64,000 nt of DNA from Acidobacteriota bacterium (lineage in GTDB: Bacteria > Acidobacteriota > Vicinamibacteria > Marinacidobacterales > Marinacidobacteraceae). Below are positions 1 through 64,000 of the stretch, piece after piece (position 1 is the first letter of the stretch; every line of letters begins with the position of its first letter). A program made the position numbers and the translations under genes. The notes beneath the pieces were generated by a model. It was not told the origin of the DNA. It searched no databases and saw only the letters and a program-made list of their open reading frames with translations. The stretch spans positions 81,311 through 145,310 of the forward strand of contig VXWI01000036.1 of assembly GCA_009835985.1 (NCBI GenBank), written 5' to 3'.

Positions 1-3000
1 TTGCAGCTTCTTGCCTGGCGGCTGGGCCGCGATCTCCACCCCGAACTGGGCATCCACCGGCATTTCCGGAGCGAGCGATGCCGGATTGCCGTTCCAGGCC
101 TCGAACTCTTCATCGGTACCCGCGGCCACCGTCTCGTCGACCCCGTTTCCCGAACTCCCGCGCGCCGGTGCGCCGGAGTCCTCGCCAGCGGGATCGGCGC
201 CCTGACCCGTCCCGTTCGCCGTGTCCGCCGACTCATGGGAGACGGAAGGGCCAGGCGCTGCGACCAGCCGCAGTTCGGCGCGGCCGCCCCCGAAGAGTTG
301 CCGGAAGGCCTCGTCGAACCCGGCGTTGACCGCTTCGAAGCCCTCGCGGAAGATACGGCGAGCCTCGCGGTCCTGGCGGCGGATTGCGGCAAGCCCGTCC
401 GCGATGCCCTGCTCCACGTCCTCGAGGTGTGACTCGGGTTCGCGGCGTTCGGCCTGCAGTTCGCGGAGTCGTGCTTCGGCAATCTCGTTAACCGGACCCA
501 GGCTCCGGATGCGGTCCTGCGCCTGCCGCATCTCATCCGCGAGTTCCTCCCGGGACCGGCCGCGGAGCGACGCGGGAAGGGAGGCCGCCGCGTCAGGCAG
601 CGAACCCCCGCTGGCGCGCTGGAACTCGCCCTCCAGCTCTCGCAGGAGACTCCGGGCTTCCTGCGTTCGCGACCGGATCTCGTGCAGGTTCTCTTCGAGA
701 GCCCGAATCTCTCCCGTCCGGGTACGCGCCGCCTCCGCGGCGCCTTCGAGCCGGGTACGCAGGTCCGCGGCCCCGCGGGTCAGGGTTGCTTCCCGGACTT
801 CCCAATCCCGGATGGCGGCTTCGGCCGACTCCCGTTCGCGAAGCGCGTCCGCCCGCCGAATCAGCCATTCCTCTTCTTCGCGCCGAGCCGCGGCGCGCTC
901 GGTGCGGATCCGTTCCAGTCGCTGACGATCGTTCCGAACCTGCCGCTCGAGAGCTCGCGCCCGCCCCGCGACTTCGTCGGCCACCGCGTTCCCGCGCGCC
1001 AGTTCACGGTCGGCGTCGCGCCACTGCCCTTCCCGGGCCTCGAGCTCGCTCCGGAGGGCCGTGTGGGCTGCGTCCCGCTCGGTGAGTTCGCGGGACGCCT
1101 CCCGGTGCCGCGCCTCGTCGCGAGCCAGGAGTGCCGCCGCGCGGGCGTCGGCGTCCTCGTTGCCCTCCGCTTCCTCGGCGTGCCGGGAGACCTCGGCCTC
1201 CAGCTCTTCGATCCTCTTCGAGGCATCTTCGACGGTTTCCTCGTGCCGGTCCGCCTCGAGCCGGAGCCGGTGGGCGAGGTTCTCCGCCCGCGACAGCGCC
1301 TGCCGCAGGTCTTCGAGCGCTGAACGCGTCTTTCCCGCCGTCTCCTGTGCGTCCGCCGAGGCATGGGCCAGCCGGGCCAAATGCCCCCTTCCCTCACGTT
1401 CGCGGGCTTTGAGCTCGGCCGCTTCACGCCGGGTGCTCAGGAAGCCCTCACCCGGGCCGCCCCGTCCGAACCGCACGACTCCGGGGGGCGTCACGCTGGC
1501 GCCGCCCCGTGTCACGTAGGTGCCTGGTTTCTTCACAAAGGCCGCCAGGGCCTCCGCGAGATCCATGGTGACCGCCGCGTCCGGGACCACCCGATCGAGC
1601 GCCGGATCCACCGGTTTCAGGTGGTCGCCCAGCCGGTCGGTTCCGTCGTGCGCAGGCCGCTTTGAAGACCCGCAGGCCTCGAGCAGCTCGGACACCAGGA
1701 CCTCGGACGGACCGGCCTCCTGGCCGCCGAGTTCCTCGACAAGTTTCGCGACATCGACCACGCGGTCGATCCGGATGCGATGAACGCCGAGGAGCCGCTC
1801 CGCCGCCAGCTCGTATCCCGGGTCCACCTCCACCAGCTCGCCGAGCGCGCCGCCGGGGGCAAGTCCGCAGCGGTGAGCCGCCTCCACAACTCTCGAGGCG
1901 CTCTCGCCGAGCTGGTTCCGCGAGCCAATCAGCGCCTTGAGCAACCGGTGACGGTCCGAGAGGGCGGCCTGTTCCTTCTCGGCCCGCGCCTCTTCGTCCC
2001 GCGCCGCCTGCGCCGCGGCGGTCGCGGCGCGCCACGCCGCTTCGGCGGTCTCGAGTTCGCCGCGCCGACCGGTGATTTCGTCCTCCTGCTCCCTGACCCG
2101 CGAACGCGCCGCGGAGAGGCCCTGGGTCGCGTGATCCAGGCGAGCGGCGAGCTCCCGGCGACTACCCGAGAGCCCCAGTCCGTCCGCGGACAGCCGCGCG
2201 CGCCGAGTCGCGTACTGGTCCCGTGAGATCCGGAACGATCGGACACTCGCCCGCAGTCGATCCACTTCGCGCCGCAGTTCCCACAGGCGGGAATGGGCCT
2301 CGCGCTCCTCGGTCAGCGCCCGATCGCGGGCCGCCCCCCGCCTGTGCGCCGCCTCGGTCAACTCGGCCAGCCGGTCGGGGAACTCTCCGGCGCGGTGCTC
2401 GCTCTCCTGCCGCTCGGTCTCGAGATCCTCAAGCCGGGCTTCGAGGGTCGTGGCCTCCGATTCGAGGCGGGAGATGCGGGAGGCCCGGATCTCGGCCGCC
2501 CGGACGCCCTCGTCGAGGAGTGCGGCCGCGCGAGCCCGATGCGCCCCCAGCTCGCCGATTTTCCGGGTGGCTTCCCGAAGCTCCAACTCGGTGCCGGTGG
2601 CCAGTTTCCGAAGACCCTCCACGAACCGTTCGAAGGCCCGAAGGCTCCGGGACCGGCGGGCGAGCTCGGCGCCGAGAGCGTTTTCCGGGGCGGTGTTGCT
2701 CCGGATGCGCGAGAGGAGTTCTTCGCGTCGCGCCGCCTTTTCGGCAACACCGAGCATCCCGGCTCGTTCCGAGGCTTCCCGGACCTGGCTCGCGGTGCGC
2801 GAGTCGCGCCGCGCCACCCGGATGTACCGGTCCAGTTCACGAAGCCGCTCGCGCACCCGCTCGAGAGCCTTTTCGGCCGCCCGCAGGTTCGCCTCGCTTT
2901 CCCGTCGATTCAGGCGGTAGGCGCCGAGCCCCACCGCCTCGTCGACCAGCAGCCGCAGGTCGGCGGGCTTGCGGCTAAGCACGTCGTTGGCGCGCCCCTG

Positions 3001-3564
3001 CTCGATCAGCGCGTAGGACCCGGGGCCGAGTCCGGTTCCCGCGAACAGCCGCCGGATCTCGCGCCGCGTGCACCGCCGGCCGTCCATTTCGTAGACGGAC
3101 TGTCCACTGGCGTCCACCCGGCGGCCGACCACCACGTTCCGCCCGAGACCACCGGTCGCCAAGCCGTCTTCCGGCACAGTCTCGGCGGCGCCGTTCGCCG
3201 GCGCTCCGCGCGGGGCGTCGCCCAACGGAGGACCGCCGTTTCCGGCAACCGCTGCCGCTCCGTTGCCGGCGACTCGGTTCCCGCACTCCCCCGGGTCCGA
3301 ACGCCGGGCCCCGCTGACGTGGAGCCGCACTTCGGCGACCCCGAGGGGTTCGCGCAGGGCGCTCCCACTGAAGATGAGCTCCTTCCCCCGCGCCCGGATG
3401 GTCCCGGCGCCCAACTCTCCGAGCACCCAGAAGACCGCGTCGGCGATGTTGCTCTTGCCGCAGCCGTTCGGCCCCACCACCGCCGTGGCGCCCTGCCCGA
3501 ATTCAAGCGTCACCGGCTCGGCGAAACTCTTGAATCCGGCGATCTCGAGGCGCTCGATCCTCAC
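1..3564 (-). CDS. smc: Chromosome segregation protein SMC (3' end runs off the window)
   Basis: Absent from the ORF track because there is no stop in the window. Manual translation from GTG 3564 gives VRIERLEIAGFKSFAEP...VVGPNGCGKSNIADAVFWVLGE (Walker A), GLGPGSYALIEQG, coiled coils, and ...FRQLFGGGRAELRL...GVEIAAQPPGKKLQ at base 1 in the same frame. Confidence 0.95.
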   Translation of the reverse strand, partial: MRIERLEIAGFKSFAEPVTLEFGQGATAVVGPNGCGKSNIADAVFWVLGELGAGTIRARGKELIFSGSALREPLGVAEVRLHVSGARRSDPGECGNRVAGNGAAAVAGNGGPPLGDAPRGAPANGAAETVPEDGLATGGLGRNVVVGRRVDASGQSVYEMDGRRCTRREIRRLFAGTGLGPGSYALIEQGRANDVLSRKPADLRLLVDEAVGLGAYRLNRRESEANLRAAEKALERVRERLRELDRYIRVARRDSRTASQVREASERAGMLGVAEKAARREELLSRIRSNTAPENALGAELARRSRSLRAFERFVEGLRKLATGTELELREATRKIGELGAHRARAAALLDEGVRAAEIRASRISRLESEATTLEARLEDLETERQESEHRAGEFPDRLAELTEAAHRRGAARDRALTEEREAHSRLWELRREVDRLRASVRSFRISRDQYATRRARLSADGLGLSGSRRELAARLDHATQGLSAARSRVREQEDEITGRRGELETAEAAWRAATAAAQAARDEEARAEKEQAALSDRHRLLKALIGSRNQLGESASRVVEAAHRCGLAPGGALGELVEVDPGYELAAERLLGVHRIRIDRVVDVAKLVEELGGQEAGPSEVLVSELLEACGSSKRPAHDGTDRLGDHLKPVDPALDRVVPDAAVTMDLAEALAAFVKKPGTYVTRGGASVTPPGVVRFGRGGPGEGFLSTRREAAELKAREREGRGHLARLAHASADAQETAGKTRSALEDLRQALSRAENLAHRLRLEADRHEETVEDASKRIEELEAEVSRHAEEAEGNEDADARAAALLARDEARHREASRELTERDAAHTALRSELEAREGQWRDADRELARGNAVADEVAGRARALERQVRNDRQRLERIRTERAAARREEEEWLIRRADALRERESAEAAIRDWEVREATLTRGAADLRTRLEGAAEAARTRTGEIRALEENLHEIRSRTQEARSLLRELEGEFQRASGGSLPDAAASLPASLRGRSREELADEMRQAQDRIRSLGPVNEIAEARLRELQAERREPESHLEDVEQGIADGLAAIRRQDREARRIFREGFEAVNAGFDEAFRQLFGGGRAELRLVAAPGPSVSHESADTANGTGQGADPAGEDSGAPARGSSGNGVDETVAAGTDEEFEAWNGNPASLAPEMPVDAQFGVEIAAQPPGKKLQ

Positions 3565-3637
3565 TCGCTGGTCACCTGAAGATTGTGGCTGCGGCGCTGC
3601 CGAACCCGGGCGTATTGTACGCGGTCAATTGGCCAAC

Positions 3638-3685
3638 CCACAACATGTTGTGCCCCGAGAGGAAGACACCCCCAACATAGGGTGG
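3638..3685. promoter_or_regulatory. Tandem NrdR-box-like operators overlapping the smc promoter
   Basis: ccacaacatgttgtgc (3638-3653, perfect 14-bp palindrome) and ccccaacatagggtgg (3670-3685), 32 bp apart as upstream of nrdJ. A minus-strand -10 TACAAT lies at 3614-3619. Confidence 0.7.
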
Positions 3686-3869
3686 GTGCGAAGCTCTCGA
3701 TCTGAACCCGGAGCGCCAGGCCGCACCTGGCCCGGACAACGCCCCCGGCCTGGAACGCCGACCTCTGGTCGGTACCCGTTGCGCGACTTCACAGCGCACG
3801 GCGTGGCGCCGACCCGAGAGACGGCGCCCTCCGTGTCGCTCACGGGCTCCTAGAATCCGGAAGTCCGCC

Positions 3870-6140
3870 GTGGGTCTCCTCAGCCGCTACATCCTCCGGC
3901 TCATCGCCCCCGGCGTGCTCCTCGGGACCGCGGTCTTCCTGTTCGCGCTGCTGCTGAACGAACTGATCGTCAACATCGAGCTGATCGTCACCCAGGGAGC
4001 GAACCCGGAAACGGTAGGGCTGGCCTTCGCCCAACTGATCCCGGCGCTCCTGGCCGTGGCCATCCCGAGCGCCCTGCTTCTCGGGATCCTGCTGGCGCTG
4101 AACCGGCTCTCCAGCGAACACGAACTCATCGCGATGCGGGCCGGCGGGATCTCTCCCTGGCGCCTCCTCGTGCCGATCGGGACCGCGGCGGGAGCCACCT
4201 TCGGCCTGTGCCTGTGGTTGATGCTGGAGGTCGTCCCGCCGGCAAACCAGCAGTTCGTCGAACTGAGGGACGAGCTGCTGAGTTCCCGGCTGCGCACCGA
4301 GATCGAGCCGCGGATGTTCTATGACGAACTCCTCGACGGACGCGTCCTGCTCGTGGGAGCCGTACCTCCGGGTGAGGAAGGCTGGAGGCGCGTCTTTCTC
4401 GCCGACACCGCGCGCGCCGACGAGCCGACGATCTTCGTCGCGGACCGCGGACGGCTCGTGACCGTCGCCGAAGAGCGGTTGGCGTTTCTGGAACTCACCG
4501 GCGTGGAGGTCCACAACGCGGGGCTCGACGATCCGGGGCAGTACCGCATCCAGCGCGCGGAACGGATCCGCCTCCCGCTCGACGCGGAGGAGGTGTTCGG
4601 CCCCGAAACCCCGAGTGTCAGCCACAGCGCCCGCGCCATGTTGCTGCCGGATCTCGTCGCCGCCTACGAAGGCACCGACCACCCGATCTACCTGGTCGAG
4701 ATTCACAAGAAGTTCGCCTTCCCCTTCGCCTGCCTTGCCTTCGGACTGCTCGGCCTGGGCATCGGGATCCGTCCGTCGGCGGGACCGACGCGCGCGGGAT
4801 CGTTCGCGGTGGCGATCCTGGTGATCCTCGCTTGGTACGCGCCCAACGCGTTCGGCGAACAGCTTGCCGGGGCGGGAGAGCTGTCTCCCTGGATCGCCAT
4901 GTGGGGAGCCAACATCGCGACGGTGGCGGCCGGCATCGTCCTGTTGGCGCTGGCTTCGAGGGAGCTGCACCCGCTGGAGGCGGCCGGTCGCCTCCTCGGC
5001 CGGCTGTGGCGCCTGGTCCCTCGCCGCCGCTCGGCGGTGCGCCGGTGGCGTCCGCCGGGACTGCCCACGATCCTGGACCGCTACGTGGTTGCCCGCTACC
5101 TCACGTTCTTGCTGATAGCGCTGGCCGCGCTGCTCTCCTGGGAGCTGATCGGCCTGCTGAACGCGGTGATCGGCGACGCCTTCGAGCGCGACATTCCCCC
5201 CTCCACGGTGCTTCGCTACCTGGGCCTCTCAATTCCCGCGTTCACGGCCCAGATGCTGCCGCTCGCGACGCTTACGGCTACGCTCGTGACCTTCGGCCTC
5301 CTCAGCCGCCACAACGAGGTGACGGCGTTTCTCGCGGGGGGGGTCAGCCGGGCGCGCCTCGTGGCCCCGGCGCTCGCGACCGGACTGCTAGTGAGCGGCG
5401 CGGGCTTCGGGCTGCAGGAACGGCTGATACCCCAGACGGCGCCCCGAGCGGAAGATACGGGCGCCCGCATCCGGGGCGAGGCCCGGCGCACCGTCAATCC
5501 GCTGGAACGTCACTGGGGGCTCGGGCCCCAGGGACAGATCTACCACTACGATGATTTCGACGCGGACAACGTGGTCCTGAGCGGGCTGTCCGTGTTTCGG
5601 CTCAGTCCGGACGGCGCCTCGCTTGCCGCCCGCAGCTACGTGGCTTCCGCCCACTGGTCGGGGGCGGAAACGACCTGGACCGGGATCGGCGGCTGGGAGC
5701 GCGACCTCCACGGCGGCCGCGCCGCCGAACCGTTCGCCGTGCGGGAGATTCCGGACGTTTCCGTGCCGGATGCGCTCCTCAAGATGGACCTGGCCACCGA
5801 CCACCTTCCCTATCGCGACCTGGAGCAACGCATCGAAACGATCGAGGCGGCAGGTCACCGCGATCCGGTGCTCCACGTAGCTCTCGAGACCAAGACCTCC
5901 CTGCCCTTCGCCTCGCTCGTCACGGTGCTCATCGGGCTCCCTTTCGCTTTCCGGAGGACGAATCAGAGCGCCTGGGCGAGTGCCGCCATCGCCTTCGCGA
6001 TCGCGATCGTCTATCTGGTCGCCACCCAGTTCTTCCGTTCCATCGGAAATGCGGAGCTGCTCGACCCGGTGCTGGCGGCGTGGTCGCCGAACCTCTTCTT
6101 CGGGCTCGCTTCGGTCTTCCTGCTGCTGCAGCGTCGCTAG
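3870..6140 (+). CDS. lptFG: Fused LptF/LptG LPS export ABC transporter permease
   Basis: Two YjgP/YjgQ repeats: LNRLSSEHELIAMRAGGIS...EIHKKFAFPFAC, then ILDRYV...LSRHNEVTAFLAGGVS...AAWSPNLFF. Confidence 0.9.
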   Translation: MGLLSRYILRLIAPGVLLGTAVFLFALLLNELIVNIELIVTQGANPETVGLAFAQLIPALLAVAIPSALLLGILLALNRLSSEHELIAMRAGGISPWRLLVPIGTAAGATFGLCLWLMLEVVPPANQQFVELRDELLSSRLRTEIEPRMFYDELLDGRVLLVGAVPPGEEGWRRVFLADTARADEPTIFVADRGRLVTVAEERLAFLELTGVEVHNAGLDDPGQYRIQRAERIRLPLDAEEVFGPETPSVSHSARAMLLPDLVAAYEGTDHPIYLVEIHKKFAFPFACLAFGLLGLGIGIRPSAGPTRAGSFAVAILVILAWYAPNAFGEQLAGAGELSPWIAMWGANIATVAAGIVLLALASRELHPLEAAGRLLGRLWRLVPRRRSAVRRWRPPGLPTILDRYVVARYLTFLLIALAALLSWELIGLLNAVIGDAFERDIPPSTVLRYLGLSIPAFTAQMLPLATLTATLVTFGLLSRHNEVTAFLAGGVSRARLVAPALATGLLVSGAGFGLQERLIPQTAPRAEDTGARIRGEARRTVNPLERHWGLGPQGQIYHYDDFDADNVVLSGLSVFRLSPDGASLAARSYVASAHWSGAETTWTGIGGWERDLHGGRAAEPFAVREIPDVSVPDALLKMDLATDHLPYRDLEQRIETIEAAGHRDPVLHVALETKTSLPFASLVTVLIGLPFAFRRTNQSAWASAAIAFAIAIVYLVATQFFRSIGNAELLDPVLAAWSPNLFFGLASVFLLLQRR

Positions 6141-6155
6141 CGCGCTGAAACGTCG

Positions 6156-7289
6156 TTAGCGGAAGCGCTCCGCCGGGCCCAGCAGGGTGCCGGGAGGCGT
6201 CTCGGCGCCGGCGGCGACGCTGGCGCCCGCTCCCAGACAGGCCCCGACGACCGGAACTCCCACGCGCGCCGTGTGTTCGAGCACCTGGATCCGCTCGACG
6301 GGACCCGACAGGAGGCGTGCGCCTTCTCCGATCGAGGCGCCACGACCGAGCACGCTGTCCCGGACGATCGCTCCGGCGCCCACGCTCGCCCCTTCCATCA
6401 GCACCGCCCGTTCGACGACCGCACCGGCGGCGATTCGCGCGCCGGCGCCGAGTTCCACCGGTCCCACCAAACGCGCGTCGGGGTGAACGGAGGCTCCCTC
6501 GCCGACGAAGACGGCCCCTTCGCCCATCTCTCCCGCGCTGGTCTCGAATCCGAGCGCCCGGGCCCCTTCCCCCGGAGGGTCGCCGCCGAAGAGGGGCACG
6601 ATCCGTCCGATGACGTCCCACGGGTAGGTCAGCGGGATCCAGGGACGCCGGGCGCGCACCGCGCGCACTCCGGGAGAGCGCGCCAGGATGCGAATGAGGT
6701 CCGGAAGTTCGAGTTCGCCGCGCACGCTCTCGCGGACCTCCCCGAGGTGGTCCAGGTCTTCCCGCCTGAGCGAATAGGCGCCCACGCTGCTCAGCTCCCA
6801 GGGCCGGGCCGCCGGGGGCTTTTCCTGGACATCCACCAGCCAGTCATCTTCGGTGACCGTGACCGTCGCCCGGTTCCAGGGGTCGCTGGCCTCCTTGCAG
6901 AGAATCGCCGTCGGGTGCTCGCTCAACCGCGCCAGGTCGTCGTGGTGGTAGAAGTCGTCGCCGTTGAGAACGAGGACCGGTCCACGGACGGCGGCTGCCG
7001 CGACCCGCAGCGCGTCGGCGGTCCCGCGGGCGCTCTTCTGTTCCACGGGCACGAGGCGGATTCCCGCGTAGCGCGTTCCGAAGTGATCGAGGATCCGCTC
7101 CTTCTGGTACCCGACCACCAGTACCGCCGTGTCCACGACTCCTCGCAACTGGTCGAGTACGCGCTCGGTGAGCGGGCGGCCCCACAGCGGGAGGAGCGGC
7201 TTCGGAAAGTCGGCGGTCAGCGGCCAGGTCCGCTGTGACCTGCCCGCCAGGAGGATGACGGCGGTGGGCCGGGAAGCGCCTGCCGTCAC
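6156..7289 (-). CDS. Sugar-phosphate nucleotidyltransferase with C-terminal hexapeptide (left-handed beta-helix) domain, GlmU/Mpg-like
   Basis: VILLAGRSQRTWPLT..PKPLLP, EQ..ARGTADAL, VLNGDD, SVRGELELPD, and hexapeptide repeats. Start moved to GTG 7289. Confidence 0.8.
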   Translation of the reverse strand: MTAGASRPTAVILLAGRSQRTWPLTADFPKPLLPLWGRPLTERVLDQLRGVVDTAVLVVGYQKERILDHFGTRYAGIRLVPVEQKSARGTADALRVAAAAVRGPVLVLNGDDFYHHDDLARLSEHPTAILCKEASDPWNRATVTVTEDDWLVDVQEKPPAARPWELSSVGAYSLRREDLDHLGEVRESVRGELELPDLIRILARSPGVRAVRARRPWIPLTYPWDVIGRIVPLFGGDPPGEGARALGFETSAGEMGEGAVFVGEGASVHPDARLVGPVELGAGARIAAGAVVERAVLMEGASVGAGAIVRDSVLGRGASIGEGARLLSGPVERIQVLEHTARVGVPVVGACLGAGASVAAGAETPPGTLLGPAERFR

Positions 7290-7459
7290 CGATTCGCCCC
7301 GGCTCCGGCAGCGGAGAGGCCGTTCCGCGCCTCGGATTCCGGTCGAATCCGGGCTGCTAACATCCCGCGCTCTCTCAAACGGCGAATTCCGAGGCGAACG
7401 GCGAAGATCGCCTCTCACGACCGGTCAAGACCCCAAGGCGAGGAAGGCGTCCCGTAAGC

Positions 7460-8622
<1,163 letters not shown>

Positions 8623-8623
<1 letters not shown>

Positions 8624-8986
8624 CACCCTGTGAACAAAGTCACGCGGCATTCGAACGGCGATGCATCCCGTCTGAGCCGGGTCGCTACGCGCCCCTCATC
8701 GTTGCGTTTCGGTCGGAATACACCCGGTATTCCTCCTTCAACAGCCTGTAGTGAAACTCGCGCGGCATTCGAACGGCGATGCATCCCGCCTGAACCGGGC
8801 CGCTACGCGCCCCTCATCGTTGCGTTTCGGTCGGAATACACCCGGTATTCCTCCCTCACGCGCCTTGTCAGCCGGGCGCCTCGCCGTTCTCGGTGCTCAC
8901 GCCAGTTCCACCACAGGCTGTTACGCGCCTTGTCAGCCGGACGCTTCACCGTTCTCGGTGCTCGCGTCACTTCGTCCACCGGCTGC
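8623..8986 (+). mobile_element. 181-bp MITE (outer copy, subtype with GTGGACAAAGT-like ends) interrupted by a nested copy
   Basis: Ends GCACCCTGTGAACAAAGT / ACTTCGTCCACCGGCTGC, flanked by TA at 8621-8622 and 8987-8988. Its 364 bp equal 181 + 181 + 2. Confidence 0.85.
8741..8921 (+). mobile_element. 181-bp MITE (inner nested copy, subtype with GTGGTGAAACT-like ends)
   Basis: TIRs ACAGCCTGTAGTGAAACT / AGTTCCACCACAGGCTGT; near-identical to the reverse complement of 51601-51781; flanked by CA/TA. Confidence 0.85.
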
Positions 8987-9007
8987 TAGCACGAGTTCGC
9001 GGCGGGA

Positions 9008-11908
9008 ATGAGCACCGGTCCGGCGGACGCCCTCGCAACCCGCCTCGACCCGGCGGCCGTAGAGACCGAGGGCTGGGACCGGTGGGAAGAAGCAGCGGCC
9101 TTCCAGACGGAGGTGGATGCCGGCGGACGAACGCGGGCGGGCGGTGACCCGCGTCGGGAGCCCTTCACCATCGTCATCCCGCCTCCCAACATCACGGGCC
9201 GGCTCCACATGGGGCACGCGCTCAACAACACCATTCAGGACGTGCTCATCCGTTACCGGCGGATGGAAGGGCGCGACGCCCTGTGGGTGCCGGGAACCGA
9301 CCATGCGGGCATTTCCACCCAGACCGTGGTCCGCAAGCACCTCGACGCGCAGGGTGTGGACTACCGGGCGCTGGGACGCGACGCCTTCATCGATCGGGTC
9401 TGGGAATGGCGGGAAGAGTTCGGCGGAGTCATTCTGGAGCAGCTTCGCAAGCTCGGCTGTTCGTGCGATCTCCGCCGGACCCGCTTCACGATGGACGAGG
9501 GGCTTTCGCGCGCGGTGCGGACGGTGTTCAAGGCGCTCTACGACCGCGGACTGATCTACCGGGGCAAGCGGGTCGTCAACTGGTGCCCGGTGGACCGGAC
9601 CGCGCTCTCCGACGACGAGGTCGAAACGGCGCCGGAGGGGGAACCGGGCCATCTGTGGAGCATCCGCTACCCGCTCGCTGACGATCCTCGCCATCACCTT
9701 ACGGTGGCCACCACCCGGCCGGAAACGCTCTTCGGGGACGTTGCGGTAGCGGTGCACCCCGAGGATCCCCGCTACCGCGAGTTCATTGGCCGCAAGGTCC
9801 AGCTTCCGCTTACCGGCCGCGTGATTCCGGTGATCGCCGACTCCGGGGTGGAACGCGATTTCGGAACCGGCTGCCTGAAGATCACCCCCGCCCACGATCC
9901 GCACGACTTCGACATCGGCGAGCGTCACGGCCTCGAACCGCTGAACGTGATGAACGAGGACGCGACCCTGAACGATCAGGCGCCGGAGGTGTTCCGGGGG
10001 CTCGACCGGTACGAGGCGCGCCGCGAGGCCGTCGCCGCACTGGAAGCCGTCGGCCTGCTCGAGGCGGTGACCCCCCACCAGGTGCCGCTGGGCCGCGCGC
10101 AGCGTTCCGGGGCGCCGATCGAGTACCGCCTCTCCGACCAGTGGTTCGTCCGGATGCGGCCGCTCGCGGACCGGGCGCTCCGCCGCAGCGGCTTCGAGAA
10201 GGGAGAAGCGGGATGGGAGAAGGTGCGCGAGGGCGAACTCCGGTTCCACCCGGCCCGCTGGGAGCAGGTCTACGCGCGCTGGCTCATCGAGATCCGGGAC
10301 TGGACGATCAGCCGGCAGATCTGGTGGGGACATCGCATCCCGGCGTGGCACCACCGGGAGACCGGTGAAGTCGCCGTCGGAGTCGAAACGCCCGCCGAGG
10401 TTCGCGCCGACCCGGGCGCGTGGCGTCAGGACGATGACGTGCTGGACACCTGGTTCAGTTCCTGGCTCTGGCCGATGAGCACGCTGGGATGGCCGGATGA
10501 GGCACCCGATCTCGCCCGCTACTTCCCGACCTCGGTGCTTTCGACCGACAAGGGAATCCTCTTCTTCTGGGTGGCCCGGATGAACTTCGCGGGGATCGAG
10601 ATGATGGGCCGGCTTCCCTACCGCGACGTCTACATCCATCCCACGGTGCTCGACGAGCGCGGCGCCGTCATGAGCAAGAGCAAGGGGAACGGAGTCGATC
10701 CGCTGGCGGTGATCGACGGGGCCACCCTGGCCGAACTCAAACGGCCCGTGGAGGAAGCCCGCCCCACCAACATGAAGGAACTGCTCCGCCGGGTAGAACG
10801 GAACTTCCCGGACGGCTTTGAGGGCGTGGGCGCCGACGCCCTCCGTTTCACCCTGGTCCGCCTCTGTTCCGAAGGACAGGAGATGCGCCTCTCGCTGTCG
10901 AAGTTCCACGAGATCGGCCGCCGATTCCTCACCAAGCTGTGGAACGCGTCCCGTTTCGCCCTCATTGCCCTGGACGAGATCGAGGACGAAGGCCCGATGG
11001 GCGAACCGCAGGCCGAAGACCGCTGGATCGTCTCCCGGGCGAACGCCTGCGCCGGCGAGGTCCGAAGCGCCCTCGACGGTTTCGATTTCGCGGCAGTGGG
11101 CGCCGTCCTCTACCGTTTCGTCTGGAATGACTTCTGCGACTGGTACGTCGAGTTGGCCAAGGTGCGGCTCCGGTCCGGACCGGAGGCGGCGCGGCGGACT
11201 GCGGCCACCCTGGGAAGCGTCCTGAGCGAGACCCTGCATCTGCTGCATCCCGTGACTCCCTTCGTCACGGAACACCTCTTCGCCCGGCTCCGGTTGGCCA
11301 TGGACCGCAAGGACCTGTGGAACGGTGGACGTCCGCAAGCGGATCTGCTGACGCGCTCGACATTCCCGGACGGGATGGGAGCGCGCGACCGGGAGCTCGA
11401 GGAGCGCTTCGAGGCGCTTCAGCGGCTGGTGAGCGGGATCCGCAAACTCCGCGCCGACGCTGGGCTGCCGCCCGATCTGCGACTGCGGGTCCGGGTCGAG
11501 GAATCGCCCCGTCTCCCCGGGTTCGGCGCCCTCCTCGCGGAGTGCCGGGAACCCGTCGCTTCGCTGGCCCGGCTCACCGGTGTGTCCGTAGCATCGGCCG
11601 GTGGCGCCCCGCTCCCGCCCGGCCGGGAGCCCGACGCCGGCCGGGTTTCCATCGTGGACCCGGCCTTCGAAGCGCACACCACCCTGGGGGACGCCGTCGA
11701 TCTGGAAGCGCTGCGCCACCGCGTCGAACGGCAGCTCGGGCGTTTGGGCAGGGAGCGCGAAAACACCCGGAAACGGCTCTCGAACGCCGGTTTCCTCGCC
11801 GGCGCCGATCCCACCGTGGTCGACCAGGCGCGCGGCAAACTCGCCTCACTGGAAGACCAGACCGAGCGGCTCCGGGAGCTTGCCGGGCAGCTCGGCGGCG
11901 GGCGCTGA
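9008..11908 (+). CDS. valS: Valine--tRNA ligase
   Basis: PPPNITGRLHMGH, GTDHAGISTQ, DWTISRQIWWGHRIP, VMSKSKGNG, C-terminal coiled coil. Confidence 0.97.
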   Translation: MSTGPADALATRLDPAAVETEGWDRWEEAAAFQTEVDAGGRTRAGGDPRREPFTIVIPPPNITGRLHMGHALNNTIQDVLIRYRRMEGRDALWVPGTDHAGISTQTVVRKHLDAQGVDYRALGRDAFIDRVWEWREEFGGVILEQLRKLGCSCDLRRTRFTMDEGLSRAVRTVFKALYDRGLIYRGKRVVNWCPVDRTALSDDEVETAPEGEPGHLWSIRYPLADDPRHHLTVATTRPETLFGDVAVAVHPEDPRYREFIGRKVQLPLTGRVIPVIADSGVERDFGTGCLKITPAHDPHDFDIGERHGLEPLNVMNEDATLNDQAPEVFRGLDRYEARREAVAALEAVGLLEAVTPHQVPLGRAQRSGAPIEYRLSDQWFVRMRPLADRALRRSGFEKGEAGWEKVREGELRFHPARWEQVYARWLIEIRDWTISRQIWWGHRIPAWHHRETGEVAVGVETPAEVRADPGAWRQDDDVLDTWFSSWLWPMSTLGWPDEAPDLARYFPTSVLSTDKGILFFWVARMNFAGIEMMGRLPYRDVYIHPTVLDERGAVMSKSKGNGVDPLAVIDGATLAELKRPVEEARPTNMKELLRRVERNFPDGFEGVGADALRFTLVRLCSEGQEMRLSLSKFHEIGRRFLTKLWNASRFALIALDEIEDEGPMGEPQAEDRWIVSRANACAGEVRSALDGFDFAAVGAVLYRFVWNDFCDWYVELAKVRLRSGPEAARRTAATLGSVLSETLHLLHPVTPFVTEHLFARLRLAMDRKDLWNGGRPQADLLTRSTFPDGMGARDRELEERFEALQRLVSGIRKLRADAGLPPDLRLRVRVEESPRLPGFGALLAECREPVASLARLTGVSVASAGGAPLPPGREPDAGRVSIVDPAFEAHTTLGDAVDLEALRHRVERQLGRLGRERENTRKRLSNAGFLAGADPTVVDQARGKLASLEDQTERLRELAGQLGGGR

Positions 11909-11979
11909 GCGGGAAGCCGTACCGGCGCACTCCCGCGTCCGCATACAATTCCGGCCCGGGCCCAATCCCTGCTGGATCC

Positions 11980-12393
11980 ATGAAGTTCTCGCTGGAGGCG
12001 GCGGCTTCCGCGCTCGGCAACCTGCGCCGGAGGTTCGCAAGTATCCGGGAAGGAGCCCTCCGGAAAGGCTTCGAGTGGAGACGCGTCCTCGCCGAACGAT
12101 CCGAACGCGCGGCGCCCGCGGTCGTGATGGTGCTCATCGCGGTCGCCGCCGCCGCGGTCGGGGTGAGCGGACTCGAGTCGCTGGACGAGCAGGGACAGCG
12201 ACGGGCCGAGTTGGCGGCCGAAATCGAACGGCTCGGCCGGGAGGCCACCGCGCTCGAGGTTTCCATCGCGGCGCTGCGGCACGATCCCGCCGCCTTCGAA
12301 GTTCACGCAAAGACCCACCACCATCTGGTCGAGCCGGGTGAGGTCGTGGTGTTGCTCCGGCCGCCCGGCCCCGGGGCTCTCACCCGTCGCTAG
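11980..12393 (+). CDS. Septum formation initiator (FtsB/DivIC-like)
   Basis: Single TM segment plus leucine-zipper coiled coil ending L..DP..FE..AK...HLVEPGEVV. ATG at 11980; TACAAT at 11944-11949. Confidence 0.7.
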   Translation: MKFSLEAAASALGNLRRRFASIREGALRKGFEWRRVLAERSERAAPAVVMVLIAVAAAAVGVSGLESLDEQGQRRAELAAEIERLGREATALEVSIAALRHDPAAFEVHAKTHHHLVEPGEVVVLLRPPGPGALTRR

Positions 12394-12449
12394 CGGCCTG
12401 CCCGTGGCCTCCGCGGGACCCGGCGGGGGCGGGCTCCGGACCGGTCGGG

Positions 12450-13217
12450 CTACTCGATCCGATACCGGAGCGGAAAGATGTCGCCGTCGCGATCCACCGT
12501 GAGCTCCACCCGGCTGGCGGTCTGGAACCGCTGCACCAGCACCGCCAACGATTCGGCTCCCCGCACTTCCCTGCCGTTGACCTTGAGCAGCACGTCCCCG
12601 GGGACGAGTCCGGTTTCCCCGAGGACGGTGTCGGTGGGAAAGGCGACGAGTTCCAGCCCGACGATCTCGTTCCCGAGCACGCGCGGGGCGACGACGGCGT
12701 TCGACAGGATCCTCGGCAGTTCCGACTGAAGCCGCAGCCTTACGTCATCTCGCGAGAACGTTCGCTCGCCCGCCTCCCGGACTGGCGGAAGACCCTGCGC
12801 CTCGCCCGGCGGGGGTTCCGGCGGCGCCGTTTCGGGACGTGCCGGACTCTCGACGGGTGGCCGCGTGTCGGCCGCCGCCTCGCGGGAAGCCGCGGGCTCC
12901 CCGATCTCGGGCGGAACGAGGCGGTCCGGAAGCCCTACTGCCAGGACCTGCCCGCCGGGCGACTGCAGTCGGACGCCCTCGTCGCGAACCTCCAGGACCC
13001 TGAACCCACGATGGACTTCGCCCACCCGGAGCGCCAGCGGTCGCCCCTCGGCAAACTGCAGCAGCGCGACTCCCCCGTCGCGCTGCTGCACGACTCCGTA
13101 GAGCCGGATGGCGGAGCGTTCCGGGTTTCCGGCCTGCTGGCCGGGGGCTGGCTCACTGCCCGCCACACCGGCCGCCAGGACGAATACCACGCCGAGACGG
13201 CGATCCAGAAGGCGCAT
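12450..13217 (-). CDS. GspC-like (type II secretion protein C) protein with C-terminal PDZ domain
   Basis: N-terminal hydrophobic segment, LYGVV..ALL...LRVGE..GFRVLEVR (HR-like), Pro-rich linker, GLVPGDVLLKVNG PDZ. Start moved to ATG 13217. Confidence 0.7.
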   Translation of the reverse strand: MRLLDRRLGVVFVLAAGVAGSEPAPGQQAGNPERSAIRLYGVVQQRDGGVALLQFAEGRPLALRVGEVHRGFRVLEVRDEGVRLQSPGGQVLAVGLPDRLVPPEIGEPAASREAAADTRPPVESPARPETAPPEPPPGEAQGLPPVREAGERTFSRDDVRLRLQSELPRILSNAVVAPRVLGNEIVGLELVAFPTDTVLGETGLVPGDVLLKVNGREVRGAESLAVLVQRFQTASRVELTVDRDGDIFPLRYRIE

Positions 13218-13274
13218 GAGAGACGGACCCGGAGTGTACGGCGCGCCTGAAGAAGACGCATCGACGGATCGAGG

Positions 13275-13391
13275 AGAGTCCCCCGGGAGCGGGACTCTCG
13301 ACCGAAACGCAACGCCGAACGGGGCGAAGCGAAGTGTTTCAGCCGGGATGGATCGCCGGGCGAACGCCGCGTGGGTTTCACCACACGCTGC
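13275..13391 (-). repeat. Degenerate, truncated copy of the 181-bp MITE
   Basis: Shares gaccgaaacgcaacg, ttcagccgggatg.atcgcc and the terminal gtttcaccacacgctgc-TA; the other TIR is not recognisable. Confidence 0.6.
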
Positions 13392-13968
13392 TAGACTCCC
13401 TCTGAGCACTCGGGGTGTCGGCCCGTCCCGCTGGCGGACCGGCGCTCGCTGGCGCTTCCGATACGCGTTGCGATAACCGGGCCATTTCCAGGCGGGGCCT
13501 TGCCTGGCGGAACTGGCCGGTCCGCCGCATCTCTCGCATCAGAACCGTCGCCGGGCCCGGTGTCTCGGCGCTGCACCGCACGTCGGCGGATCGTCCGCCC
13601 CCGCGCACGGCGCCGGGCCTTCGGGTCTCGAGTGCGAGCGCGCGCAACCCGGGAGACGCCGGACCGGACCTCACGGGGAACGCCCCGGATCCGGCATCCG
13701 GCCAACTGCCGTCCCCAAGACACCCGCACTCCCGAACATCTCCAACCAAGACCCACCAAAGCCCGCGGGGCGACCCGCCGGACCGGCCTCTCCATCCGTA
13801 CCGCCTCCGGCAGCGCCCGCCGATCCCAGTTCCCTCGCGACGGGCCTGCGGCGCGCGGCCAAGGCGCTCACTCGCTCGTGGCCCGGTCGATTCCTGATCG
13901 GTGTCGGAGCCGTCGCTTCCCTTTCCTCGGCGGGCGCGCTCCCACGCTCGTGGACGGCGGATGCGTGG

Positions 13969-15831
13969 ATGGTCTTCGTCATCACCCTGGGCGCGGTGCT
14001 CGTCTACTTCGGGCGCGACCTTCTCGGATGGCTCCTCTACCCCGTCCGGCGGAAGCTGGCGGTGTCCTATCTGTTCGTGGGGCTGTTGCCGGTCCTCCTG
14101 CTGACGTCTTTCTTTCTGCTCGCCTTCTATGTGGTGCTCGGGTTGTTCGGCTCCTATGCCTTCCAGGCCAACCTCGCGGCCCGGGGCACCGCGTTCGCTT
14201 CCGCGGCGCAGCAGGCCCTGCTCGAGATCGCACCGGATTCGGACGGGGCGGAGATCACCCGCGGGCTCCAGGGGGCCGTGGCCCGCGTCGCTCCCTTCGC
14301 GCCCGGAGCAGCAGCCTGGTACCTCGAGATCGAGGACGGGCGCATCGTCCGACTGACCGGATCGGACCCCGGAGGGCCGATTCGCGAGTCCGATGCGGTG
14401 CCCGAGTGGGCCCTCACCCCGTACGAGGGGGTGGTCCAGATGGAGGACACCGAGTGGTTCGGCGCCGTCTTCCCCGGGCTCCGGGGGGACCGCCTGGCCG
14501 TCGTTCTGGCGCCGCTCGCTCCGCTCCTCGAAGCAAGCGCGCGGGAGGAGGACCTGATCGTGCGGACGGTCTGGGCGCTCTATCTCGGGGACCAGAACGA
14601 GGATCCACCGGTCCCGGCCCCTCTCTCGGCGGCGGACAACGACCGCTTCACGATCGACTGGGATGAGCCGCTGCTGCTGGAGGCCCTCCCCTGGGGTCCC
14701 GCGATGGAGGGCGGCACGGTCGTGGTGGCCATCGCGTTCGCTCCGATTCACCTGATCCAGGGAACGACCGGAGGGCTCGCCGAATCGGTGGCCATCAGCA
14801 ATCCGGACTGGCGGAGCGGACTTCTCCTGGTGCTCGGCGGACTGGGCATCGTCTTCGTGCTCATCGAGTGCGTCGCGTTCTCCGCCGGACTCCGGCTCGC
14901 ACGGTCGATCACGCGGTCCGTCGAAGCCCTGAGCCGGGGGACCGAACTGGTCCGGGGTGGAAACTTCGGCCATCAGGTACGCGCCGCGGCGCCCGATCAA
15001 CTCGGAGAGCTCGCCAGCTCGTTCAACATCATGACGGCGAAGATCGCCGACGACATGGGACGCCTCCGGCGGGCGGCGGTGCTGGAGCAGGAGATGGAAA
15101 CCGCGCGACAGTCCCAGGCGCGCCTGCTCCCTCCCGAGGGATCCGTGTCGGTGCCGGGATTCGCGGTCTCCGCGGTCTGCCGCCCCGCAACCGAAGTCGG
15201 GGGCGACTACTACGACCTGATCCCTCTCGGGCCGAACCGGCTGGGGGTGGTGATTGCCGACGTCTCCGGCACCGGTACGCGGGCGGCGTTCATCATGGCC
15301 GAACTCAAGGGTCTGATGCTCGCTCTCAGCCGTATTCACGAGTCCCCCCGCCGGGTCCTGGTCGAAGCGAACCGGGTCCTGCACAACGCACTCGATTCCC
15401 GAACCTTCATCACCATCACCTACGCGGTATTCGACTCCGCGACGGGGCGCGTGACGTTCGCCCGCGCGGGACACAGTCCGCTCCTGCATCTAGTGCGCCA
15501 GGACGGACACTGGCCGCGCTCGGAAGCCCTCGCTCCCCCCGGACTCGGGTTGGCCCTCGACCCGGGACCGGTCTTCGATGAGCTCCTGGAAGAGCGCTCG
15601 GAACGCCTGCACGGCGGGGAGACCTGGCTCTTCTTCACGGACGGCGTCTCGGAGGCCATGAACGCTGAATCCGACATGTTCGGAGAGGAACGCCTGATGC
15701 GGCTCCTGGAAGAGGGAGCGGCCCTCAGGCCGGCGGACCTGCAGCGCACGGTCGAGGACGCCGTCCTGGAGTTCACCGGCGCCGAGACCCACGCGGACGA
15801 TCTGACGATGGTCCTGGTTCGGGTGGACTGA
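13969..15831 (+). CDS. Membrane SpoIIE/PP2C-type Ser/Thr phosphatase with HAMP domain (true start probably further upstream)
   Basis: TM helices, HAMP (DQLGELASSFNIM), EVGGDYYD, IADVSG, FFTDGVSEA, DDLTMV. The frame is open and coding-like back to about 13738. Confidence 0.9.
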   Translation: MVFVITLGAVLVYFGRDLLGWLLYPVRRKLAVSYLFVGLLPVLLLTSFFLLAFYVVLGLFGSYAFQANLAARGTAFASAAQQALLEIAPDSDGAEITRGLQGAVARVAPFAPGAAAWYLEIEDGRIVRLTGSDPGGPIRESDAVPEWALTPYEGVVQMEDTEWFGAVFPGLRGDRLAVVLAPLAPLLEASAREEDLIVRTVWALYLGDQNEDPPVPAPLSAADNDRFTIDWDEPLLLEALPWGPAMEGGTVVVAIAFAPIHLIQGTTGGLAESVAISNPDWRSGLLLVLGGLGIVFVLIECVAFSAGLRLARSITRSVEALSRGTELVRGGNFGHQVRAAAPDQLGELASSFNIMTAKIADDMGRLRRAAVLEQEMETARQSQARLLPPEGSVSVPGFAVSAVCRPATEVGGDYYDLIPLGPNRLGVVIADVSGTGTRAAFIMAELKGLMLALSRIHESPRRVLVEANRVLHNALDSRTFITITYAVFDSATGRVTFARAGHSPLLHLVRQDGHWPRSEALAPPGLGLALDPGPVFDELLEERSERLHGGETWLFFTDGVSEAMNAESDMFGEERLMRLLEEGAALRPADLQRTVEDAVLEFTGAETHADDLTMVLVRVD

Positions 15832-15832
15832 G

Positions 15833-17449
15833 ATGGGGCGCAGGCGCCGCCGGCGCGCCCCGGCGTCGGACCACCGGCCGGTCCTCGAGTTCGCCCGGGG
15901 TCTCGGTTACCGCTTCCAGGACCTCGGACTCCTTGAGGAGGCCCTGACGCACGGCTCGTATCGAAACGATCACGCGGTGGCCGACTACGAGAGGCTGGAA
16001 TTCGTCGGCGACGCGGCGCTCGGACTCGTGGTGACCGAGTCCATGCACTATCAACGCCCGCAATGGGACGGGCAACGGCGACAGGAGACGAAGTCGGAAC
16101 TGGTGAGCAACCAGTCGCTGGCAGCGGCGGCCCGCGCCCTTTCGCTGGACGAGGGCATTCGCGTCGGCCGCGGGCGGAACGCCGGGGAAGAGGTCCGGTC
16201 CTCCGACCGTATCCTCGCCAACGTCTTCGAAGCCGTGCTCGGGGCCGCCTATCTCGACGGTGGGATGCCGGCGGCGCGCGGCGTCCTGGGCGCGGCATTC
16301 AGGAAAAAGCTGCAGCGGCTCCGGCTCAGACCGCCGGAAGGTGTTCCCGGATGGGTCCGCCGAGCCGGCAGCGGGTTGCGTTCCATCGGCCCGCTCGGCA
16401 TCCGGTTCGCCCGCCGCCTCCTCCTGCTGCGCAAGAGGGTCGAACGGGCCCTCGGATACACCTTCGCCAGTCCCGGAATTCTCGCCGCGGCGCTTGACGC
16501 GGGGGACGCCGGGGGGCAACGCTCCCAGGGGAGCCGCCGGGGCAGGAAGCGGAGAACGAGGGGGCGCCGGGCTCCGGCTCCTCCGTCCCCCGGGGCCCCG
16601 GCGGGCGCCGGATTCGCGAGCCGGCCCGCACTGCGCTTCCTCGGCCGGGACGTCATGCATCTGGTGCTGGCGGAGGCGCTGCACGAACATTTCCCCGAGT
16701 GGGACGAAGGGAGGATGACCCTCGCCCGGATGAGGCTGCAGAGCCGGGAGTTCACCCGCTCGCTGAACGAACACTGGTCACTCGGGGATGGTGACGATGC
16801 CGCGGCCAGCGCGGAGGCGGTGATGGGGGCGCTCTACCTGGACGGCAGCCTGGGGGCGGCCCGCCGCGCGCTGGGCCGGCCGTTCGCAACCGCTCTCGAG
16901 GAACTTCGGGATCCCGGCCTGGAACTCCTCGACCCCAAGACGCTGCTCCAGAACCGCCTTGCGCAGGCGGGCAAGGACGCTCCCCGGTACGAACCAAGAC
17001 GCGCACCGCGGACCTCCCGGAGCAACGGGACGGTCTCCGTGACTCTGCGGCTCGCCGATGGACTTACCGAGACCGGTGTTGGCCGAGGCCTCAAGGAGGC
17101 CGAGAAGGACGCCGCGCGGCGGGTCCTCGAACGGCTCGAACGCCGGTCCGGCCGCCGGCGGAGCCGGCCGCGACGAGGATCGGCGGATTCACCGGGCGAA
17201 GCCACCGAAAGGAGTCCAGCCGTCGTCGCCGCGACCGAGAACCCGAAGGGGGCCCTGCAAGAGGCGCTCGTGAAGAAAGAGGGTCGGCTCCCCGTGTATC
17301 GACTCATCTCGGAGAGCGGCCCGGAGCACGAAAAGACCTTTGTCATGGAAGTGCTGGCCGGCCGTCGCGCGCTCGGGAGGGGGGTCGGCCCCAGCAAGCG
17401 CAAGGCCGAAGCCGAAGCGGCCGCCGCCGCCCTGGCCAGCGGGATCTGA
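15833..17449 (+). CDS. rnc: Atypical ribonuclease III: two tandem RNase III domains plus two dsRBDs
   Basis: Domain A: ALTHGSY..YERLEFVGDAAL..ANVFEAVLGAAYLDGG. Domain B: LRFLGRDVMHL..SAEAVMGALYLDGS. dsRBDs: DPKTLLQ.. and NPKGALQE..GPEHEKTF..GPSKRKAE. Confidence 0.85.
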   Translation: MGRRRRRRAPASDHRPVLEFARGLGYRFQDLGLLEEALTHGSYRNDHAVADYERLEFVGDAALGLVVTESMHYQRPQWDGQRRQETKSELVSNQSLAAAARALSLDEGIRVGRGRNAGEEVRSSDRILANVFEAVLGAAYLDGGMPAARGVLGAAFRKKLQRLRLRPPEGVPGWVRRAGSGLRSIGPLGIRFARRLLLLRKRVERALGYTFASPGILAAALDAGDAGGQRSQGSRRGRKRRTRGRRAPAPPSPGAPAGAGFASRPALRFLGRDVMHLVLAEALHEHFPEWDEGRMTLARMRLQSREFTRSLNEHWSLGDGDDAAASAEAVMGALYLDGSLGAARRALGRPFATALEELRDPGLELLDPKTLLQNRLAQAGKDAPRYEPRRAPRTSRSNGTVSVTLRLADGLTETGVGRGLKEAEKDAARRVLERLERRSGRRRSRPRRGSADSPGEATERSPAVVAATENPKGALQEALVKKEGRLPVYRLISESGPEHEKTFVMEVLAGRRALGRGVGPSKRKAEAEAAAAALASGI

Positions 17450-17649
17450 TCACCCGTGGCCGCCTGCTGAAACCGGCGGCGACGCGACCCTCGATCGTTG
17501 CGTGTCGACTGGAAACCACGGGGAGGCCTGCCTCCCGCACGGCGCCGGGAACCACCCGGAGCCGCGCCGTATACTCCGCGCTCCGCGCCGGCGGGACGGA
17601 GGCGGCCAGGAAGGAGCCCGCAGGAACGACCGGAAAGGCGAGGGGAAAC

Positions 17650-18864
17650 TTGGCTGAGCGTCTGAACTTCGATCTGAATGAGGAACACCGCGCCACGGAG
17701 TCGCTGGTTCGCGAGTTCGCTGCCCGCGAGGTGGCGCCGCACATCCGCGAAAACGACGCCGCCAAGGTGTTCGATCGCGAGATCCTGACGGGACTCGGAG
17801 AACTCGGCATCCTCGGGATATCGGTTCCCGAGCGCTATGGCGGTGCGGGACTCGACTACATCTCGCTCGGGCTCGCCTGCGAAGAACTCGAGTACGTGGA
17901 CACGTCGCTGCGGGTCATCATGTCGGTGCATGCCGGCCTGAACTCTCTTTCCTTGCTTGCGTGGGGCAGCGAAGCGCAGAAGGACCGCTACCTGCGGCCG
18001 CAGGCGGAAGGGAAACAGATCGCGACCTACGGACTCACCGAACCCGACGCCGGAAGCGACGCCGTGGGGATTCGGGCCTCGGCCCGGCGCGACGGGCCGG
18101 ACTACGTGCTGACCGGCGAAAAACACTGGATTTCTCTGGCCGAGATCGCCGACAACTTCCTGGTGATCGCATGGACGGATCCCGACAAGCGGGCTCGGCG
18201 GGATCATTCGGGACTCTCGGCCTTCATTGTGGAGCGCTCCTTCCCGGGCTTCGAGTCAGGGAACATGACCCACAAGTGGGGAATCCGCGCCGGCAACACC
18301 GGCTGGTTCCGCATGCACGATGTCCGCGTCCCGTCCGGGAACCGGCTCGGGGAGGAGGGCGAGGGCTTCAAGATCGCCATGTTCGCCCTCGACCAGGGCC
18401 GCTACACGGTCGCCGCCGGCGCCACCGGACTGATCCGCGCCTGCCGTGACGAGAGCGCCCGCTGGGCGCGATCCCGCACTACCTTCGGTCAGGAGATCGG
18501 CCGGCACCAGCTCGTCAAGCAGATGATCGCGAACATGGAACGCGACTACGAGGTGAGCCGGCTGCTGTGGCTCCGTGCCGGAGAGCTGAAGAACCGCGGA
18601 CGCCGGAACACCCGCGAGACTTCACTGGCCAAGTGGGTCTCCACCGTCGCGTCCGAAAGGGCCGCCTCGGACGCCATCCAGATCCACGGGTCCTACGGGT
18701 ATTCGGACGAGTATCCCGTGGGGCGCTTCTGGCGGAACTCCAAGGGCGCCGTGATCTACGAGGGAACCCGCGAGATCCACACCCTCATGCAGGCCGACTA
18801 CGCCCTCGGCTACCGGCAGGACCGCCCCACCCGGGTCAGCCTCCCGGCGCCGGAGGAACATTGA
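17650..18864 (+). CDS. Acyl-CoA dehydrogenase family protein
   Basis: YGLTEPDAGSD, GEEGEGFKIAM..LDQGR, QIHGSYGYSDEYPVGR, IYEGT. Confidence 0.93.
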   Translation: MAERLNFDLNEEHRATESLVREFAAREVAPHIRENDAAKVFDREILTGLGELGILGISVPERYGGAGLDYISLGLACEELEYVDTSLRVIMSVHAGLNSLSLLAWGSEAQKDRYLRPQAEGKQIATYGLTEPDAGSDAVGIRASARRDGPDYVLTGEKHWISLAEIADNFLVIAWTDPDKRARRDHSGLSAFIVERSFPGFESGNMTHKWGIRAGNTGWFRMHDVRVPSGNRLGEEGEGFKIAMFALDQGRYTVAAGATGLIRACRDESARWARSRTTFGQEIGRHQLVKQMIANMERDYEVSRLLWLRAGELKNRGRRNTRETSLAKWVSTVASERAASDAIQIHGSYGYSDEYPVGRFWRNSKGAVIYEGTREIHTLMQADYALGYRQDRPTRVSLPAPEEH

Positions 18865-19844
18865 GCGGCTCGACCCTGGGTGACCGCCCGCTGGCGGTTG
18901 CGCGTTCCCACCTGGTCCGCACCGTGGAGGAAGCGGCCATCGCCTGCGCCGCGACCGTCGGCCAGGGAGACCGCCACCATTCGGATCAGGTCGCGGTTTC
19001 CGCCATGCGCCGCGTCCTCGACACCGTACCGGTCCGGGGGCGGGTCGTGATCGGCGAGGGAGAGCGCGACCAGGCGCCGATGTTGTGGAGTGGCGAGCGG
19101 TTCGGCGGCGGCGGGGAAGGAGCCCCGGAACTGGACATCGCCGTGGACCCACTGGAAGGGACGAACCTCTGCGCCACCGGCGGACCCGGGGCCATCGCGG
19201 TGCTCGCGGGTTCGGAACGCGGTGGACTGCTCACCGCGCCCGACGTCTACATGGAGAAGATCATGGTGGGTCCGGCCAGCCGGGACCTTCTCGGGGACGC
19301 CATCCGGCTCGAGCACCCGCCGGAGCGGAATGTGCGCGCGATCGCCGAAGCCGAGGGCGTCCCCACGAGCCAGGTCACCGTGGTCGTGCTCGAACGGCCC
19401 CGGCATGAAGACTTGATCGCCGGCCTGCGGCGCGCCGGGGCCCGGGTGCGTCTGATCGGAGACGGGGACCTCTCCGCCGGGATCCTGAGCGCGCTGCCAG
19501 GATCGGGGATCCACGCGGCCATGGGATCGGGCGGCGCTCCGGAAGGCGTGATTGCGGCGGCGGCGCTGCGCTGCCTCGGCGGCGGAATGCTGGGGCAGCT
19601 CCTCGCACGAAACGAAGCGGAACAGCGGCGGCTCCTGGAGACCGGGGTCGAGGACGCGGGCCGGGTGCTGACCGCGGGGGAACTGGCGCCCGGCCGGCGC
19701 CTGATCTTCTGCGCCGCCGGCGTGACCGACGGCGCCCTGGTGGCGGGGGTCCGTTTCAGCGAGGGCGCCATCGAAACCCACACCCTCCTGATCACGAACG
19801 ATCCTCCCGAGTTGACCCGCATCTCCCGTCGCCGCCACCGGTGA
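18861..19844 (+). CDS. glpX: Class II fructose-1,6-bisphosphatase
   Basis: VVIGEGERDQAPML, DIAVDPLEGT, APDVYMEKI, GGAPEGVI. TTG start overlaps the upstream TGA, with a GGAGG RBS. Confidence 0.93.
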   Translation: MSGSTLGDRPLAVARSHLVRTVEEAAIACAATVGQGDRHHSDQVAVSAMRRVLDTVPVRGRVVIGEGERDQAPMLWSGERFGGGGEGAPELDIAVDPLEGTNLCATGGPGAIAVLAGSERGGLLTAPDVYMEKIMVGPASRDLLGDAIRLEHPPERNVRAIAEAEGVPTSQVTVVVLERPRHEDLIAGLRRAGARVRLIGDGDLSAGILSALPGSGIHAAMGSGGAPEGVIAAAALRCLGGGMLGQLLARNEAEQRRLLETGVEDAGRVLTAGELAPGRRLIFCAAGVTDGALVAGVRFSEGAIETHTLLITNDPPELTRISRRRHR

Positions 19845-19955
19845 AGTCCCGCGTTGCGGCGGAGTTGGGAATTGGCGCGGTCGGGGTCTGTCGTTTAGTC
19901 TCTCGCCTGGAGGGGGCGTCCCTCCCGTAGTTCCTGTTGCAACGGTTCCGAGTCC

Positions 19956-20372
19956 GTGGAGACCGACCCTTCTCTGCTTGAGGCGCTGGTCGCGGCGTTC
20001 GTCGACGACGGCCCGGAACGGACCTACTACTACGATCGGGATACCTCCCGGATGGTCAGCGTTGCGGAAGACCACGAGGATCCCTCCACGCAGGAAATCG
20101 TCTGGCAGTTGGAGTCCGACATCCGGGGCCGATTCGTCCCCGTGCCGAAGCCCCGGCTGGAGGACACCCTGAGCGAGCAGGACGCGTTTGTCGAGTCCCT
20201 CCCGGAAGGCGACATGCGCCGGCGGCTGGAAACCCTGCTCGAGGACGATCCCGACGGCAGCAAGCTGGCGCAGCTGGTCAATCGCGACCGCGACGTCCGG
20301 CCTGCCTGGCGCAGGTTCCGCGCGGCGCGAGCCCGGCTCCAGGCGTCGGAATTCCTGGACCAGCTGGGGTGA
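19956..20372 (+). CDS. UPF0158-like protein
   Basis: YYYDRDT...RFVPVP...FVESL......L...L....W..FR pattern of UPF0158. Confidence 0.65.
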   Translation: METDPSLLEALVAAFVDDGPERTYYYDRDTSRMVSVAEDHEDPSTQEIVWQLESDIRGRFVPVPKPRLEDTLSEQDAFVESLPEGDMRRRLETLLEDDPDGSKLAQLVNRDRDVRPAWRRFRAARARLQASEFLDQLG

Positions 20373-20412
20373 AGCGGCGGTTCGGGGCCGCTGAAGACGA
20401 TCGGGCGGTACA

Positions 20413-20427
20413 TGGCATAGGGATTGC
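20413..20427 (+). promoter_or_regulatory. Sigma-54 (-24/-12) promoter
   Basis: TGGCATAGGGATTGC (GG-N10-GC), 35 nt upstream of ATG 20462. Confidence 0.65.
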
Positions 20428-20461
20428 GGCATCACGAGCGGCAGCCTCGAGGAGGTGGCCC

Positions 20462-22636
20462 ATGCACGAAAGAGCGAACAGGCGAAACAAGGTTCTCGGG
20501 CACTCAGGCATCCTGAGCTTGCTGCTGGTCCTGGGGCACTCCTCGGCAACGCTCGCGCAGTCCGACGAGGAAACCGGGCGGTCGTACGCCTACGGGAACC
20601 TCAGTGTCGTCGACGGCGACGTCTGGCACCAGCGGGCCGACGACTTCGGCGCGCACGAGGCGGAGCGGGGCAGCCCCTTCCTGCCCGGCGACCGCATCTG
20701 GACGCGGGAACCCGGCCAGGTCGAACTGCGCTTCGCGGGCCGGGTCACGGCGTGGATGGACCAGGGGACCAAGCTGGACTACGTGGAAGGAGACAGTCCG
20801 CACCGGCTCGGCTTCTGGACCGGAAGCCTCATCCTGTGGCTCGCCGGCGATGCCGACGTGGTCGTGGAAACCCCCGGCGGCACCTTCTCCCCGCAGGGCG
20901 AGGGTGAGTACCGGACCGACCTCCTGGAAGACGGCCGTACGGTGCAGTTCGTCGTCTATTCGGGCATTGCGACCGTGTCCACCGAGTCGGGCTCGGTGCT
21001 GGTGGGGTCCGGTCAGCGGACCGTCGCCTCCGAGGGCGTCGCACCGGCTCCGCCCGAGGAGTACCTGGGCAACGACCACTTCTACGGCTGGGCCGAAGAC
21101 CGTCAGCGGCGCTTCGTGACCACCGCGGAAACCCACTACGACGAACTTCCCGAGGAAGTCAGGGAGCACGCTCACGATCTCGACGGACACGGCCATTGGC
21201 ACCACGACGTCCACCTGGGATGGGTCTGGTATCCGACCGTGACCGCCGGCTGGGCCCCCTACCGCCTGGGACGATGGGCGCACACGCCGTTCGGCCTGAC
21301 CTGGATCTCCTACGACCCCTGGGGATGGGCCCCGTACCACTACGGCAGGTGGGGACATGGACCGCGGGGCTGGTACTGGCTGCCCGGTTCGGTGTGGGGC
21401 CCGGGCTGGGTCTCCTGGAGCTACGGATACGACTGGGTCGGTTGGTCTCCCCTCGGCTACTACGGGTACGCGGTCTATCCGTTCCGCGGGTGGTACGGCG
21501 GCTATGACGGGTATGGCGGCGTCTACTCGAATCGTCCGCGGGTCCGTCGGGGACAGATCCTCGGCAAGGCCGTACCGCGCGGTTCCGTGAACCGCCAAGC
21601 CTGGAGTTTCACCAGCCGCAAGGCGATCGGGCGTCCCGCCTCGCGCAACCGCCTGGCGGCGTCCACCCTGCGCAACGTCGAAAACGCCCAGGTCCTCGCC
21701 GGGGGCGCGGTCCTGGATCGCGGTCTGCGTCAGCGCGCGATCGGGGACACCGCCATGACCCGGTCGGCGAAGGCGACCACCCGCCGGCTCTCCAACTCGC
21801 GGGCGCCGACCGCCGCGCGCCGGGCCGCTACCGGCTCCGCCCGCAGCACTTCCCGGGCGCAGCGCGTGGCCGTGCCTCGCAGCGCCGCGCGGGCCCGCAG
21901 TGCGCGGTCAGCCTACGCGGCGGAGAGGGACCGCGGCACGCTGTCCCGCGGTGCGGCCGGACGGGACGCGAGCGCCCGCAGCCCGCAAGCGGGCCGGTCC
22001 CGGGCAACGAGCCGGGGCCGGGCAACGACGGGAAACCGCCCAGCCGCCGCTCCCAGGCCACGTGCCACCGGGCGGTCAGGCGATAGCGGAGCCAGACGGC
22101 CCTCGGCGGTGCGGCCCGCCTCCCCCAGGAGCGGCGCCACTTCCACCGGACGTTCAGGGGCTTCCCGGGCGCGGCCAAGCGGGGCCTCCCGGGGCCGGCC
22201 AAGCGGGGCCTCCCGGAGCCGGCCAAGCGGCGCTTCGCGTAGCCGGCCAAGCGGGGCCTCCCGGAGCCGGCCAAGCGGGGCCTCCCGGAGCCGGCCAAGC
22301 GGCGCTTCGCGCAGCCGGCCGAGCGCGGGCTCCCGCAGCCGCCCGAGCGCAGGCTCCCGCAGCCGCCCGAGCGCGGGCTCCCGCAGCCGCCCGAGCGCAG
22401 GCTCCCGCAGCCACCCGAGCGCAAGTGCCCGCAGCCGGCCAAGCGGTTTCTCCCGCTCCGGCGGCGTTCGTGGAGCTTCGGCCAGCCGGGGTGGCGGATC
22501 GAGTACCGGCGGGAGCGGGAGCGCCATCAGCCGTGGCGGCGGCGGTGGCGGCGGCGCTGCGGCGACTCGTGGCGGCGGCAGCAGCGGGGGGAGCCGCGGC
22601 AGTAGCAGCGGCAACCGGCGCCCGAACAACAACTGA
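20462..22636 (+). CDS. Exported FecR-like/DUF6600-type protein with long Arg/Ser/Gly-rich tail
   Basis: GAGGAGG RBS, signal peptide, FecR-like region (GDRIWT..VELRF), repeated GWAPY..G.W / [12 protein letters not shown] motifs, low-complexity C-terminus. Confidence 0.8.
22157..22444 (+). repeat. 12 x 24-bp tandem repeat encoding [16 protein letters not shown] octapeptides
   Basis: Contiguous units such as ggggcctcccggagccggccaagc and gcgggctcccgcagccgcccgagc, with no spacers. Confidence 0.9.
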
Positions 22637-22658
22637 GGCCCTTCGGCCAACACGGTGG

Positions 22659-22693
22659 ACCCCCGGCGGCCTGGCCGCCGGGGGTTTTCCTTT
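22659..22693 (+). terminator. Rho-independent terminator
   Basis: acccccggcggc-ctg-gccgccgggggt hairpin followed by tttccttt. Confidence 0.75.
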
Positions 22694-22841
22694 CCCGGCG
22701 CGGAGGCCGCCGGCGACGCGCGCTCGAAGCGCCGTCCGGGTGCGGCTCCAGGCGTCGTCCCGCTGCCGGAAGACCGGCGGCAACCCGCAAGGACCACCGG
22801 AATCCGCGGATGCCGCCTGGGCCTTCGTCCGGAGCCCCATT

Positions 22842-22889
22842 CCACAACCCGTTGTGGTGTTACCGGTTGCATACCGCAAGATGTTGTGT
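22842..22889. promoter_or_regulatory. Tandem NrdR boxes upstream of nrdJ
   Basis: ccacaacccgttgtgg (22842-22857) and ccgcaagatgttgtgt (22874-22889), 32 bp apart, upstream of a ribonucleotide reductase gene. Confidence 0.85.
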
Positions 22890-22973
22890 TTTAGTTTGAA
22901 TCCAATGCGCTTCATTGCATTCTTGGAGGGGTGCTCTCGCGCCAGCTCCGAGCTTGCTTCAACCAGGGGATAG

Positions 22974-25721
22974 TTGTTCGATATGCAGATAGCCGTAGAG
23001 CCCACCACCGTGGGACCCCGTTCCGAGACAGAGAAAACACTCAGGGAGCAAACGAACGGTCGTGGCGGCGGACTCGAGTTCCGGCGCCGGTTTACCGAAC
23101 GCGGGGTTTCACCCTACGACCGGGTGGAGTGGGAGAAGCGCGACGCCGTCATCACCGACGAACACGGCGAGACGATCTTTGCCCAGCGCGGCGTGGAGTT
23201 CCCGAAGTCGTGGTCCATGATGGCGACCACGATCGTGGCGTCCAAGTACTTCCACGGGTCGCTCGAAAAGGGAGAGCGCGAATCGAGCGTCCGGCAACTC
23301 GTCGGACGGGTCGCCGACCAGATCGCGGACTGGGGCGTGAAGGATGGCTATTTCGCGGACGAGGAGGCCGCGGAGACGTTCCGCGACGAGCTTACCTTCC
23401 TGCTGTTGAACCAGTTCGCCGCGTTCAACTCGCCGGTCTGGTTCAACTGCGGGGTCGAGGAGCACCCGCAGTGTTCGGCGTGCTTCATCAACTCGGTCGA
23501 GGACACCATGGATTCCATCCTGACGCTCGCCAAGACCGAGGGAATGCTCTTCAAGTGGGGGTCCGGCACCGGCACCAACCTCTCCACCATTCGCAGTTCG
23601 CGCGAGCAGTTGTCAAGCGGCGGCAAGGCCTCCGGCCCGGTTTCCTTCATGAAGGGCTACGACTCCTTCGCCGGCGTCATCCGCAGCGGCGGCAAGACCC
23701 GGCGAGCCGCCAAGATGGTGATCCTCAACGTGGATCATCCGGACATCCTCGACTTCGTCGACTGCAAGTCCCGCGAGGAACAAAAGGCCCACGCGCTGAT
23801 CGAGGCGGGCTATGACGGCTCCCTCAACGGCGAGGCGTACGCCTCGATCCAGTATCAAAACGCGAACCACAGCGTTCGCGTCAGCGACGCGTTCATGCGG
23901 GCGGTCGAAAACGATGAGGACTGGTCCACCCGCAAGATCACCACGGGCGGTCCCATGGACACCCTGCGAGCCCGTGACCTGTTCCGGCAGATCGCCGAAT
24001 CGGCACACCGCTGCGGCGATCCGGGAATGCAGTTCGACGACACCGTCAACCGCTGGCACACCTCGAAGAACAGCGGGCGGATCAACGCTTCGAATCCGTG
24101 CTCCGAGTACATGTATCTCGACGACAGCGCCTGCAACCTCGCGTCCCTGAACCTCATGAAGTTCGTCGACGGGGAAGGTGTCTTTGACACCGACGGCTTC
24201 GAGCACGCGGTCGATGTGGTGCTGACCGGCATGGAAATCATCGTCGGGAACGCGAGCTATCCGACGCCGACGATCGGAAAGAACTCGCACGAGTATCGGC
24301 CCCTCGGTCTCGGCTACGCGAACCTCGGAGCCCTGCTGATGCATCGCGGCATCCCCTACGACAGCGACGTGGGCCGATCGATCGCCGCCGCCCTGACCTC
24401 GCTGATGACGGGCCGGGCATACCACCAGTCGGCTCGGATCGCCGAAGTCACCGGGCCGTTCGCAGGCTATCCGGAGAACGAGCAGCCGTTCCTCGAGGTG
24501 ATGCGCATGCATCGGGACGCGGCAACGGAGATCGAAGCCGAGGGAGTCCCGAACGAGGTCCTGTCCCGGGCGCAGGAGGTCTGGAACGAGGCCATTGCAC
24601 TCGGTGAGGAGCACGGCTTCCGGAACGGCCAGGCTTCGGTGTTGGCCCCCACGGGCACCATCGGCCTCATGATGGACTGCGACACGACCGGCGTAGAGCC
24701 CGATCTGTCACTCATCAAGCACAAGAAGCTCAGCGGCGGCGGGATCATCCGTATCGTCAACCAGACGGTGCGCTCGGCGCTGGGGCGGCTCGGCTACGAG
24801 GGCGAAGCGCTCCAGCGGATCTGGGACTACGTGGACGAACACGGTCACGTCGAGGGGGCGCCCGACCTCGCGGAGGAACATCTCCCCGTCTTCGACTGCG
24901 CCCTCGAGCCCTTCGGCGGGAAGCGTTCCATCCACTACATGGGCCACGTCAAGATGATGCACGCGGTCCAGCCCTTCCTTTCGGGCGCTATCTCGAAAAC
25001 CGTCAACATGCCGGAGGAGAGCACCGTCGAGGACATCGAGGAGACTTACCTCGCATCCTGGAAGCTCGGCCTCAAGGCGGTTGCGATCTACCGGGACGGC
25101 AGCAAGCGGTCGCAGCCGCTGAACCGGGGCGAGTCGGCCACCGAAGCGGCGGACGCTGGCGACTCCGCCGAAAAGGAGCATTTGCCACCGGAGCGCGACG
25201 CCATCATCCACAAGTTCGACATCGGCGGACACAAGGGTTATCTCACCGTCGGACTGCGCGAGGACGGCTCTCCCTGCGAGATCTTCCTGCGGATGGCCAA
25301 GGAGGGCTCCTTCGTGTCCGGACTGATGGACGCCTTCGCACGGGCGGTTTCCTACAACCTCCAGTACGGGGTTCCGCTCAAGGTCCTGGTGGACAAGTTC
25401 TCGCACACGCGTTTCGAACCCTCGGGTTACACCGGCAACCCGGACATCCCCCACGCGGACTCGATCACCGACTACATCTTCCGCTGGCTGGGACACCGCT
25501 TCCTGACGGATGCCGACGAGCTGGACGCCGAAGATGTCGAGCCATCCCAACCCACCGCAGCTCCTCCCGAGAAACAGCGCACTCCCCGCCGCGGGACCGT
25601 CCTCGAGTCGGCCGCCGTCTTCGCCGACGCGCCACCCTGTTCAACGTGCGGCGCGCTGATGGTGCGGAGCGGCACCTGCTTCAAGTGCCTTAACTGCGGA
25701 GCAACGTCCGGCTGCTCCTAG
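22974..25721 (+). CDS. nrdJ: Adenosylcobalamin-dependent (class II) ribonucleotide reductase with C-terminal TSCPD/Zn-ribbon region
   Basis: FNSPVWFN..PQCSACFI, SGGKTRRAAKM, NASNPCSEY, LAPTGTIG, C-terminal CxxC..CxxC.GATSGCS. Alternative start ATG 22983. Confidence 0.96.
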   Translation: MFDMQIAVEPTTVGPRSETEKTLREQTNGRGGGLEFRRRFTERGVSPYDRVEWEKRDAVITDEHGETIFAQRGVEFPKSWSMMATTIVASKYFHGSLEKGERESSVRQLVGRVADQIADWGVKDGYFADEEAAETFRDELTFLLLNQFAAFNSPVWFNCGVEEHPQCSACFINSVEDTMDSILTLAKTEGMLFKWGSGTGTNLSTIRSSREQLSSGGKASGPVSFMKGYDSFAGVIRSGGKTRRAAKMVILNVDHPDILDFVDCKSREEQKAHALIEAGYDGSLNGEAYASIQYQNANHSVRVSDAFMRAVENDEDWSTRKITTGGPMDTLRARDLFRQIAESAHRCGDPGMQFDDTVNRWHTSKNSGRINASNPCSEYMYLDDSACNLASLNLMKFVDGEGVFDTDGFEHAVDVVLTGMEIIVGNASYPTPTIGKNSHEYRPLGLGYANLGALLMHRGIPYDSDVGRSIAAALTSLMTGRAYHQSARIAEVTGPFAGYPENEQPFLEVMRMHRDAATEIEAEGVPNEVLSRAQEVWNEAIALGEEHGFRNGQASVLAPTGTIGLMMDCDTTGVEPDLSLIKHKKLSGGGIIRIVNQTVRSALGRLGYEGEALQRIWDYVDEHGHVEGAPDLAEEHLPVFDCALEPFGGKRSIHYMGHVKMMHAVQPFLSGAISKTVNMPEESTVEDIEETYLASWKLGLKAVAIYRDGSKRSQPLNRGESATEAADAGDSAEKEHLPPERDAIIHKFDIGGHKGYLTVGLREDGSPCEIFLRMAKEGSFVSGLMDAFARAVSYNLQYGVPLKVLVDKFSHTRFEPSGYTGNPDIPHADSITDYIFRWLGHRFLTDADELDAEDVEPSQPTAAPPEKQRTPRRGTVLESAAVFADAPPCSTCGALMVRSGTCFKCLNCGATSGCS

Positions 25722-25728
25722 GGAACTC

Positions 25729-25775
25729 GGAGCGCCGGCCTCCGGCCGGCATCGCGGCCGAAGGCCGCGAAACGC
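25729..25775 (+). repeat. REP-like element (GGAGCGCCGGCCTCCGGCCGGCAT + hairpin + AAACGC)
   Basis: Identical 24-mer at 25729, 25908-25931 (reverse) and 49540. Confidence 0.75.
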
Positions 25776-25861
25776 ACGCCGCTACTCACCCGTATGGCGG
25801 GAGTCCCACCGGGGACGGCGAATCGCTGGGTGGGTGAGGTTGCGCTACCTCGCTTGCCTCG

Positions 25862-27226
25862 TCAGGCGGGGAGCCGCGATGGGCGTTTCGCCTCGCTTCG
25901 CTCGGCGATGCCGGCCGGAGGCCGGCGCTCCGAGACGAGCGTTCCCACCGCGAGCCCGGGAGTGTCCTCCGCGACCCGGGTGACCCGCACTTCGCGGATG
26001 CAGTTCTCGAGCGGCTCCGCCGAGACCACCCCGACGCGCAGGTAGGAGTCGGTCAGGCCGGTCCAGCGCCCCGAACGGTCCTGCTGTTCGAACAGGACTT
26101 CCACCCGCCGGCCCAGGTGGCGGCGGGCGAACGCGTCCCGGCGCCGGTCGGAGAGCTCCCGCAGCGTGCGGCTCCGCGCGGCGACCACCTCGGGGGGAAG
26201 GTGTCCGGGGACGCTCGCGGCCCGGGTCCCGGCGCGCGACGAGTAACTGAAGACGTGGTAATAGGCGAACGGCAGCGCTTCGAGGCGGTCGCAGGTGCGC
26301 CGGAAGGCGTCCTCCGTCTCGCCGGGAAAACCGACAATCACGTCGGTCCCGAGCCCGAGTCCGGGCACCTTCTCCACCGCCCGCTCCGCAAACTCGAGAT
26401 AGTCCCGGAAGGTGTAGCGGCGGCCCATCCCGGCCAGCACGCCGTCGTCGCCGCTCTGCACCGGGAGGTGGAGATAGCGGCAGAGCGCTCCGCGTTCCGC
26501 CATGCGTTCGAGGAGGCGGTCCTCGACGGTGGTGGGCTCGATCGAGGTGATCCGGATCCTCCGCACCCCGGGGATCTCCTCGAGCCGGTCCGCAACGTCG
26601 GCGAGGGTCCGCCCCCCGCTCCGGTAGCGCCCGATGTTGACCCCGGTGAGCACGAGTTCGCGGTACCCGGCCCCGGCCAGTTCTCCCGCCTCGCGGACCA
26701 GATCGTCGAAGCGCCGGCTGCGCTCCCGGCCGCGCGTGTAGGGGATGATGCAGAACGAGCAGAAGAAGTCGCAGCCGTCCTGCACCTTCAGGTTGGCGCG
26801 GGTCGAGTCGTAACGCCCGGTGGAGGGAACCTCGAACTCGTGCCGGGAAATCCTGGCGGAGTGCAGCACGACCGGCTCGGGGAGTTTCCGGGGCCGATCC
26901 AGATAGTCCGGGAACGTCTCCTTGAACTCGGTCCCCACGATCATGTCCACCCCCGGGATCTCCCGGAGCGCATCGAGGCCCGACTGGGCGTAGCAGCCCG
27001 CCACAACCACGAAAGCCTCCGGGGAATGGCGCAACGCCCGTCTCACCGTGTTCCGGCAGTGGGCCTCCGCCCGGTGGGTCACCGAACAGGTGTTGATCAC
27101 GGCGAGATCGGTGGGATCCCCCCAGGGAACGATCGTGTAGCCTTTGCCCGCGAACTGTCCTGCCCAGTTCGCAGCCTCCGTGTGGTTGAGACGACAGCCC
27201 AGCGATGTAAACGAAGCCCGTGGCAC
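25862..27226 (-). CDS. mtaB: tRNA t6A37 methylthiotransferase (MiaB-like radical SAM)
   Basis: SLGCRLNHTE, INTCSVT, VAGCYAQ, KVQDGCDFFCSFCIIP..RG, HVFSYSSRAGT. GTG start at 27226; the ORF track over-extends it. Confidence 0.92.
   Translation of the reverse strand: MPRASFTSLGCRLNHTEAANWAGQFAGKGYTIVPWGDPTDLAVINTCSVTHRAEAHCRNTVRRALRHSPEAFVVVAGCYAQSGLDALREIPGVDMIVGTEFKETFPDYLDRPRKLPEPVVLHSARISRHEFEVPSTGRYDSTRANLKVQDGCDFFCSFCIIPYTRGRERSRRFDDLVREAGELAGAGYRELVLTGVNIGRYRSGGRTLADVADRLEEIPGVRRIRITSIEPTTVEDRLLERMAERGALCRYLHLPVQSGDDGVLAGMGRRYTFRDYLEFAERAVEKVPGLGLGTDVIVGFPGETEDAFRRTCDRLEALPFAYYHVFSYSSRAGTRAASVPGHLPPEVVAARSRTLRELSDRRRDAFARRHLGRRVEVLFEQQDRSGRWTGLTDSYLRVGVVSAEPLENCIREVRVTRVAEDTPGLAVGTLVSERRPPAGIAERSEAKRPSRLPA
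25883..25931 (-). repeat. REP-like element inside the mtaB 3' end
   Basis: Reverse complement of the 24-mer core plus hairpin and AAACGC tail. Confidence 0.75.
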
Positions 27227-27298
27227 GGGCGGCAGCGTAGCATCGGCTCTCCCGGCCAGCCCGCCGGAAAGCCGGGAAGGCGGTAGCGGATAACGGTC

Positions 27299-29068
27299 AT
27301 GGGAACTCTCGGTCTCGCCGCGGTGGCGCTCGTCCCGATCGCCGTCGTGGCGCTCTTCCTCGTGGTGCTGCGCTGGCCCGCCTCCCGGGCGATGCCGCTG
27401 AGCTGGCTCGCCGCCGCCGGCCTCGCGTGGCTGGTGTGGGACATCTCGGGCATACGGATCGCGGCAGCATCGATCAACGGCCTGGTCGTGGCGGCGACCC
27501 TGCTCTACATCATCTTCGGCGCCATCCTGCTCCTGCACACCCTTCAGGAGAGCGGCGCCCTCGCGGTGATCCGCCGGGGCTTCATGGGAATCACGCCGGA
27601 TCGGCGCATTCAGGTCCTCGTGATCGCCTGGCTGTTCGGGGCCTTCATCGAGGGTTCGGCCGGTTTCGGCACTCCGGCGGCGGTCGCGGTGCCCCTCCTG
27701 GTGGGACTCGGATTCCCGCCGCTCGCCGCCGTGGTCGCGGGCATGCTGATCCAGAGCACCCCCGTCTCTTTCGGCTCCGCCGGAACCCCGATTCTCGTCG
27801 GGGTCTCCACCGGGCTTTCCGGGTCGGAGGCAGTGACCGCCTACGCGGCCAGCCTCGGCCTTGCCGAATGGGCCGACCTCATGGCCTTCATCGGTGTCCG
27901 GGTCGCGGTGCTCCACACCGTGGCGGGAACGCTGGTCCCGCTCATCGTGGTGGCCACCATGACCCGCTTCTTCGGCGCCAACCGGAGCTTCCGCGAGGGT
28001 CTGGCGGTATGGAAGTTCGCGCTGTTCGCCGCGCTCGCGATGACGGTGCCCTACATGCTCACCGCGTGGCTGCTCGGGCCCGAATTCCCGGCGCTGTTCG
28101 GCGGCCTGGTCGGCCTCGGGATCGTGGTCACCGGGGCCCGGAGGGGTCTCTTCGTCCCCCCGCCGGAGGAGCACTTCGAGTTTCCGGCGCGCTCGGCCTG
28201 GGAAGCGGACTGGACCGGGGACAAGGCCGAATCCGTCGCCGAGCCCACGGGGGGCCGCGCGATCGGCGCCGTGTCCGCCTGGGCGCCCTATGGCGTGGTC
28301 GCGGGGTTGCTGCTGCTGACCCGTCTCCCCTCCCTGCCCTTCCGGGACCTCCTGTCCGGAGTCGTGCTCCGCTGGCCGGACATCCTCGGGAGCGGCATCA
28401 GCGCGAGCGCCGCTCCGCTCTTCCTTCCCGGGACCGTCTTCGTCGCGGCGTCCCTGTTCGCCGTGGTGGCGCACCGGATGGATCGCGAACAAACGACCCG
28501 GGCGGTCACCGCTTCGCTCCGGAGTACAGCGCTCGCCTCGGTGGCGCTGGTCTTCACCGTGCCCATGGTCCAGGTCTTCCTGAACACCGGCGGCGGAGCG
28601 GCGGGACTGGCCTCGATGCCGATCGCCCTCGCGGAGGGCGCCGCGCAGGTCGCGGGGTCGGCCTGGCCGTTCTTCGCTCCCTTCATCGGGGGTCTCGGCG
28701 CCTTCGTCGCCGGCAGCAACACCGTGAGCAACATGATGTTCTCGCTCTTCCAGTTCGGGGTCGGCGAGCGGCTCGCGGTGGATCCCGGATGGGTGGTTGC
28801 GCTCCAGGCGGTCGGAGGCGCGGCGGGGAACATGATCTGCGTCCACAACGTGGTGGCGGCTTCGGCGGTGGTGGGGCTGGTCGGCCGGGAGGGCGCCGTG
28901 ATCCGGCGCACGCTAGTGCCGTTCGTCTACTACGCCCTGGTGCCCGGAGCGCTCGGCTACGCGATCCTGTGGTCCGGCACGCTGGGACCGGTCAACGCCG
29001 GTTCGCTCGTCGTCGTCGGCATCTTCGTGGCGGCGGGCCTGTGGATCTTCCGCAACCGCACCGCCTGA
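27299..29068 (+). CDS. lctP: L-lactate permease
   Basis: [62 protein letters not shown]. Confidence 0.93.
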
Positions 29069-29096
29069 GGACCAGAGCCCGGCGTGGCGGGCGGAT

Positions 29097-31268
29097 TCAG
29101 CCGGGCAGCAGCGAGGTTCCGTCCATCTCCTCCGGCGGGTTGATCCCGAGCAGGTCCAGGACCGTCGGCGCGATGTCCATGAGCGACGCGGGCCCCCGGA
29201 GCGGCAGGTCCGAAGCGAGCACCCCGGCGGTGTCCTCCATGGAGCAGTGGTCCCCGCTCCAGTTGTCCAGGTTCGGGGTGATCACCGACGCGGGCATCCC
29301 TCCCAGCGTGCTCTGCCACCCGATCCGGTAGCCGGGCTCCAGCCCGAGAATCAGGTCGGGCGCCTCCTCCACGAACGGACCCTCGTAGATCTCCTCCCGC
29401 CGGTACACCTCGCGTACCACCAGATCTCCGGTCTCGGGGTCGCGAAACGTCTTGAGGTCGGCGATCAGCCTCTCGATCAGCTGGTCGCGCTCGGGACCCG
29501 GCTCCACGATGCCCTCGGGCTCCCGTTCGCGCTGGTTCAGGTAGATCCCGGAGAGGCCGAGGGCGAAGGCGCTCGTCCGGCTCCAGTCCACTCCGGGGAA
29601 GAAGAGCGCTTCCGGGTCGAACAGGTCTTCGAGCCGGCGCTGTCCCGAGTCCCCGGCCGCCCGCAGATACCCGTTCCGGGCGAGCCAGGTGTTCACGTTG
29701 AACTGCTTCCGGAAGGAGTGGAAGCCGTGGTCGGAGACCACCACGAACCGGGCGCCCGCGGGGGCCGCCGACATCGCCTCGCCGACGATGCGGTCCATCT
29801 CCCGGTAGGCGTCGGCGATGCCGCCGCCGTAACGCCGCGCGAGTTCCGGATCGTGGTTCGGGTGCTCGGGGTCGGCAAACCGGTAGAGCATGTGCTGGAT
29901 GCGGTCGGGAAACAGGAAGACGGACACCAGCAGACGCCAGGAGTCATCGCCCAGCGCGTCCAGCAGCAGCCTCTCGTTGGATTCGCGGGCGAACCGGGCG
30001 TCCTCGAGGAAGGCGTCGAAGTCCACCGCCTCGTCGCGCAGCGGGTTGGTGATGATCTTCCAGCCGACGGTCTCATAGGGGCCCGTCCGGCGGGCGAGAT
30101 CCCCCGCGAAGTCCTGGGGGAAGGACAGGTCCACGATGGGTGGCAGCCGCTCGGGATCGAAGTTGATCGGCTCCATGTACACCGCGACGTTCGGTTCGAG
30201 CGACAGCACCCGGAAGCGGACCAGGCCGGACACGCTGATGAGCGGATTCAGCGCGAAGTGGACCGACACGAAGTCGGACCATTCGCCGCTGGCCAGACTC
30301 GCGAACTGGCCGGAGGTCTCGATTTCGAGGCGTTCCCCGACCCGCCGGAAGCGGACCGGGATCTCGACCTCGGGCTGCTCGGCCTCGGTGACCGATACGG
30401 TGAAGTTCCGCGGCCCGCGGACCACACTCTCCGCCACGCCGTCGTCGAAGCGGAGCGGGAAGCGGGTGCCGCCGGTTTCGGTGGACTCCTCGTCGAGGAG
30501 GTCTGTCGTGTACACCGCCCAGAGTCCGAACGACTTTCGGGCGTCCGGGACCCCGAAGCCAGCCAGGATCCGGGTGCCGGGCGACTCCTCGACCGGGAAC
30601 TCCATCGGCGCCTGAAGCGCGATGGTGGAAACGCCCGCCCCACCGGCGATCTTCCAGAAGGCGTCTCCCTGCCGGGCCCGGACCGCCTGGGGAACGGCAT
30701 CCGGAACCCAGGCCGCGAGGAGCGCCGTTCCCGCGGCGGGCACGATCGTCGCCGCCGCCAGCACCGGCCAGCGGTACCGGGGATGGGCGCGCATGCGGTG
30801 GAGCACCCAGCTCGCCACGATGCCCGCGCCCAGGGCGATCACCAGCACGAGGCCCACCCGGAAGGGCGTTCCCGGGAGTTCGCTGGCGGCCTGCCGAACC
30901 AGCGCGATCTGGGGGACGTAGCTGCCCTCCCGTACCTCGAGGAAGTCGAAGATCCCCGTCCGGCCCGGGTTCATGCCGGTCGCGAAGGTCGCCCAGGCCA
31001 CGGGTGACTCGGAGGGTTTGGTGGTCTGGAGCGGAGCGAGCGTTCCACGCTCGCCGAGCCGCCGGAGGTTCGGCAGTTCCCCGGCGGCGATCATGGCGTC
31101 GATGGTGTCCGGATCCGCGCCATCGAATCCCAGCACCACCACCCGTTCCGGCGGTTGCGCCAGGGCCTCGCCGCCCGAGACCGGACCGAACCCGGCGGTG
31201 GCGGCGATCAGCACTCCGAGGATCCGGGCGCGGGACGCGGGTCTCGGTGCCGGGCGCTCGAACTCCAT
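29097..31268 (-). CDS. Alkaline phosphatase-superfamily (nucleotide pyrophosphatase/phosphodiesterase) protein
   Basis: VVLGFDGAD, SESPVAWATFATGMNPG..GIFDF, PDRIQH, VVSDHGF, WSGDH. ATG at 31268. Confidence 0.88.
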   Translation of the reverse strand: MEFERPAPRPASRARILGVLIAATAGFGPVSGGEALAQPPERVVVLGFDGADPDTIDAMIAAGELPNLRRLGERGTLAPLQTTKPSESPVAWATFATGMNPGRTGIFDFLEVREGSYVPQIALVRQAASELPGTPFRVGLVLVIALGAGIVASWVLHRMRAHPRYRWPVLAAATIVPAAGTALLAAWVPDAVPQAVRARQGDAFWKIAGGAGVSTIALQAPMEFPVEESPGTRILAGFGVPDARKSFGLWAVYTTDLLDEESTETGGTRFPLRFDDGVAESVVRGPRNFTVSVTEAEQPEVEIPVRFRRVGERLEIETSGQFASLASGEWSDFVSVHFALNPLISVSGLVRFRVLSLEPNVAVYMEPINFDPERLPPIVDLSFPQDFAGDLARRTGPYETVGWKIITNPLRDEAVDFDAFLEDARFARESNERLLLDALGDDSWRLLVSVFLFPDRIQHMLYRFADPEHPNHDPELARRYGGGIADAYREMDRIVGEAMSAAPAGARFVVVSDHGFHSFRKQFNVNTWLARNGYLRAAGDSGQRRLEDLFDPEALFFPGVDWSRTSAFALGLSGIYLNQREREPEGIVEPGPERDQLIERLIADLKTFRDPETGDLVVREVYRREEIYEGPFVEEAPDLILGLEPGYRIGWQSTLGGMPASVITPNLDNWSGDHCSMEDTAGVLASDLPLRGPASLMDIAPTVLDLLGINPPEEMDGTSLLPG

Positions 31269-31373
31269 GGGCGGGGAGAGGTTACTGCGGCGGGCGGGCC
31301 GCATTCCCGGCCTGCCCGCGCCCACTTTTCCGGGAGCGCTCCGGTGCCGCCCGTCCGGTAGCATTGGGCGGTT

Positions 31374-32684
31374 ATGCCGCTGCCAGGTCACCGACTCCGG
31401 CGTTTCGCCGCCCCGGCGGCGCTCCTGCTGCTTGCGATTCCGGGCCTCACCGCCCAGGAACTCGAGATCCTGCCCGACTACGAGACCGAGATGGCTGCGA
31501 TCACGGCCGATCCCCGGGTCGTGGCCGCACTCGACGACGTGCTCGCGATGGACGAGGAGAACGAACGTCTGCTCATCGAGTTGACGGAGATCGAGGCGCC
31601 GCCCTTCAAGGAAGAGAAACGGGCTCTCCACTACCGCGGACTCATCCGGGAAGCGGGGCTCGACGCGGACCTGGATGAGATCGGCAACGTCGTCGCGCGC
31701 CGGGCCGGGCGGGGAGGAGGCCGGACGGTGGCCGTGGTGGCCCACCTCGACACCGTGTTCCCCGAGGGCACCGACGTCACGGTCCGCAGGGAGGGCGACA
31801 AGCTCATGGCCCCCGGCATCGCCGACGACGCGCGCGGCCTGGTGACCATCCTGACCATCCTCCAGGTCATGGACCGCCACGGACTCGATACCCGGGACGA
31901 CGTGCTCTTCGTGGGATCGGTCGGCGAGGAGGGAATCGGCGACCTCCGCGGGGTGAAGCACCTCTTTCGGGACGGCGGGCCGAGCATTGACGCCTTCATC
32001 GCAATCGACGGCACGACCAACACGCGCGTCCTGAATCACGCGATCGGTTCCCATCGCTACCGGGTGCGCTTCCTGGGTCCGGGCGGGCATTCGTGGGGCG
32101 CGTTCGGCCTCGGGAACCCCGCTCACGCCATGGCCCGGGCCATCAAGCTCTTCGACGACCGGGCCGGGGAGTACGTCACCGCGGGCGCCAGGACGACCTA
32201 CAGCATCGGCCGCATCGGCGGTGGAACCTCGGTGAACTCGATCCCGTTCGAGAGTTGGATGGAAGTCGACATGCGCTCCATGGAACCCGGGCGGCTCAAG
32301 GAGATCGACGCCATCTTCCAGGCCGCGATGACCGAGGCGCTCGCCGAGCAGAACGAGCTGCGGCGCGACGGCGAGGAAATCACGGTGGACATCGAGATGA
32401 TCGGTAACCGTCCCTCCGGAATCGTCCCCATCGACACCCCCCTGATCCAGCGGGCCTTTGCCGCCACCCGCGCGGTGGGCGCCGAGCCCGAGCTCAGCAT
32501 GGGTTCGACCGATTCGAACGTCGCCATCTCGCTCGGAATCCCGGCCACCACGATCGGGAGCGGCGGAGAGGGCTTCGGCGCCCACTCGCTCCACGAGTGG
32601 TGGGCCAACCGGGACGGGCACCTCGGGATCCAGAAGGCGCTACTGCTCGTGCTGGCCGAGGCCGGCTTCGAAGCCGCGAACTAG
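31374..32684 (+). CDS. Exported M20/M25/M40-family metallopeptidase
   Basis: Signal peptide, AHLDTVF, APGIADDARG, GEEG.GDLRG, GPGGHSWG, GSTDSN, AHSLHEW. Confidence 0.9.
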   Translation: MPLPGHRLRRFAAPAALLLLAIPGLTAQELEILPDYETEMAAITADPRVVAALDDVLAMDEENERLLIELTEIEAPPFKEEKRALHYRGLIREAGLDADLDEIGNVVARRAGRGGGRTVAVVAHLDTVFPEGTDVTVRREGDKLMAPGIADDARGLVTILTILQVMDRHGLDTRDDVLFVGSVGEEGIGDLRGVKHLFRDGGPSIDAFIAIDGTTNTRVLNHAIGSHRYRVRFLGPGGHSWGAFGLGNPAHAMARAIKLFDDRAGEYVTAGARTTYSIGRIGGGTSVNSIPFESWMEVDMRSMEPGRLKEIDAIFQAAMTEALAEQNELRRDGEEITVDIEMIGNRPSGIVPIDTPLIQRAFAATRAVGAEPELSMGSTDSNVAISLGIPATTIGSGGEGFGAHSLHEWWANRDGHLGIQKALLLVLAEAGFEAAN

Positions 32685-32693
32685 GAGGCAGCC

Positions 32694-32990
32694 GTGTCCG
32701 CTTGCCAGTTCGACTTCAGCCTGCCGGCCGAGGTATCGAGCCTCCTCGAGGGGCTGCGGGCCGATTTCGCCCGCTTCGGGGGCACGGTCAGCGGTGACGG
32801 CGGGCCCGGGTTCGGAGAGTTCTCGCTGCCGACCCCGCTCGGGACCTTCTCCGGAACCTACGAGGTCTCGAGCGACACCCCGGGGGTCTGCGCCGTCCAC
32901 ATCGAAGTGGACGAGAAGCCGATGTTCGTCCCCTGTTCGGCGATCGAGGAACACCTCGGGCGACGCCTCAGCAAGGCCGCCGCCCGTTAG
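32694..32990 (+). CDS. Small hypothetical protein (98 aa)
   Basis: AGGAGG RBS, globular-looking composition, followed by a hairpin (aggagtctgc/gcagactcct). Confidence 0.7.
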   Translation: MSACQFDFSLPAEVSSLLEGLRADFARFGGTVSGDGGPGFGEFSLPTPLGTFSGTYEVSSDTPGVCAVHIEVDEKPMFVPCSAIEEHLGRRLSKAAAR

Positions 32991-33178
32991 GAGTCTGCGC
33001 CGCAGACTCCTCGGGAGCCCCCACCGGGAGAACTGGGCCGGCCTCCAGGCCGGCACGCGCTGGCCCCAGGCCAGCGCCCGGCGCTTCGCTGCTCGCCCCA
33101 GGGTCCCTCCGGACCTGAAGGGAGCGCCGGTCCGGCCTGGTCACAGGCGGCCCGGAACCGCAGGCCGGGCCGCTCGGG

Positions 33179-34051
33179 TCAGCGGCGGGCGACCGGGTTC
33201 TCGAGGACCCCGGCCGTCTCGACCTCGACGGAGACCGTGTCGCCCTCGCTCATCGCCTGCGTGGTCCCCGGGGTCCCGGTGAAGATGACGTCGCCGGGCA
33301 TCAGGGTCACGTAGCGGCTCACGTAGCTCACGATGTCGCTCGTGTCGAAGATCAGGTCGCTCGTCCGCTGCTGCTGGACGACCTCCCCGTTCAGCCGGGT
33401 GGTGAGTTCAAGATCGTCGTAGTTGACGCCGCGCGAGATCACCGGGCCGATGGGGCCGTAGGTGTCCGCCGCCTTGGCGCGGAACCACTGGAGATCGGCG
33501 CTCTGCCAGTCGCGTTCGCTGACGTCGTTGCCGGCGGTCACCCCGAAGATGTACTCCTGCGCCGCCTCCACCGGGACGTCGCGCGCCTCCTTGGCGATGA
33601 CCAGCACCAACTCGCCCTCGTAGTGGACGTTGCCGGCGTCCTCGGTCATTTCGATGGCGTCGCCGGGGCCGACGATGCTGGTCGGCAACTTGGCGAAGAC
33701 GCCGGGATAGGGCGCCGGTTCGCGCCCGCCCAGGTGCGAGGCGTAGTTGAGGCCGATGGCGATGACCTTGCCGGGGTCGGCCGGCGCCAGGAGGCTTGCT
33801 CCGTCCCGCGCCACCCGGTCTCCGGTGGGGGCGCCACCCGCCCAGGGCGCCGCGTGGAGCGCCACGATCTCATCGCCCTCGATCCGCCCCCAGGCCGGCG
33901 CGCCCGAGGCGTCCGCAAACCGCACGTACTCGCCGGCCGGCTGGTCGTCCACGGCGAGCGCGGCCGGCTCCATGGGCTCCTCGACGGGTGGAGCCCCGCA
34001 ACCGAGCAGGAACGAGACAGCGATGAGGGTCAGGAAAACGGTTCTGGGCAC
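33179..34051 (-). CDS. Fumarylacetoacetate hydrolase family protein with lipoprotein signal peptide
   Basis: IGLNYASH, HYEGEL, GNDVSERDWQ, KAADTYGPIGP, PGDVIFTGTPG; N-terminal LLGC lipobox. Confidence 0.92.
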   Translation of the reverse strand: MPRTVFLTLIAVSFLLGCGAPPVEEPMEPAALAVDDQPAGEYVRFADASGAPAWGRIEGDEIVALHAAPWAGGAPTGDRVARDGASLLAPADPGKVIAIGLNYASHLGGREPAPYPGVFAKLPTSIVGPGDAIEMTEDAGNVHYEGELVLVIAKEARDVPVEAAQEYIFGVTAGNDVSERDWQSADLQWFRAKAADTYGPIGPVISRGVNYDDLELTTRLNGEVVQQQRTSDLIFDTSDIVSYVSRYVTLMPGDVIFTGTPGTTQAMSEGDTVSVEVETAGVLENPVARR

Positions 34052-34097
34052 GGGAATCCTCCTCGGACGGACCGGAGTGCAGGATATCGGTTAGCGG

Positions 34098-34517
34098 TCA
34101 AGGATTGAGGAGACGGCAGTTTCGGTTGCGGGCGACGATCTCGTACGCGGCGAGTTCGGCGAGCAGGAGAGGGGGCAGGACATAGGCGGCCACCACCAGG
34201 AAGCGGGCCGGAAGACCCGTCCAGCCGGGTGGGGCAGCGTGCAGGAGGAACCGGTTGACCGCGAAGGCCCCGCCGTGGAACGTGCCGCGGGCGTCCCGGA
34301 AACGGACCCGCTTCTCGCACGCGCTCCGTGAAACGCCCAGTTGCCGCAGCTGGTCGTCGGTCAGTTCCTGATGCGCGACGAAACGGACCGGCCGGTCTTC
34401 CGCGAAGCGGGCCGCCGCGACCGCGGCGCGCGCGCAGAACCCTCAACCGCCGTCATAGATGACGACGGGAACCCCATCCGCGAAACGTGCGTCCGGCCGG
34501 GGAGCGCCCGAACTCAA
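34098..34517 (-). CDS. DCC/DUF393-family thiol-disulfide oxidoreductase, candidate selenoprotein (UxxC; in-frame TGA at 34443-34445)
   Basis: TTG start overlaps the upstream stop (TTGA). Translation: MSSGAPRPDARFADGVPVVIYDGG-U-GFCARAA...GGAFAV...YEIVARNRNCRLLNP. The YDGxCxxC and YxxVARNR family motifs lie on either side of the TGA. Confidence 0.8.
34413..34428 (-). promoter_or_regulatory. Putative bacterial SECIS hairpin
   Basis: mRNA +15..+30 after the UGA: CGCCGC-GGUC-GCGGCG, a 6-bp GC stem with a GGUC loop. Confidence 0.65.
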
Positions 34518-34798
34518 CTGAGATCGAGCCGGGGGGTGTCCCGTCCGCTTCCGTTGAAGCTGTTCTCCGGATACCGGCGCAGCAGCCAGACGCGAAAGAT
34601 CCCCACGCCGAGCCCGATCAGCACGGTGCCGAGGAGCAGCGTTCCGGCGAGGGCGAAGGATTCGAGGATGAGCGTCAGGATGCCGCGTTCCGGTTCCTCG
34701 CTCGGGAGCGTGACGTACTCGACGACCTGCCGCTGCTGGAGCATGGCCCGGGAAGCGAGGGAGTCGAGGAAACCGAACGGCTGGATCATTCCGGACAT
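34514..34798 (-). CDS. Small single-pass membrane protein
   Basis: Hydrophobic segment ILESFALAGTLLLGTVLIGLGVGIF; its stop overlaps the start of the DCC gene. Confidence 0.65.
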   Translation of the reverse strand: MSGMIQPFGFLDSLASRAMLQQRQVVEYVTLPSEEPERGILTLILESFALAGTLLLGTVLIGLGVGIFRVWLLRRYPENSFNGSGRDTPRLDLS

Positions 34799-34829
34799 CG
34801 GGCCGGCGCCGGTGGAGCGGCGCCCTCGA

Positions 34830-35597
34830 TCACCCGATGTTTCGGATTGTAGCGGGCGACCCGGCTGGACTGGCGATGCGGTCCAGGGAACGGTGCAGGG
34901 AGCGTTCGATGCGCTCGGTCAGCGGCGCGGTGTCGAAGCGGAAGGCGCGCGACACGTCCTCGCGAATGCCCGGCGCGTCCTCCACCTCGAACCAGATCGG
35001 CGGCTGGTCGTCGGCAAGGGCAAAGAAGGTGAGCATCAGGTGCGCCACCCGGAAGTTGGCGCGTTCGAAGGGTGAGATCTCGAGGAAGCGGGCAAAGAAG
35101 AGCGCCGCGCGCGGTGCGGTTTCGAGATCGCGCCCGCTGGCGCCCGAGACCCACTCCAGGAGGTTGCCGAGCCGGAGCGCCACGGTCTGCGGCGGCGAGA
35201 GACCGGCTCCCTGAAACTGCGGTTCGATCTGTTGGGTGCGGAAGGGGCTTGCTCCGGCGAGGCCGGCGGAGACGGCGTGCAGCTCACCGATCAGCTCCTC
35301 GGTGGGGTCGCGTTCGGCGGCAGCGTTTCCGATGAGCCCGAGGGCCCCGAGGGCCGGACCGAACGCGGGGGTTGGCGCACCCCGGCGCGCCGCCTGAATC
35401 TCCGGTTCGGTCAGGGCCGTCCCGGTCAGCTGCAGCGTCGCGCGGGCCGCCTCCACCACCAGCTCCCCCCGGCCGGAACGCCACCGTTCGCTGCCGGTCT
35501 GCGCCCGGACCCGGTCGCGCCGCGCGCGGATTTCCTGTCCGGGCCCCTGGGGACGCGGCGCCCCCGTGCCCGGGTGAAGCGGCAGGGTCTCGCTCAT
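34830..35597 (-). CDS. Fic-domain protein with degenerate catalytic motif
   Basis: ELH...PFRT, AALFFARFLEISPFERANFRVAHLML aligns with the Fic HPFxDGNGRxxR helix. Confidence 0.65.
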   Translation of the reverse strand: MSETLPLHPGTGAPRPQGPGQEIRARRDRVRAQTGSERWRSGRGELVVEAARATLQLTGTALTEPEIQAARRGAPTPAFGPALGALGLIGNAAAERDPTEELIGELHAVSAGLAGASPFRTQQIEPQFQGAGLSPPQTVALRLGNLLEWVSGASGRDLETAPRAALFFARFLEISPFERANFRVAHLMLTFFALADDQPPIWFEVEDAPGIREDVSRAFRFDTAPLTERIERSLHRSLDRIASPAGSPATIRNIG

Positions 35598-35722
35598 TCG
35601 GCGAAGTTTAGGAGTCCGTCCCGGGTTTGTCGCGTGTCCTGGCGTGCCGCCGCGGGCCGGCCGGAGGTCGGCGTGCCGCGCCGGCAGGCGGCGTCCGCGG
35701 CGCCAGAGCCTAGAATCGTTCC

Positions 35723-36526
35723 GTGCTCGCCCGCCGGATCATTCCCTGTCTCGATGTGAAGAACGGCCGGGTGGTCAAGGGCGTGCGCTTCCAGAACCTC
35801 ACCGACGAGGGGGATCCGGTGGAATGCGCCGTGGCGTATGGCGCCGCCGAAGCGGACGAGTTGTGTCTCCTCGACATCACCGCCACCTGGGAGGCGCGCG
35901 GGACCGCGTTGAACACCGTCGGGCGCGTCGCGGAAGCGCTCACCATTCCCTTCACGGTCGGAGGCGGGGTGCGCTCGGTCGCCGACATGGACAACCTGCT
36001 CCGGGCCGGCGCCGACAAGGTCTCCCTGAACAGCGCCGCGGTCGCGCGGCCGGAACTCCTCGCCGAGTGCAGCCGCCGGTTCGGGTCCCAGTGCCTGGTG
36101 CTCGCGGTGGATGCCCGCCGCACCCCGGGAGGCGGGTTCGAGGTGGTGGTGGCGGGAGGACGGATCCCCACCGGACGGGACGCCATCGAATGGCTTCGGC
36201 GCGGCGAGGATCTCGGCGCCGGGGAGATCCTTCTTACCAGCATGGACCGGGACGGAACAACGGACGGCTATGACCTCGAGCAACTCCAGGAAGCGACCGA
36301 GGCCGTCTCCGTGCCGGTGATCGCCTCCGGCGGCGCCGGTCACCCCTCGCACCTGGCCGAGGTCTTCGAAACGACCGGCGCGAGCGCGGCGCTCGCCGCG
36401 TCCATCTTCCATCGCGGCGTTCACCCGGTTGCCGAGGTGAAGCGTTTCCTCGCCCGGCGGGGGATCCCGATCCGTCCGCCGGAAAGCGACTTCTTCACCG
36501 TTCCCGAACCCACTGTCGCTCAATGA
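35723..36526 (+). CDS. hisF: Imidazole glycerol phosphate synthase cyclase subunit
   Basis: [39 protein letters not shown]. Confidence 0.97.
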
Positions 36527-37185
36527 AACCGAAGGTCAAGTGGAACGAAGCCGGCCTCGTTCCGGCGGTGGTCCAGGACGCGATGAGCGGCCGCATCCTC
36601 ATGCTCGCCTGGATGAACGCGGAGGCCCTGACCCGGACGATCGAGAGCGGGCGGGTTCATTTCTGGTCGAGGAGCCGCCGGACCCTCTGGAGGAAGGGCG
36701 AGACTTCGGGCAACGAACTCCATCTCCGCTCCCTGACCGCCGACTGTGACGGCGACGCCCTCCTGGTGCAGGCGGACCCCGCCGGTCCGAGCTGTCACAC
36801 GGGCCGGACATCGTGCTTCTTCGAGCCGGTGGCGGAGGGAGGCGAAGCTCCGGAATCCGCGTCCGCTCTCGAACTTGGCCCCGCGCTCGGCGCGCTGACC
36901 CGGATTGTCCGGGAACGCGCGGTGAGTCGTCCCGAGGGCTCCTACACGGCGGCCCTGCTCACGGCGGGCACCCCTCGGATCGCCCAGAAGGTGGGCGAGG
37001 AAGCCGTCGAGGTGTCGCTCGCCGCGGTCTCCGGGTCAGCCGGCGAGGTCGTGAACGAGTCCGTGGATCTCCTCTACCACCTGCTCGTCCTGCTCGAGGC
37101 GCTTGGAATCGACGGGCGGGAGGTGGCGGCGGAGATCACCCGCCGGTTCCCCGCCCAGGGTTCCTCAGCGGACCGAGACCCCTAA
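36523..37185 (+). CDS. hisIE: Bifunctional phosphoribosyl-AMP cyclohydrolase/phosphoribosyl-ATP pyrophosphatase
   Basis: [43 protein letters not shown]. Confidence 0.96.
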
Positions 37186-37973
37186 CGGAGCGCCCGCCGG
37201 GCCTCGGGAAGCGTGAAACGCCCCTCGTAGAGCGCCCGCCCCAGAATGACGCCCGCGAGGCGGCCCGTCACGGGACGGGCGCCGAGCGCGAGTTCATGCT
37301 CCCGGGCTGCGGTGCGCACCGCCCGCAGATGCGAGAGCGCCCCGACGCCGCCCGCCACCACCGTCGGCAGTCCGGAAGCGGCGGCCACGCGCAGCGCGGC
37401 CTCCGCATCCGGCCCGTCCATGGTGCCGTCGCGCTCGACGCTCGTGTACACGATGGCGGACGCCCCGCACTCGCCCCAGTGGCGCGCCGCGGCTTCCGGC
37501 GTCATCCCCGCCCGGGCGGCGCCGCTGGCGGCCGGTTCGACCCAGCCCCGCGTCTGCAGCCGGCCGCCACGGACGTCGAGCGCTACCGCGACCCCCGCCC
37601 CGTCCATCCGGATCGCCTCCTCCACCACCCGCGGGGCCTCGACGGCGACGGTTCCGAACACGACCCGGGCGGCGCCCGCTTCCCGGAGCGCCGCGTAGGA
37701 CTCCACCGTCCGGACGCCACCCGCGACCTGTACCTTGAGCGGCGACTCTTGCAGAAGCCGCAGGATCGCATCGCGGTTGCCGCCGTCCCCGAAGGCGGCG
37801 TCGAGGTCCACCACGTGCAGCCAGCGCGCTCCGGCGGCGGCGAAACCGCTCGCGGTCCGGAGCGGATCGTCGCCGTACACCGTCTCGCGCTCCCGCAACC
37901 CCCGGAGCAGGCGCACGACCCGCCCGCCGGAGAGGTCCACCGCGGGAACGGGCTCGAGCGCTCCGGAGGACAC
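37182..37973 (-). CDS. hisA: ProFAR isomerase
   Basis: [45 protein letters not shown]. Confidence 0.95.
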
Positions 37974-37976
37974 GGC

Positions 37977-38600
37977 TCAGCGCTCTTCCCCGCCGAGCGC
38001 CAGAAAGTTGGAGAGCACCCGGGCGCCGAGGCGACCGCTCTTCTCGGGGTGGAACTGAATCCCGGAAACACGGCCGTTCCCCGCCGCCGACGCGAATCGG
38101 ACTCCGTACTCGGTAGTGGCCAGCCAGTGGCGCCCCTCGGCGGGGTCCGCGTAGAACGAGTGGAGGAAATAGGCGTAGCCGCCGTCGGGGATGCCGCGAA
38201 ACAGGGGAGCCCCACCGAACTCCTCCAGTTGGTTCCAGCCGATGTGCGGCACGCGGAGCCGGCCGCCGAAACGGCGGACGCGTCCCGGCAAAAGGCCGAG
38301 CCCGCGAACTCCGGGCGCTTCATCGCTTCCGGTGAAGAGCATCTGCAGGCCGACGCAGATTCCGAGCAGCCAGGCTCCGGAACCGATTGCGCTTTCCAGG
38401 GGCGCTTCGAGCCCGCGCTCCCGGAATGCCCGCATCGCTTCGCCGAAATGCCCGTCCCCTGGCAGGACCAGGCGCTTCGCGGTGGCAATGCGCGCGGGAT
38501 CGGAGGTGAGGACCACTTCAGCCCCCTGCCTCCGGAGGGCGCGGACCACACTGGCGAGGTTCCCGGCGCCGTGGTCCACCACGACTGCTGCGGCGGCCAC
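37977..38600 (-). CDS. hisH: Imidazole glycerol phosphate synthase glutaminase subunit
   Basis: GNLASV, LGICVGLQML, VPHIGWN, QFHPEKS. Confidence 0.95.
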   Translation of the reverse strand: MAAAAVVVDHGAGNLASVVRALRRQGAEVVLTSDPARIATAKRLVLPGDGHFGEAMRAFRERGLEAPLESAIGSGAWLLGICVGLQMLFTGSDEAPGVRGLGLLPGRVRRFGGRLRVPHIGWNQLEEFGGAPLFRGIPDGGYAYFLHSFYADPAEGRHWLATTEYGVRFASAAGNGRVSGIQFHPEKSGRLGARVLSNFLALGGEER

Positions 38601-38606
38601 GGGTTG

Positions 38607-39230
38607 TCAGTCGGAAAGAGTGCCCTTGGTCGAGGGGACGGCGCCGCTCACGACCTCCTTCGCCTCGGCGAAAGCACGGGCAAAAGCCTTGAAGACCGTT
38701 TCAGCCACGTGATGGGCATTCCGGCCGGTGAGCCCGTCCACATGCACCGTGAGCCGCCCCCGGTCGGTGAGGGCCCGGAAGAAGTCCTCGAAGAGCTCGG
38801 TGGGCGTCTCGCCGACCCGTTCGGCGAGGAACGCCACCCGCCAGCCCAGGAACGGCCGCCCGCAGAGATCCACCACCACCCGCGAGAGCGCTTCGTCCAG
38901 GGGTACGTGGGCGGCGCCGAACCGGCGGACTCCCTTGAGATCGCCGAGCGCGTCGGCGAGGCACTCGCCCAGGGTCAGGCCCACGTCCTCCATGGTGTGG
39001 TGGGCGTCCACGTGCAGGTCGCCCTCGGCCTCCACGGTCAGCGAGATCCCGGAATGGCGCGCAAACGCCTCGAGCATGTGATCGAAGAAGCCGATACCCG
39101 TGGAGATCTCCGCCGACGGCTCCGCCGGATCGAGGTCGAGGGCGACCCGGACCCGCGTCTCCCGCGTCTCCCGGAGACGGGCGGCCTGCCGGCGCCGCGC
39201 GGGATCGCCCGCCGGGGCGGAAACGCTCAC
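38607..39230 (-). CDS. hisB: Imidazoleglycerol-phosphate dehydratase
   Basis: TGIGFFDHML, DAHHTMED, NAHHVAETVFKA, PSTKG. Confidence 0.96.
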   Translation of the reverse strand: MSVSAPAGDPARRRQAARLRETRETRVRVALDLDPAEPSAEISTGIGFFDHMLEAFARHSGISLTVEAEGDLHVDAHHTMEDVGLTLGECLADALGDLKGVRRFGAAHVPLDEALSRVVVDLCGRPFLGWRVAFLAERVGETPTELFEDFFRALTDRGRLTVHVDGLTGRNAHHVAETVFKAFARAFAEAKEVVSGAVPSTKGTLSD

Positions 39231-40354
39231 GCGACCGGAGACTCCGGCATTCCCGCGATCTGGAGTTCCGAGGCCTCGACCGGAGAAGACAGCGCATCGG
39301 CGAGCGCGTCCAGGAAGACCACGTTCTCTTCGGGGGTCCCGACGGTCACGCGGAGCGTTCCCTGGAGCAACGGATGGCGGGAGAAGTCGCGCAGCGCGAC
39401 GCCCCGGTCGAGGAGCCGGCGCGCCAGCACCGTGCTCTCCATCGGCGTCCTGAAGAGCAGGAAGTTCGTGTGCGACGGCCAGACGGAGACGTCCGGCACG
39501 GCGGCGAGCCGCGCCGCCAGCGACTCCCGCTCAGCGGTGATCCTGGCGGTCATTTCGAGCAGCGCGTCCCGCTGCCTCATGACCGCGGCGGCCGCCCGGC
39601 AGGTGTACACCCCGACGGGAAACGGCGGCTGCGCGCGGCGGAAGCCCGAGATCGCCTCGGGGACGCCGAGGAGGTAGCCGAGGCGGGCTCCGGCCATGGC
39701 CATCGCCTTCGAGAAGGTCCGGAGCAGGATGACGTTTCCGAATTCATCCAGCAGCGGCCGGGCGGTCTGCCCGCTGAACTCGTGGTACGCCTCGTCGACC
39801 AACAGGAAGCCCGGCGCTGCCGCGGCCAGTTCGCGAAGCGCGCCGAGCGGCAGCAACTGCCCCGTCGGGTTGTGCGGATTCGTGATGAAGACGAGCGAGG
39901 GCCGCTCGGCCTCGATCCGCCGCAGGAACTCCGGGACGTCGTAGGAGAGATCGCCGCAGAGCGACACCGGAGACGGTTCGCCGCCTGCGAGCCGGACCGC
40001 CCAGGGATACATGGAGAAACCCGGAGACGGATAGAGCGCGCGCCGTCCGGCGCCGGTGGTGGCGAGCCCGGTCAACGCGAGCATGTCGTCCCCACCGTTG
40101 CCGAAGGCCACGCCGTCGGGAGTCCAGCCGGCGAGACGGGCGATGGCCTCGCGCACGGCCGGATAGCCTCGATCCGGATAGGGCCTGGCATCGGTGCCCG
40201 CGATCGCGTCCGCCATCGCGCCGAGGACGCCTTCGGGCAGCGGCCAGCGGCTCTCGTTCCAGTCGAGGTAGATCGGGACATCCGGACGCGAGCCGATGTC
40301 GGGGGCGAGCTCGAGCACTTCGGGTCGGATCGCGTCCAGCGGAACGGGTTTCAT
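39227..40354 (-). CDS. hisC: Histidinol-phosphate aminotransferase
   Basis: LDWNES, NPHNPTG, VDEAYHEF, RTFSKAMAMAGARLGY, LRVTVGTPEEN. ATG at 40354. Confidence 0.93.
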   Translation of the reverse strand: MKPVPLDAIRPEVLELAPDIGSRPDVPIYLDWNESRWPLPEGVLGAMADAIAGTDARPYPDRGYPAVREAIARLAGWTPDGVAFGNGGDDMLALTGLATTGAGRRALYPSPGFSMYPWAVRLAGGEPSPVSLCGDLSYDVPEFLRRIEAERPSLVFITNPHNPTGQLLPLGALRELAAAAPGFLLVDEAYHEFSGQTARPLLDEFGNVILLRTFSKAMAMAGARLGYLLGVPEAISGFRRAQPPFPVGVYTCRAAAAVMRQRDALLEMTARITAERESLAARLAAVPDVSVWPSHTNFLLFRTPMESTVLARRLLDRGVALRDFSRHPLLQGTLRVTVGTPEENVVFLDALADALSSPVEASELQIAGMPESPVA

Positions 40355-40382
40355 GCGGGCAATGTAACGAAACCTGGGTTTA

Positions 40383-40563
40383 GCTGCCTGTGGATGAAGT
40401 GACGGGAGCACCGAGAACGGCGAGGCGCCCGGCTGACAAGGCGCGTGAGGGAGGAATACCGGGCGTATTCCGACCGAAACGCAACGATGAGGGCCGCAAC
40501 GCGGCCCGGTTCAGACGGGATGCATCGCCGTTCGAATGCCGCGTGACTTTGTCCACAGGCTGC
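40383..40563 (-). mobile_element. 181-bp MITE between hisD and hisC
   Basis: TA-GCTGCCTGTGGATGAAGT...ACTTTGTCCACAGGCTGC-TA; the right TA is part of the hisD TAG stop. Confidence 0.85.
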
Positions 40564-41942
40564 TAACCCCGTTCAGGAGGGGGCGCGGGAACACCGGAAA
40601 CACTGGTCTTCCCGGGTCCCGCCGCTTCAAAGCGAATGGCGACCGACCGGGCGTGGGCCTCGAATCCCTCGATGCGGGCAAAGCGCTCGAAGTCCCCCCG
40701 GAGCGCCGCGAGGGTCCGCTCGCCGTAACGGAGGACGCTCTGCCGCTTGAGGAAGTCGCCGACCGAGAGCGGCGAGGCGAAGCGGGCGGCCCCGCCGGTC
40801 GGCAGGACGTGGTTGGGACCCGCCCCGTAGTCGGAGGCGGCGACGGGCGAGTGATCGCCGAGGAGGACCGCCCCCGCGCTCGGAAAGCGGTCGGCAAGCG
40901 CCTCGGGGTCCCGCGTCATCACTTCGAGGTGCTCGGGGGCGATCTCCTCCGCGACCTCGACGGCCTCGTTCAGATCCTCGACGACCACCACCGCCCCGTG
41001 GCGGGCGAGCGCGCGGGCGATCGTCGCGGCGTTCGGTTGCCCTTCGGCCTGCCGGACGAGCTCGGCAACCGCCGCCCGGGCGAGTTCGCGCGAGGTCGTC
41101 ACGAGGATCGCCCGTTCCTCGCCGGAGCCGTGCTCGGCCTGGGCGAGAAGATCCGCCGCGATCCAGTCCGCCCGGGCGGTCGCGTCGGCGAGCACCACAA
41201 CCTCGGAGGGGCCCGCGAACGCATCCGTTCCGACGAGCTGACCGAGCTGGCGCTTGGCCTCGGCGACGTACGCGTTCCCCGGACCCACGACCTTGTTCAC
41301 CCGGCGGACCGAGGCCGTCCCGAACGCGAAGGCCGCAATCGCCTGGGCCCCGCCGATGCGGTACACCTCGTGGACTCCGGCCGCGAGGACCGCGGCCGCG
41401 AGGACCGGACTGCGTTCGAGCGCGCCGGGAGGAGTCGCGAGCGCAATCCGCGGAACCCCGGCGACCGCGGCCGGAACCGTGTTCATCAGCACGGTGGATG
41501 GATAGACCGCGGCCCCGCCGGGGACGTACACCCCCGCGGCGGCGATCGGGAGCGATCTCCATTCGAGACGCGAGCCGTCCCCGATGTCCATCCGGAACGA
41601 GGCCTCCCGCTGGCGGTCATGGTACGCGGCGATGCGCGCCCGGGTCCGCCGAAGGAGCGCCCGCGCTTCCGCTCCGGCGCCGCTGGCGCGCGCTTCGAGT
41701 TCCTCCCGGGACACCCGGAGCCGGGACGGATCGAAATCGGGCGCGTCGAACCGGCGCGCCAGGTCGACGAGCGCTTCGTCGCCTTCGCGCCGCACGCGCT
41801 CGAGGATGGCCGCGGTCGCCGCACGAACGTCCTCGCCGGAGCCGTTTCCCTCCGCACCGGCTCGCCGCGGGTCGGCCCGCCAGGCGGCGGCGCCCTCGAA
41901 GAGCGGGACCGCGCCGGGGGGGCCGGGGTCGCCGCTGCTCAT
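40563..41942 (-). CDS. hisD: Histidinol dehydrogenase
   Basis: GVYVPGG.A.YPSTVLM, GPGNAYVAEAK, AGPSEV, QAEH, APEHLE, GPNHVLPT. ATGA overlap with hisG. Confidence 0.96.
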   Translation of the reverse strand: MSSGDPGPPGAVPLFEGAAAWRADPRRAGAEGNGSGEDVRAATAAILERVRREGDEALVDLARRFDAPDFDPSRLRVSREELEARASGAGAEARALLRRTRARIAAYHDRQREASFRMDIGDGSRLEWRSLPIAAAGVYVPGGAAVYPSTVLMNTVPAAVAGVPRIALATPPGALERSPVLAAAVLAAGVHEVYRIGGAQAIAAFAFGTASVRRVNKVVGPGNAYVAEAKRQLGQLVGTDAFAGPSEVVVLADATARADWIAADLLAQAEHGSGEERAILVTTSRELARAAVAELVRQAEGQPNAATIARALARHGAVVVVEDLNEAVEVAEEIAPEHLEVMTRDPEALADRFPSAGAVLLGDHSPVAASDYGAGPNHVLPTGGAARFASPLSVGDFLKRQSVLRYGERTLAALRGDFERFARIEGFEAHARSVAIRFEAAGPGKTSVSGVPAPPPERG

Positions 41943-42562
41943 CCTTCCTCCGTGGCGGCTTCGAGACGCCGGAGCCACGCCTGGAGCTCCGCTGGGCGAA
42001 GCCGGAAGGAGGCGCGATTCACCACCACGCGCGCGGTGCTCTCGAAGAGCGTCTCCTCCTCGACCAGGCCGTTGTCCCGGAGGGTCGCGCCGGTCTCGAC
42101 CAGGTCCACCACGGCGTCGGCGAGATCCATCGCGGGCGCCAGTTCGATGGCGCCGGACAACCGGATCAACTCGAGGGGCACGCCACGCGCACCGAAGTGG
42201 CGGGCCGTCACCGACGGGTACTTCGTCGCCAGCCGCAGCGGCGGCTCGGGCAGCGGCCGGGCCGCCCGTCGGGCCACCACCATCCGGCAGCGCCCCACCC
42301 CGAGGTCCAGCGGCTCGTAGATGTGCGCGGGCTGCTCTTCCAGGATGTCGCGGCCGACCACCCCGAAGTCAGCGACCCCGTGCTCGACGTAGATGGGGAC
42401 GTCGCGGTCCTTCGCGAACAACACCTCCATCCCGTTGTCCCGGAGGCGCAGGCGGCGGTCGGCGCTCCCCTCGGGCAGGGGGACGCCGGCGCGTCCCAGC
42501 AGCCCGGTCACCGCCCGCAGTAGCCGCCCCGTGGGCAGGGCGGCGACGAGCGGGGGGTCCAT
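41939..42562 (-). CDS. hisG: ATP phosphoribosyltransferase, short form
   Basis: ALPTGRL, DVPIYVEHG.AD.GVVGRD, ATKYP, DLVETGATLRDNGL; no C-terminal regulatory domain. Confidence 0.95.
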   Translation of the reverse strand: MDPPLVAALPTGRLLRAVTGLLGRAGVPLPEGSADRRLRLRDNGMEVLFAKDRDVPIYVEHGVADFGVVGRDILEEQPAHIYEPLDLGVGRCRMVVARRAARPLPEPPLRLATKYPSVTARHFGARGVPLELIRLSGAIELAPAMDLADAVVDLVETGATLRDNGLVEEETLFESTARVVVNRASFRLRPAELQAWLRRLEAATEEG

Positions 42563-42650
42563 GGTGGCGCGAAGATTCTAGGATGATGCGCCGGCGGCGC
42601 CACGAACGCGCGCGTCGTGCTCGCGGCCCCCGGGACGCGGCCCGCGCCGG

Positions 42651-43751
42651 TCAGGACGAAGGTTCGAAGCGGACGGCGGAGCCGGCGGCGCGGGCGGCCC
42701 GGGCGGCCCGGAAGCGCGCCGCCAGCGCGCTCCGGGTGTCGGGTCCGCGGGCGACGGATTCGGTCGCGCCCTCGCGGGCGTCCGACGATTCCGGCAGGAT
42801 TCCGGCGATCCGGTCCACGGAGAGCGAGAACCCCACGGCGGGGCGCGGGTCGCCGAAGTTGGCGAGCAGGTCGTTGTAGCGGCCGCCTCCCCCGATCTCC
42901 TGCCCGGCGCCGGGAGCGTGCGCCTCGAAGATGAGCCCGGTGTAGTAGTCGAAGCCCCGGAGTTCGGCCAGGTCGAAACGGAACCGGTCGGCGAGTTCCA
43001 GATCCTCCAGCGCGCGGGAGATCGCGCTCAGCCGCGCAACCCCCTCCCTCGCCCCGTCGGGAAGGGGGCGTCTCCGCGCCTCCTCCAGCACTTCCCGGCC
43101 ACCGAAGAACTCGAGCGCCTCGACCAGCGGACCCGCCCGCTCGCCGAGCGCCCCCCGGATCCGGGACGGATCGCGCCGCCAGAGGCCCCGCAGCGCCTCC
43201 GCGCGCCGTTCGCTCCGATCGGGACCCTCGGGAAGCGCCTCGTCGAGCAGCCCCAGCGGGAAACCGGCGTGGCCGAGGGTGAACACGAACCCGTCCACGC
43301 CCAGGCGTTCGAGGACCTCGAAGGCCACCAGCAGGATCTCCAGATCGGCTCCGGTCCCCGCCGCGAAGTGCTCGATGCCAACCTCCCGGAACGCCGACGG
43401 GCCGAGTCCCCGGCCCGGCCGGCGGACGACCTCCCCGCGGTAGAAGAGCCGCTCGGCCTCCCGGGGCAGCCCGGTGACGGCGGCCCGCGCCGCCAGCGCG
43501 GTGAAGTCGGCGCGGAGGGCGAGCAGATCCCCGCCCTCGGTGAACCGGTAGCTGGACCGCTCCGACCAGCGTCCGCCGCCGCGGGCGAAGACCTCCGCGT
43601 GGTCGAACAGCGGCAGCAGGACCTCCTCGTAACCCCAGCCGCGAAACACCGCGGCGGCGGTCTCCTCGACCCGCCGGCGGCGGCGCGCGGCGTCCCCCAC
43701 ATGGGTGATCGCCCCCGCGGGGGCGCGGAGCAGAGAATCGGTGGACTTCAT
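42651..43751 (-). CDS. hisZ: ATP phosphoribosyltransferase regulatory subunit
   Basis: HisRS-like: WGYEEV..P, LALRADFT, RLFYRGEV, RGFDYYTGLIFE, GGGRYNDLL, PAVGFS. ATG at 43751, upstream of short hisG. Confidence 0.92.
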   Translation of the reverse strand: MKSTDSLLRAPAGAITHVGDAARRRRRVEETAAAVFRGWGYEEVLLPLFDHAEVFARGGGRWSERSSYRFTEGGDLLALRADFTALAARAAVTGLPREAERLFYRGEVVRRPGRGLGPSAFREVGIEHFAAGTGADLEILLVAFEVLERLGVDGFVFTLGHAGFPLGLLDEALPEGPDRSERRAEALRGLWRRDPSRIRGALGERAGPLVEALEFFGGREVLEEARRRPLPDGAREGVARLSAISRALEDLELADRFRFDLAELRGFDYYTGLIFEAHAPGAGQEIGGGGRYNDLLANFGDPRPAVGFSLSVDRIAGILPESSDAREGATESVARGPDTRSALAARFRAARAARAAGSAVRFEPSS

Positions 43752-43756
43752 TCGGA

Positions 43757-44806
43757 CTAGTTTCCAATGTAGCGGGAGACCAGGGTTCGGGCTTCCGCCG
43801 GATCCCCGCTGCCGTGCACGATCGTCCTCCCGTCGGGGAAGACCACCAGGCGGCGGCCGGCGACCTCGAACTGCAGGAGATGGCTCGTGCGTCGCAGCGA
43901 CTCGCGCACCTCCGGCAGTTCGGCGAGGCGGGCGCCCAACTGCTCCAGGAACTCCGGGCCGGCGCCGTTCGGGACCGGCGAGGCGGCGGGCCGCACCTGC
44001 ACCGCGTTCCGGCCGCAGAGCGTCAGCAGCGCTCCGCTCGCGTCCCCTTCGAGGAAGGGGAACTCGCGCCGGCCGCAGGCCGGGCAGTCGGCGTCCGGCT
44101 TCCCGATGTCCATGCGGTAGGCCGTCCGTTCCCAGACGTCGAGGTGCCAGATGCCGGTGGCGAGATCCTCGTCCCGCCCGGCCAGCAGCTTCAGCGCCTC
44201 GGTGACCGCGTAGGACGCCACCGCCTGCACCGCCGGCGCGATCACCCCCGCGGTGTCGCAGGTCGGTGACGCTCCGGGAGGCGGGACGTCGGGAACCACG
44301 CATCGCAGGCATCCGGTGCGCCCCGGCAGCACGGTGAGCGTCATTCCGTAGCTGCCGACGCAGGCGGCGTAGATCCAGGGAGTCGCGGTGGAGACGGCGG
44401 CGTCGTTGATGAGGTACCGGGTCTCGAAGTTGTCGGTGGCGTCGAGAACGAGGTCCGTCCCCGCCATGACCTCCCGGACGTTTCCGGCGTGCAGGTCGAG
44501 CGCCAGCGGTTCGAGCGCCACCTCGGGGTTCACCGCCGCCAGTCTCCGGCGCGCTCCCTCCGCTTTCGGGATCCCCTCCCGGGCGTCCTCTTCGTCGTAC
44601 AGCGACTGCCGCTGCAGGTTGGACGTCTCCACCGTGTCCCGATCCACGAACCGCACGGTCCCCACGCCGGCCCGCACGAGCATGTCCAGCGCGGCGGAAC
44701 CGAGCGCCCCCGCCCCGACCACGAGCACGCGGCCCTGCGCCAGGCGCTCCTGCCCCTCCGGGCCAATGCCGGCGAAGAGCGTCTGGCGGGAGTAGCGGTC
44801 GGACAT
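43757..44806 (-). CDS. ThiF/MoeB-family adenylyltransferase
   Basis: RYSRQ, VVGAGALGS, DRDTVETSNLQRQ, DATDNFETR, CLRC/CPAC Zn motifs. ATG at 44806. Confidence 0.92.
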   Translation of the reverse strand: MSDRYSRQTLFAGIGPEGQERLAQGRVLVVGAGALGSAALDMLVRAGVGTVRFVDRDTVETSNLQRQSLYDEEDAREGIPKAEGARRRLAAVNPEVALEPLALDLHAGNVREVMAGTDLVLDATDNFETRYLINDAAVSTATPWIYAACVGSYGMTLTVLPGRTGCLRCVVPDVPPPGASPTCDTAGVIAPAVQAVASYAVTEALKLLAGRDEDLATGIWHLDVWERTAYRMDIGKPDADCPACGRREFPFLEGDASGALLTLCGRNAVQVRPAASPVPNGAGPEFLEQLGARLAELPEVRESLRRTSHLLQFEVAGRRLVVFPDGRTIVHGSGDPAEARTLVSRYIGN

Positions 44807-44864
44807 GCTGCGGGATAGGAGAAAGTGTAGGACTCGGGACTGCCGCGGCACCCGGGGTGCCCGC

Positions 44865-44880
44865 TGGCACGTCGAATGCT
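44865..44880 (+). promoter_or_regulatory. Possible sigma-54 promoter
   Basis: TGGCACGTCGAATGCT (GG-N10-GC) just upstream of ATG 44898. Confidence 0.4.
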
Positions 44881-44897
44881 TGCGCTTCGCCGAGACG

Positions 44898-45416
44898 ATG
44901 GAGGGACGGATTCTGAGACTCATCTTCGCCCTGCTCCTGCTGGCCGGATCCGGCTGCACGACCATCCAGACGCTGCTTCCGCAGGACACGGCTCCCGATC
45001 CGACGAACTTGCCCGGCGGGGACGGCCCGCTGCGCGCCACCTGTCAGGAGCTCGGCGAGACCGCCGTACAGCAGGTTCCCATTCAGTATCGTGATCGGTT
45101 GGGCCAATCAGTCGCGCTCGTGGCCTACCAGGAATGCATCGAGGTCTTGGTGGTCATGGTGTCGGTGGCCATGGTGGCGGGCGACACGACCCAGGACGGT
45201 GTGGACGCCGTCCGTGCGCAGCTTGCGGGAGCCGACTCGCAATACCTGGCAGATACCTGTGACGACCACTTCCGGTCCTGGCGCTTCCTTCGGAATCCCG
45301 AGATCGGATACCTGAACGCGCTCGAGGGTGCGAGTGCGGGCAATCAGTACGACGGCTGGATGGACCGTTGCTACCGGGTCGTGCGGCCGCTGTCGGTCGG
45401 CGGAGAGGCGCCTTAG
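44898..45416 (+). CDS. Hypothetical lipoprotein
   Basis: MEGRILRLIFALLLLAGSGC lipobox; four further Cys residues. Confidence 0.75.
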   Translation: MEGRILRLIFALLLLAGSGCTTIQTLLPQDTAPDPTNLPGGDGPLRATCQELGETAVQQVPIQYRDRLGQSVALVAYQECIEVLVVMVSVAMVAGDTTQDGVDAVRAQLAGADSQYLADTCDDHFRSWRFLRNPEIGYLNALEGASAGNQYDGWMDRCYRVVRPLSVGGEAP

Positions 45417-45511
45417 CGCCAATTCCCCGCATCTTTCCCGCGGGCGTCCCACTCCGCCTCGCGAGCAGCATCGGATGCGGCGGTAGCATTCCGCCCTTCC
45501 GAGATTTCGTC

Positions 45512-47326
45512 TTGAGAACCCATCTTGCGATGGGGTGCCTGCTCGCCGGGTTGGCGGGTGGCGCACTCCAGGCCGCCGCCCAGACCGCGATCCTGCCGCT
45601 CGACGAAGTGCGGCCGGGAATGGTCGGAGAGGGTCGCACCGTCTTTGCCGGCGAAGAAGTCGAGAGCTTCGGGGTGGAGATCGTCGGGGTGCTCGACGGC
45701 GCCATGCCCGGCCGCAGCATCGTGCTGGCCAACCTGTCCGGCGGCCCCCTCGCCCACACCGGCGTCATGCAGGGGATGAGCGGCAGCCCGGTCTACGTGG
45801 ACGGACGCCTCCTCGGCGCCGTGGCCTACGCCTTTCCCTTCGCCAAGGATCCCATCTGCGGCATCACTCCGTTCGAGGAGATGGTCCGGTTCACCGAGAT
45901 GCCGCTCGGCGCGGGAGCCGCGCCGGGCGTCGCGGCGACGCCGGCGCTCCGGTTCTCGCCCGCCGGAGAGCCGTCGTTCGACCCGGCGCCCGTCCCGGAA
46001 GTCGGTATCGCGCGCGACGGCCGGCAGTTGCTTCCCATCCGGACGCCGGTCGCGGCCAGCGGCCTGAGCCCCGCCGCCCACCGGACCCTGGCACCCGTCT
46101 TCCGTCAGCTCGGGATGGAGCTGTCTCCCGGGGGCTTCACCGGCGCCACGCGCGCCGGCGCGGCGGCGCAGACGGGGGTTTCCCCGCTGAAGCCCGGCAG
46201 CCCGGTGGGCGCCACCCTCATTGGGGGCGACCTGGTGCTGATGGCGAGCGGGACCGTCACCCACGTGGACGAGGCCACCGGCGAGGTGTTCGCCTTCGGC
46301 CATCCCTTCACCGGTCTCGGCACCATCTCCATTCCGATGCAGGCGGCGCGGGTGGAAGCCAACGTGGCTTCGCTCTCCAATTCGTTCCGCGTCACGAGCG
46401 CCGGGAGTCCGATCGGGGTATGGCAGCAGGACCGGGCCACCGGAGTCCGCGGACGCCTGGGCGTCCGCGCCCGGACCATCCCGCTCCGGATACAGGTCGA
46501 GGGGAGCCGCGGCGGCCGCCGTGACTACGACCTCGAGATCGTGGATCACGACCTCTACAGTCCTTTGCTGGCCTTCTCCGCCCTGGTGGCCGTCCTCTCC
46601 CAGGAAGAGCGGCCCGCAGGAACCCAGACCATCCGGCTCGGCGCCCGCATCGGTGTCGCGGACGGGCGCACGCTCGCGGTCGAGGACGTTTTCGCGTCCG
46701 GAGCCGCCGGCGTCCTGACGGGCGCGGCCGCACTCGTGGCGGCTCCGGTGGCGCTCCTGCTCGGCAACCCCGTGGAACGAATCCCGGTGCGGGACATCGA
46801 GGTGGATGTTTCCGCCAGCGAGGAGGCCCAGGCGGCGACGCTCAGCCGCGCCTGGCTGAGATCCTCGCGGGTCCGCCCGGGAGGCACGGCCACGCTCCGG
46901 GTCGCCCTGAGGGATTTCCGCGGGGCGGAAGCGACCCGGGAACTGGAGGTGCCGATTCCCCGGAGCGCCGCGGGGAGCCGTTTGACGCTGCTGGTGGCGG
47001 ACGCCCTCTCGGTGGCGCTCTCCGACCAGCGCCAGGGCGTCACGGGGACTCCGACCCGGGTGGAACAGATCTATCGGGCCATCAGCCGCCACCGCCGGCA
47101 GAGCCGCCTCTACGTGCGGCTCGTGGGATCCGGCCGCAGCGCGGCGGTGGTGGGCGGCGAGTACCTGCCTTCGCTGCCTCCGAGCGTGCGCTCGGTGGTT
47201 TCGCGGGACTCCTCCGGCGGGTTGACCCGGGAACTTCCGGCTTCGGTCCTCTGGGAAGGGCACCTCGACGTCGACGCCACGGTGAGTGGATCGCGGCAAC
47301 TGACCTTGCAGGTAGAGGCCCGGTGA
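45512..47326 (+). CDS. SpoIVB peptidase S55 domain protein (exported)
   Basis: TGVMQGMSGSPVYVDGRLLGAVAY, FAFGHPF. Start is TTG 45512 or ATG 45530. Confidence 0.88.
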   Translation: MRTHLAMGCLLAGLAGGALQAAAQTAILPLDEVRPGMVGEGRTVFAGEEVESFGVEIVGVLDGAMPGRSIVLANLSGGPLAHTGVMQGMSGSPVYVDGRLLGAVAYAFPFAKDPICGITPFEEMVRFTEMPLGAGAAPGVAATPALRFSPAGEPSFDPAPVPEVGIARDGRQLLPIRTPVAASGLSPAAHRTLAPVFRQLGMELSPGGFTGATRAGAAAQTGVSPLKPGSPVGATLIGGDLVLMASGTVTHVDEATGEVFAFGHPFTGLGTISIPMQAARVEANVASLSNSFRVTSAGSPIGVWQQDRATGVRGRLGVRARTIPLRIQVEGSRGGRRDYDLEIVDHDLYSPLLAFSALVAVLSQEERPAGTQTIRLGARIGVADGRTLAVEDVFASGAAGVLTGAAALVAAPVALLLGNPVERIPVRDIEVDVSASEEAQAATLSRAWLRSSRVRPGGTATLRVALRDFRGAEATRELEVPIPRSAAGSRLTLLVADALSVALSDQRQGVTGTPTRVEQIYRAISRHRRQSRLYVRLVGSGRSAAVVGGEYLPSLPPSVRSVVSRDSSGGLTRELPASVLWEGHLDVDATVSGSRQLTLQVEAR

Positions 47327-49536
47327 CCGGTCGAGCCCGGTCCCGGCGCCGGGAAGCGGGGCGGCGACGCATCCTGACGGCGCTCTTCCTGGCGTCCGCG
47401 GCGGGATTGGCGTTCTCCGGGAATCGGGATTTCTGGCGCTTCGAGACCTCGGGAGATTTCCTCGCCGGGGAGAGCGACGGCGTGAGCATCGGTCCGGAGG
47501 GCCAGGTCCGGCTGGCCCCGGCCCTCAGGGGCCTGCACGAGTCCGAACAGCCCTTCATCTGGTCGGTGGCTCCCGATGGTTCCGGGGGAGTCATCGCCGG
47601 CGGGGGAGCCCAGGGGACGCTGATCCGGATCCGGCAGGGCGCCTCCGAGGTGCTGGCCGACACCGGAGAAGTCGGAATCCACGCCGTGGCGGTCGGCGGC
47701 GACGGCGCCGTCTATTTCGCGACCGCGCCGGGAGGGAGCGTGCAGCGCATCCTGCCCGGTGGGGAGCGCGGGGTCCTCCACCAGCCGGAGGCCCGCTACA
47801 TCTGGGCGATCGTCCCTGAACCGGGGGGCAGCCTGCTGGTGGCCACCGGAATGCCCGGCTCCGTGATCCGCGTGCAACCTTCGGGAAGCGCGGAGACCAT
47901 CTTCGCCACCAGCGAGGAAAACGTGACGGCGCTCCATCGCGCGCCCGACGGAACGATCTACCTCGGAACGGAACCTTCCGGCATCGTCTTCCGGATCGAC
48001 AGCGAGTCGGGGTCGATGGCGCTCTATGACAGTCCCCTCGCGGAGATCCGCGCCCTGGCGCTGAACGCTGCGGGTGAGGTCTTCGCCGCGGCGGTCGCCG
48101 CGTCCCCGCGCGGCGCGGCGGCGGGCGCCGCGGCGGTCCCGGCGGCGCCCGAGACCCCTACGGGGAGTGCGGGAGTGGTGGCCACGACGTCCTTCCGGGT
48201 GCTCGCGGCTGCAGGTCCGGCGCCGGGACCGGGCGCAACGCCGGCCAACGGGCTCATGGGCGCGCTCTACCGCATCGCGCCGAGCGGGGCGGCCCAGACG
48301 ATCTGGGAGTCAAACCGCGACCGGCCGCTGTCCCTCGCGATGCTCCGCGACGAGCGTCTCCTCCTAGGCACCGGCGACCGCGGGCGGGTGTACCGCCTCA
48401 CCCGCGAAGGCGAGGTCACGCTTCTGTCCCGCGTGGATTCGGAACAGGTCACCGCGGCGGTCTCGGAGGGCGGCGTCACCCTGCTCGGCGCCTCGAATCC
48501 GGGGAGGGTGCTCGAACTCTCCGCTTCCCCGCGGACCGAGGGCGCGTATCGCTCGCGTGTCCTGGACGCCGGCGGCGCGGCAAGTTTCGGGCGCATCTCC
48601 TGGGAGATGCGGACGCCTCCCGGTTCCGCGGTGAGCATCGACACGCGAACCGGGAACTCGGCGGAACCGGACGACACCTGGAGCAACTGGGTGTCCGCGG
48701 CGGCGGATGCCACCATCGCGAGTCCTGCCGCGCGCTTTCTGCAGTGGCGGGCAACCCTGCGTTCGGACGGCAGTTCCTCTCCGGAGCTGGCGTCGCTCGA
48801 AGCGGCGTATCTCCCCGTGAACCTCGCTCCCCGCGTGACCGGGATCACCCTCCACCCTCCCGGGCTCGCCTTCGAGGAATTGCTGAACACCTCAGCGCCC
48901 CGCCTTCAGGGGATGGATCGCCGGCCGGAGGTGACCGACGCCGCCCGCCGGGGGCAGCCGGGTTCCACGCTCCCCGCGGGGAGCGGGCGCCAGCTCTATC
49001 TCCACGGGGTCCGCACCGCCACCTTCCGGGCGGACGATCCCAATGGCGACCGGCTTCGCTACCGAGTTTCGGTGCGCCGCCAGGGCGACGTGCCCTGGCA
49101 ACCCCTGCGGTCCGGACTGTCGGAGACCATCGTCGCCTGGGACACTTCCACGATGCCCGACGGCCGCTACGAACTCCGGGTCGAGGCCGAGGACTCTCCC
49201 GACAATCCCCCCGGCGAGACGCTCGCCGGAAGCCGGACCAGCCGGCCCTTCACGGTGGACAACACGCCGCCGGTGATCTCGGATCTCACGGTTACGGCGG
49301 ACGGCGGCATCCGCTTCCGCGCGAGCGACGCCGGGAGCCCGATCCGGCGTGCCTCCGTCTCCGTGGACGGCGGCCCCTCGCGCGTGGTCCGGCCCGTGGA
49401 CGGGATCGCCGACTCTCCGAGCGAGGAGTACGACGCGCGCCTCGACGGTTTCCCCTCGGGAGCCGGATCCGTCGTGGTGAAGGTGGAGGACGACATGGGG
49501 AACGCGGGTGCGGCGGAGGCCCGGGTCGGGAGTTAG
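47323..49536 (+). CDS. Exported beta-propeller protein with C-terminal Ig/FN3-like region
   Basis: Repeated YIWAI/VYFAT/IYLGT blades, TRTGNS.EPDDTWS.W, WDT..PDGRY. GTGA overlap with the S55 gene. Confidence 0.85.
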   Translation: MTGRARSRRREAGRRRILTALFLASAAGLAFSGNRDFWRFETSGDFLAGESDGVSIGPEGQVRLAPALRGLHESEQPFIWSVAPDGSGGVIAGGGAQGTLIRIRQGASEVLADTGEVGIHAVAVGGDGAVYFATAPGGSVQRILPGGERGVLHQPEARYIWAIVPEPGGSLLVATGMPGSVIRVQPSGSAETIFATSEENVTALHRAPDGTIYLGTEPSGIVFRIDSESGSMALYDSPLAEIRALALNAAGEVFAAAVAASPRGAAAGAAAVPAAPETPTGSAGVVATTSFRVLAAAGPAPGPGATPANGLMGALYRIAPSGAAQTIWESNRDRPLSLAMLRDERLLLGTGDRGRVYRLTREGEVTLLSRVDSEQVTAAVSEGGVTLLGASNPGRVLELSASPRTEGAYRSRVLDAGGAASFGRISWEMRTPPGSAVSIDTRTGNSAEPDDTWSNWVSAAADATIASPAARFLQWRATLRSDGSSSPELASLEAAYLPVNLAPRVTGITLHPPGLAFEELLNTSAPRLQGMDRRPEVTDAARRGQPGSTLPAGSGRQLYLHGVRTATFRADDPNGDRLRYRVSVRRQGDVPWQPLRSGLSETIVAWDTSTMPDGRYELRVEAEDSPDNPPGETLAGSRTSRPFTVDNTPPVISDLTVTADGGIRFRASDAGSPIRRASVSVDGGPSRVVRPVDGIADSPSEEYDARLDGFPSGAGSVVVKVEDDMGNAGAAEARVGS

Positions 49537-49539
49537 TTC

Positions 49540-49590
49540 GGAGCGCCGGCCTCCGGCCGGCATCGACCGCCGAGAGGCGGTCGAAACCGC
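49540..49590 (+). repeat. REP-like element
   Basis: GGAGCGCCGGCCTCCGGCCGGCAT followed by a tcgaccgcc-gaga-ggcggtcga hairpin, 4 nt after a stop codon. Confidence 0.75.
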
Positions 49591-49655
49591 ACCGCTCACC
49601 CATCCTCACCAGGCACAGGACATGATCCGGACCGGCTGAGGCAGGGACTCATCCG

Positions 49656-50372
49656 TTGACCTGCACGGCTCCGTCCCGCCGCCTCTCGGTGTTCACCCGG
49701 GTACCCGAGCCCGGCAGGGCCAAGACCCGCCTCGTCCCCCCGCTCACCGCGGACCAGGCGGCCGCACTGCAGCGCGCCATGACGGAGGACCTGCTGGAGC
49801 GGCTGGATCGCACCTTCGGCGCCGCAGCCGCGGAAGCCCCGCCGCTCTCACTGGAAGTCCGATGCGACGGGCGGTTCTCGCCCGGAGCCCTGGAGGTCCC
49901 GAAGAGCTGGGCTACCACCAGCCAGGGCTCCGGGGACCTGGGCGAGCGGCTCGCGCGGGCCACCCGGGGGGCGCGGCGGGACGGAATCGGACGCCTCGTC
50001 ATCATCGGCTCCGACGCTCCCCTGCTCCCGCTACCGCTGGTAGGGGCAGCGTTTTCCGGCCTGGCAGACCGGGACGCGCTCGTCGCCCCCGCGGAGGACG
50101 GCGGCTACGTCCTGATCGGCCTCGCCCTCGAGCGGGTGCCGCCGGCGGCGGTCGACTCCCTGTTCGCTGGCATTCCGTGGGGCACCGGTGCCGTCCGGGA
50201 GGCCACCGCCGAAGCTGCCCGGCGCGCCGGCCTCGGGTTCGGCGAACTGGCAGGCCATTGGGACGTGGATCGGCCCGAAGATCTACCCCGCCTCGCGGCC
50301 TCCATCCGCGCCCTGGACGCGGCAGCACGCCCCCGCCGCACGGGAGGAGTCCTCACCGCACTGGGATTCTGA
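49656..50372 (+). CDS. TIGR04282/DUF2064-family GT-A fold transferase
   Basis: PEPGRAKTRL, QGSGDLGERL, IIGSDAP, PAEDGGYVLIG, IPWGT, DVDRPEDL. Confidence 0.88.
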   Translation: MTCTAPSRRLSVFTRVPEPGRAKTRLVPPLTADQAAALQRAMTEDLLERLDRTFGAAAAEAPPLSLEVRCDGRFSPGALEVPKSWATTSQGSGDLGERLARATRGARRDGIGRLVIIGSDAPLLPLPLVGAAFSGLADRDALVAPAEDGGYVLIGLALERVPPAAVDSLFAGIPWGTGAVREATAEAARRAGLGFGELAGHWDVDRPEDLPRLAASIRALDAAARPRRTGGVLTALGF

Positions 50373-51588
50373 GCGCCCGTCGAGCCTCCTCGTTCTCGAA
50401 CGCGGGTTCATAGGACCGGATCTCCTCCTCGCTGAGGCCGGCGGCGGCGAGGCTCCCGCGCCATTCGCGCCGAATCGTGGCGGCCATGCCGGCCGCTGTT
50501 GCCGCCGCCTGGTCGAGCCGCACTTCGAAGAAAGGCGCGGCTTCGAGCGCCGCCTCAAGCGAAGCCTCGTTGCCGCTGAGTTCGCTGATCCCGGTTTCGA
50601 GGTGGCGATGACGGTGGGGTTCGGGGTTCACGTCGAACGCCGGCGCGAGAACGAAACGGCCAGCTCCAGCATGCAGCAGGCCGTGGTTCTTCAGGTGATC
50701 GTCGCCATTCGCCACGAGAATGGTGAACAGAATGCGGCGATAGAGCTCGGTGAGCTGCTGGAGCGGTTCGGCGGCGTGGACGCGAAGGGCATCGGCAATG
50801 TCCGTGTAGAAGGCGACGGCCCCGGGCTCGAGGTCGAGGAAGGACAGTGCCGACAGGTAGTGGACCCGGTCCGCGCTTGTGCGATCGAATCGCCGGATCA
50901 GGGCAACTGGAAGTTCGGATTCCGGAAGGGCGATCCGTGCGCTCGCCGCATCGATGCCGACGCTCCGGGCAAGCTCGAGCGTCGCAACCTCGACTCGCTC
51001 GATCGGCCGGGTGTCCTGCCGGGCGGTGAACTTCGCGACGAGGAGCCAGTCGTCGTCATCCCGCAGGCTGGCCTTGGGACGCGCACCGCCGAGGGAACCG
51101 GCGCTCCGCACCAGCGCGCGTCGATCAGGGCCGCTCAACTCGTGAGCGTCAGCCAACCGCCGCAGCTCCGAAAGAGCTTTCAGGGGAAACGTTGCTTCGG
51201 GAGGAGCGAGTGGAGAGCCTTCTTCGTCGAGGTAGCGAAGGGAACCCTGCCGGGTCTCATCGTTCACGGCGAGGAGGTAGTCGAACTCGGAAAGTGCCCC
51301 GGCGAACACCCGCCGGATGAGCCCTCGTCCCCAGGCATCGGGGGCGCCGTCCCTGAAGACTCCCGAAAGCGCCGACCGGCGATCGGTCCCCGACCCGGAT
51401 GCGAAGAACCGTCCTTCGGAAAGTGGGAGTCCCGGCGCGATGGCGAAGCCCGCCGGATCCGTCAGCCATCCCGGCGAGTAGCGGAACATGCTCGTTTCCC
51501 GACGGCCGTCCGACTCGAACGTGAGCTCGCCGACGTCACGGAGCGCCGCGCCGAGCGCTACCCGGACGGTACGCGTGGTCTTGGGCAT
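50353..51588 (-). CDS. hipA: HipA-family Ser/Thr kinase toxin
   Basis: DGAPDAWGR, GSLGGARPKA, IRRFDR, NGDDHLKNH, LAPAFDVNP. Confidence 0.92.
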   Translation of the reverse strand: MPKTTRTVRVALGAALRDVGELTFESDGRRETSMFRYSPGWLTDPAGFAIAPGLPLSEGRFFASGSGTDRRSALSGVFRDGAPDAWGRGLIRRVFAGALSEFDYLLAVNDETRQGSLRYLDEEGSPLAPPEATFPLKALSELRRLADAHELSGPDRRALVRSAGSLGGARPKASLRDDDDWLLVAKFTARQDTRPIERVEVATLELARSVGIDAASARIALPESELPVALIRRFDRTSADRVHYLSALSFLDLEPGAVAFYTDIADALRVHAAEPLQQLTELYRRILFTILVANGDDHLKNHGLLHAGAGRFVLAPAFDVNPEPHRHRHLETGISELSGNEASLEAALEAAPFFEVRLDQAAATAAGMAATIRREWRGSLAAAGLSEEEIRSYEPAFENEEARRALRIPVR

Positions 51589-51600
51589 CGGCGCCTCCTA

Positions 51601-51781
51601 GCAGCCTGTGGTGGAACTGGCGTGAGCACCGAGAACGGCGAGGCGCCCGGCTGACGAGGCGCGTGAGGGAGGAATACCGGGTGTATTCCGACCGAAACGC
51701 AACGATGAGGGCCGCCTAGCGGCCCGGTTCAGCCGGGATGCATCGCCGTTCGAATGCCGCGAGAGTTTCACCACAGGCTGC
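51601..51781 (-). mobile_element. 181-bp MITE inserted between antitoxin and hipA
   Basis: CTA-GCAGCCTGTGGTGGAACT...AGTTTCACCACAGGCTGC-TAG; TA duplicated at the antitoxin stop codon. Confidence 0.88.
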
Positions 51782-52098
51782 TAGCCCCCGAGCGGTCCCG
51801 GGCGGCGGATGCGCTGCGGGAGGGCTGATATGTCGAGCAGGAGCCCGGTGTCGTCCCGGGAGACGTCAAGCAGCTCGTCGAGACGACGCAGCTCCCCGAG
51901 CACCAGCAGCGCCATGGCGAATGCCCCCAGCGAAACGCCTGGCTCGCCCCTCTCCAGCCGGCCGAGGGTGCCGAGTGAAACACCCATTCGCTCCGCGAAG
52001 TCCGCCATGGGCATCCGGCGTTTCTTGCGCGCGATCCGCAGATCCCGACCCAGAGAGCGCAGCGCGCGCGTCGCCGAAGGTGTCAGTGGTTTGGACAT
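51781..52098 (-). CDS. XRE-family HTH antitoxin (HipB-like)
   Basis: LGRDLRIARKKR..MADFAERMGVS..TL.RLERGEPGVSLG; upstream of hipA behind an AT-rich promoter region. Confidence 0.9.
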   Translation of the reverse strand: MSKPLTPSATRALRSLGRDLRIARKKRRMPMADFAERMGVSLGTLGRLERGEPGVSLGAFAMALLVLGELRRLDELLDVSRDDTGLLLDISALPQRIRRPGPLGG

Positions 52099-52201
52099 AA
52101 CAACTCATATACTAGTCGTTATCGATATTAGCAATCTGTTTGAAGGCATGAAAGAAGCATGCCTCCAGAGTGCAGATCTCGGCCGGGGTCGGATCGTCCC
52201 G

Positions 52202-55156
52202 CTAGTTTGGGCTCGCGGAACTGCTCAGCGTCGCCCTCGCCTCGTTCAGCCGGGTGCGCAGAGCCTCGAACCGGCGACGGTGGACGATCGTGGGGGCGTC
52301 CAGCGTCCCTTGCCGGACGTCGTCGCCGGTGAACTCGCCGTACAGGCGGCCGAGACGGGCCAACGTGGAGGGATTCCGGAAGCCGCCGCCGGGCCGGAGC
52401 TGCCGGAGGGCGTCACGGGCGGCTTCGGAGAGGCTCTCCGGATCTCCGGCGGCCGCGGCCGCCCGGCACGATTCGCGAATCACGCCATGAATCTCCGCCA
52501 GGAAGGCCGCGCGCTGGTCATACGCGGCCTCGCTCACCGTGACCGAAGGGTCGAGCCGGACTTCGAGCGGAACCGGCGGGGTTTCTCCGGCGCCGGTCAG
52601 GCGGACCTCGTAGGTTCCGGTGGGAACCCGGGGAGGAGGTGAGGCGCACGCGCCCCGTGCCTGCTCCGGCACGGCGCCTGCCCGGAGGTCCCAGACGATG
52701 CGCTGGAATCCGGACCGCGCCTCGACTGCGGGGCTCGCGACCACCTCGCCCGAGGCGTCCCGGATCTCGAGCGCCCGCTCCGCCGGCCCGCCGTCACCGG
52801 GGAGGAACACGGTCAGCAATGCGCCGGCCGGGGGGTTCTCCCCCGCGTAGCGCGCCTGCCCTTCGTAGCTTTCGTGCTTCCAGGGCAGGAAGACCGACGC
52901 CGACCCGGGTTCGAAGAGTTCGGCCGTCGCGGTCTCCGGGTCGTGCCAGGCGAGGGGGGCGCTGTCGTCCAGGATGTAGATGGAGCGCCCGTGGGTGCCG
53001 AACACGAGGTCCCGCTCGCGCGGATGGATCTCGATATCGTCCACGGGGACGTGGGGGAGTCCTCCGCCCACCCGCACCCAGGAACCGCCCCGGTCGAAGG
53101 AAAGGAACGCGCCGACCTCGGTGCCGGCCACCAGCAGGTTCTCGCCCCCGGGGTGCTCGACGACGTCGTTGACCCATCCCCGCGGCAGCCCCGCACCGAT
53201 CGGGGCGAAACTGGCGCCCCGGTCCTCGGACACGAAGACGTAAGGGGCGAAGTCGCCGAGATGATGACGGTCCACCGCCACGAAGAGGCGGTCTTCCCGG
53301 TGGGCCGACGGGGTGACGCGGCTGATCGTGGCCCGGAGCGCTTCGAGCGGCAGGTTGGCTTCCAGGAACTCCCAGGTTTGGCCGTCGTCGTCGGAGCGGG
53401 CCACCCGCCCGTCGTCGGAGCCGACGTAGATCAGGCCGGGAACCAGCGGTGACTCCGCGAGCGTGGTGAGGGTTCCCCAGTGGCTCACCCCGTCGTGCAT
53501 GGAGAGCATCCCTTCGGCCGGGAGCACCCCCAGGATGGGGAGCTCGCTCCGGTCCTCGCGCAGCGTCAGGTCCTCGGTGGCGCGCCAGTCGCTGCCGAGA
53601 TCGTCGGACAGGAAAAGCCGGTTGCCGCCGAAATAGAGGCGCCCCGGGGTGTGGGGGGAAGAGGCCATCGGCGAGAGCCAGTGGAAGCGGTAGCGGTCCT
53701 CGTCCTCGTCGGGGAAGGGCCGGACCGTGGTCCGGTTCCCCGCGGCGGTGTCGATCCGCACGGGATTGCCGTTCTGGGAAGCGGCCAGGGCGATCCCGGG
53801 CTCCCGGGGTATCGCTTCCTGATCCATTCCGTCGCCGAAGTTGGTCTGCCTCCAGTCGCTGTTCAGGATGCCCGCCTGATTGCGGGTGGCGGAGGGGCCC
53901 ACCCACGAATGGGTGTCCTGCGCGCCGCCGTAGATGTTGTACGGCGTCTCCATGTCCAGCGAGATCGCGTAGAACTGGGTGAGCGGAATGTTGTTGATCT
54001 TCCTCCAGGTCACGGCCCGGTCCCACGACTCGTAGATCCCGCCGTCGTTGCCGAGGAGCAGGTGTTCGGGAGCCTCCGGGTCGATCCAGAGCGCGTGGTG
54101 GTCGCCGTGGACCCCGATGTCGTAGGTCGGGGTCATGTCCCGATTGGTCGAGAAGGTGCGCCCCCCGTCTTCCGAGATGTGAAACTGCGATCCGAGCACG
54201 TAGACCCGGCGAATGTCCGTCGGGTCCACCTCGACGTGCGAGTAGTACATGGGACGCGGGTTCAGGTCCGAAATCCGCTCCCAGGACGCGCCGCGGTCGC
54301 CGGACACATAAAGACCCGAGGCCGTCCGGTGTTCCACGAGCGCGAAGACGTTCAGCGGGTCGGACCCGGCGATCTCGATGCCGATTCGGCCGAGCGGACC
54401 CTCGGGAAGCCCTTCGTCGAGGCGTTCCCAGGTGTCTCCGCCGTCGGTCGTCCGGAAGATGCCGCCCTCGGGACCGCCGCCGTTGAAGCCCCACGGGGTC
54501 CGGCGGCGGGTGTAGGCGCCGGCGTAGAGGATGGCCGGGTTCCGGGGGTCCATCTCGAGGTCCACCACCCCGGTGTCAGCGGAGATGTCGAGCACGTGCT
54601 CCCAGGTCGCGCCGCCGTCCTCGGTGCGGAAGACGCCGCGCTGGCCGCCGGAACGCCAGAGCGGCCCGACCGCGGCCACGAAGGCGCGCCGCGGCCGGTC
54701 CGGATCGGCGACGATCCGCCCGATGTGCTCGGTCTCCTCGAGGCCGGCGTGGCGGAAGCTGTCCCCGCCGTCGAAGGACACGTACACCCCGTCGCCGAAG
54801 GAGGAACTCTGCCGGTTCGCCGGCTCGCCGGTGCCCACCCAGACGGTCGCCGGATCGGACGGCGAGAGCGCGATCGCGCCGATGGAGGTGGTCGTGAAGT
54901 GGTCGAAGATGGAGTCCCAGGTGGCGCCGTTGTTCCGGGTCCGGAACAGACCCCCCGACGCGGTGGCCGCGTAGAACTCCCAGGGGCGTCCGGGCACGAC
55001 TGCCAGGTCGGAGACCCTTCCGGCCATTACCGCGGGTCCGATGGAGCGGAGCGGCAGGTCGTCCATGACGGGGGTGGTTTCCCCGGCGTTTTGGGCGGTG
55101 GCCGGCGCTGTCACCGACAGCGCAAGGGCCAATACGAGAAGGACGCGGTGATTCAT
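52202..55156 (-). CDS. Exported BNR/VPS10 (sortilin-like) beta-propeller glycosyl-hydrolase-like protein
   Basis: RSIGPAVMAGRVSD, many S/TxDGGxTW BNR repeats, GNDGG, GTHGRS. ATG at 55156. Confidence 0.9.
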   Translation of the reverse strand: MNHRVLLVLALALSVTAPATAQNAGETTPVMDDLPLRSIGPAVMAGRVSDLAVVPGRPWEFYAATASGGLFRTRNNGATWDSIFDHFTTTSIGAIALSPSDPATVWVGTGEPANRQSSSFGDGVYVSFDGGDSFRHAGLEETEHIGRIVADPDRPRRAFVAAVGPLWRSGGQRGVFRTEDGGATWEHVLDISADTGVVDLEMDPRNPAILYAGAYTRRRTPWGFNGGGPEGGIFRTTDGGDTWERLDEGLPEGPLGRIGIEIAGSDPLNVFALVEHRTASGLYVSGDRGASWERISDLNPRPMYYSHVEVDPTDIRRVYVLGSQFHISEDGGRTFSTNRDMTPTYDIGVHGDHHALWIDPEAPEHLLLGNDGGIYESWDRAVTWRKINNIPLTQFYAISLDMETPYNIYGGAQDTHSWVGPSATRNQAGILNSDWRQTNFGDGMDQEAIPREPGIALAASQNGNPVRIDTAAGNRTTVRPFPDEDEDRYRFHWLSPMASSPHTPGRLYFGGNRLFLSDDLGSDWRATEDLTLREDRSELPILGVLPAEGMLSMHDGVSHWGTLTTLAESPLVPGLIYVGSDDGRVARSDDDGQTWEFLEANLPLEALRATISRVTPSAHREDRLFVAVDRHHLGDFAPYVFVSEDRGASFAPIGAGLPRGWVNDVVEHPGGENLLVAGTEVGAFLSFDRGGSWVRVGGGLPHVPVDDIEIHPRERDLVFGTHGRSIYILDDSAPLAWHDPETATAELFEPGSASVFLPWKHESYEGQARYAGENPPAGALLTVFLPGDGGPAERALEIRDASGEVVASPAVEARSGFQRIVWDLRAGAVPEQARGACASPPPRVPTGTYEVRLTGAGETPPVPLEVRLDPSVTVSEAAYDQRAAFLAEIHGVIRESCRAAAAAGDPESLSEAARDALRQLRPGGGFRNPSTLARLGRLYGEFTGDDVRQGTLDAPTIVHRRRFEALRTRLNEARATLSSSASPN

Positions 55157-55358
55157 GCGGATTCTCCGGACGGGTGGGGCCGGGTAGCGTATGGGAAGGT
55201 CCATCCGCGCTCTCCCGCCTTGGCAACATCACCACGGTGCGATGGTGCTGATGGGGCTTGGGCCGACGGGGCCGCCATCGTTCCAAGCTGAGCGGCCCCA
55301 GATCGACTGATCGGTTCACCACCCAGTGGGTGCGGCAGGAGGCGGCGCGCGTGGCGGT

Positions 55359-56156
55359 TCAGGATTGCCGTTGGGCCAAGAAGCCGCAAAGAGCCCCTGC
55401 GACGGCCACGACCAACTCGGCCTCCGTGGGATCGACAACCTGTTGTTCGCGGATGTGACGACCGCGATCGGAGGCATAGCCCCAGAGTTTGTGGACGGCT
55501 TGGTCGAGTGGTGGGGGTAGGTCGAGCAACGACACCAGCTTGCCCAAAGTGAGATTGGGTCGACCGGCGACCTCTCGAGCGGTGCCTTCGAGTGCTCCCA
55601 TGGCGTGCTGTAGGGCCCCGGTGATGTCGGGCTCCGGACGACGCGAGATGTCTCGAAGCGCCTCTCGCATTTCCTTCGCTGCGCGCTGGAAGCCCGAGTC
55701 TTCCAACGAGTCAGGGACTTCGTGGGTGCTCCGTGCGAAGATCTCCGAGCCCCTGCGAGAGATCTGCCCGTCGCGGAGTTCCCAGCCGATACCGGTCTCC
55801 AGGAGGAAGTCGTTCAGGCGTCGTTCGAACTCCTGGGCAGGCCGGGAGTCCCACGGCTGCATGGCGGCGATTTCGGCGTGCAGCGCCTCGATGATGTCGT
55901 AGACCTTGTGCCAGCGAGCCCCATCGATCAGCCAGGCGACCTCCTCCGAGATGTTCGGATACTCGGACCAGTTGGCGGGATCGGGCCTTACCAACAGGAC
56001 TCTGCAGATCACGCGGCGCATGGCGGACGGCTTCAGTCCCGCCTCCTCCGCAATCAAAGGAACAGCGGCGCGCAGTCGGGATGGGGCGTCCTCACGGACG
56101 AGGATCTCCGCAGCGGGCGCGCGGTAGCCCTGGCGGTTCGAGAATCGTTGGATCAT
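55359..56156 (-). CDS. AbiJ-like abortive-infection-type protein (AbiJ N-terminal domain plus C-terminal HEPN/Abi_C-like domain)
   Basis: FSNRQGY...W..VYDIIEAL...LN.FL...GIGWEL..GQI N-terminus; C-terminus KLWGYAS..GRH; AGGAGG RBS; lower GC than flanks. Confidence 0.65.
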   Translation of the reverse strand: MIQRFSNRQGYRAPAAEILVREDAPSRLRAAVPLIAEEAGLKPSAMRRVICRVLLVRPDPANWSEYPNISEEVAWLIDGARWHKVYDIIEALHAEIAAMQPWDSRPAQEFERRLNDFLLETGIGWELRDGQISRRGSEIFARSTHEVPDSLEDSGFQRAAKEMREALRDISRRPEPDITGALQHAMGALEGTAREVAGRPNLTLGKLVSLLDLPPPLDQAVHKLWGYASDRGRHIREQQVVDPTEAELVVAVAGALCGFLAQRQS

Positions 56157-56194
56157 GGTAAGGGCCTCCTTGGGCAGCTCCCTGAGGGTCTCGG

Positions 56195-56282
56195 ATTATC
56201 GGCTTTGAGACTGAGAGTGTCAAGAAGCACGTCAAGACGAGACAAGATTTCCTGGACATTCATGAGCATCCTGCTTTATACT
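56195..56282. promoter_or_regulatory. Divergent sigma-70 promoters
   Basis: Minus strand: TTGACA (56218-56223)-17 nt-GATAAT (56195-56200). Plus strand: TGGACA (56253-56258)-18 nt-TATACT (56277-56282). Confidence 0.65.
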
Positions 56283-56314
56283 CTGTTCTGATCAGCCAGG
56301 AGGAGGCCCGCGAG

Positions 56315-56695
56315 ATGCACGAAACGGCAGTGGATCGGGTGCGGCGACGCCGCAAACAACTGAGCGAGGAGATTGCGAAACTGGAAGAGGAAAGGGGTCG
56401 GTTGGACGCGTTCCTGACCGTTCACGAAGAGTTCAGTCGCCCCACGATCCGGACGATCTCCGGAAGGGAAATCGACGCGCTGTGTCTGGTCGTGCTGCGG
56501 GATGTCGACAAGCCAATGACGCCCGCACAGCTTGTAGGCGAACTCAAGAAGCGCTTCGGCGCCGAAATCGAGGCGGCGAATCCCGCGAGGCTGGTGTCCA
56601 CGCGCATGTCCACGCTCGCTTCGGTCCGGAGCACGGAACATGGTTGGCGGCTAGTACTGCCCAGCATCACACCCGAATCGGAGGCGTACGAATGA
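56315..56695 (+). CDS. Small coiled-coil plus winged-HTH-like protein
   Basis: GGAGGAGG RBS; N-terminal heptads; C-terminal VLRDVDKPMTPAQLV.EL...STRMS...GWRL. Confidence 0.7.
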   Translation: MHETAVDRVRRRRKQLSEEIAKLEEERGRLDAFLTVHEEFSRPTIRTISGREIDALCLVVLRDVDKPMTPAQLVGELKKRFGAEIEAANPARLVSTRMSTLASVRSTEHGWRLVLPSITPESEAYE

Positions 56696-57582
56696 CCATG
56701 AAGACGAGTTACCGGGAACCGCTTTACATCTGGACGTGGCTCAACACGGCGCTGAAGAAGGAATGGCAGAAGTACTCGGCGACCCCTGTAACGCCGGACT
56801 TGATACCAGGACACGAGGCGGCCCAGGGGTGGGGGTACGTCGTCGCGGGGTACTCCCTGATTGAACAGGGACTCAAGGCGATTCTTCACCTGCGGGGCCA
56901 GAAAAAACCACCGAAGACGCATTCGCTTTCAGTCCTGTTTGCTGAGCTGGCAAACGAGGACCAAGACGTGCTGAGGGCTTACTACAGCGACTTCCGCCAG
57001 ACGTTTCCCGGGATGAAGTCATTTCCTCTGGCGACCCTCGAGGACTTTCTAGTGAACCTGGACGGTGGGCGGAACGATCAAGGCAAGTTCATCGGCTCGT
57101 TCGACTGGCGCTATTTCCCGACGGAAGAAGGAAGTGGTTCCCCAATGCCCCTCGTTAGCGTCAACGTCATGCATGAAGTCATGTACGGGTGCGTTCAGCT
57201 CATCCTGTCGATCGAAAGGGGAGACCGTCACGCCAGCACATCCACTTATGGCTGGCGGCTCCATCGAGAGAGATCCCGGCGCCATCGCGACTGGCTGACA
57301 GTCAGGATGAACTCGCCAGGATGGGGAGAGGAGGGCGACCGACTCGAGATCCTTGCGGGACCGGACCCCAGCGGTCGGTCCGACTACATAGTGTTTGAAG
57401 GCGGCCAGATCCGGGTCTTCTTCGCACCCCTTCCGAAAGCTGAGGCCATCGCGCTCCCGATAGTGGACAAACGGCCCGAACTGGACTCCTTTGACCCCGC
57501 CGCTGCCTTCCAGAGCATCGGTGTCACCATGGACCGAACGATGAGGGATCAGGAACCCGCGTCCCGCCACATCATGTACTAG
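56692..57582 (+). CDS. HEPN-like domain hypothetical protein (296 aa)
   Basis: ATGA coupling to the upstream gene; YSLIEQGLKAIL...KTHSLSVLFAEL...FDWRY resembles the HEPN helical pattern. Confidence 0.6.
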   Translation: MTMKTSYREPLYIWTWLNTALKKEWQKYSATPVTPDLIPGHEAAQGWGYVVAGYSLIEQGLKAILHLRGQKKPPKTHSLSVLFAELANEDQDVLRAYYSDFRQTFPGMKSFPLATLEDFLVNLDGGRNDQGKFIGSFDWRYFPTEEGSGSPMPLVSVNVMHEVMYGCVQLILSIERGDRHASTSTYGWRLHRERSRRHRDWLTVRMNSPGWGEEGDRLEILAGPDPSGRSDYIVFEGGQIRVFFAPLPKAEAIALPIVDKRPELDSFDPAAAFQSIGVTMDRTMRDQEPASRHIMY

Positions 57583-57775
57583 GGCTCCCGGCCAATCCGA
57601 CCAATGCTGACAGGGCCCCAGGAGCCCGGGCGATAGGGCACCGACTCACGACCTCGTAGCGTTGCCGTGCGGGTCTGGATGGAGACCGGCGGTCCAAGCC
57701 GGTACGCCATCGGGACATACGGCTCGACGCGCCGCGGGCCTGCGGCCCGGGTGCCGGTCTGAAGACCAGCGCGCC

Positions 57776-58777
57776 CTACGGGATCCCGTGGCGGCGGAGC
57801 TTCTGCCAGAGGCTCTGGCGAGAGATGCCCAGCTCCCGGGCGGCGCGGACCCGGCTGCCGGCGGCGCGGCGCAGCGCCCGCAGCAGGACGAGTCGCTCGA
57901 AGGCCGCCCGGGCAAGCGCCAGCCTGCGGATCTCGATCACCGCGTGGAGCGGGTCCGGCGCCGCAGGGGCCGGACCGGACGTCTCCTCGGTGCGTCCGGC
58001 CACCATCTCGGGACCGATGACGCCGGTTCCCGCGCGCCGCATCAGGGCTTCGGCGAGGACCGACTCCAGCTCGCGGACGTTCCCCGGCCAGTGGCGGCGG
58101 GCCAGCGACTCAAGGGCCTCCGCCGACAGCCGGGCGGGCGCGAGACGGTGCCGGCGGGCGAGCCTCGCCAGGAGGGTCGCCGCGAGTTCGGGAATCTCCG
58201 ATCGCCGTTCCCGGAGCGGCGGCAGGCGGAGCCGGACGACCCGCAGCCGGTAGAAGAGGTCTCGACGGAACTCGCGCGCGGCGGCGAGCTCGGCGAGCGG
58301 ACGGTGGGTCGCCGCGATCAGGCGGAAGTCGGATCGCCGCACCCGGATCTCTCCGACCCGGCGGAACTCCCTCTCCTGAAGCACGCGGAGCAGGGTCGCC
58401 TGCCCCTGCGGCGAAAGCTCCCCCACCTCGTCCAGGAACAGCGTGCCCCCGTCGGCGGCCTCCAGGAGTCCCGGGCGCGCCGCGTCCGCCCCCGTGAAAG
58501 CACCCCGGGCATGGCCGAAGAACTCCGCTTCCAGGAGCCCGTCCGGCAGCGCGCCGCAGTTCACCGCCACCAGCGGACGGTCCCGCCGCGGGCTCCGGCG
58601 ATGCACGTAGCGGGCGAGCAGTTCCTTGCCCGAACCCGTCTCCCCTTCGATCAGCACCGGCACGTCGAAGCGGGCCACGCGCGCCGCTTCCTCGAGCAGC
58701 GACCGCATCGCCGCCGACGCGGCCACCAGGCCGGCCGCGAGACGTTTCGGTTCAGGCGCGTTCCCGGACGACCGCAC
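57776..58777 (-). CDS. Sigma-54 enhancer-binding protein (AAA+ and Fis-HTH) lacking an N-terminal sensory domain
   Basis: [50 protein letters not shown]. Confidence 0.9.
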
Positions 58778-61190
58778 CGTGGTTGGCCTTGAGCCGCTTC
58801 AGGATGGTGCGCCGCACCTTGGCAATGTCGTTCTCGTTCAGCGTCCGGTTGCGGGCCTGGTAGCGGACGGAGATGCCGAGGGACCGCCTCGCCGCCTCCC
58901 CGTCGCCCGGGGCGCCGGAACGCTCGACCAGGTAGTCGTCGAAGACACGCGCCTCCGCCACCAGGGGGTGCCCGAGCGCCTCCCGAACGAGGTCCTGGGC
59001 GAGGACTTCCGGTCCCACCAGTAGCGCGAAGTCCTCGACCGCGGACGGATGACGCGGCAGGGGGGCGGCGGCCCTTGGCTCGGTCACTCCCGGAGCGGCC
59101 TCCAGCAGTGCCGTGAGGTCCAACTCCCACAGGAAGGCGTCCTGCCCGACTCCGAAGCCGGCCGCGGTGTCGGGGTGGACCTGACCCAGCACCCCGACGA
59201 CACGGCCCTCCACCGAGACTTCGGCCGTCCGCTTCTCGAGCAGGCCGAAAGCGGCGGCCGGCCGGAAGGTGGGCGCGGTACGCAGTCCCGCGAGAATGTG
59301 CTCGAGCGGCGCCTTGGCATCGAAGAAGTCGAGCCCCTCGTCGGTCGGACTTCCGAAACGGTCCACCCGGACGCCCACGACGAGCCCCGCCGCCTGCTCC
59401 CGTTCCTCCGGCCGGCCGTCGTCGCTCCCGGGTGCGGGGTGGTAGGACCTTCCGACCTCGAACAGACGCACGGCCCTGGCGCCCCGGGCCAGATTGCGCG
59501 CGGCGGCGCGCAGGATCCCGGGACGAAGCGATGTCCGGAGCGTGTCGCGCGCCTCTCCCAGCGGGTTCCGGACCTTGAGGCGGGGCGTGTCGCGCATCTC
59601 CGGCGGGGTCACCGCCGCGAGGTCCGCGTCCGACAGGAGCGAATAGGTCTGCACCTCGTAGAGCGCCGCTTCGGCGGCGAGATCGCGCACCCGTTCCCGC
59701 AGTTCGCGGGCGGGGAGCGCCGGATGATGCGGAATGGGGCCGGCCAGGGGCGACGCCGGAAGATCGTCGTAACCCGCGATGCGGGCCACCTCTTCCACGA
59801 GGTCATCCGGAACCCGCACGTCACGGCGCCAGTAGGGAACGCCGACCGTCAGCGTCCCATCGTTCTCCTGCACCTCGAAGCCGAGGCCGTCCAGCGCCGC
59901 CCGCACGGCCGGCGCCGGGATCTCCATGCCGAGGACCTGCGGGATCCGCGAGCGGCGGAGCTGGATGGTGACGCCGGGTTCGCGTACCGGCCAGGCATCC
60001 ACCATCCCTGCCGCGACGCGTCCGCCGGCGTACTCGGCGAGCAGCCGGCAGACGCGTGCGGAGGCGACCGGCGGCAGCTGGGGAGGCAGGCCCCACGCGA
60101 ACCTCCGGGCTGCGTCCGAGAGCAGGTCGAAGGCACGGGCGGTGCGGCGCACGCTTGCCCGTTCGAAGTTCGCCACCTCGAGAAGGATGTTCCGCGTCGA
60201 ATCGGTGATCTCGGTTTCGAGGCCCCCCATCACTCCGGCAAGCGCGATCGCCCCCCCGGGGTCCGCGATGACCAGCCGCTCCGGACTCAGCTCGTGGGTC
60301 TTCCCGTCCAGGGTGGTCAGGGCCTCGCCCGCGGCCGCCCGCCGGACGATGATGTGATGGTCGCGCACCGTGTCGTAGTCGAACGCGTGGACCGGCTGGC
60401 CCAGCTCAAGCATCACGTAGTTGGTGATGTCCACCAGGTTGTTGATCGGACGCATGCCGGCGGCCGTCAGCCGTTCCTGCATCCAGGCGGGGGAAGGAGC
60501 GATCTCGACATCCTCGATGAGGGCCAGGGTGAAACGGCGGCAGAGATCGGGGTCGGCGATCTCGACGGAGGCGCGTCCCTCGATGCCGGGTCCCGGTCGC
60601 GGCGCCGAGACATCCGGCATGGTCAGCGGGCCGCCGGTGAGCGCCGCGACCTCGCGCGCCACCCCAAGGACGGACAGGGCGTCCGCCCGGTTCGGGGTGA
60701 GGTCGAACACGTAGACCCGGTCTCCGAGCACGTCCCGGAGCGGTGTCCCCGGCGGCCGGGAGGTGTCGAGAACGAGGATCCCCTCGTGTTCCGCCGACAG
60801 GCCCAACTCCGCTTCCGAACACACCATCCCGCCGGACACCACGCCGCGAATGCGGGACTTCTTCAGTTTGCGGAGATTCCCGGTCCGCGGGTCGGTGAGC
60901 ATCGCCCCCTCCGGCGCGAACGCGATGTCCTGTCCGGTGGTCACGTTCGAGGCGCCACAGACGACGGTCTGCCGCTCCCCGCCCTTGTCCACGGTGACCA
61001 GCCGGAGCCGGTCGGCATCCGGATGGGGCTGCACGTCCAGCACCCGGCCGACGACCACGCGGTCCCAGTCCCCACCCGTTCGTTCGATGCCGGTCACCTC
61101 GAGACCCGCCAGCGTCAGCCGGTGGGCGAGGGCCTCGATGTCGTCCGGCAGCGGCACCATCGTCTCGAGCCACCGGAGCGGCACGCGCAC
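58752..61190 (-). CDS. pheT: Phenylalanine--tRNA ligase beta subunit
   Basis: [61 protein letters not shown] at 61190. Confidence 0.97.
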
Positions 61191-61210
61191 TTCAGTCGGC
61201 TCCTGGAACG

Positions 61211-62218
61211 CTAAAACTGGCGCAGGAAGCGCAGGTCGTTCTCGTAGAAGCGGCGGATGTCCCGGATCCCGTGGCGGAGCATCGCGATCCGCTCGACCCC
61301 GAGTCCCGCGGCGAACCCTGTATGGATCTCCGGGTCGTACCCCATGTTGGCCAGGATCTCGGGGTGCACCATGCCCGCGCCGAGGATCTCGATCCAGCCG
61401 TCGGGACTGCTGATCGAGACCTCGACCCCGGGCTCCACGAACGGGAAGTAATCGCAACGGAAACGGATCTCCCGGTCCTCTCCGAAGAGATGCCGGGCGA
61501 ATTCGTAGAGGGTGCCCTTGAGGTGCGCGAGCGTGAGTCCGCGGTCCACGGCCAGCACTTCCGTCTGCGTGATCATCCATTCGTGGGTGGCGTCAGTCGC
61601 CTCGTTCCGGTACGTGCGCCCCGGAGCGATGAGCCGGATGGGCGGGTCGTGCCGCTCCATGTAGCGGATCTGGTTCGGTGAGGTGTGCGTACGCAGCAGG
61701 AGCGGGGGCCGGTCATCGGGACCGTCGAGGTAGAAGGTGTCCATCGCGTCCCGCGCCGGATGATCGGACGGGATGCGCAGCGCCTCGAAGTTGTAGTACT
61801 CGAGTTCGACCTCGGGCCCCTCGATGACGTGGAACCCCATCGAGGCAAAGGCGGCAACCACGGCCCGCTCGGTCCGGGTGATGGGATGCAGGCCGCCGGC
61901 GGGAAGCGGGCGTCCGGGGAGACTCACGTCGAGCGCCGCCAGACCCTGGGTCCGGCGCGCCTTGAGATCGCCCTGCTTGGCCGCGAGGGCTTCGCCGAGC
62001 CGCGTCTTCGCCTCGTTCAGCAGCCGCCCGACCGCGGCGCGGCGGGACCGGTCGATTCCCCCGAGCGCCCGCAGCGACACCATGAGGCGCGATTTCCGCC
62101 CGAGGTGCTCCGTGCGCCACGCATCCACGTCGCGCTCGTCGCTGAGGCTCTGGAGCGCCGCGATCGCGTGCGCAACCTCCTCCGGAGCGAGCAGGGAGTC
62201 CGGGTTGGAAACGGTCAC
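61211..62218 (-). CDS. pheS: Phenylalanine--tRNA ligase alpha subunit
   Basis: HPARDAMDTF, LRTHTSP, YFPFVEPG, EILGAGMVHP, GLGVERIAM. Confidence 0.97.
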   Translation of the reverse strand: MTVSNPDSLLAPEEVAHAIAALQSLSDERDVDAWRTEHLGRKSRLMVSLRALGGIDRSRRAAVGRLLNEAKTRLGEALAAKQGDLKARRTQGLAALDVSLPGRPLPAGGLHPITRTERAVVAAFASMGFHVIEGPEVELEYYNFEALRIPSDHPARDAMDTFYLDGPDDRPPLLLRTHTSPNQIRYMERHDPPIRLIAPGRTYRNEATDATHEWMITQTEVLAVDRGLTLAHLKGTLYEFARHLFGEDREIRFRCDYFPFVEPGVEVSISSPDGWIEILGAGMVHPEILANMGYDPEIHTGFAAGLGVERIAMLRHGIRDIRRFYENDLRFLRQF

Positions 62219-62345
62219 AAACGCACTCGGTAAACAGGCGGGTCGGCGGACGAAAGGAGCGCCGACAGCACCGCCGAGGTCCCGCCGGATCTCCTTTTCA
62301 TAGTAACTCGCGACCCGGGCGTCGAGGGCGTCGGGAGTTGAGGCT

Positions 62346-62375
62346 TTGACAGACTCCGCGGCCGGAATGTACAGT
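62346..62375 (+). promoter_or_regulatory. Sigma-70 promoter of the tRNA gene
   Basis: TTGACA-18 nt-TACAGT, 20 nt before the tRNA. Confidence 0.6.
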
Positions 62376-62394
62376 CCGCTCCCCCAAATCCGGA

Positions 62395-62469
<75 letters not shown>

Positions 62470-62637
62470 CCGGATTGGGGTTCGGGCCGCGACACCGGCG
62501 GCCCGTTCTGGTGCGAAGACGCCCCGTTCGGCCCCAACCGGTTCCATGAGCCCTCCCTTTCCCGGGCAAGCGCGGCCAGACAAGGCGCACCACGGCCCCG
62601 CGTCTTCCTCGGCAGACCGTCCGGGCGGGAGCATTCC

Positions 62638-63669
62638 GTGAACGTCTTCCGGCCCTGGCTCCGCGCCCGGTGGCATTTCGGTTTCGGCGCCGCCGCCACG
62701 GCGGCCGCCGGCGTCGTCGTCTCCGGCACGCTCGGGTTCATGTGGATCGAGTCGTGGGACCTCGCGGACGCGTTCTACATGACGATCATCACGGTCTCGA
62801 CGGTGGGCTACGGCGAGGTGCAGCCGCTCTCGCCCACCGGCCGGCTCTTCGCCGTACTGCTCATCGGGGGCGGAGTGGCAACCCTGGGGTACTCGTTCGG
62901 AGCGCTGGCCCAATGGGTCACCGAGGCGCCGCTGCAGCGGCAGGAAAGGAGAGTGAGACGCATGAAGGACCACATCATCGTGTGCGGCTTCGGCAGGATG
63001 GGCCAGCGGGTCACGGCAGGTCTGCAGCGGCACGGGAACGAGGTGTGCGTGATCGAGAAGTCTCCGGACGTCGTCGAAGCCGCGCTCCGCCAGGGAGTCA
63101 CCGTGATCCACGGGGATGCAACGGCGGAAGAGACGCTCGAACACGCCGGGGTACGGCGCGCTGCGACCATCGTCGCCCTCCTCGCGAACGACAGCGACAA
63201 CCTGTCGATCACCATGACCGCCAGCGCGCTCCGTCCCGGGGTCCGCGTCATCGCCCGGTCCGAGGAAGACCGTTCCCGCGCGAACCTGGAACGCGCGGGC
63301 GCCGCCACCCACGACGTCATCTCGCCGCACCTCACCGCCAGCCGCGTAGTGCTCCGCAATCTCTGTGGTTCGGACACCCACCACCTGCTGCACGGGATCT
63401 CCGAAATGACTCATCCGGGATTCGGGTCCGCTGAACTCTTCGTGACCGCCGGGTCCGAACTCGCAGGAAGAACGATCGCCGATTCGGCCCTGGGTCGGGA
63501 AGCCAACGTCCTCGTGCTGGCGATTCGACGCGACGGACAGGAACTCATGATTGCACCCACGGGGGATCAGCCGATCGAGCGCGGCGACAAGCTCATGCTC
63601 ATCGGAGACCGGGAGGACCTGAAGAAGCTGGGAGCGTCGATCGAGGAATACCAGGTGGATGCGCCCTGA
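62638..63669 (+). CDS. Two-TM potassium channel with RCK (TrkA-N/TrkA-C) domains
   Basis: TVSTVGYG filter, HIIVCGFGRMG, GDAT, TrkA-C LAIRRDG. GTG at 62638. Confidence 0.92.
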   Translation: MNVFRPWLRARWHFGFGAAATAAAGVVVSGTLGFMWIESWDLADAFYMTIITVSTVGYGEVQPLSPTGRLFAVLLIGGGVATLGYSFGALAQWVTEAPLQRQERRVRRMKDHIIVCGFGRMGQRVTAGLQRHGNEVCVIEKSPDVVEAALRQGVTVIHGDATAEETLEHAGVRRAATIVALLANDSDNLSITMTASALRPGVRVIARSEEDRSRANLERAGAATHDVISPHLTASRVVLRNLCGSDTHHLLHGISEMTHPGFGSAELFVTAGSELAGRTIADSALGREANVLVLAIRRDGQELMIAPTGDQPIERGDKLMLIGDREDLKKLGASIEEYQVDAP

Positions 63670-63730
63670 CGGACCGTTCGTCAACGGGCGCATCCAGTCA
63701 GGTCAGTCCGGGCTTCCCGCGGAGGCCCCG

Positions 63731-64000
63731 ATGACTTCGCCGCAACCGCGCAGCTATCGCGCCTGCCTCGCGTACGGAGCCGCCTATACCGGCGTCTTCG
63801 TGGCGGTCGCCGTGGGGCGCCTGCTGTTGATGGAAGACGTGGGGGCGCTCCCGGTCGTGAACCTCGCCACCGTCATCCCCGGGCTGGTCCTCGCCTACGC
63901 CGCCGGGTGCCTTTTCGCCCTGCCGCTGATCTGGACGCTGCGGCGTTTCCGGATGAGCCCACGGATTCCCATCCTGTTCTGGTCGGCGGCGGTGCCGGTT
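63731..64000 (+). CDS. Membrane protein, partial (runs off the window)
   Basis: GGAGG RBS, ATG 63731, hydrophobic segments, open to the window end. Confidence 0.6.
   Translation, partial: MTSPQPRSYRACLAYGAAYTGVFVAVAVGRLLLMEDVGALPVVNLATVIPGLVLAYAAGCLFALPLIWTLRRFRMSPRIPILFWSAAVPV

Follow-up and report, generated by a model that had tools for sequence, protein, structure and literature searches.

A minus-strand gene for a DCC1-like protein (PF04134) in an Acidobacteriota bacterium is very probably an intact selenoprotein gene, with selenocysteine (Sec) encoded by UGA at codon 25. The gene lies within the 64,000-nucleotide stretch of contig VXWI01000036.1 analyzed here (the window). A Sec-containing DCC protein had been proposed from the letters of the window, and comparative sequence data support this reading through Sec/Cys pairing among orthologues, an invariant hairpin, and the Sec machinery of the genome. 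None of the refuting conditions named with that proposal was borne out. The features discussed below are the following.

34098..34517, minus strand: putative Sec-containing DCC1-like coding sequence, 139 residues plus TGA stop (34100-34098), defined by the read-through frame and the PF04134 match
34515..34517, minus strand: TTG start, which shares the letters TTGA with the stop (TGA) of the ORF before it; the AGTTGA context is kept in orthologues
34443..34445, minus strand: in-frame UGA, codon 25, proposed Sec codon; TGA within the genus versus TGC in sister genera
34434..34454, minus strand: active-site motif D22-G-G-U25-G-F-C28 (DxxCxxC, with Sec first in UxxC), from the translation and family alignment
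34413..34428, minus strand: candidate SECIS apical hairpin, with the loop GGUC closed by the 6-bp stem CGCCGC/GCGGCG, from folding, bSECIS constraints, and conservation
34408..34430, minus strand: 23-nt invariant block at nt +13 to +35 past the UGA; the 16 TGA-bearing genes do not differ here, even at synonymous positions
34514..34798, minus strand: 94-aa ORF that matches no Pfam family and contains a single hydrophobic stretch; it ends in the stop that overlaps the DCC start
33179..34051, minus strand: downstream fumarylacetoacetate-hydrolase (FAH)-family gene (PF01557, 208.2 bits)
34830..35597, minus strand: Fic/DOC-family gene (PF02661, 26.6 bits; cut-off 24), at the upstream end of a conserved four-gene block

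Gene Structure and Neighborhood

The frame at 34517..34098 reads L/M-SSGAPRPDARFADGVPVVIYDGG-TGA-GFC...YEIVARNRNCRLLNP-TGA. It has one internal stop (34445-34443), followed by 114 sense codons. ORF calling with table 11 leaves the gene off its list, and public protein sets contain it only as unnamed C-terminal fragments of 78-100 aa. Between the preceding stop and the codon-25 TGA, the TTG at 34517-34515 is the only in-frame ATG, GTG, or TTG in this window. The AGTTGA start context is found 21-27 codons 5′ of the TGA in all 15 full-length orthologues, and the overlap of the start with the upstream stop suggests that the two ORFs may be translationally coupled. The original prediction had described a minus-strand frame missed by the ORF track, a sole internal stop falling on the first Cys of DxxCxxC, 114 family-like codons beyond it, and a TTG start overlapping the upstream stop, and all of these were recovered.

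Sec and Cys orthologues are all located within the same block of Fic, 94-aa ORF, DCC, and FAH genes. A homologue of the 94-aa ORF lies directly upstream in each of the 27 loci, and the FAH-family gene is syntenic in the same number. The Fic/DOC gene is present in 26, the 27th locus stopping at a contig end. The N-terminus of the FAH-family gene product is read as putatively lipoprotein-like. For X20, the sole RNA run listed (a small share), cover was confined to the flanks of the DCC gene and came from relatives 90-99% alike, the gene itself being uncovered.

Protein Family and Fold

With U read as C, the protein scores 43.3 bits against PF04134 (cut-off 27.8) over residues 19-133, and a six-frame read-through of the stop scores 31.9 bits. 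It carries the family-invariant residues D22, G23, C/U25, C28, P115, Y125, and R132 of a 44-sequence alignment. The DCC family was reportedly first described by Ginalski et al. in 2004 and includes B. subtilis YuxK; we know of no bacterial DCC substrate. According to a review (PMC7598583), DCC1 of Arabidopsis carries a DxxCxxC motif, acts as a thiol-disulfide oxidoreductase, and has carbonic anhydrase 2 of complex I as the protein it reduces. Cys-type DCC1-like proteins such as Arabidopsis DCC1 share the above-cut-off score and the invariant residues with the protein studied here. However, the first Cys is here encoded by UGA, and the orthologue group carries a 6-8-residue insertion (APPGWTG region) and an additional invariant Cys67, neither of which the wider family shares.

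The AF2 model (medium pLDDT, 69.8; pTM 0.64) has the order b-a-b-a-a-b-b-a plus two C-terminal helices and places the active-site motif between the strand at 18-21 and the start of the helix at 26-38. The top Foldseek matches in the PDB are all Grx, Trx, or PDI domains (best E 0.027, none at or below 0.001), and a sequence search of the PDB found no match for the DCC protein. Catalogued Trx-fold UxxC selenoproteins, which include Trx, Grx, the AhpF N-terminal homologue/PDO (TIGR02187), Prx-like, DsbA-like, and other proteins (Table 1, PMC13188914), serve as the comparison set. In these proteins, as proposed for the DCC protein, Sec stands in for the first Cys of a CxxC-type motif, which in the DCC model enters the first helix. 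DCC likewise has Cys orthologues, and the same genome encodes a TIGR02187 protein with a UPWC motif and a GUC-loop hairpin. Unlike the catalogued proteins, the DCC protein belongs to PF04134, has an invariant Asp three residues before Sec, and continues at its C-terminus in a long extension that is helical and in part hydrophobic.

Conservation of the Codon-25 UGA

Each of the 16 species genomes from the window's genus keeps the codon-25 TGA. One of them (G015) has the gene split over two contig ends, which leaves 15 full-length Sec genes. In contrast, the 12 syntenic orthologues from six sister genera all have TGC at this column, so that homologues pair TGA with Cys. One order-level relative also has Cys there. 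Across these 13 Cys-bearing relatives and the 44-sequence family alignment, the column corresponds to the first Cys of the DGxCxxC motif and does not vary. Contigs from three runs of three other studies span the gene and show no listed difference over 34098-34517.

The sequence 3′ of the TGA is coding and under purifying selection. Over codons 26-132, the median dN/dS is 0.119 (range 0-0.274) at a median dS of 0.88 (104 of 105 pairs usable), and no frameshift or extra stop occurs in any of the 15 full-length Sec genes. In this lineage, TGA also serves as an ordinary stop codon: orthologues of the gene end variously in TGA, TAA, or TAG, whereas the TGA at codon 25 never changes.

The Proposed SECIS Hairpin

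The mRNA can form the hairpin CGCCGC-GGUC-GCGGCG at nt +15 to +30 past the UGA (window 34428..34413), as had been predicted. Bacterial SECIS elements are expected to have a loop of 3-9 nt with G in its first two positions, a stem of 4-16 bp, a spacing of 16-37 nt to the UGA, and an MFE at or below -7.5 (PMC13188914, section 5). The DCC hairpin falls within these limits, with a GGUC loop beginning 20 nt past the UGA, 6 bp, and -10.8 kcal/mol when folded alone. All six pairs and the loop are kept in the 15 full-length Sec genes, and none of the 12 Cys orthologues keeps either all six pairs or the GGTC loop; the hairpin is present in every TGA form and in no Cys form.

Across the 15 genes, the amino-acid-invariant degenerate codons among codons 30-36 are all monomorphic (7/7), whereas 8 of 73 are monomorphic elsewhere in the gene. 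Outside the hairpin block, only 2 of 48 four- and six-fold codons are monomorphic, and the synonymous sites flanking the block vary. The invariance of the block is significant by Fisher test (p 2e-6) and by run-length permutation (1e-4). By this comparison of orthologues, selection appears to be acting on the RNA at the hairpin. A covariation analysis found compensatory changes in none of 17 predicted pairs, and 500 of 500 shuffles reached the observed scores, so the evolutionary support for the hairpin is its invariance only.

The folding energy is unremarkable for a 69% G+C sequence (z -0.07; 92 of 200 shuffles fold as well) and is therefore not used as evidence. The validated E. coli fdhF element is likewise unremarkable by the same measure (z -0.67). 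Because the stem register in the MFE fold is offset by one pair and leaves a loop of 7 nt, the exact stem is provisional. An Rfam scan of 34000-34600 (E <= 10) returned three chance snoRNA-like matches and no SECIS family.

The original prediction had likened the hairpin to that of fdhF, and the MG1655 record agrees. In both genes, the UGA is followed by a hairpin within the coding sequence with a GGUC loop, which starts 18 nt past the UGA in fdhF and 20 nt past it here. Recoding of fdhF requires tRNA-Sec, SelA, SelB, and SelD, all of which are found in this genome. The encoded proteins are unrelated, fdhF specifying a molybdopterin enzyme and the DCC gene a small putative UxxC redox protein. 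The apical stem of the DCC hairpin is a perfect 6-bp G+C helix, whereas the upper stem of fdhF has a bulged U.

Sec Machinery and Other Selenoprotein Genes

The genome contains selA (489.9 bits), selB (291.7 bits), selD (252 bits), and tRNA-Sec (69.7 bits), all above curated cut-offs. The selB match lies near a contig start (C46:217-1305) and covers profile positions 1-345. ARAGORN also gives a tRNA-SeC(tca), which is the firmer evidence for this tRNA because control genomes, too, give hits to the tRNA-Sec model of Rfam. In the taxonomic family, selA is found in 28 of 28 genomes.

Three further TGA-bearing genes of the genome match known selenoprotein families: an AhpD-like gene (TIGR01926, 146 bits, motif CHYU), a CYCXC gene (NF041379, 99.1 bits, motif USTC), and a PDO_seleno_TRX gene (TIGR02187, 183.2 bits with the cut-off at 185, motif UPWC). 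The hairpins of these genes have 6-7 bp and carry the loops GGUCU, GUC (or GGUCC), and GUC, respectively, with the loops beginning 17-20 nt past the UGA. Judging from these genes, the Sec machinery appears to be in use and to recognize hairpins similar to that of the DCC gene. The genome scan for TGA-interrupted frames was non-exhaustive, its composition filters having missed the DCC gene itself. Two "UGSC" candidates (C28:2245 and C48:13572) were rejected and are read as a stop codon, a ribosome-binding site, and the in-frame ATG of the next gene.

Alternative Explanations

The omission of the gene from table 11 ORF calls and its fragmentary presence in public protein sets would also fit a pseudogene, in which a nonsense mutation killed a Cys-type DCC gene and the frame beyond is decaying. 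This explanation is very improbable and is already contradicted by the conservation data. The TGA has been kept in 16 of 16 species despite the divergence at synonymous sites (median dS 0.88), with a dN/dS of 0.12 downstream, and the 15 full-length genes have acquired neither frameshifts nor further stops. The 23-nt block past the TGA is invariant, and orthologues also retain the overlap between the DCC start and the upstream stop. It is equally improbable that the locus makes two products, with translation stopping at codon 25 and the C-terminal part, annotated as 85-aa products, made from an internal start. A TTG does occur 32 codons past the TGA in 11 of 15 orthologues, and database products of 78-100 aa begin in its region. 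However, the window's gene has no in-frame start for 82 codons after the TGA, the first coming 83 codons past it, and the orthologues at L024, L025, and L036 also have no TTG at +32. Moreover, codons 26-56, including the second active-site Cys, would be untranslated, yet they are conserved at the protein level while synonymous sites vary outside the hairpin, and the DxxCxxC motif, invariant in the family, would be missing entirely from a product of 85 aa.

The UGA might instead be read through as a residue other than Sec, such as Cys or Trp, by a near-cognate tRNA or SelB-mediated misinsertion, or serve low regulatory readthrough, as in selenium-dependent attenuation. Cys can be inserted at Sec codons under selenium scarcity, and Sec at codon 25 is a prediction from sequence. 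Nevertheless, such readthrough is improbable given a complete Sec pathway, a SECIS-type hairpin at the canonical distance, and the same loop type in the three other known-family selenoprotein genes of the genome. The TGA also coincides with the redox-active Cys column, where Sec is usually found. Sec at codon 25 is the preferred reading.

A Second TGA-Bearing Lineage and Wider Surveys

A second, divergent TGA-bearing lineage of DCC-like genes is found in two genomes, G646 and the unpublished G036. With U read as C, its proteins score 34.7 and 32.4 bits against PF04134, above the cut-off; they share 69% identity, and a stretch downstream is conserved. As in the window's gene, the TGA occupies the first-Cys column and is followed by xxC. 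However, Asp is not at the -3 position, and the hairpin has another loop, ~27 nt past the UGA. The window's DCC protein as query does not match the G036 gene at E <= 0.001, and a search of 301 genomes of the class at E <= 1e-6 recovered no Cys-type homologue of the subtype.

A survey of the phylum with PF04134, whose tallies take in two unpublished genomes (G083 and G209), found matches in 220 of 401 genomes. TGA occurs in none of the 150 matches listed and TAG in one, with 107 weaker matches outside the listing. Further Sec forms may exist, because TGA-bearing matches score low and these weaker matches lie outside the 150. A metagenome scan for divergent Sec forms yielded 21 loci, three of them Sec-type with the same invariant block and 18 distant Cys-type, and no new hairpin variation among them.

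Catalogue Status and Origin

The DCC family (PF04134) is absent from Table 1 of a 2026 catalogue, which comprises 119 prokaryotic selenoprotein families or subfamilies (PMC13188914); the supplements of deep-Sep and BSepDB may list more. Among NCBIfam selenoprotein models, the sole match of the DCC protein is a stray 15.9 bits to PrdB (cut-off 300). Both results accord with the initial impression that DUF393 is not a standard selenoprotein family, and the Sec-type DCC appears to represent a real and probably uncatalogued one.

Within one Vicinamibacteria (Acidobacteriota) genus, the Sec form most parsimoniously arose from the Cys form by a single origin at the base of the genus. We lean slightly towards a broader reading, in which DCC/DUF393 would count as a selenoprotein family missing from the checked catalogue and NCBIfam models and would have acquired Sec at least twice in Vicinamibacteria. 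In the first event, Cys would have given way to Sec recently, at the base of a single genus found in sponge metagenomes. The Ala-rich, G+C-rich first helix may already have supplied two to five of the six stem pairs, and the stem would then have been fixed as a GGUC-loop SECIS like those of the organism's other selenoprotein genes. The second event would be represented by the divergent lineage in two distantly placed genomes.

Proposed Mechanism

In the mRNA, the UGA at codon 25 would be followed by the G+C-rich hairpin within the coding sequence, acting as a bacterial SECIS. SelB-GTP carrying Sec-tRNA(Sec) is expected to bind this hairpin and to deliver selenocysteine as the ribosome meets the UGA. 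The predicted product is a DCC1-like protein of ~139 residues (PF04134, formerly DUF393), with a beta-alpha-beta-alpha-beta-beta-alpha core in the model, where U25-G-F-C28 would lead into the first helix. We infer that, as a thiol-disulfide-type oxidoreductase, the protein most likely alternates between a selenol/thiol and a selenenylsulfide form. Because Sec marks redox-active residues, its presence would provide independent evidence that the first Cys of DxxCxxC is the catalytic nucleophile of DCC proteins.

Implications

A gene absent from standard ORF calls thus appears to be a functional-looking selenoprotein gene, and the widespread, poorly characterized DCC/DUF393 family would join those able to use selenocysteine. 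The clean split between Sec and Cys forms in sister genera, in an identical gene context, offers a well-controlled case of recent Cys-to-Sec conversion, and comparison of the Sec and Cys orthologues may reveal which coding changes made the SECIS. If Sec was indeed acquired twice, these syntenic orthologues would be a natural system for the birth of a SECIS inside a coding sequence and would show what Sec adds to a DCC enzyme.

The DCC1-like gene and its in-frame TGA

The original prediction of a selenocysteine (Sec)-containing DCC protein with a UGA at codon 25, made from the sequence, is very probably correct. It is supported by a conserved TGA/Cys pairing, an invariant hairpin block and the presence of Sec machinery in G000, the genome of the window. 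The features concerned are the following.

34517..34098, minus strand: DCC1-like coding sequence with an internal TGA (frame reading and PF04134 match)
34445-34443, minus strand: in-frame TGA at codon 25, the sole internal stop of the frame
34428..34413, minus strand: hairpin CGCCGC-GGUC-GCGGCG, nt +15 to +30 after the UGA (folding)

The frame reads as originally described. Twenty-four sense codons, the last of them ...VVIYDGG, precede the internal TGA; GFC and 111 more sense codons ending ...YEIVARNRNCRLLNP follow, and then a TGA stop. The TTG start overlaps the TGA stop of the upstream 94-aa ORF by two bases and is the sole canonical start from the preceding stop to the internal TGA. The window's gene has no in-frame start over the 82 codons after the internal TGA, which is why it is missing from the table 11 ORF listing. 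When the internal TGA is taken as U and scored as C, residues 19-133 reach 43.3 bits on PF04134 (DCC1-like thiol-disulfide oxidoreductase; cut-off 27.8), in keeping with the proposed DCC/DUF393 identity.

Elsewhere in the window, two overlapping ORFs upstream of the conserved block, 35723-36526 (+) and 36523-37185 (+), are taken by us, from their translations, to resemble hisF and hisIE. ARAGORN places a tRNA-Met (cat) at 62395-62471 (+), close to the window's end. A 1174-codon open frame at 29097-32621 (-), which overlaps a 436-aa ORF at 31374-32684 (+), is probably at least partly a high-G+C artefact. The runs carrying the stretch are mostly labelled sponge metagenomes.

Conservation of the TGA codon

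A six-frame search that read through stops covered 61 related genomes, each from a different species. The window's genus contributes 16 of these, and every one has an orthologue with exactly one TGA (in G015 the gene is divided over two contig ends, with the TGA on the N-terminal piece). In the 12 genomes that represent six further genera of the window's taxonomic family, an orthologue is always present and has no stop. Of the 33 genomes from outside the family (27 from the order, 6 from the class), a single one has an orthologue, likewise without a stop. In tblastn alignments, ...IYDGG*GFC... (TGA) faces ...IYDGGCGxC... in the stop-free relatives, and the codon in this column is TGC in the sister genera. 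The column is among seven invariant positions (D22, G23, C25, C28, P115, Y125 and R132) of a 44-sequence alignment that takes in 24 diverse DCC proteins of the phylum.

The 94-aa ORF lies immediately upstream of the DCC gene, and a FAH-family gene downstream, in all 27 full loci. A Fic-family gene is found farther upstream in 26 of them, the remaining locus stopping at a contig end. These common neighbours identify the genes as positional orthologues. The 94-aa ORF itself (34514-34798, minus strand) belongs to no Pfam family and has one long hydrophobic stretch; from the conserved adjacency, its product may be a membrane partner of the DCC protein.

Two other origins of the internal TGA are excluded. 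A sequencing error is at odds both with the retention of the TGA across the genus and with contigs from three public runs of three other studies, which span the whole DCC gene with no difference listed in 34098-34517. A private nonsense mutation would be confined to this genome, and the TGA occurs in all 16 genomes of the genus. The 15 full-length TGA genes, at 71-98% pairwise nucleotide identity, show no further stops or frameshifts, and their codons 26-132 have a median dN/dS of 0.119 (range 0-0.274; median dS 0.88; 104 usable of 105 pairs). The terminal stop alternates among TGA, TAA and TAG in the orthologues, whereas codon 25 is TGA in every one; this lineage therefore uses TGA as a normal stop, and codon 25 is the exception.

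A candidate SECIS element

The hairpin proposed at +15 to +30 is present, with a 6-bp stem, a 4-nt GGUC loop, a 20-nt spacing from the UGA and an energy of -10.8 kcal/mol when folded alone. The 2026 review PMC13188914 quotes a bacterial SECIS (bSECIS) model whose apical loop spans 3-9 nt and whose upper stem spans 4-16 bp, with a G among the first two loop positions, a UGA-to-loop distance of 16-37 nt and an MFE <= -7.5 kcal/mol; the DCC hairpin lies within all of these limits. The likeness drawn to E. coli fdhF also holds, as the GGUC loop of the MG1655 record begins 18 nt past the UGA, compared with 20 nt here.

All 16 TGA genes share an identical 23-nt block (nt +13 to +35), and synonymous sites vary on either side of it. 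The analysis counted 80 degenerate codons whose amino acid is invariant. Fifteen of them are monomorphic: 7/7 in codons 30-36 versus 8/73 elsewhere, or 2/48 when four- and six-fold codons are taken by themselves (Fisher p 2e-6; permutation test on a run of 7, 1e-4). Because the comparison is made within one gene on one phylogeny, relatedness does not explain this invariance. None of the 12 Cys orthologues has all six stem pairs (2-5 are kept) or the GGTC loop. Other results speak against the hairpin or lend it no support. Covariation was detected in 0 of 17 predicted pairs, with shuffles equalling the observed values in 500/500. The folding energy (z -0.07) is ordinary for 69% G+C DNA; the E. 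coli fdhF element, taken as a yardstick, does not stand out either (z -0.67). The MFE fold prefers a register one pair off, with a 7-nt loop. An Rfam scan of the hairpin region gave no match.

Sec machinery and other selenoproteins

The G000 assembly (124 contigs, 93.9% complete) contains every component whose presence the prediction entailed: tRNA-Sec (69.7 bits; ARAGORN call SeC, anticodon tca), selA (489.9 bits), selD (252 bits) and selB (291.7 bits, profile positions 1-345, at G000:C46:217-1305 near the contig start). A separate 21-bit selB match, positions 535-577, lies on another contig (G000:C6:511-639), and selB may be split by the assembly. selA occurs throughout the taxonomic family (28/28 genomes), and the Cys-type genera are therefore Sec users as well.

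A scripted scan of G000 for TGA codons between open, coding-like frames recovered three further TGA genes (loci L083-L085). All three match catalogued selenoprotein families, and in each the TGA falls in the redox motif.

C17:43408 (G000): AhpD-like, TIGR01926, motif CHYU, 146 bits
C51:23575 (G000): CYCXC, NF041379, motif USTC, 99.1 bits, cut-off 90
C65:51115 (G000): PDO_seleno_TRX, TIGR02187, motif UPWC, 183.2 bits, just below the cut-off of 185

Their hairpins have 6-7 bp and loops GGUCU, GUC (or GGUCC) and GUC, respectively, beginning 17-20 nt past the UGA as counted by hand. Given these GGUC- and GUC-type loops, the DCC hairpin looks like the SECIS elements already in use in this organism. 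The filters of the scan passed over the DCC gene itself, which shows that it was not exhaustive. Two 'UGSC' candidates, G000:C28:2245 and C48:13572, were set aside because they look like gene junctions: the two are paralogous gene pairs in which a GGGAG-like ribosome-binding site and an in-frame ATG come after a TGA stop. Such junctions, mimicking 'UGSC' when read through, are likely a false-positive trap for Sec scans. G000 also has a Cys-type DCC1-like paralogue (L086, G000:C50:13509-13733, minus strand; PF04134 45.3 bits, profile positions 1-78) within a 518-codon open frame, possibly a fusion protein, with comparable matches in most congeners.

Protein model and proposed chemistry

An AlphaFold2 model built from 44 sequences (mean pLDDT 69.8, pTM 0.64) places strand 18-21 before the UxxC motif, which runs into helix 26-38, followed by strand 45-48, helices 54-60 and 64-69, strands 72-74 and 80-82, helix 84-94 and two C-terminal helices, 99-113 and 115-130. 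The modeled order of elements is thioredoxin- or glutaredoxin-like. The top Foldseek matches in the PDB are all Grx, Trx or PDI domains; with a best E of 0.027 and none <= 0.001, a thioredoxin-like fold is consistent, not proven. No sequence match to a solved structure was found in the PDB. Cys67 is invariant in the orthologue group and absent from the wider family.

In the review PMC7598583, Arabidopsis DCC1 is described as a thiol-disulfide oxidoreductase of the DxxCxxC type, and carbonic anhydrase 2 of complex I is the protein it reduces. The DCC protein would cycle between selenol/thiol and selenenylsulfide states, with U25 as the putative nucleophile and C28 as the resolving residue.

Origin of the Sec form and a second lineage

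A maximum-likelihood tree of 27 orthologues, with an order-level Cys relative added, unites the 15 Sec sequences in a single group (support 94/98) nested among Cys sequences, and 96% of bootstrap trees require a single Cys/Sec change. Since a single very long branch carries the root and the bootstrap had yet to settle fully, one switch from Cys to Sec at the base of the genus is most parsimonious, not demonstrated.

Searching the order's 55 genomes with PF04134 yielded 75 matches, and 16 of these have one TGA. Fifteen are the genus orthologues; the 16th is in G036, an unpublished genome of another family on which all G036 statements depend. Its gene (C298:100-570; 32.4 bits) has the TGA at the first-Cys column. 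Used as a query against 301 class genomes, it recovered one further copy (L102:1510-1902, G646:C47; 34.7 bits) that is 69% identical to it and has the TGA at the same place; G646 belongs to a third family, and this copy is independent of G036. This second, divergent subtype thus occurs in 2/301 class genomes, from two different taxonomic families, and no Cys-type homologue was found among the 301 at E <= 1e-6. Over 63 nt from the UGA, the two copies have 8 differences, none in nt 13-36 or 38-50, which fold as a hairpin with its loop ~27 nt past the UGA. G646 has selA and tRNA-Sec; in G036 (83% complete), tRNA-Sec is present and selA was not found. NCBIfam gave no match to the second-lineage gene.

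Novelty and public annotation

The view that DUF393 is not a standard selenoprotein family agrees with the sources consulted. PF04134 has no entry among the 119 families and subfamilies in Table 1 (May 2026) of PMC13188914, and NCBIfam release 20 gives the DCC protein a stray 15.9-bit PrdB match and nothing else. Full-text searches yielded no joint mention of selenoprotein with DUF393 or selenocysteine with the DCC family, and no mention for COG3011; no title or abstract opening among the listed matches on DUF393 or the DCC family has selenoproteins as its topic. DCC, DUF393 and PF04134 go unmentioned in the main texts of deep-Sep (PMC12013277) and BSepDB (PMC13326102), whose supplements could list them.

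A collection of 5.8 billion proteins gave 24 matches at E <= 1e-10 (P0002-P0025). Five are full-length Cys-type proteins with PF04134; the other 19 are C-terminal fragments of 78-100 aa without a Pfam domain, unnamed or 'hypothetical protein'. The five fragments inspected start 32-39 codons past the UGA, and the starts of P0002 and P0005 coincide with an internal TTG found in 11/15 species. Gene callers give Sec-type orthologues as 78-100-aa products, and public protein sets therefore hold only fragments of them. UxxC thioredoxin-fold selenoproteins with Cys orthologues are a well-known kind, to which the predicted DCC Sec protein would belong. The DCC family appears uncatalogued as a selenoprotein, and its Sec-type gene is mis-annotated in public data.
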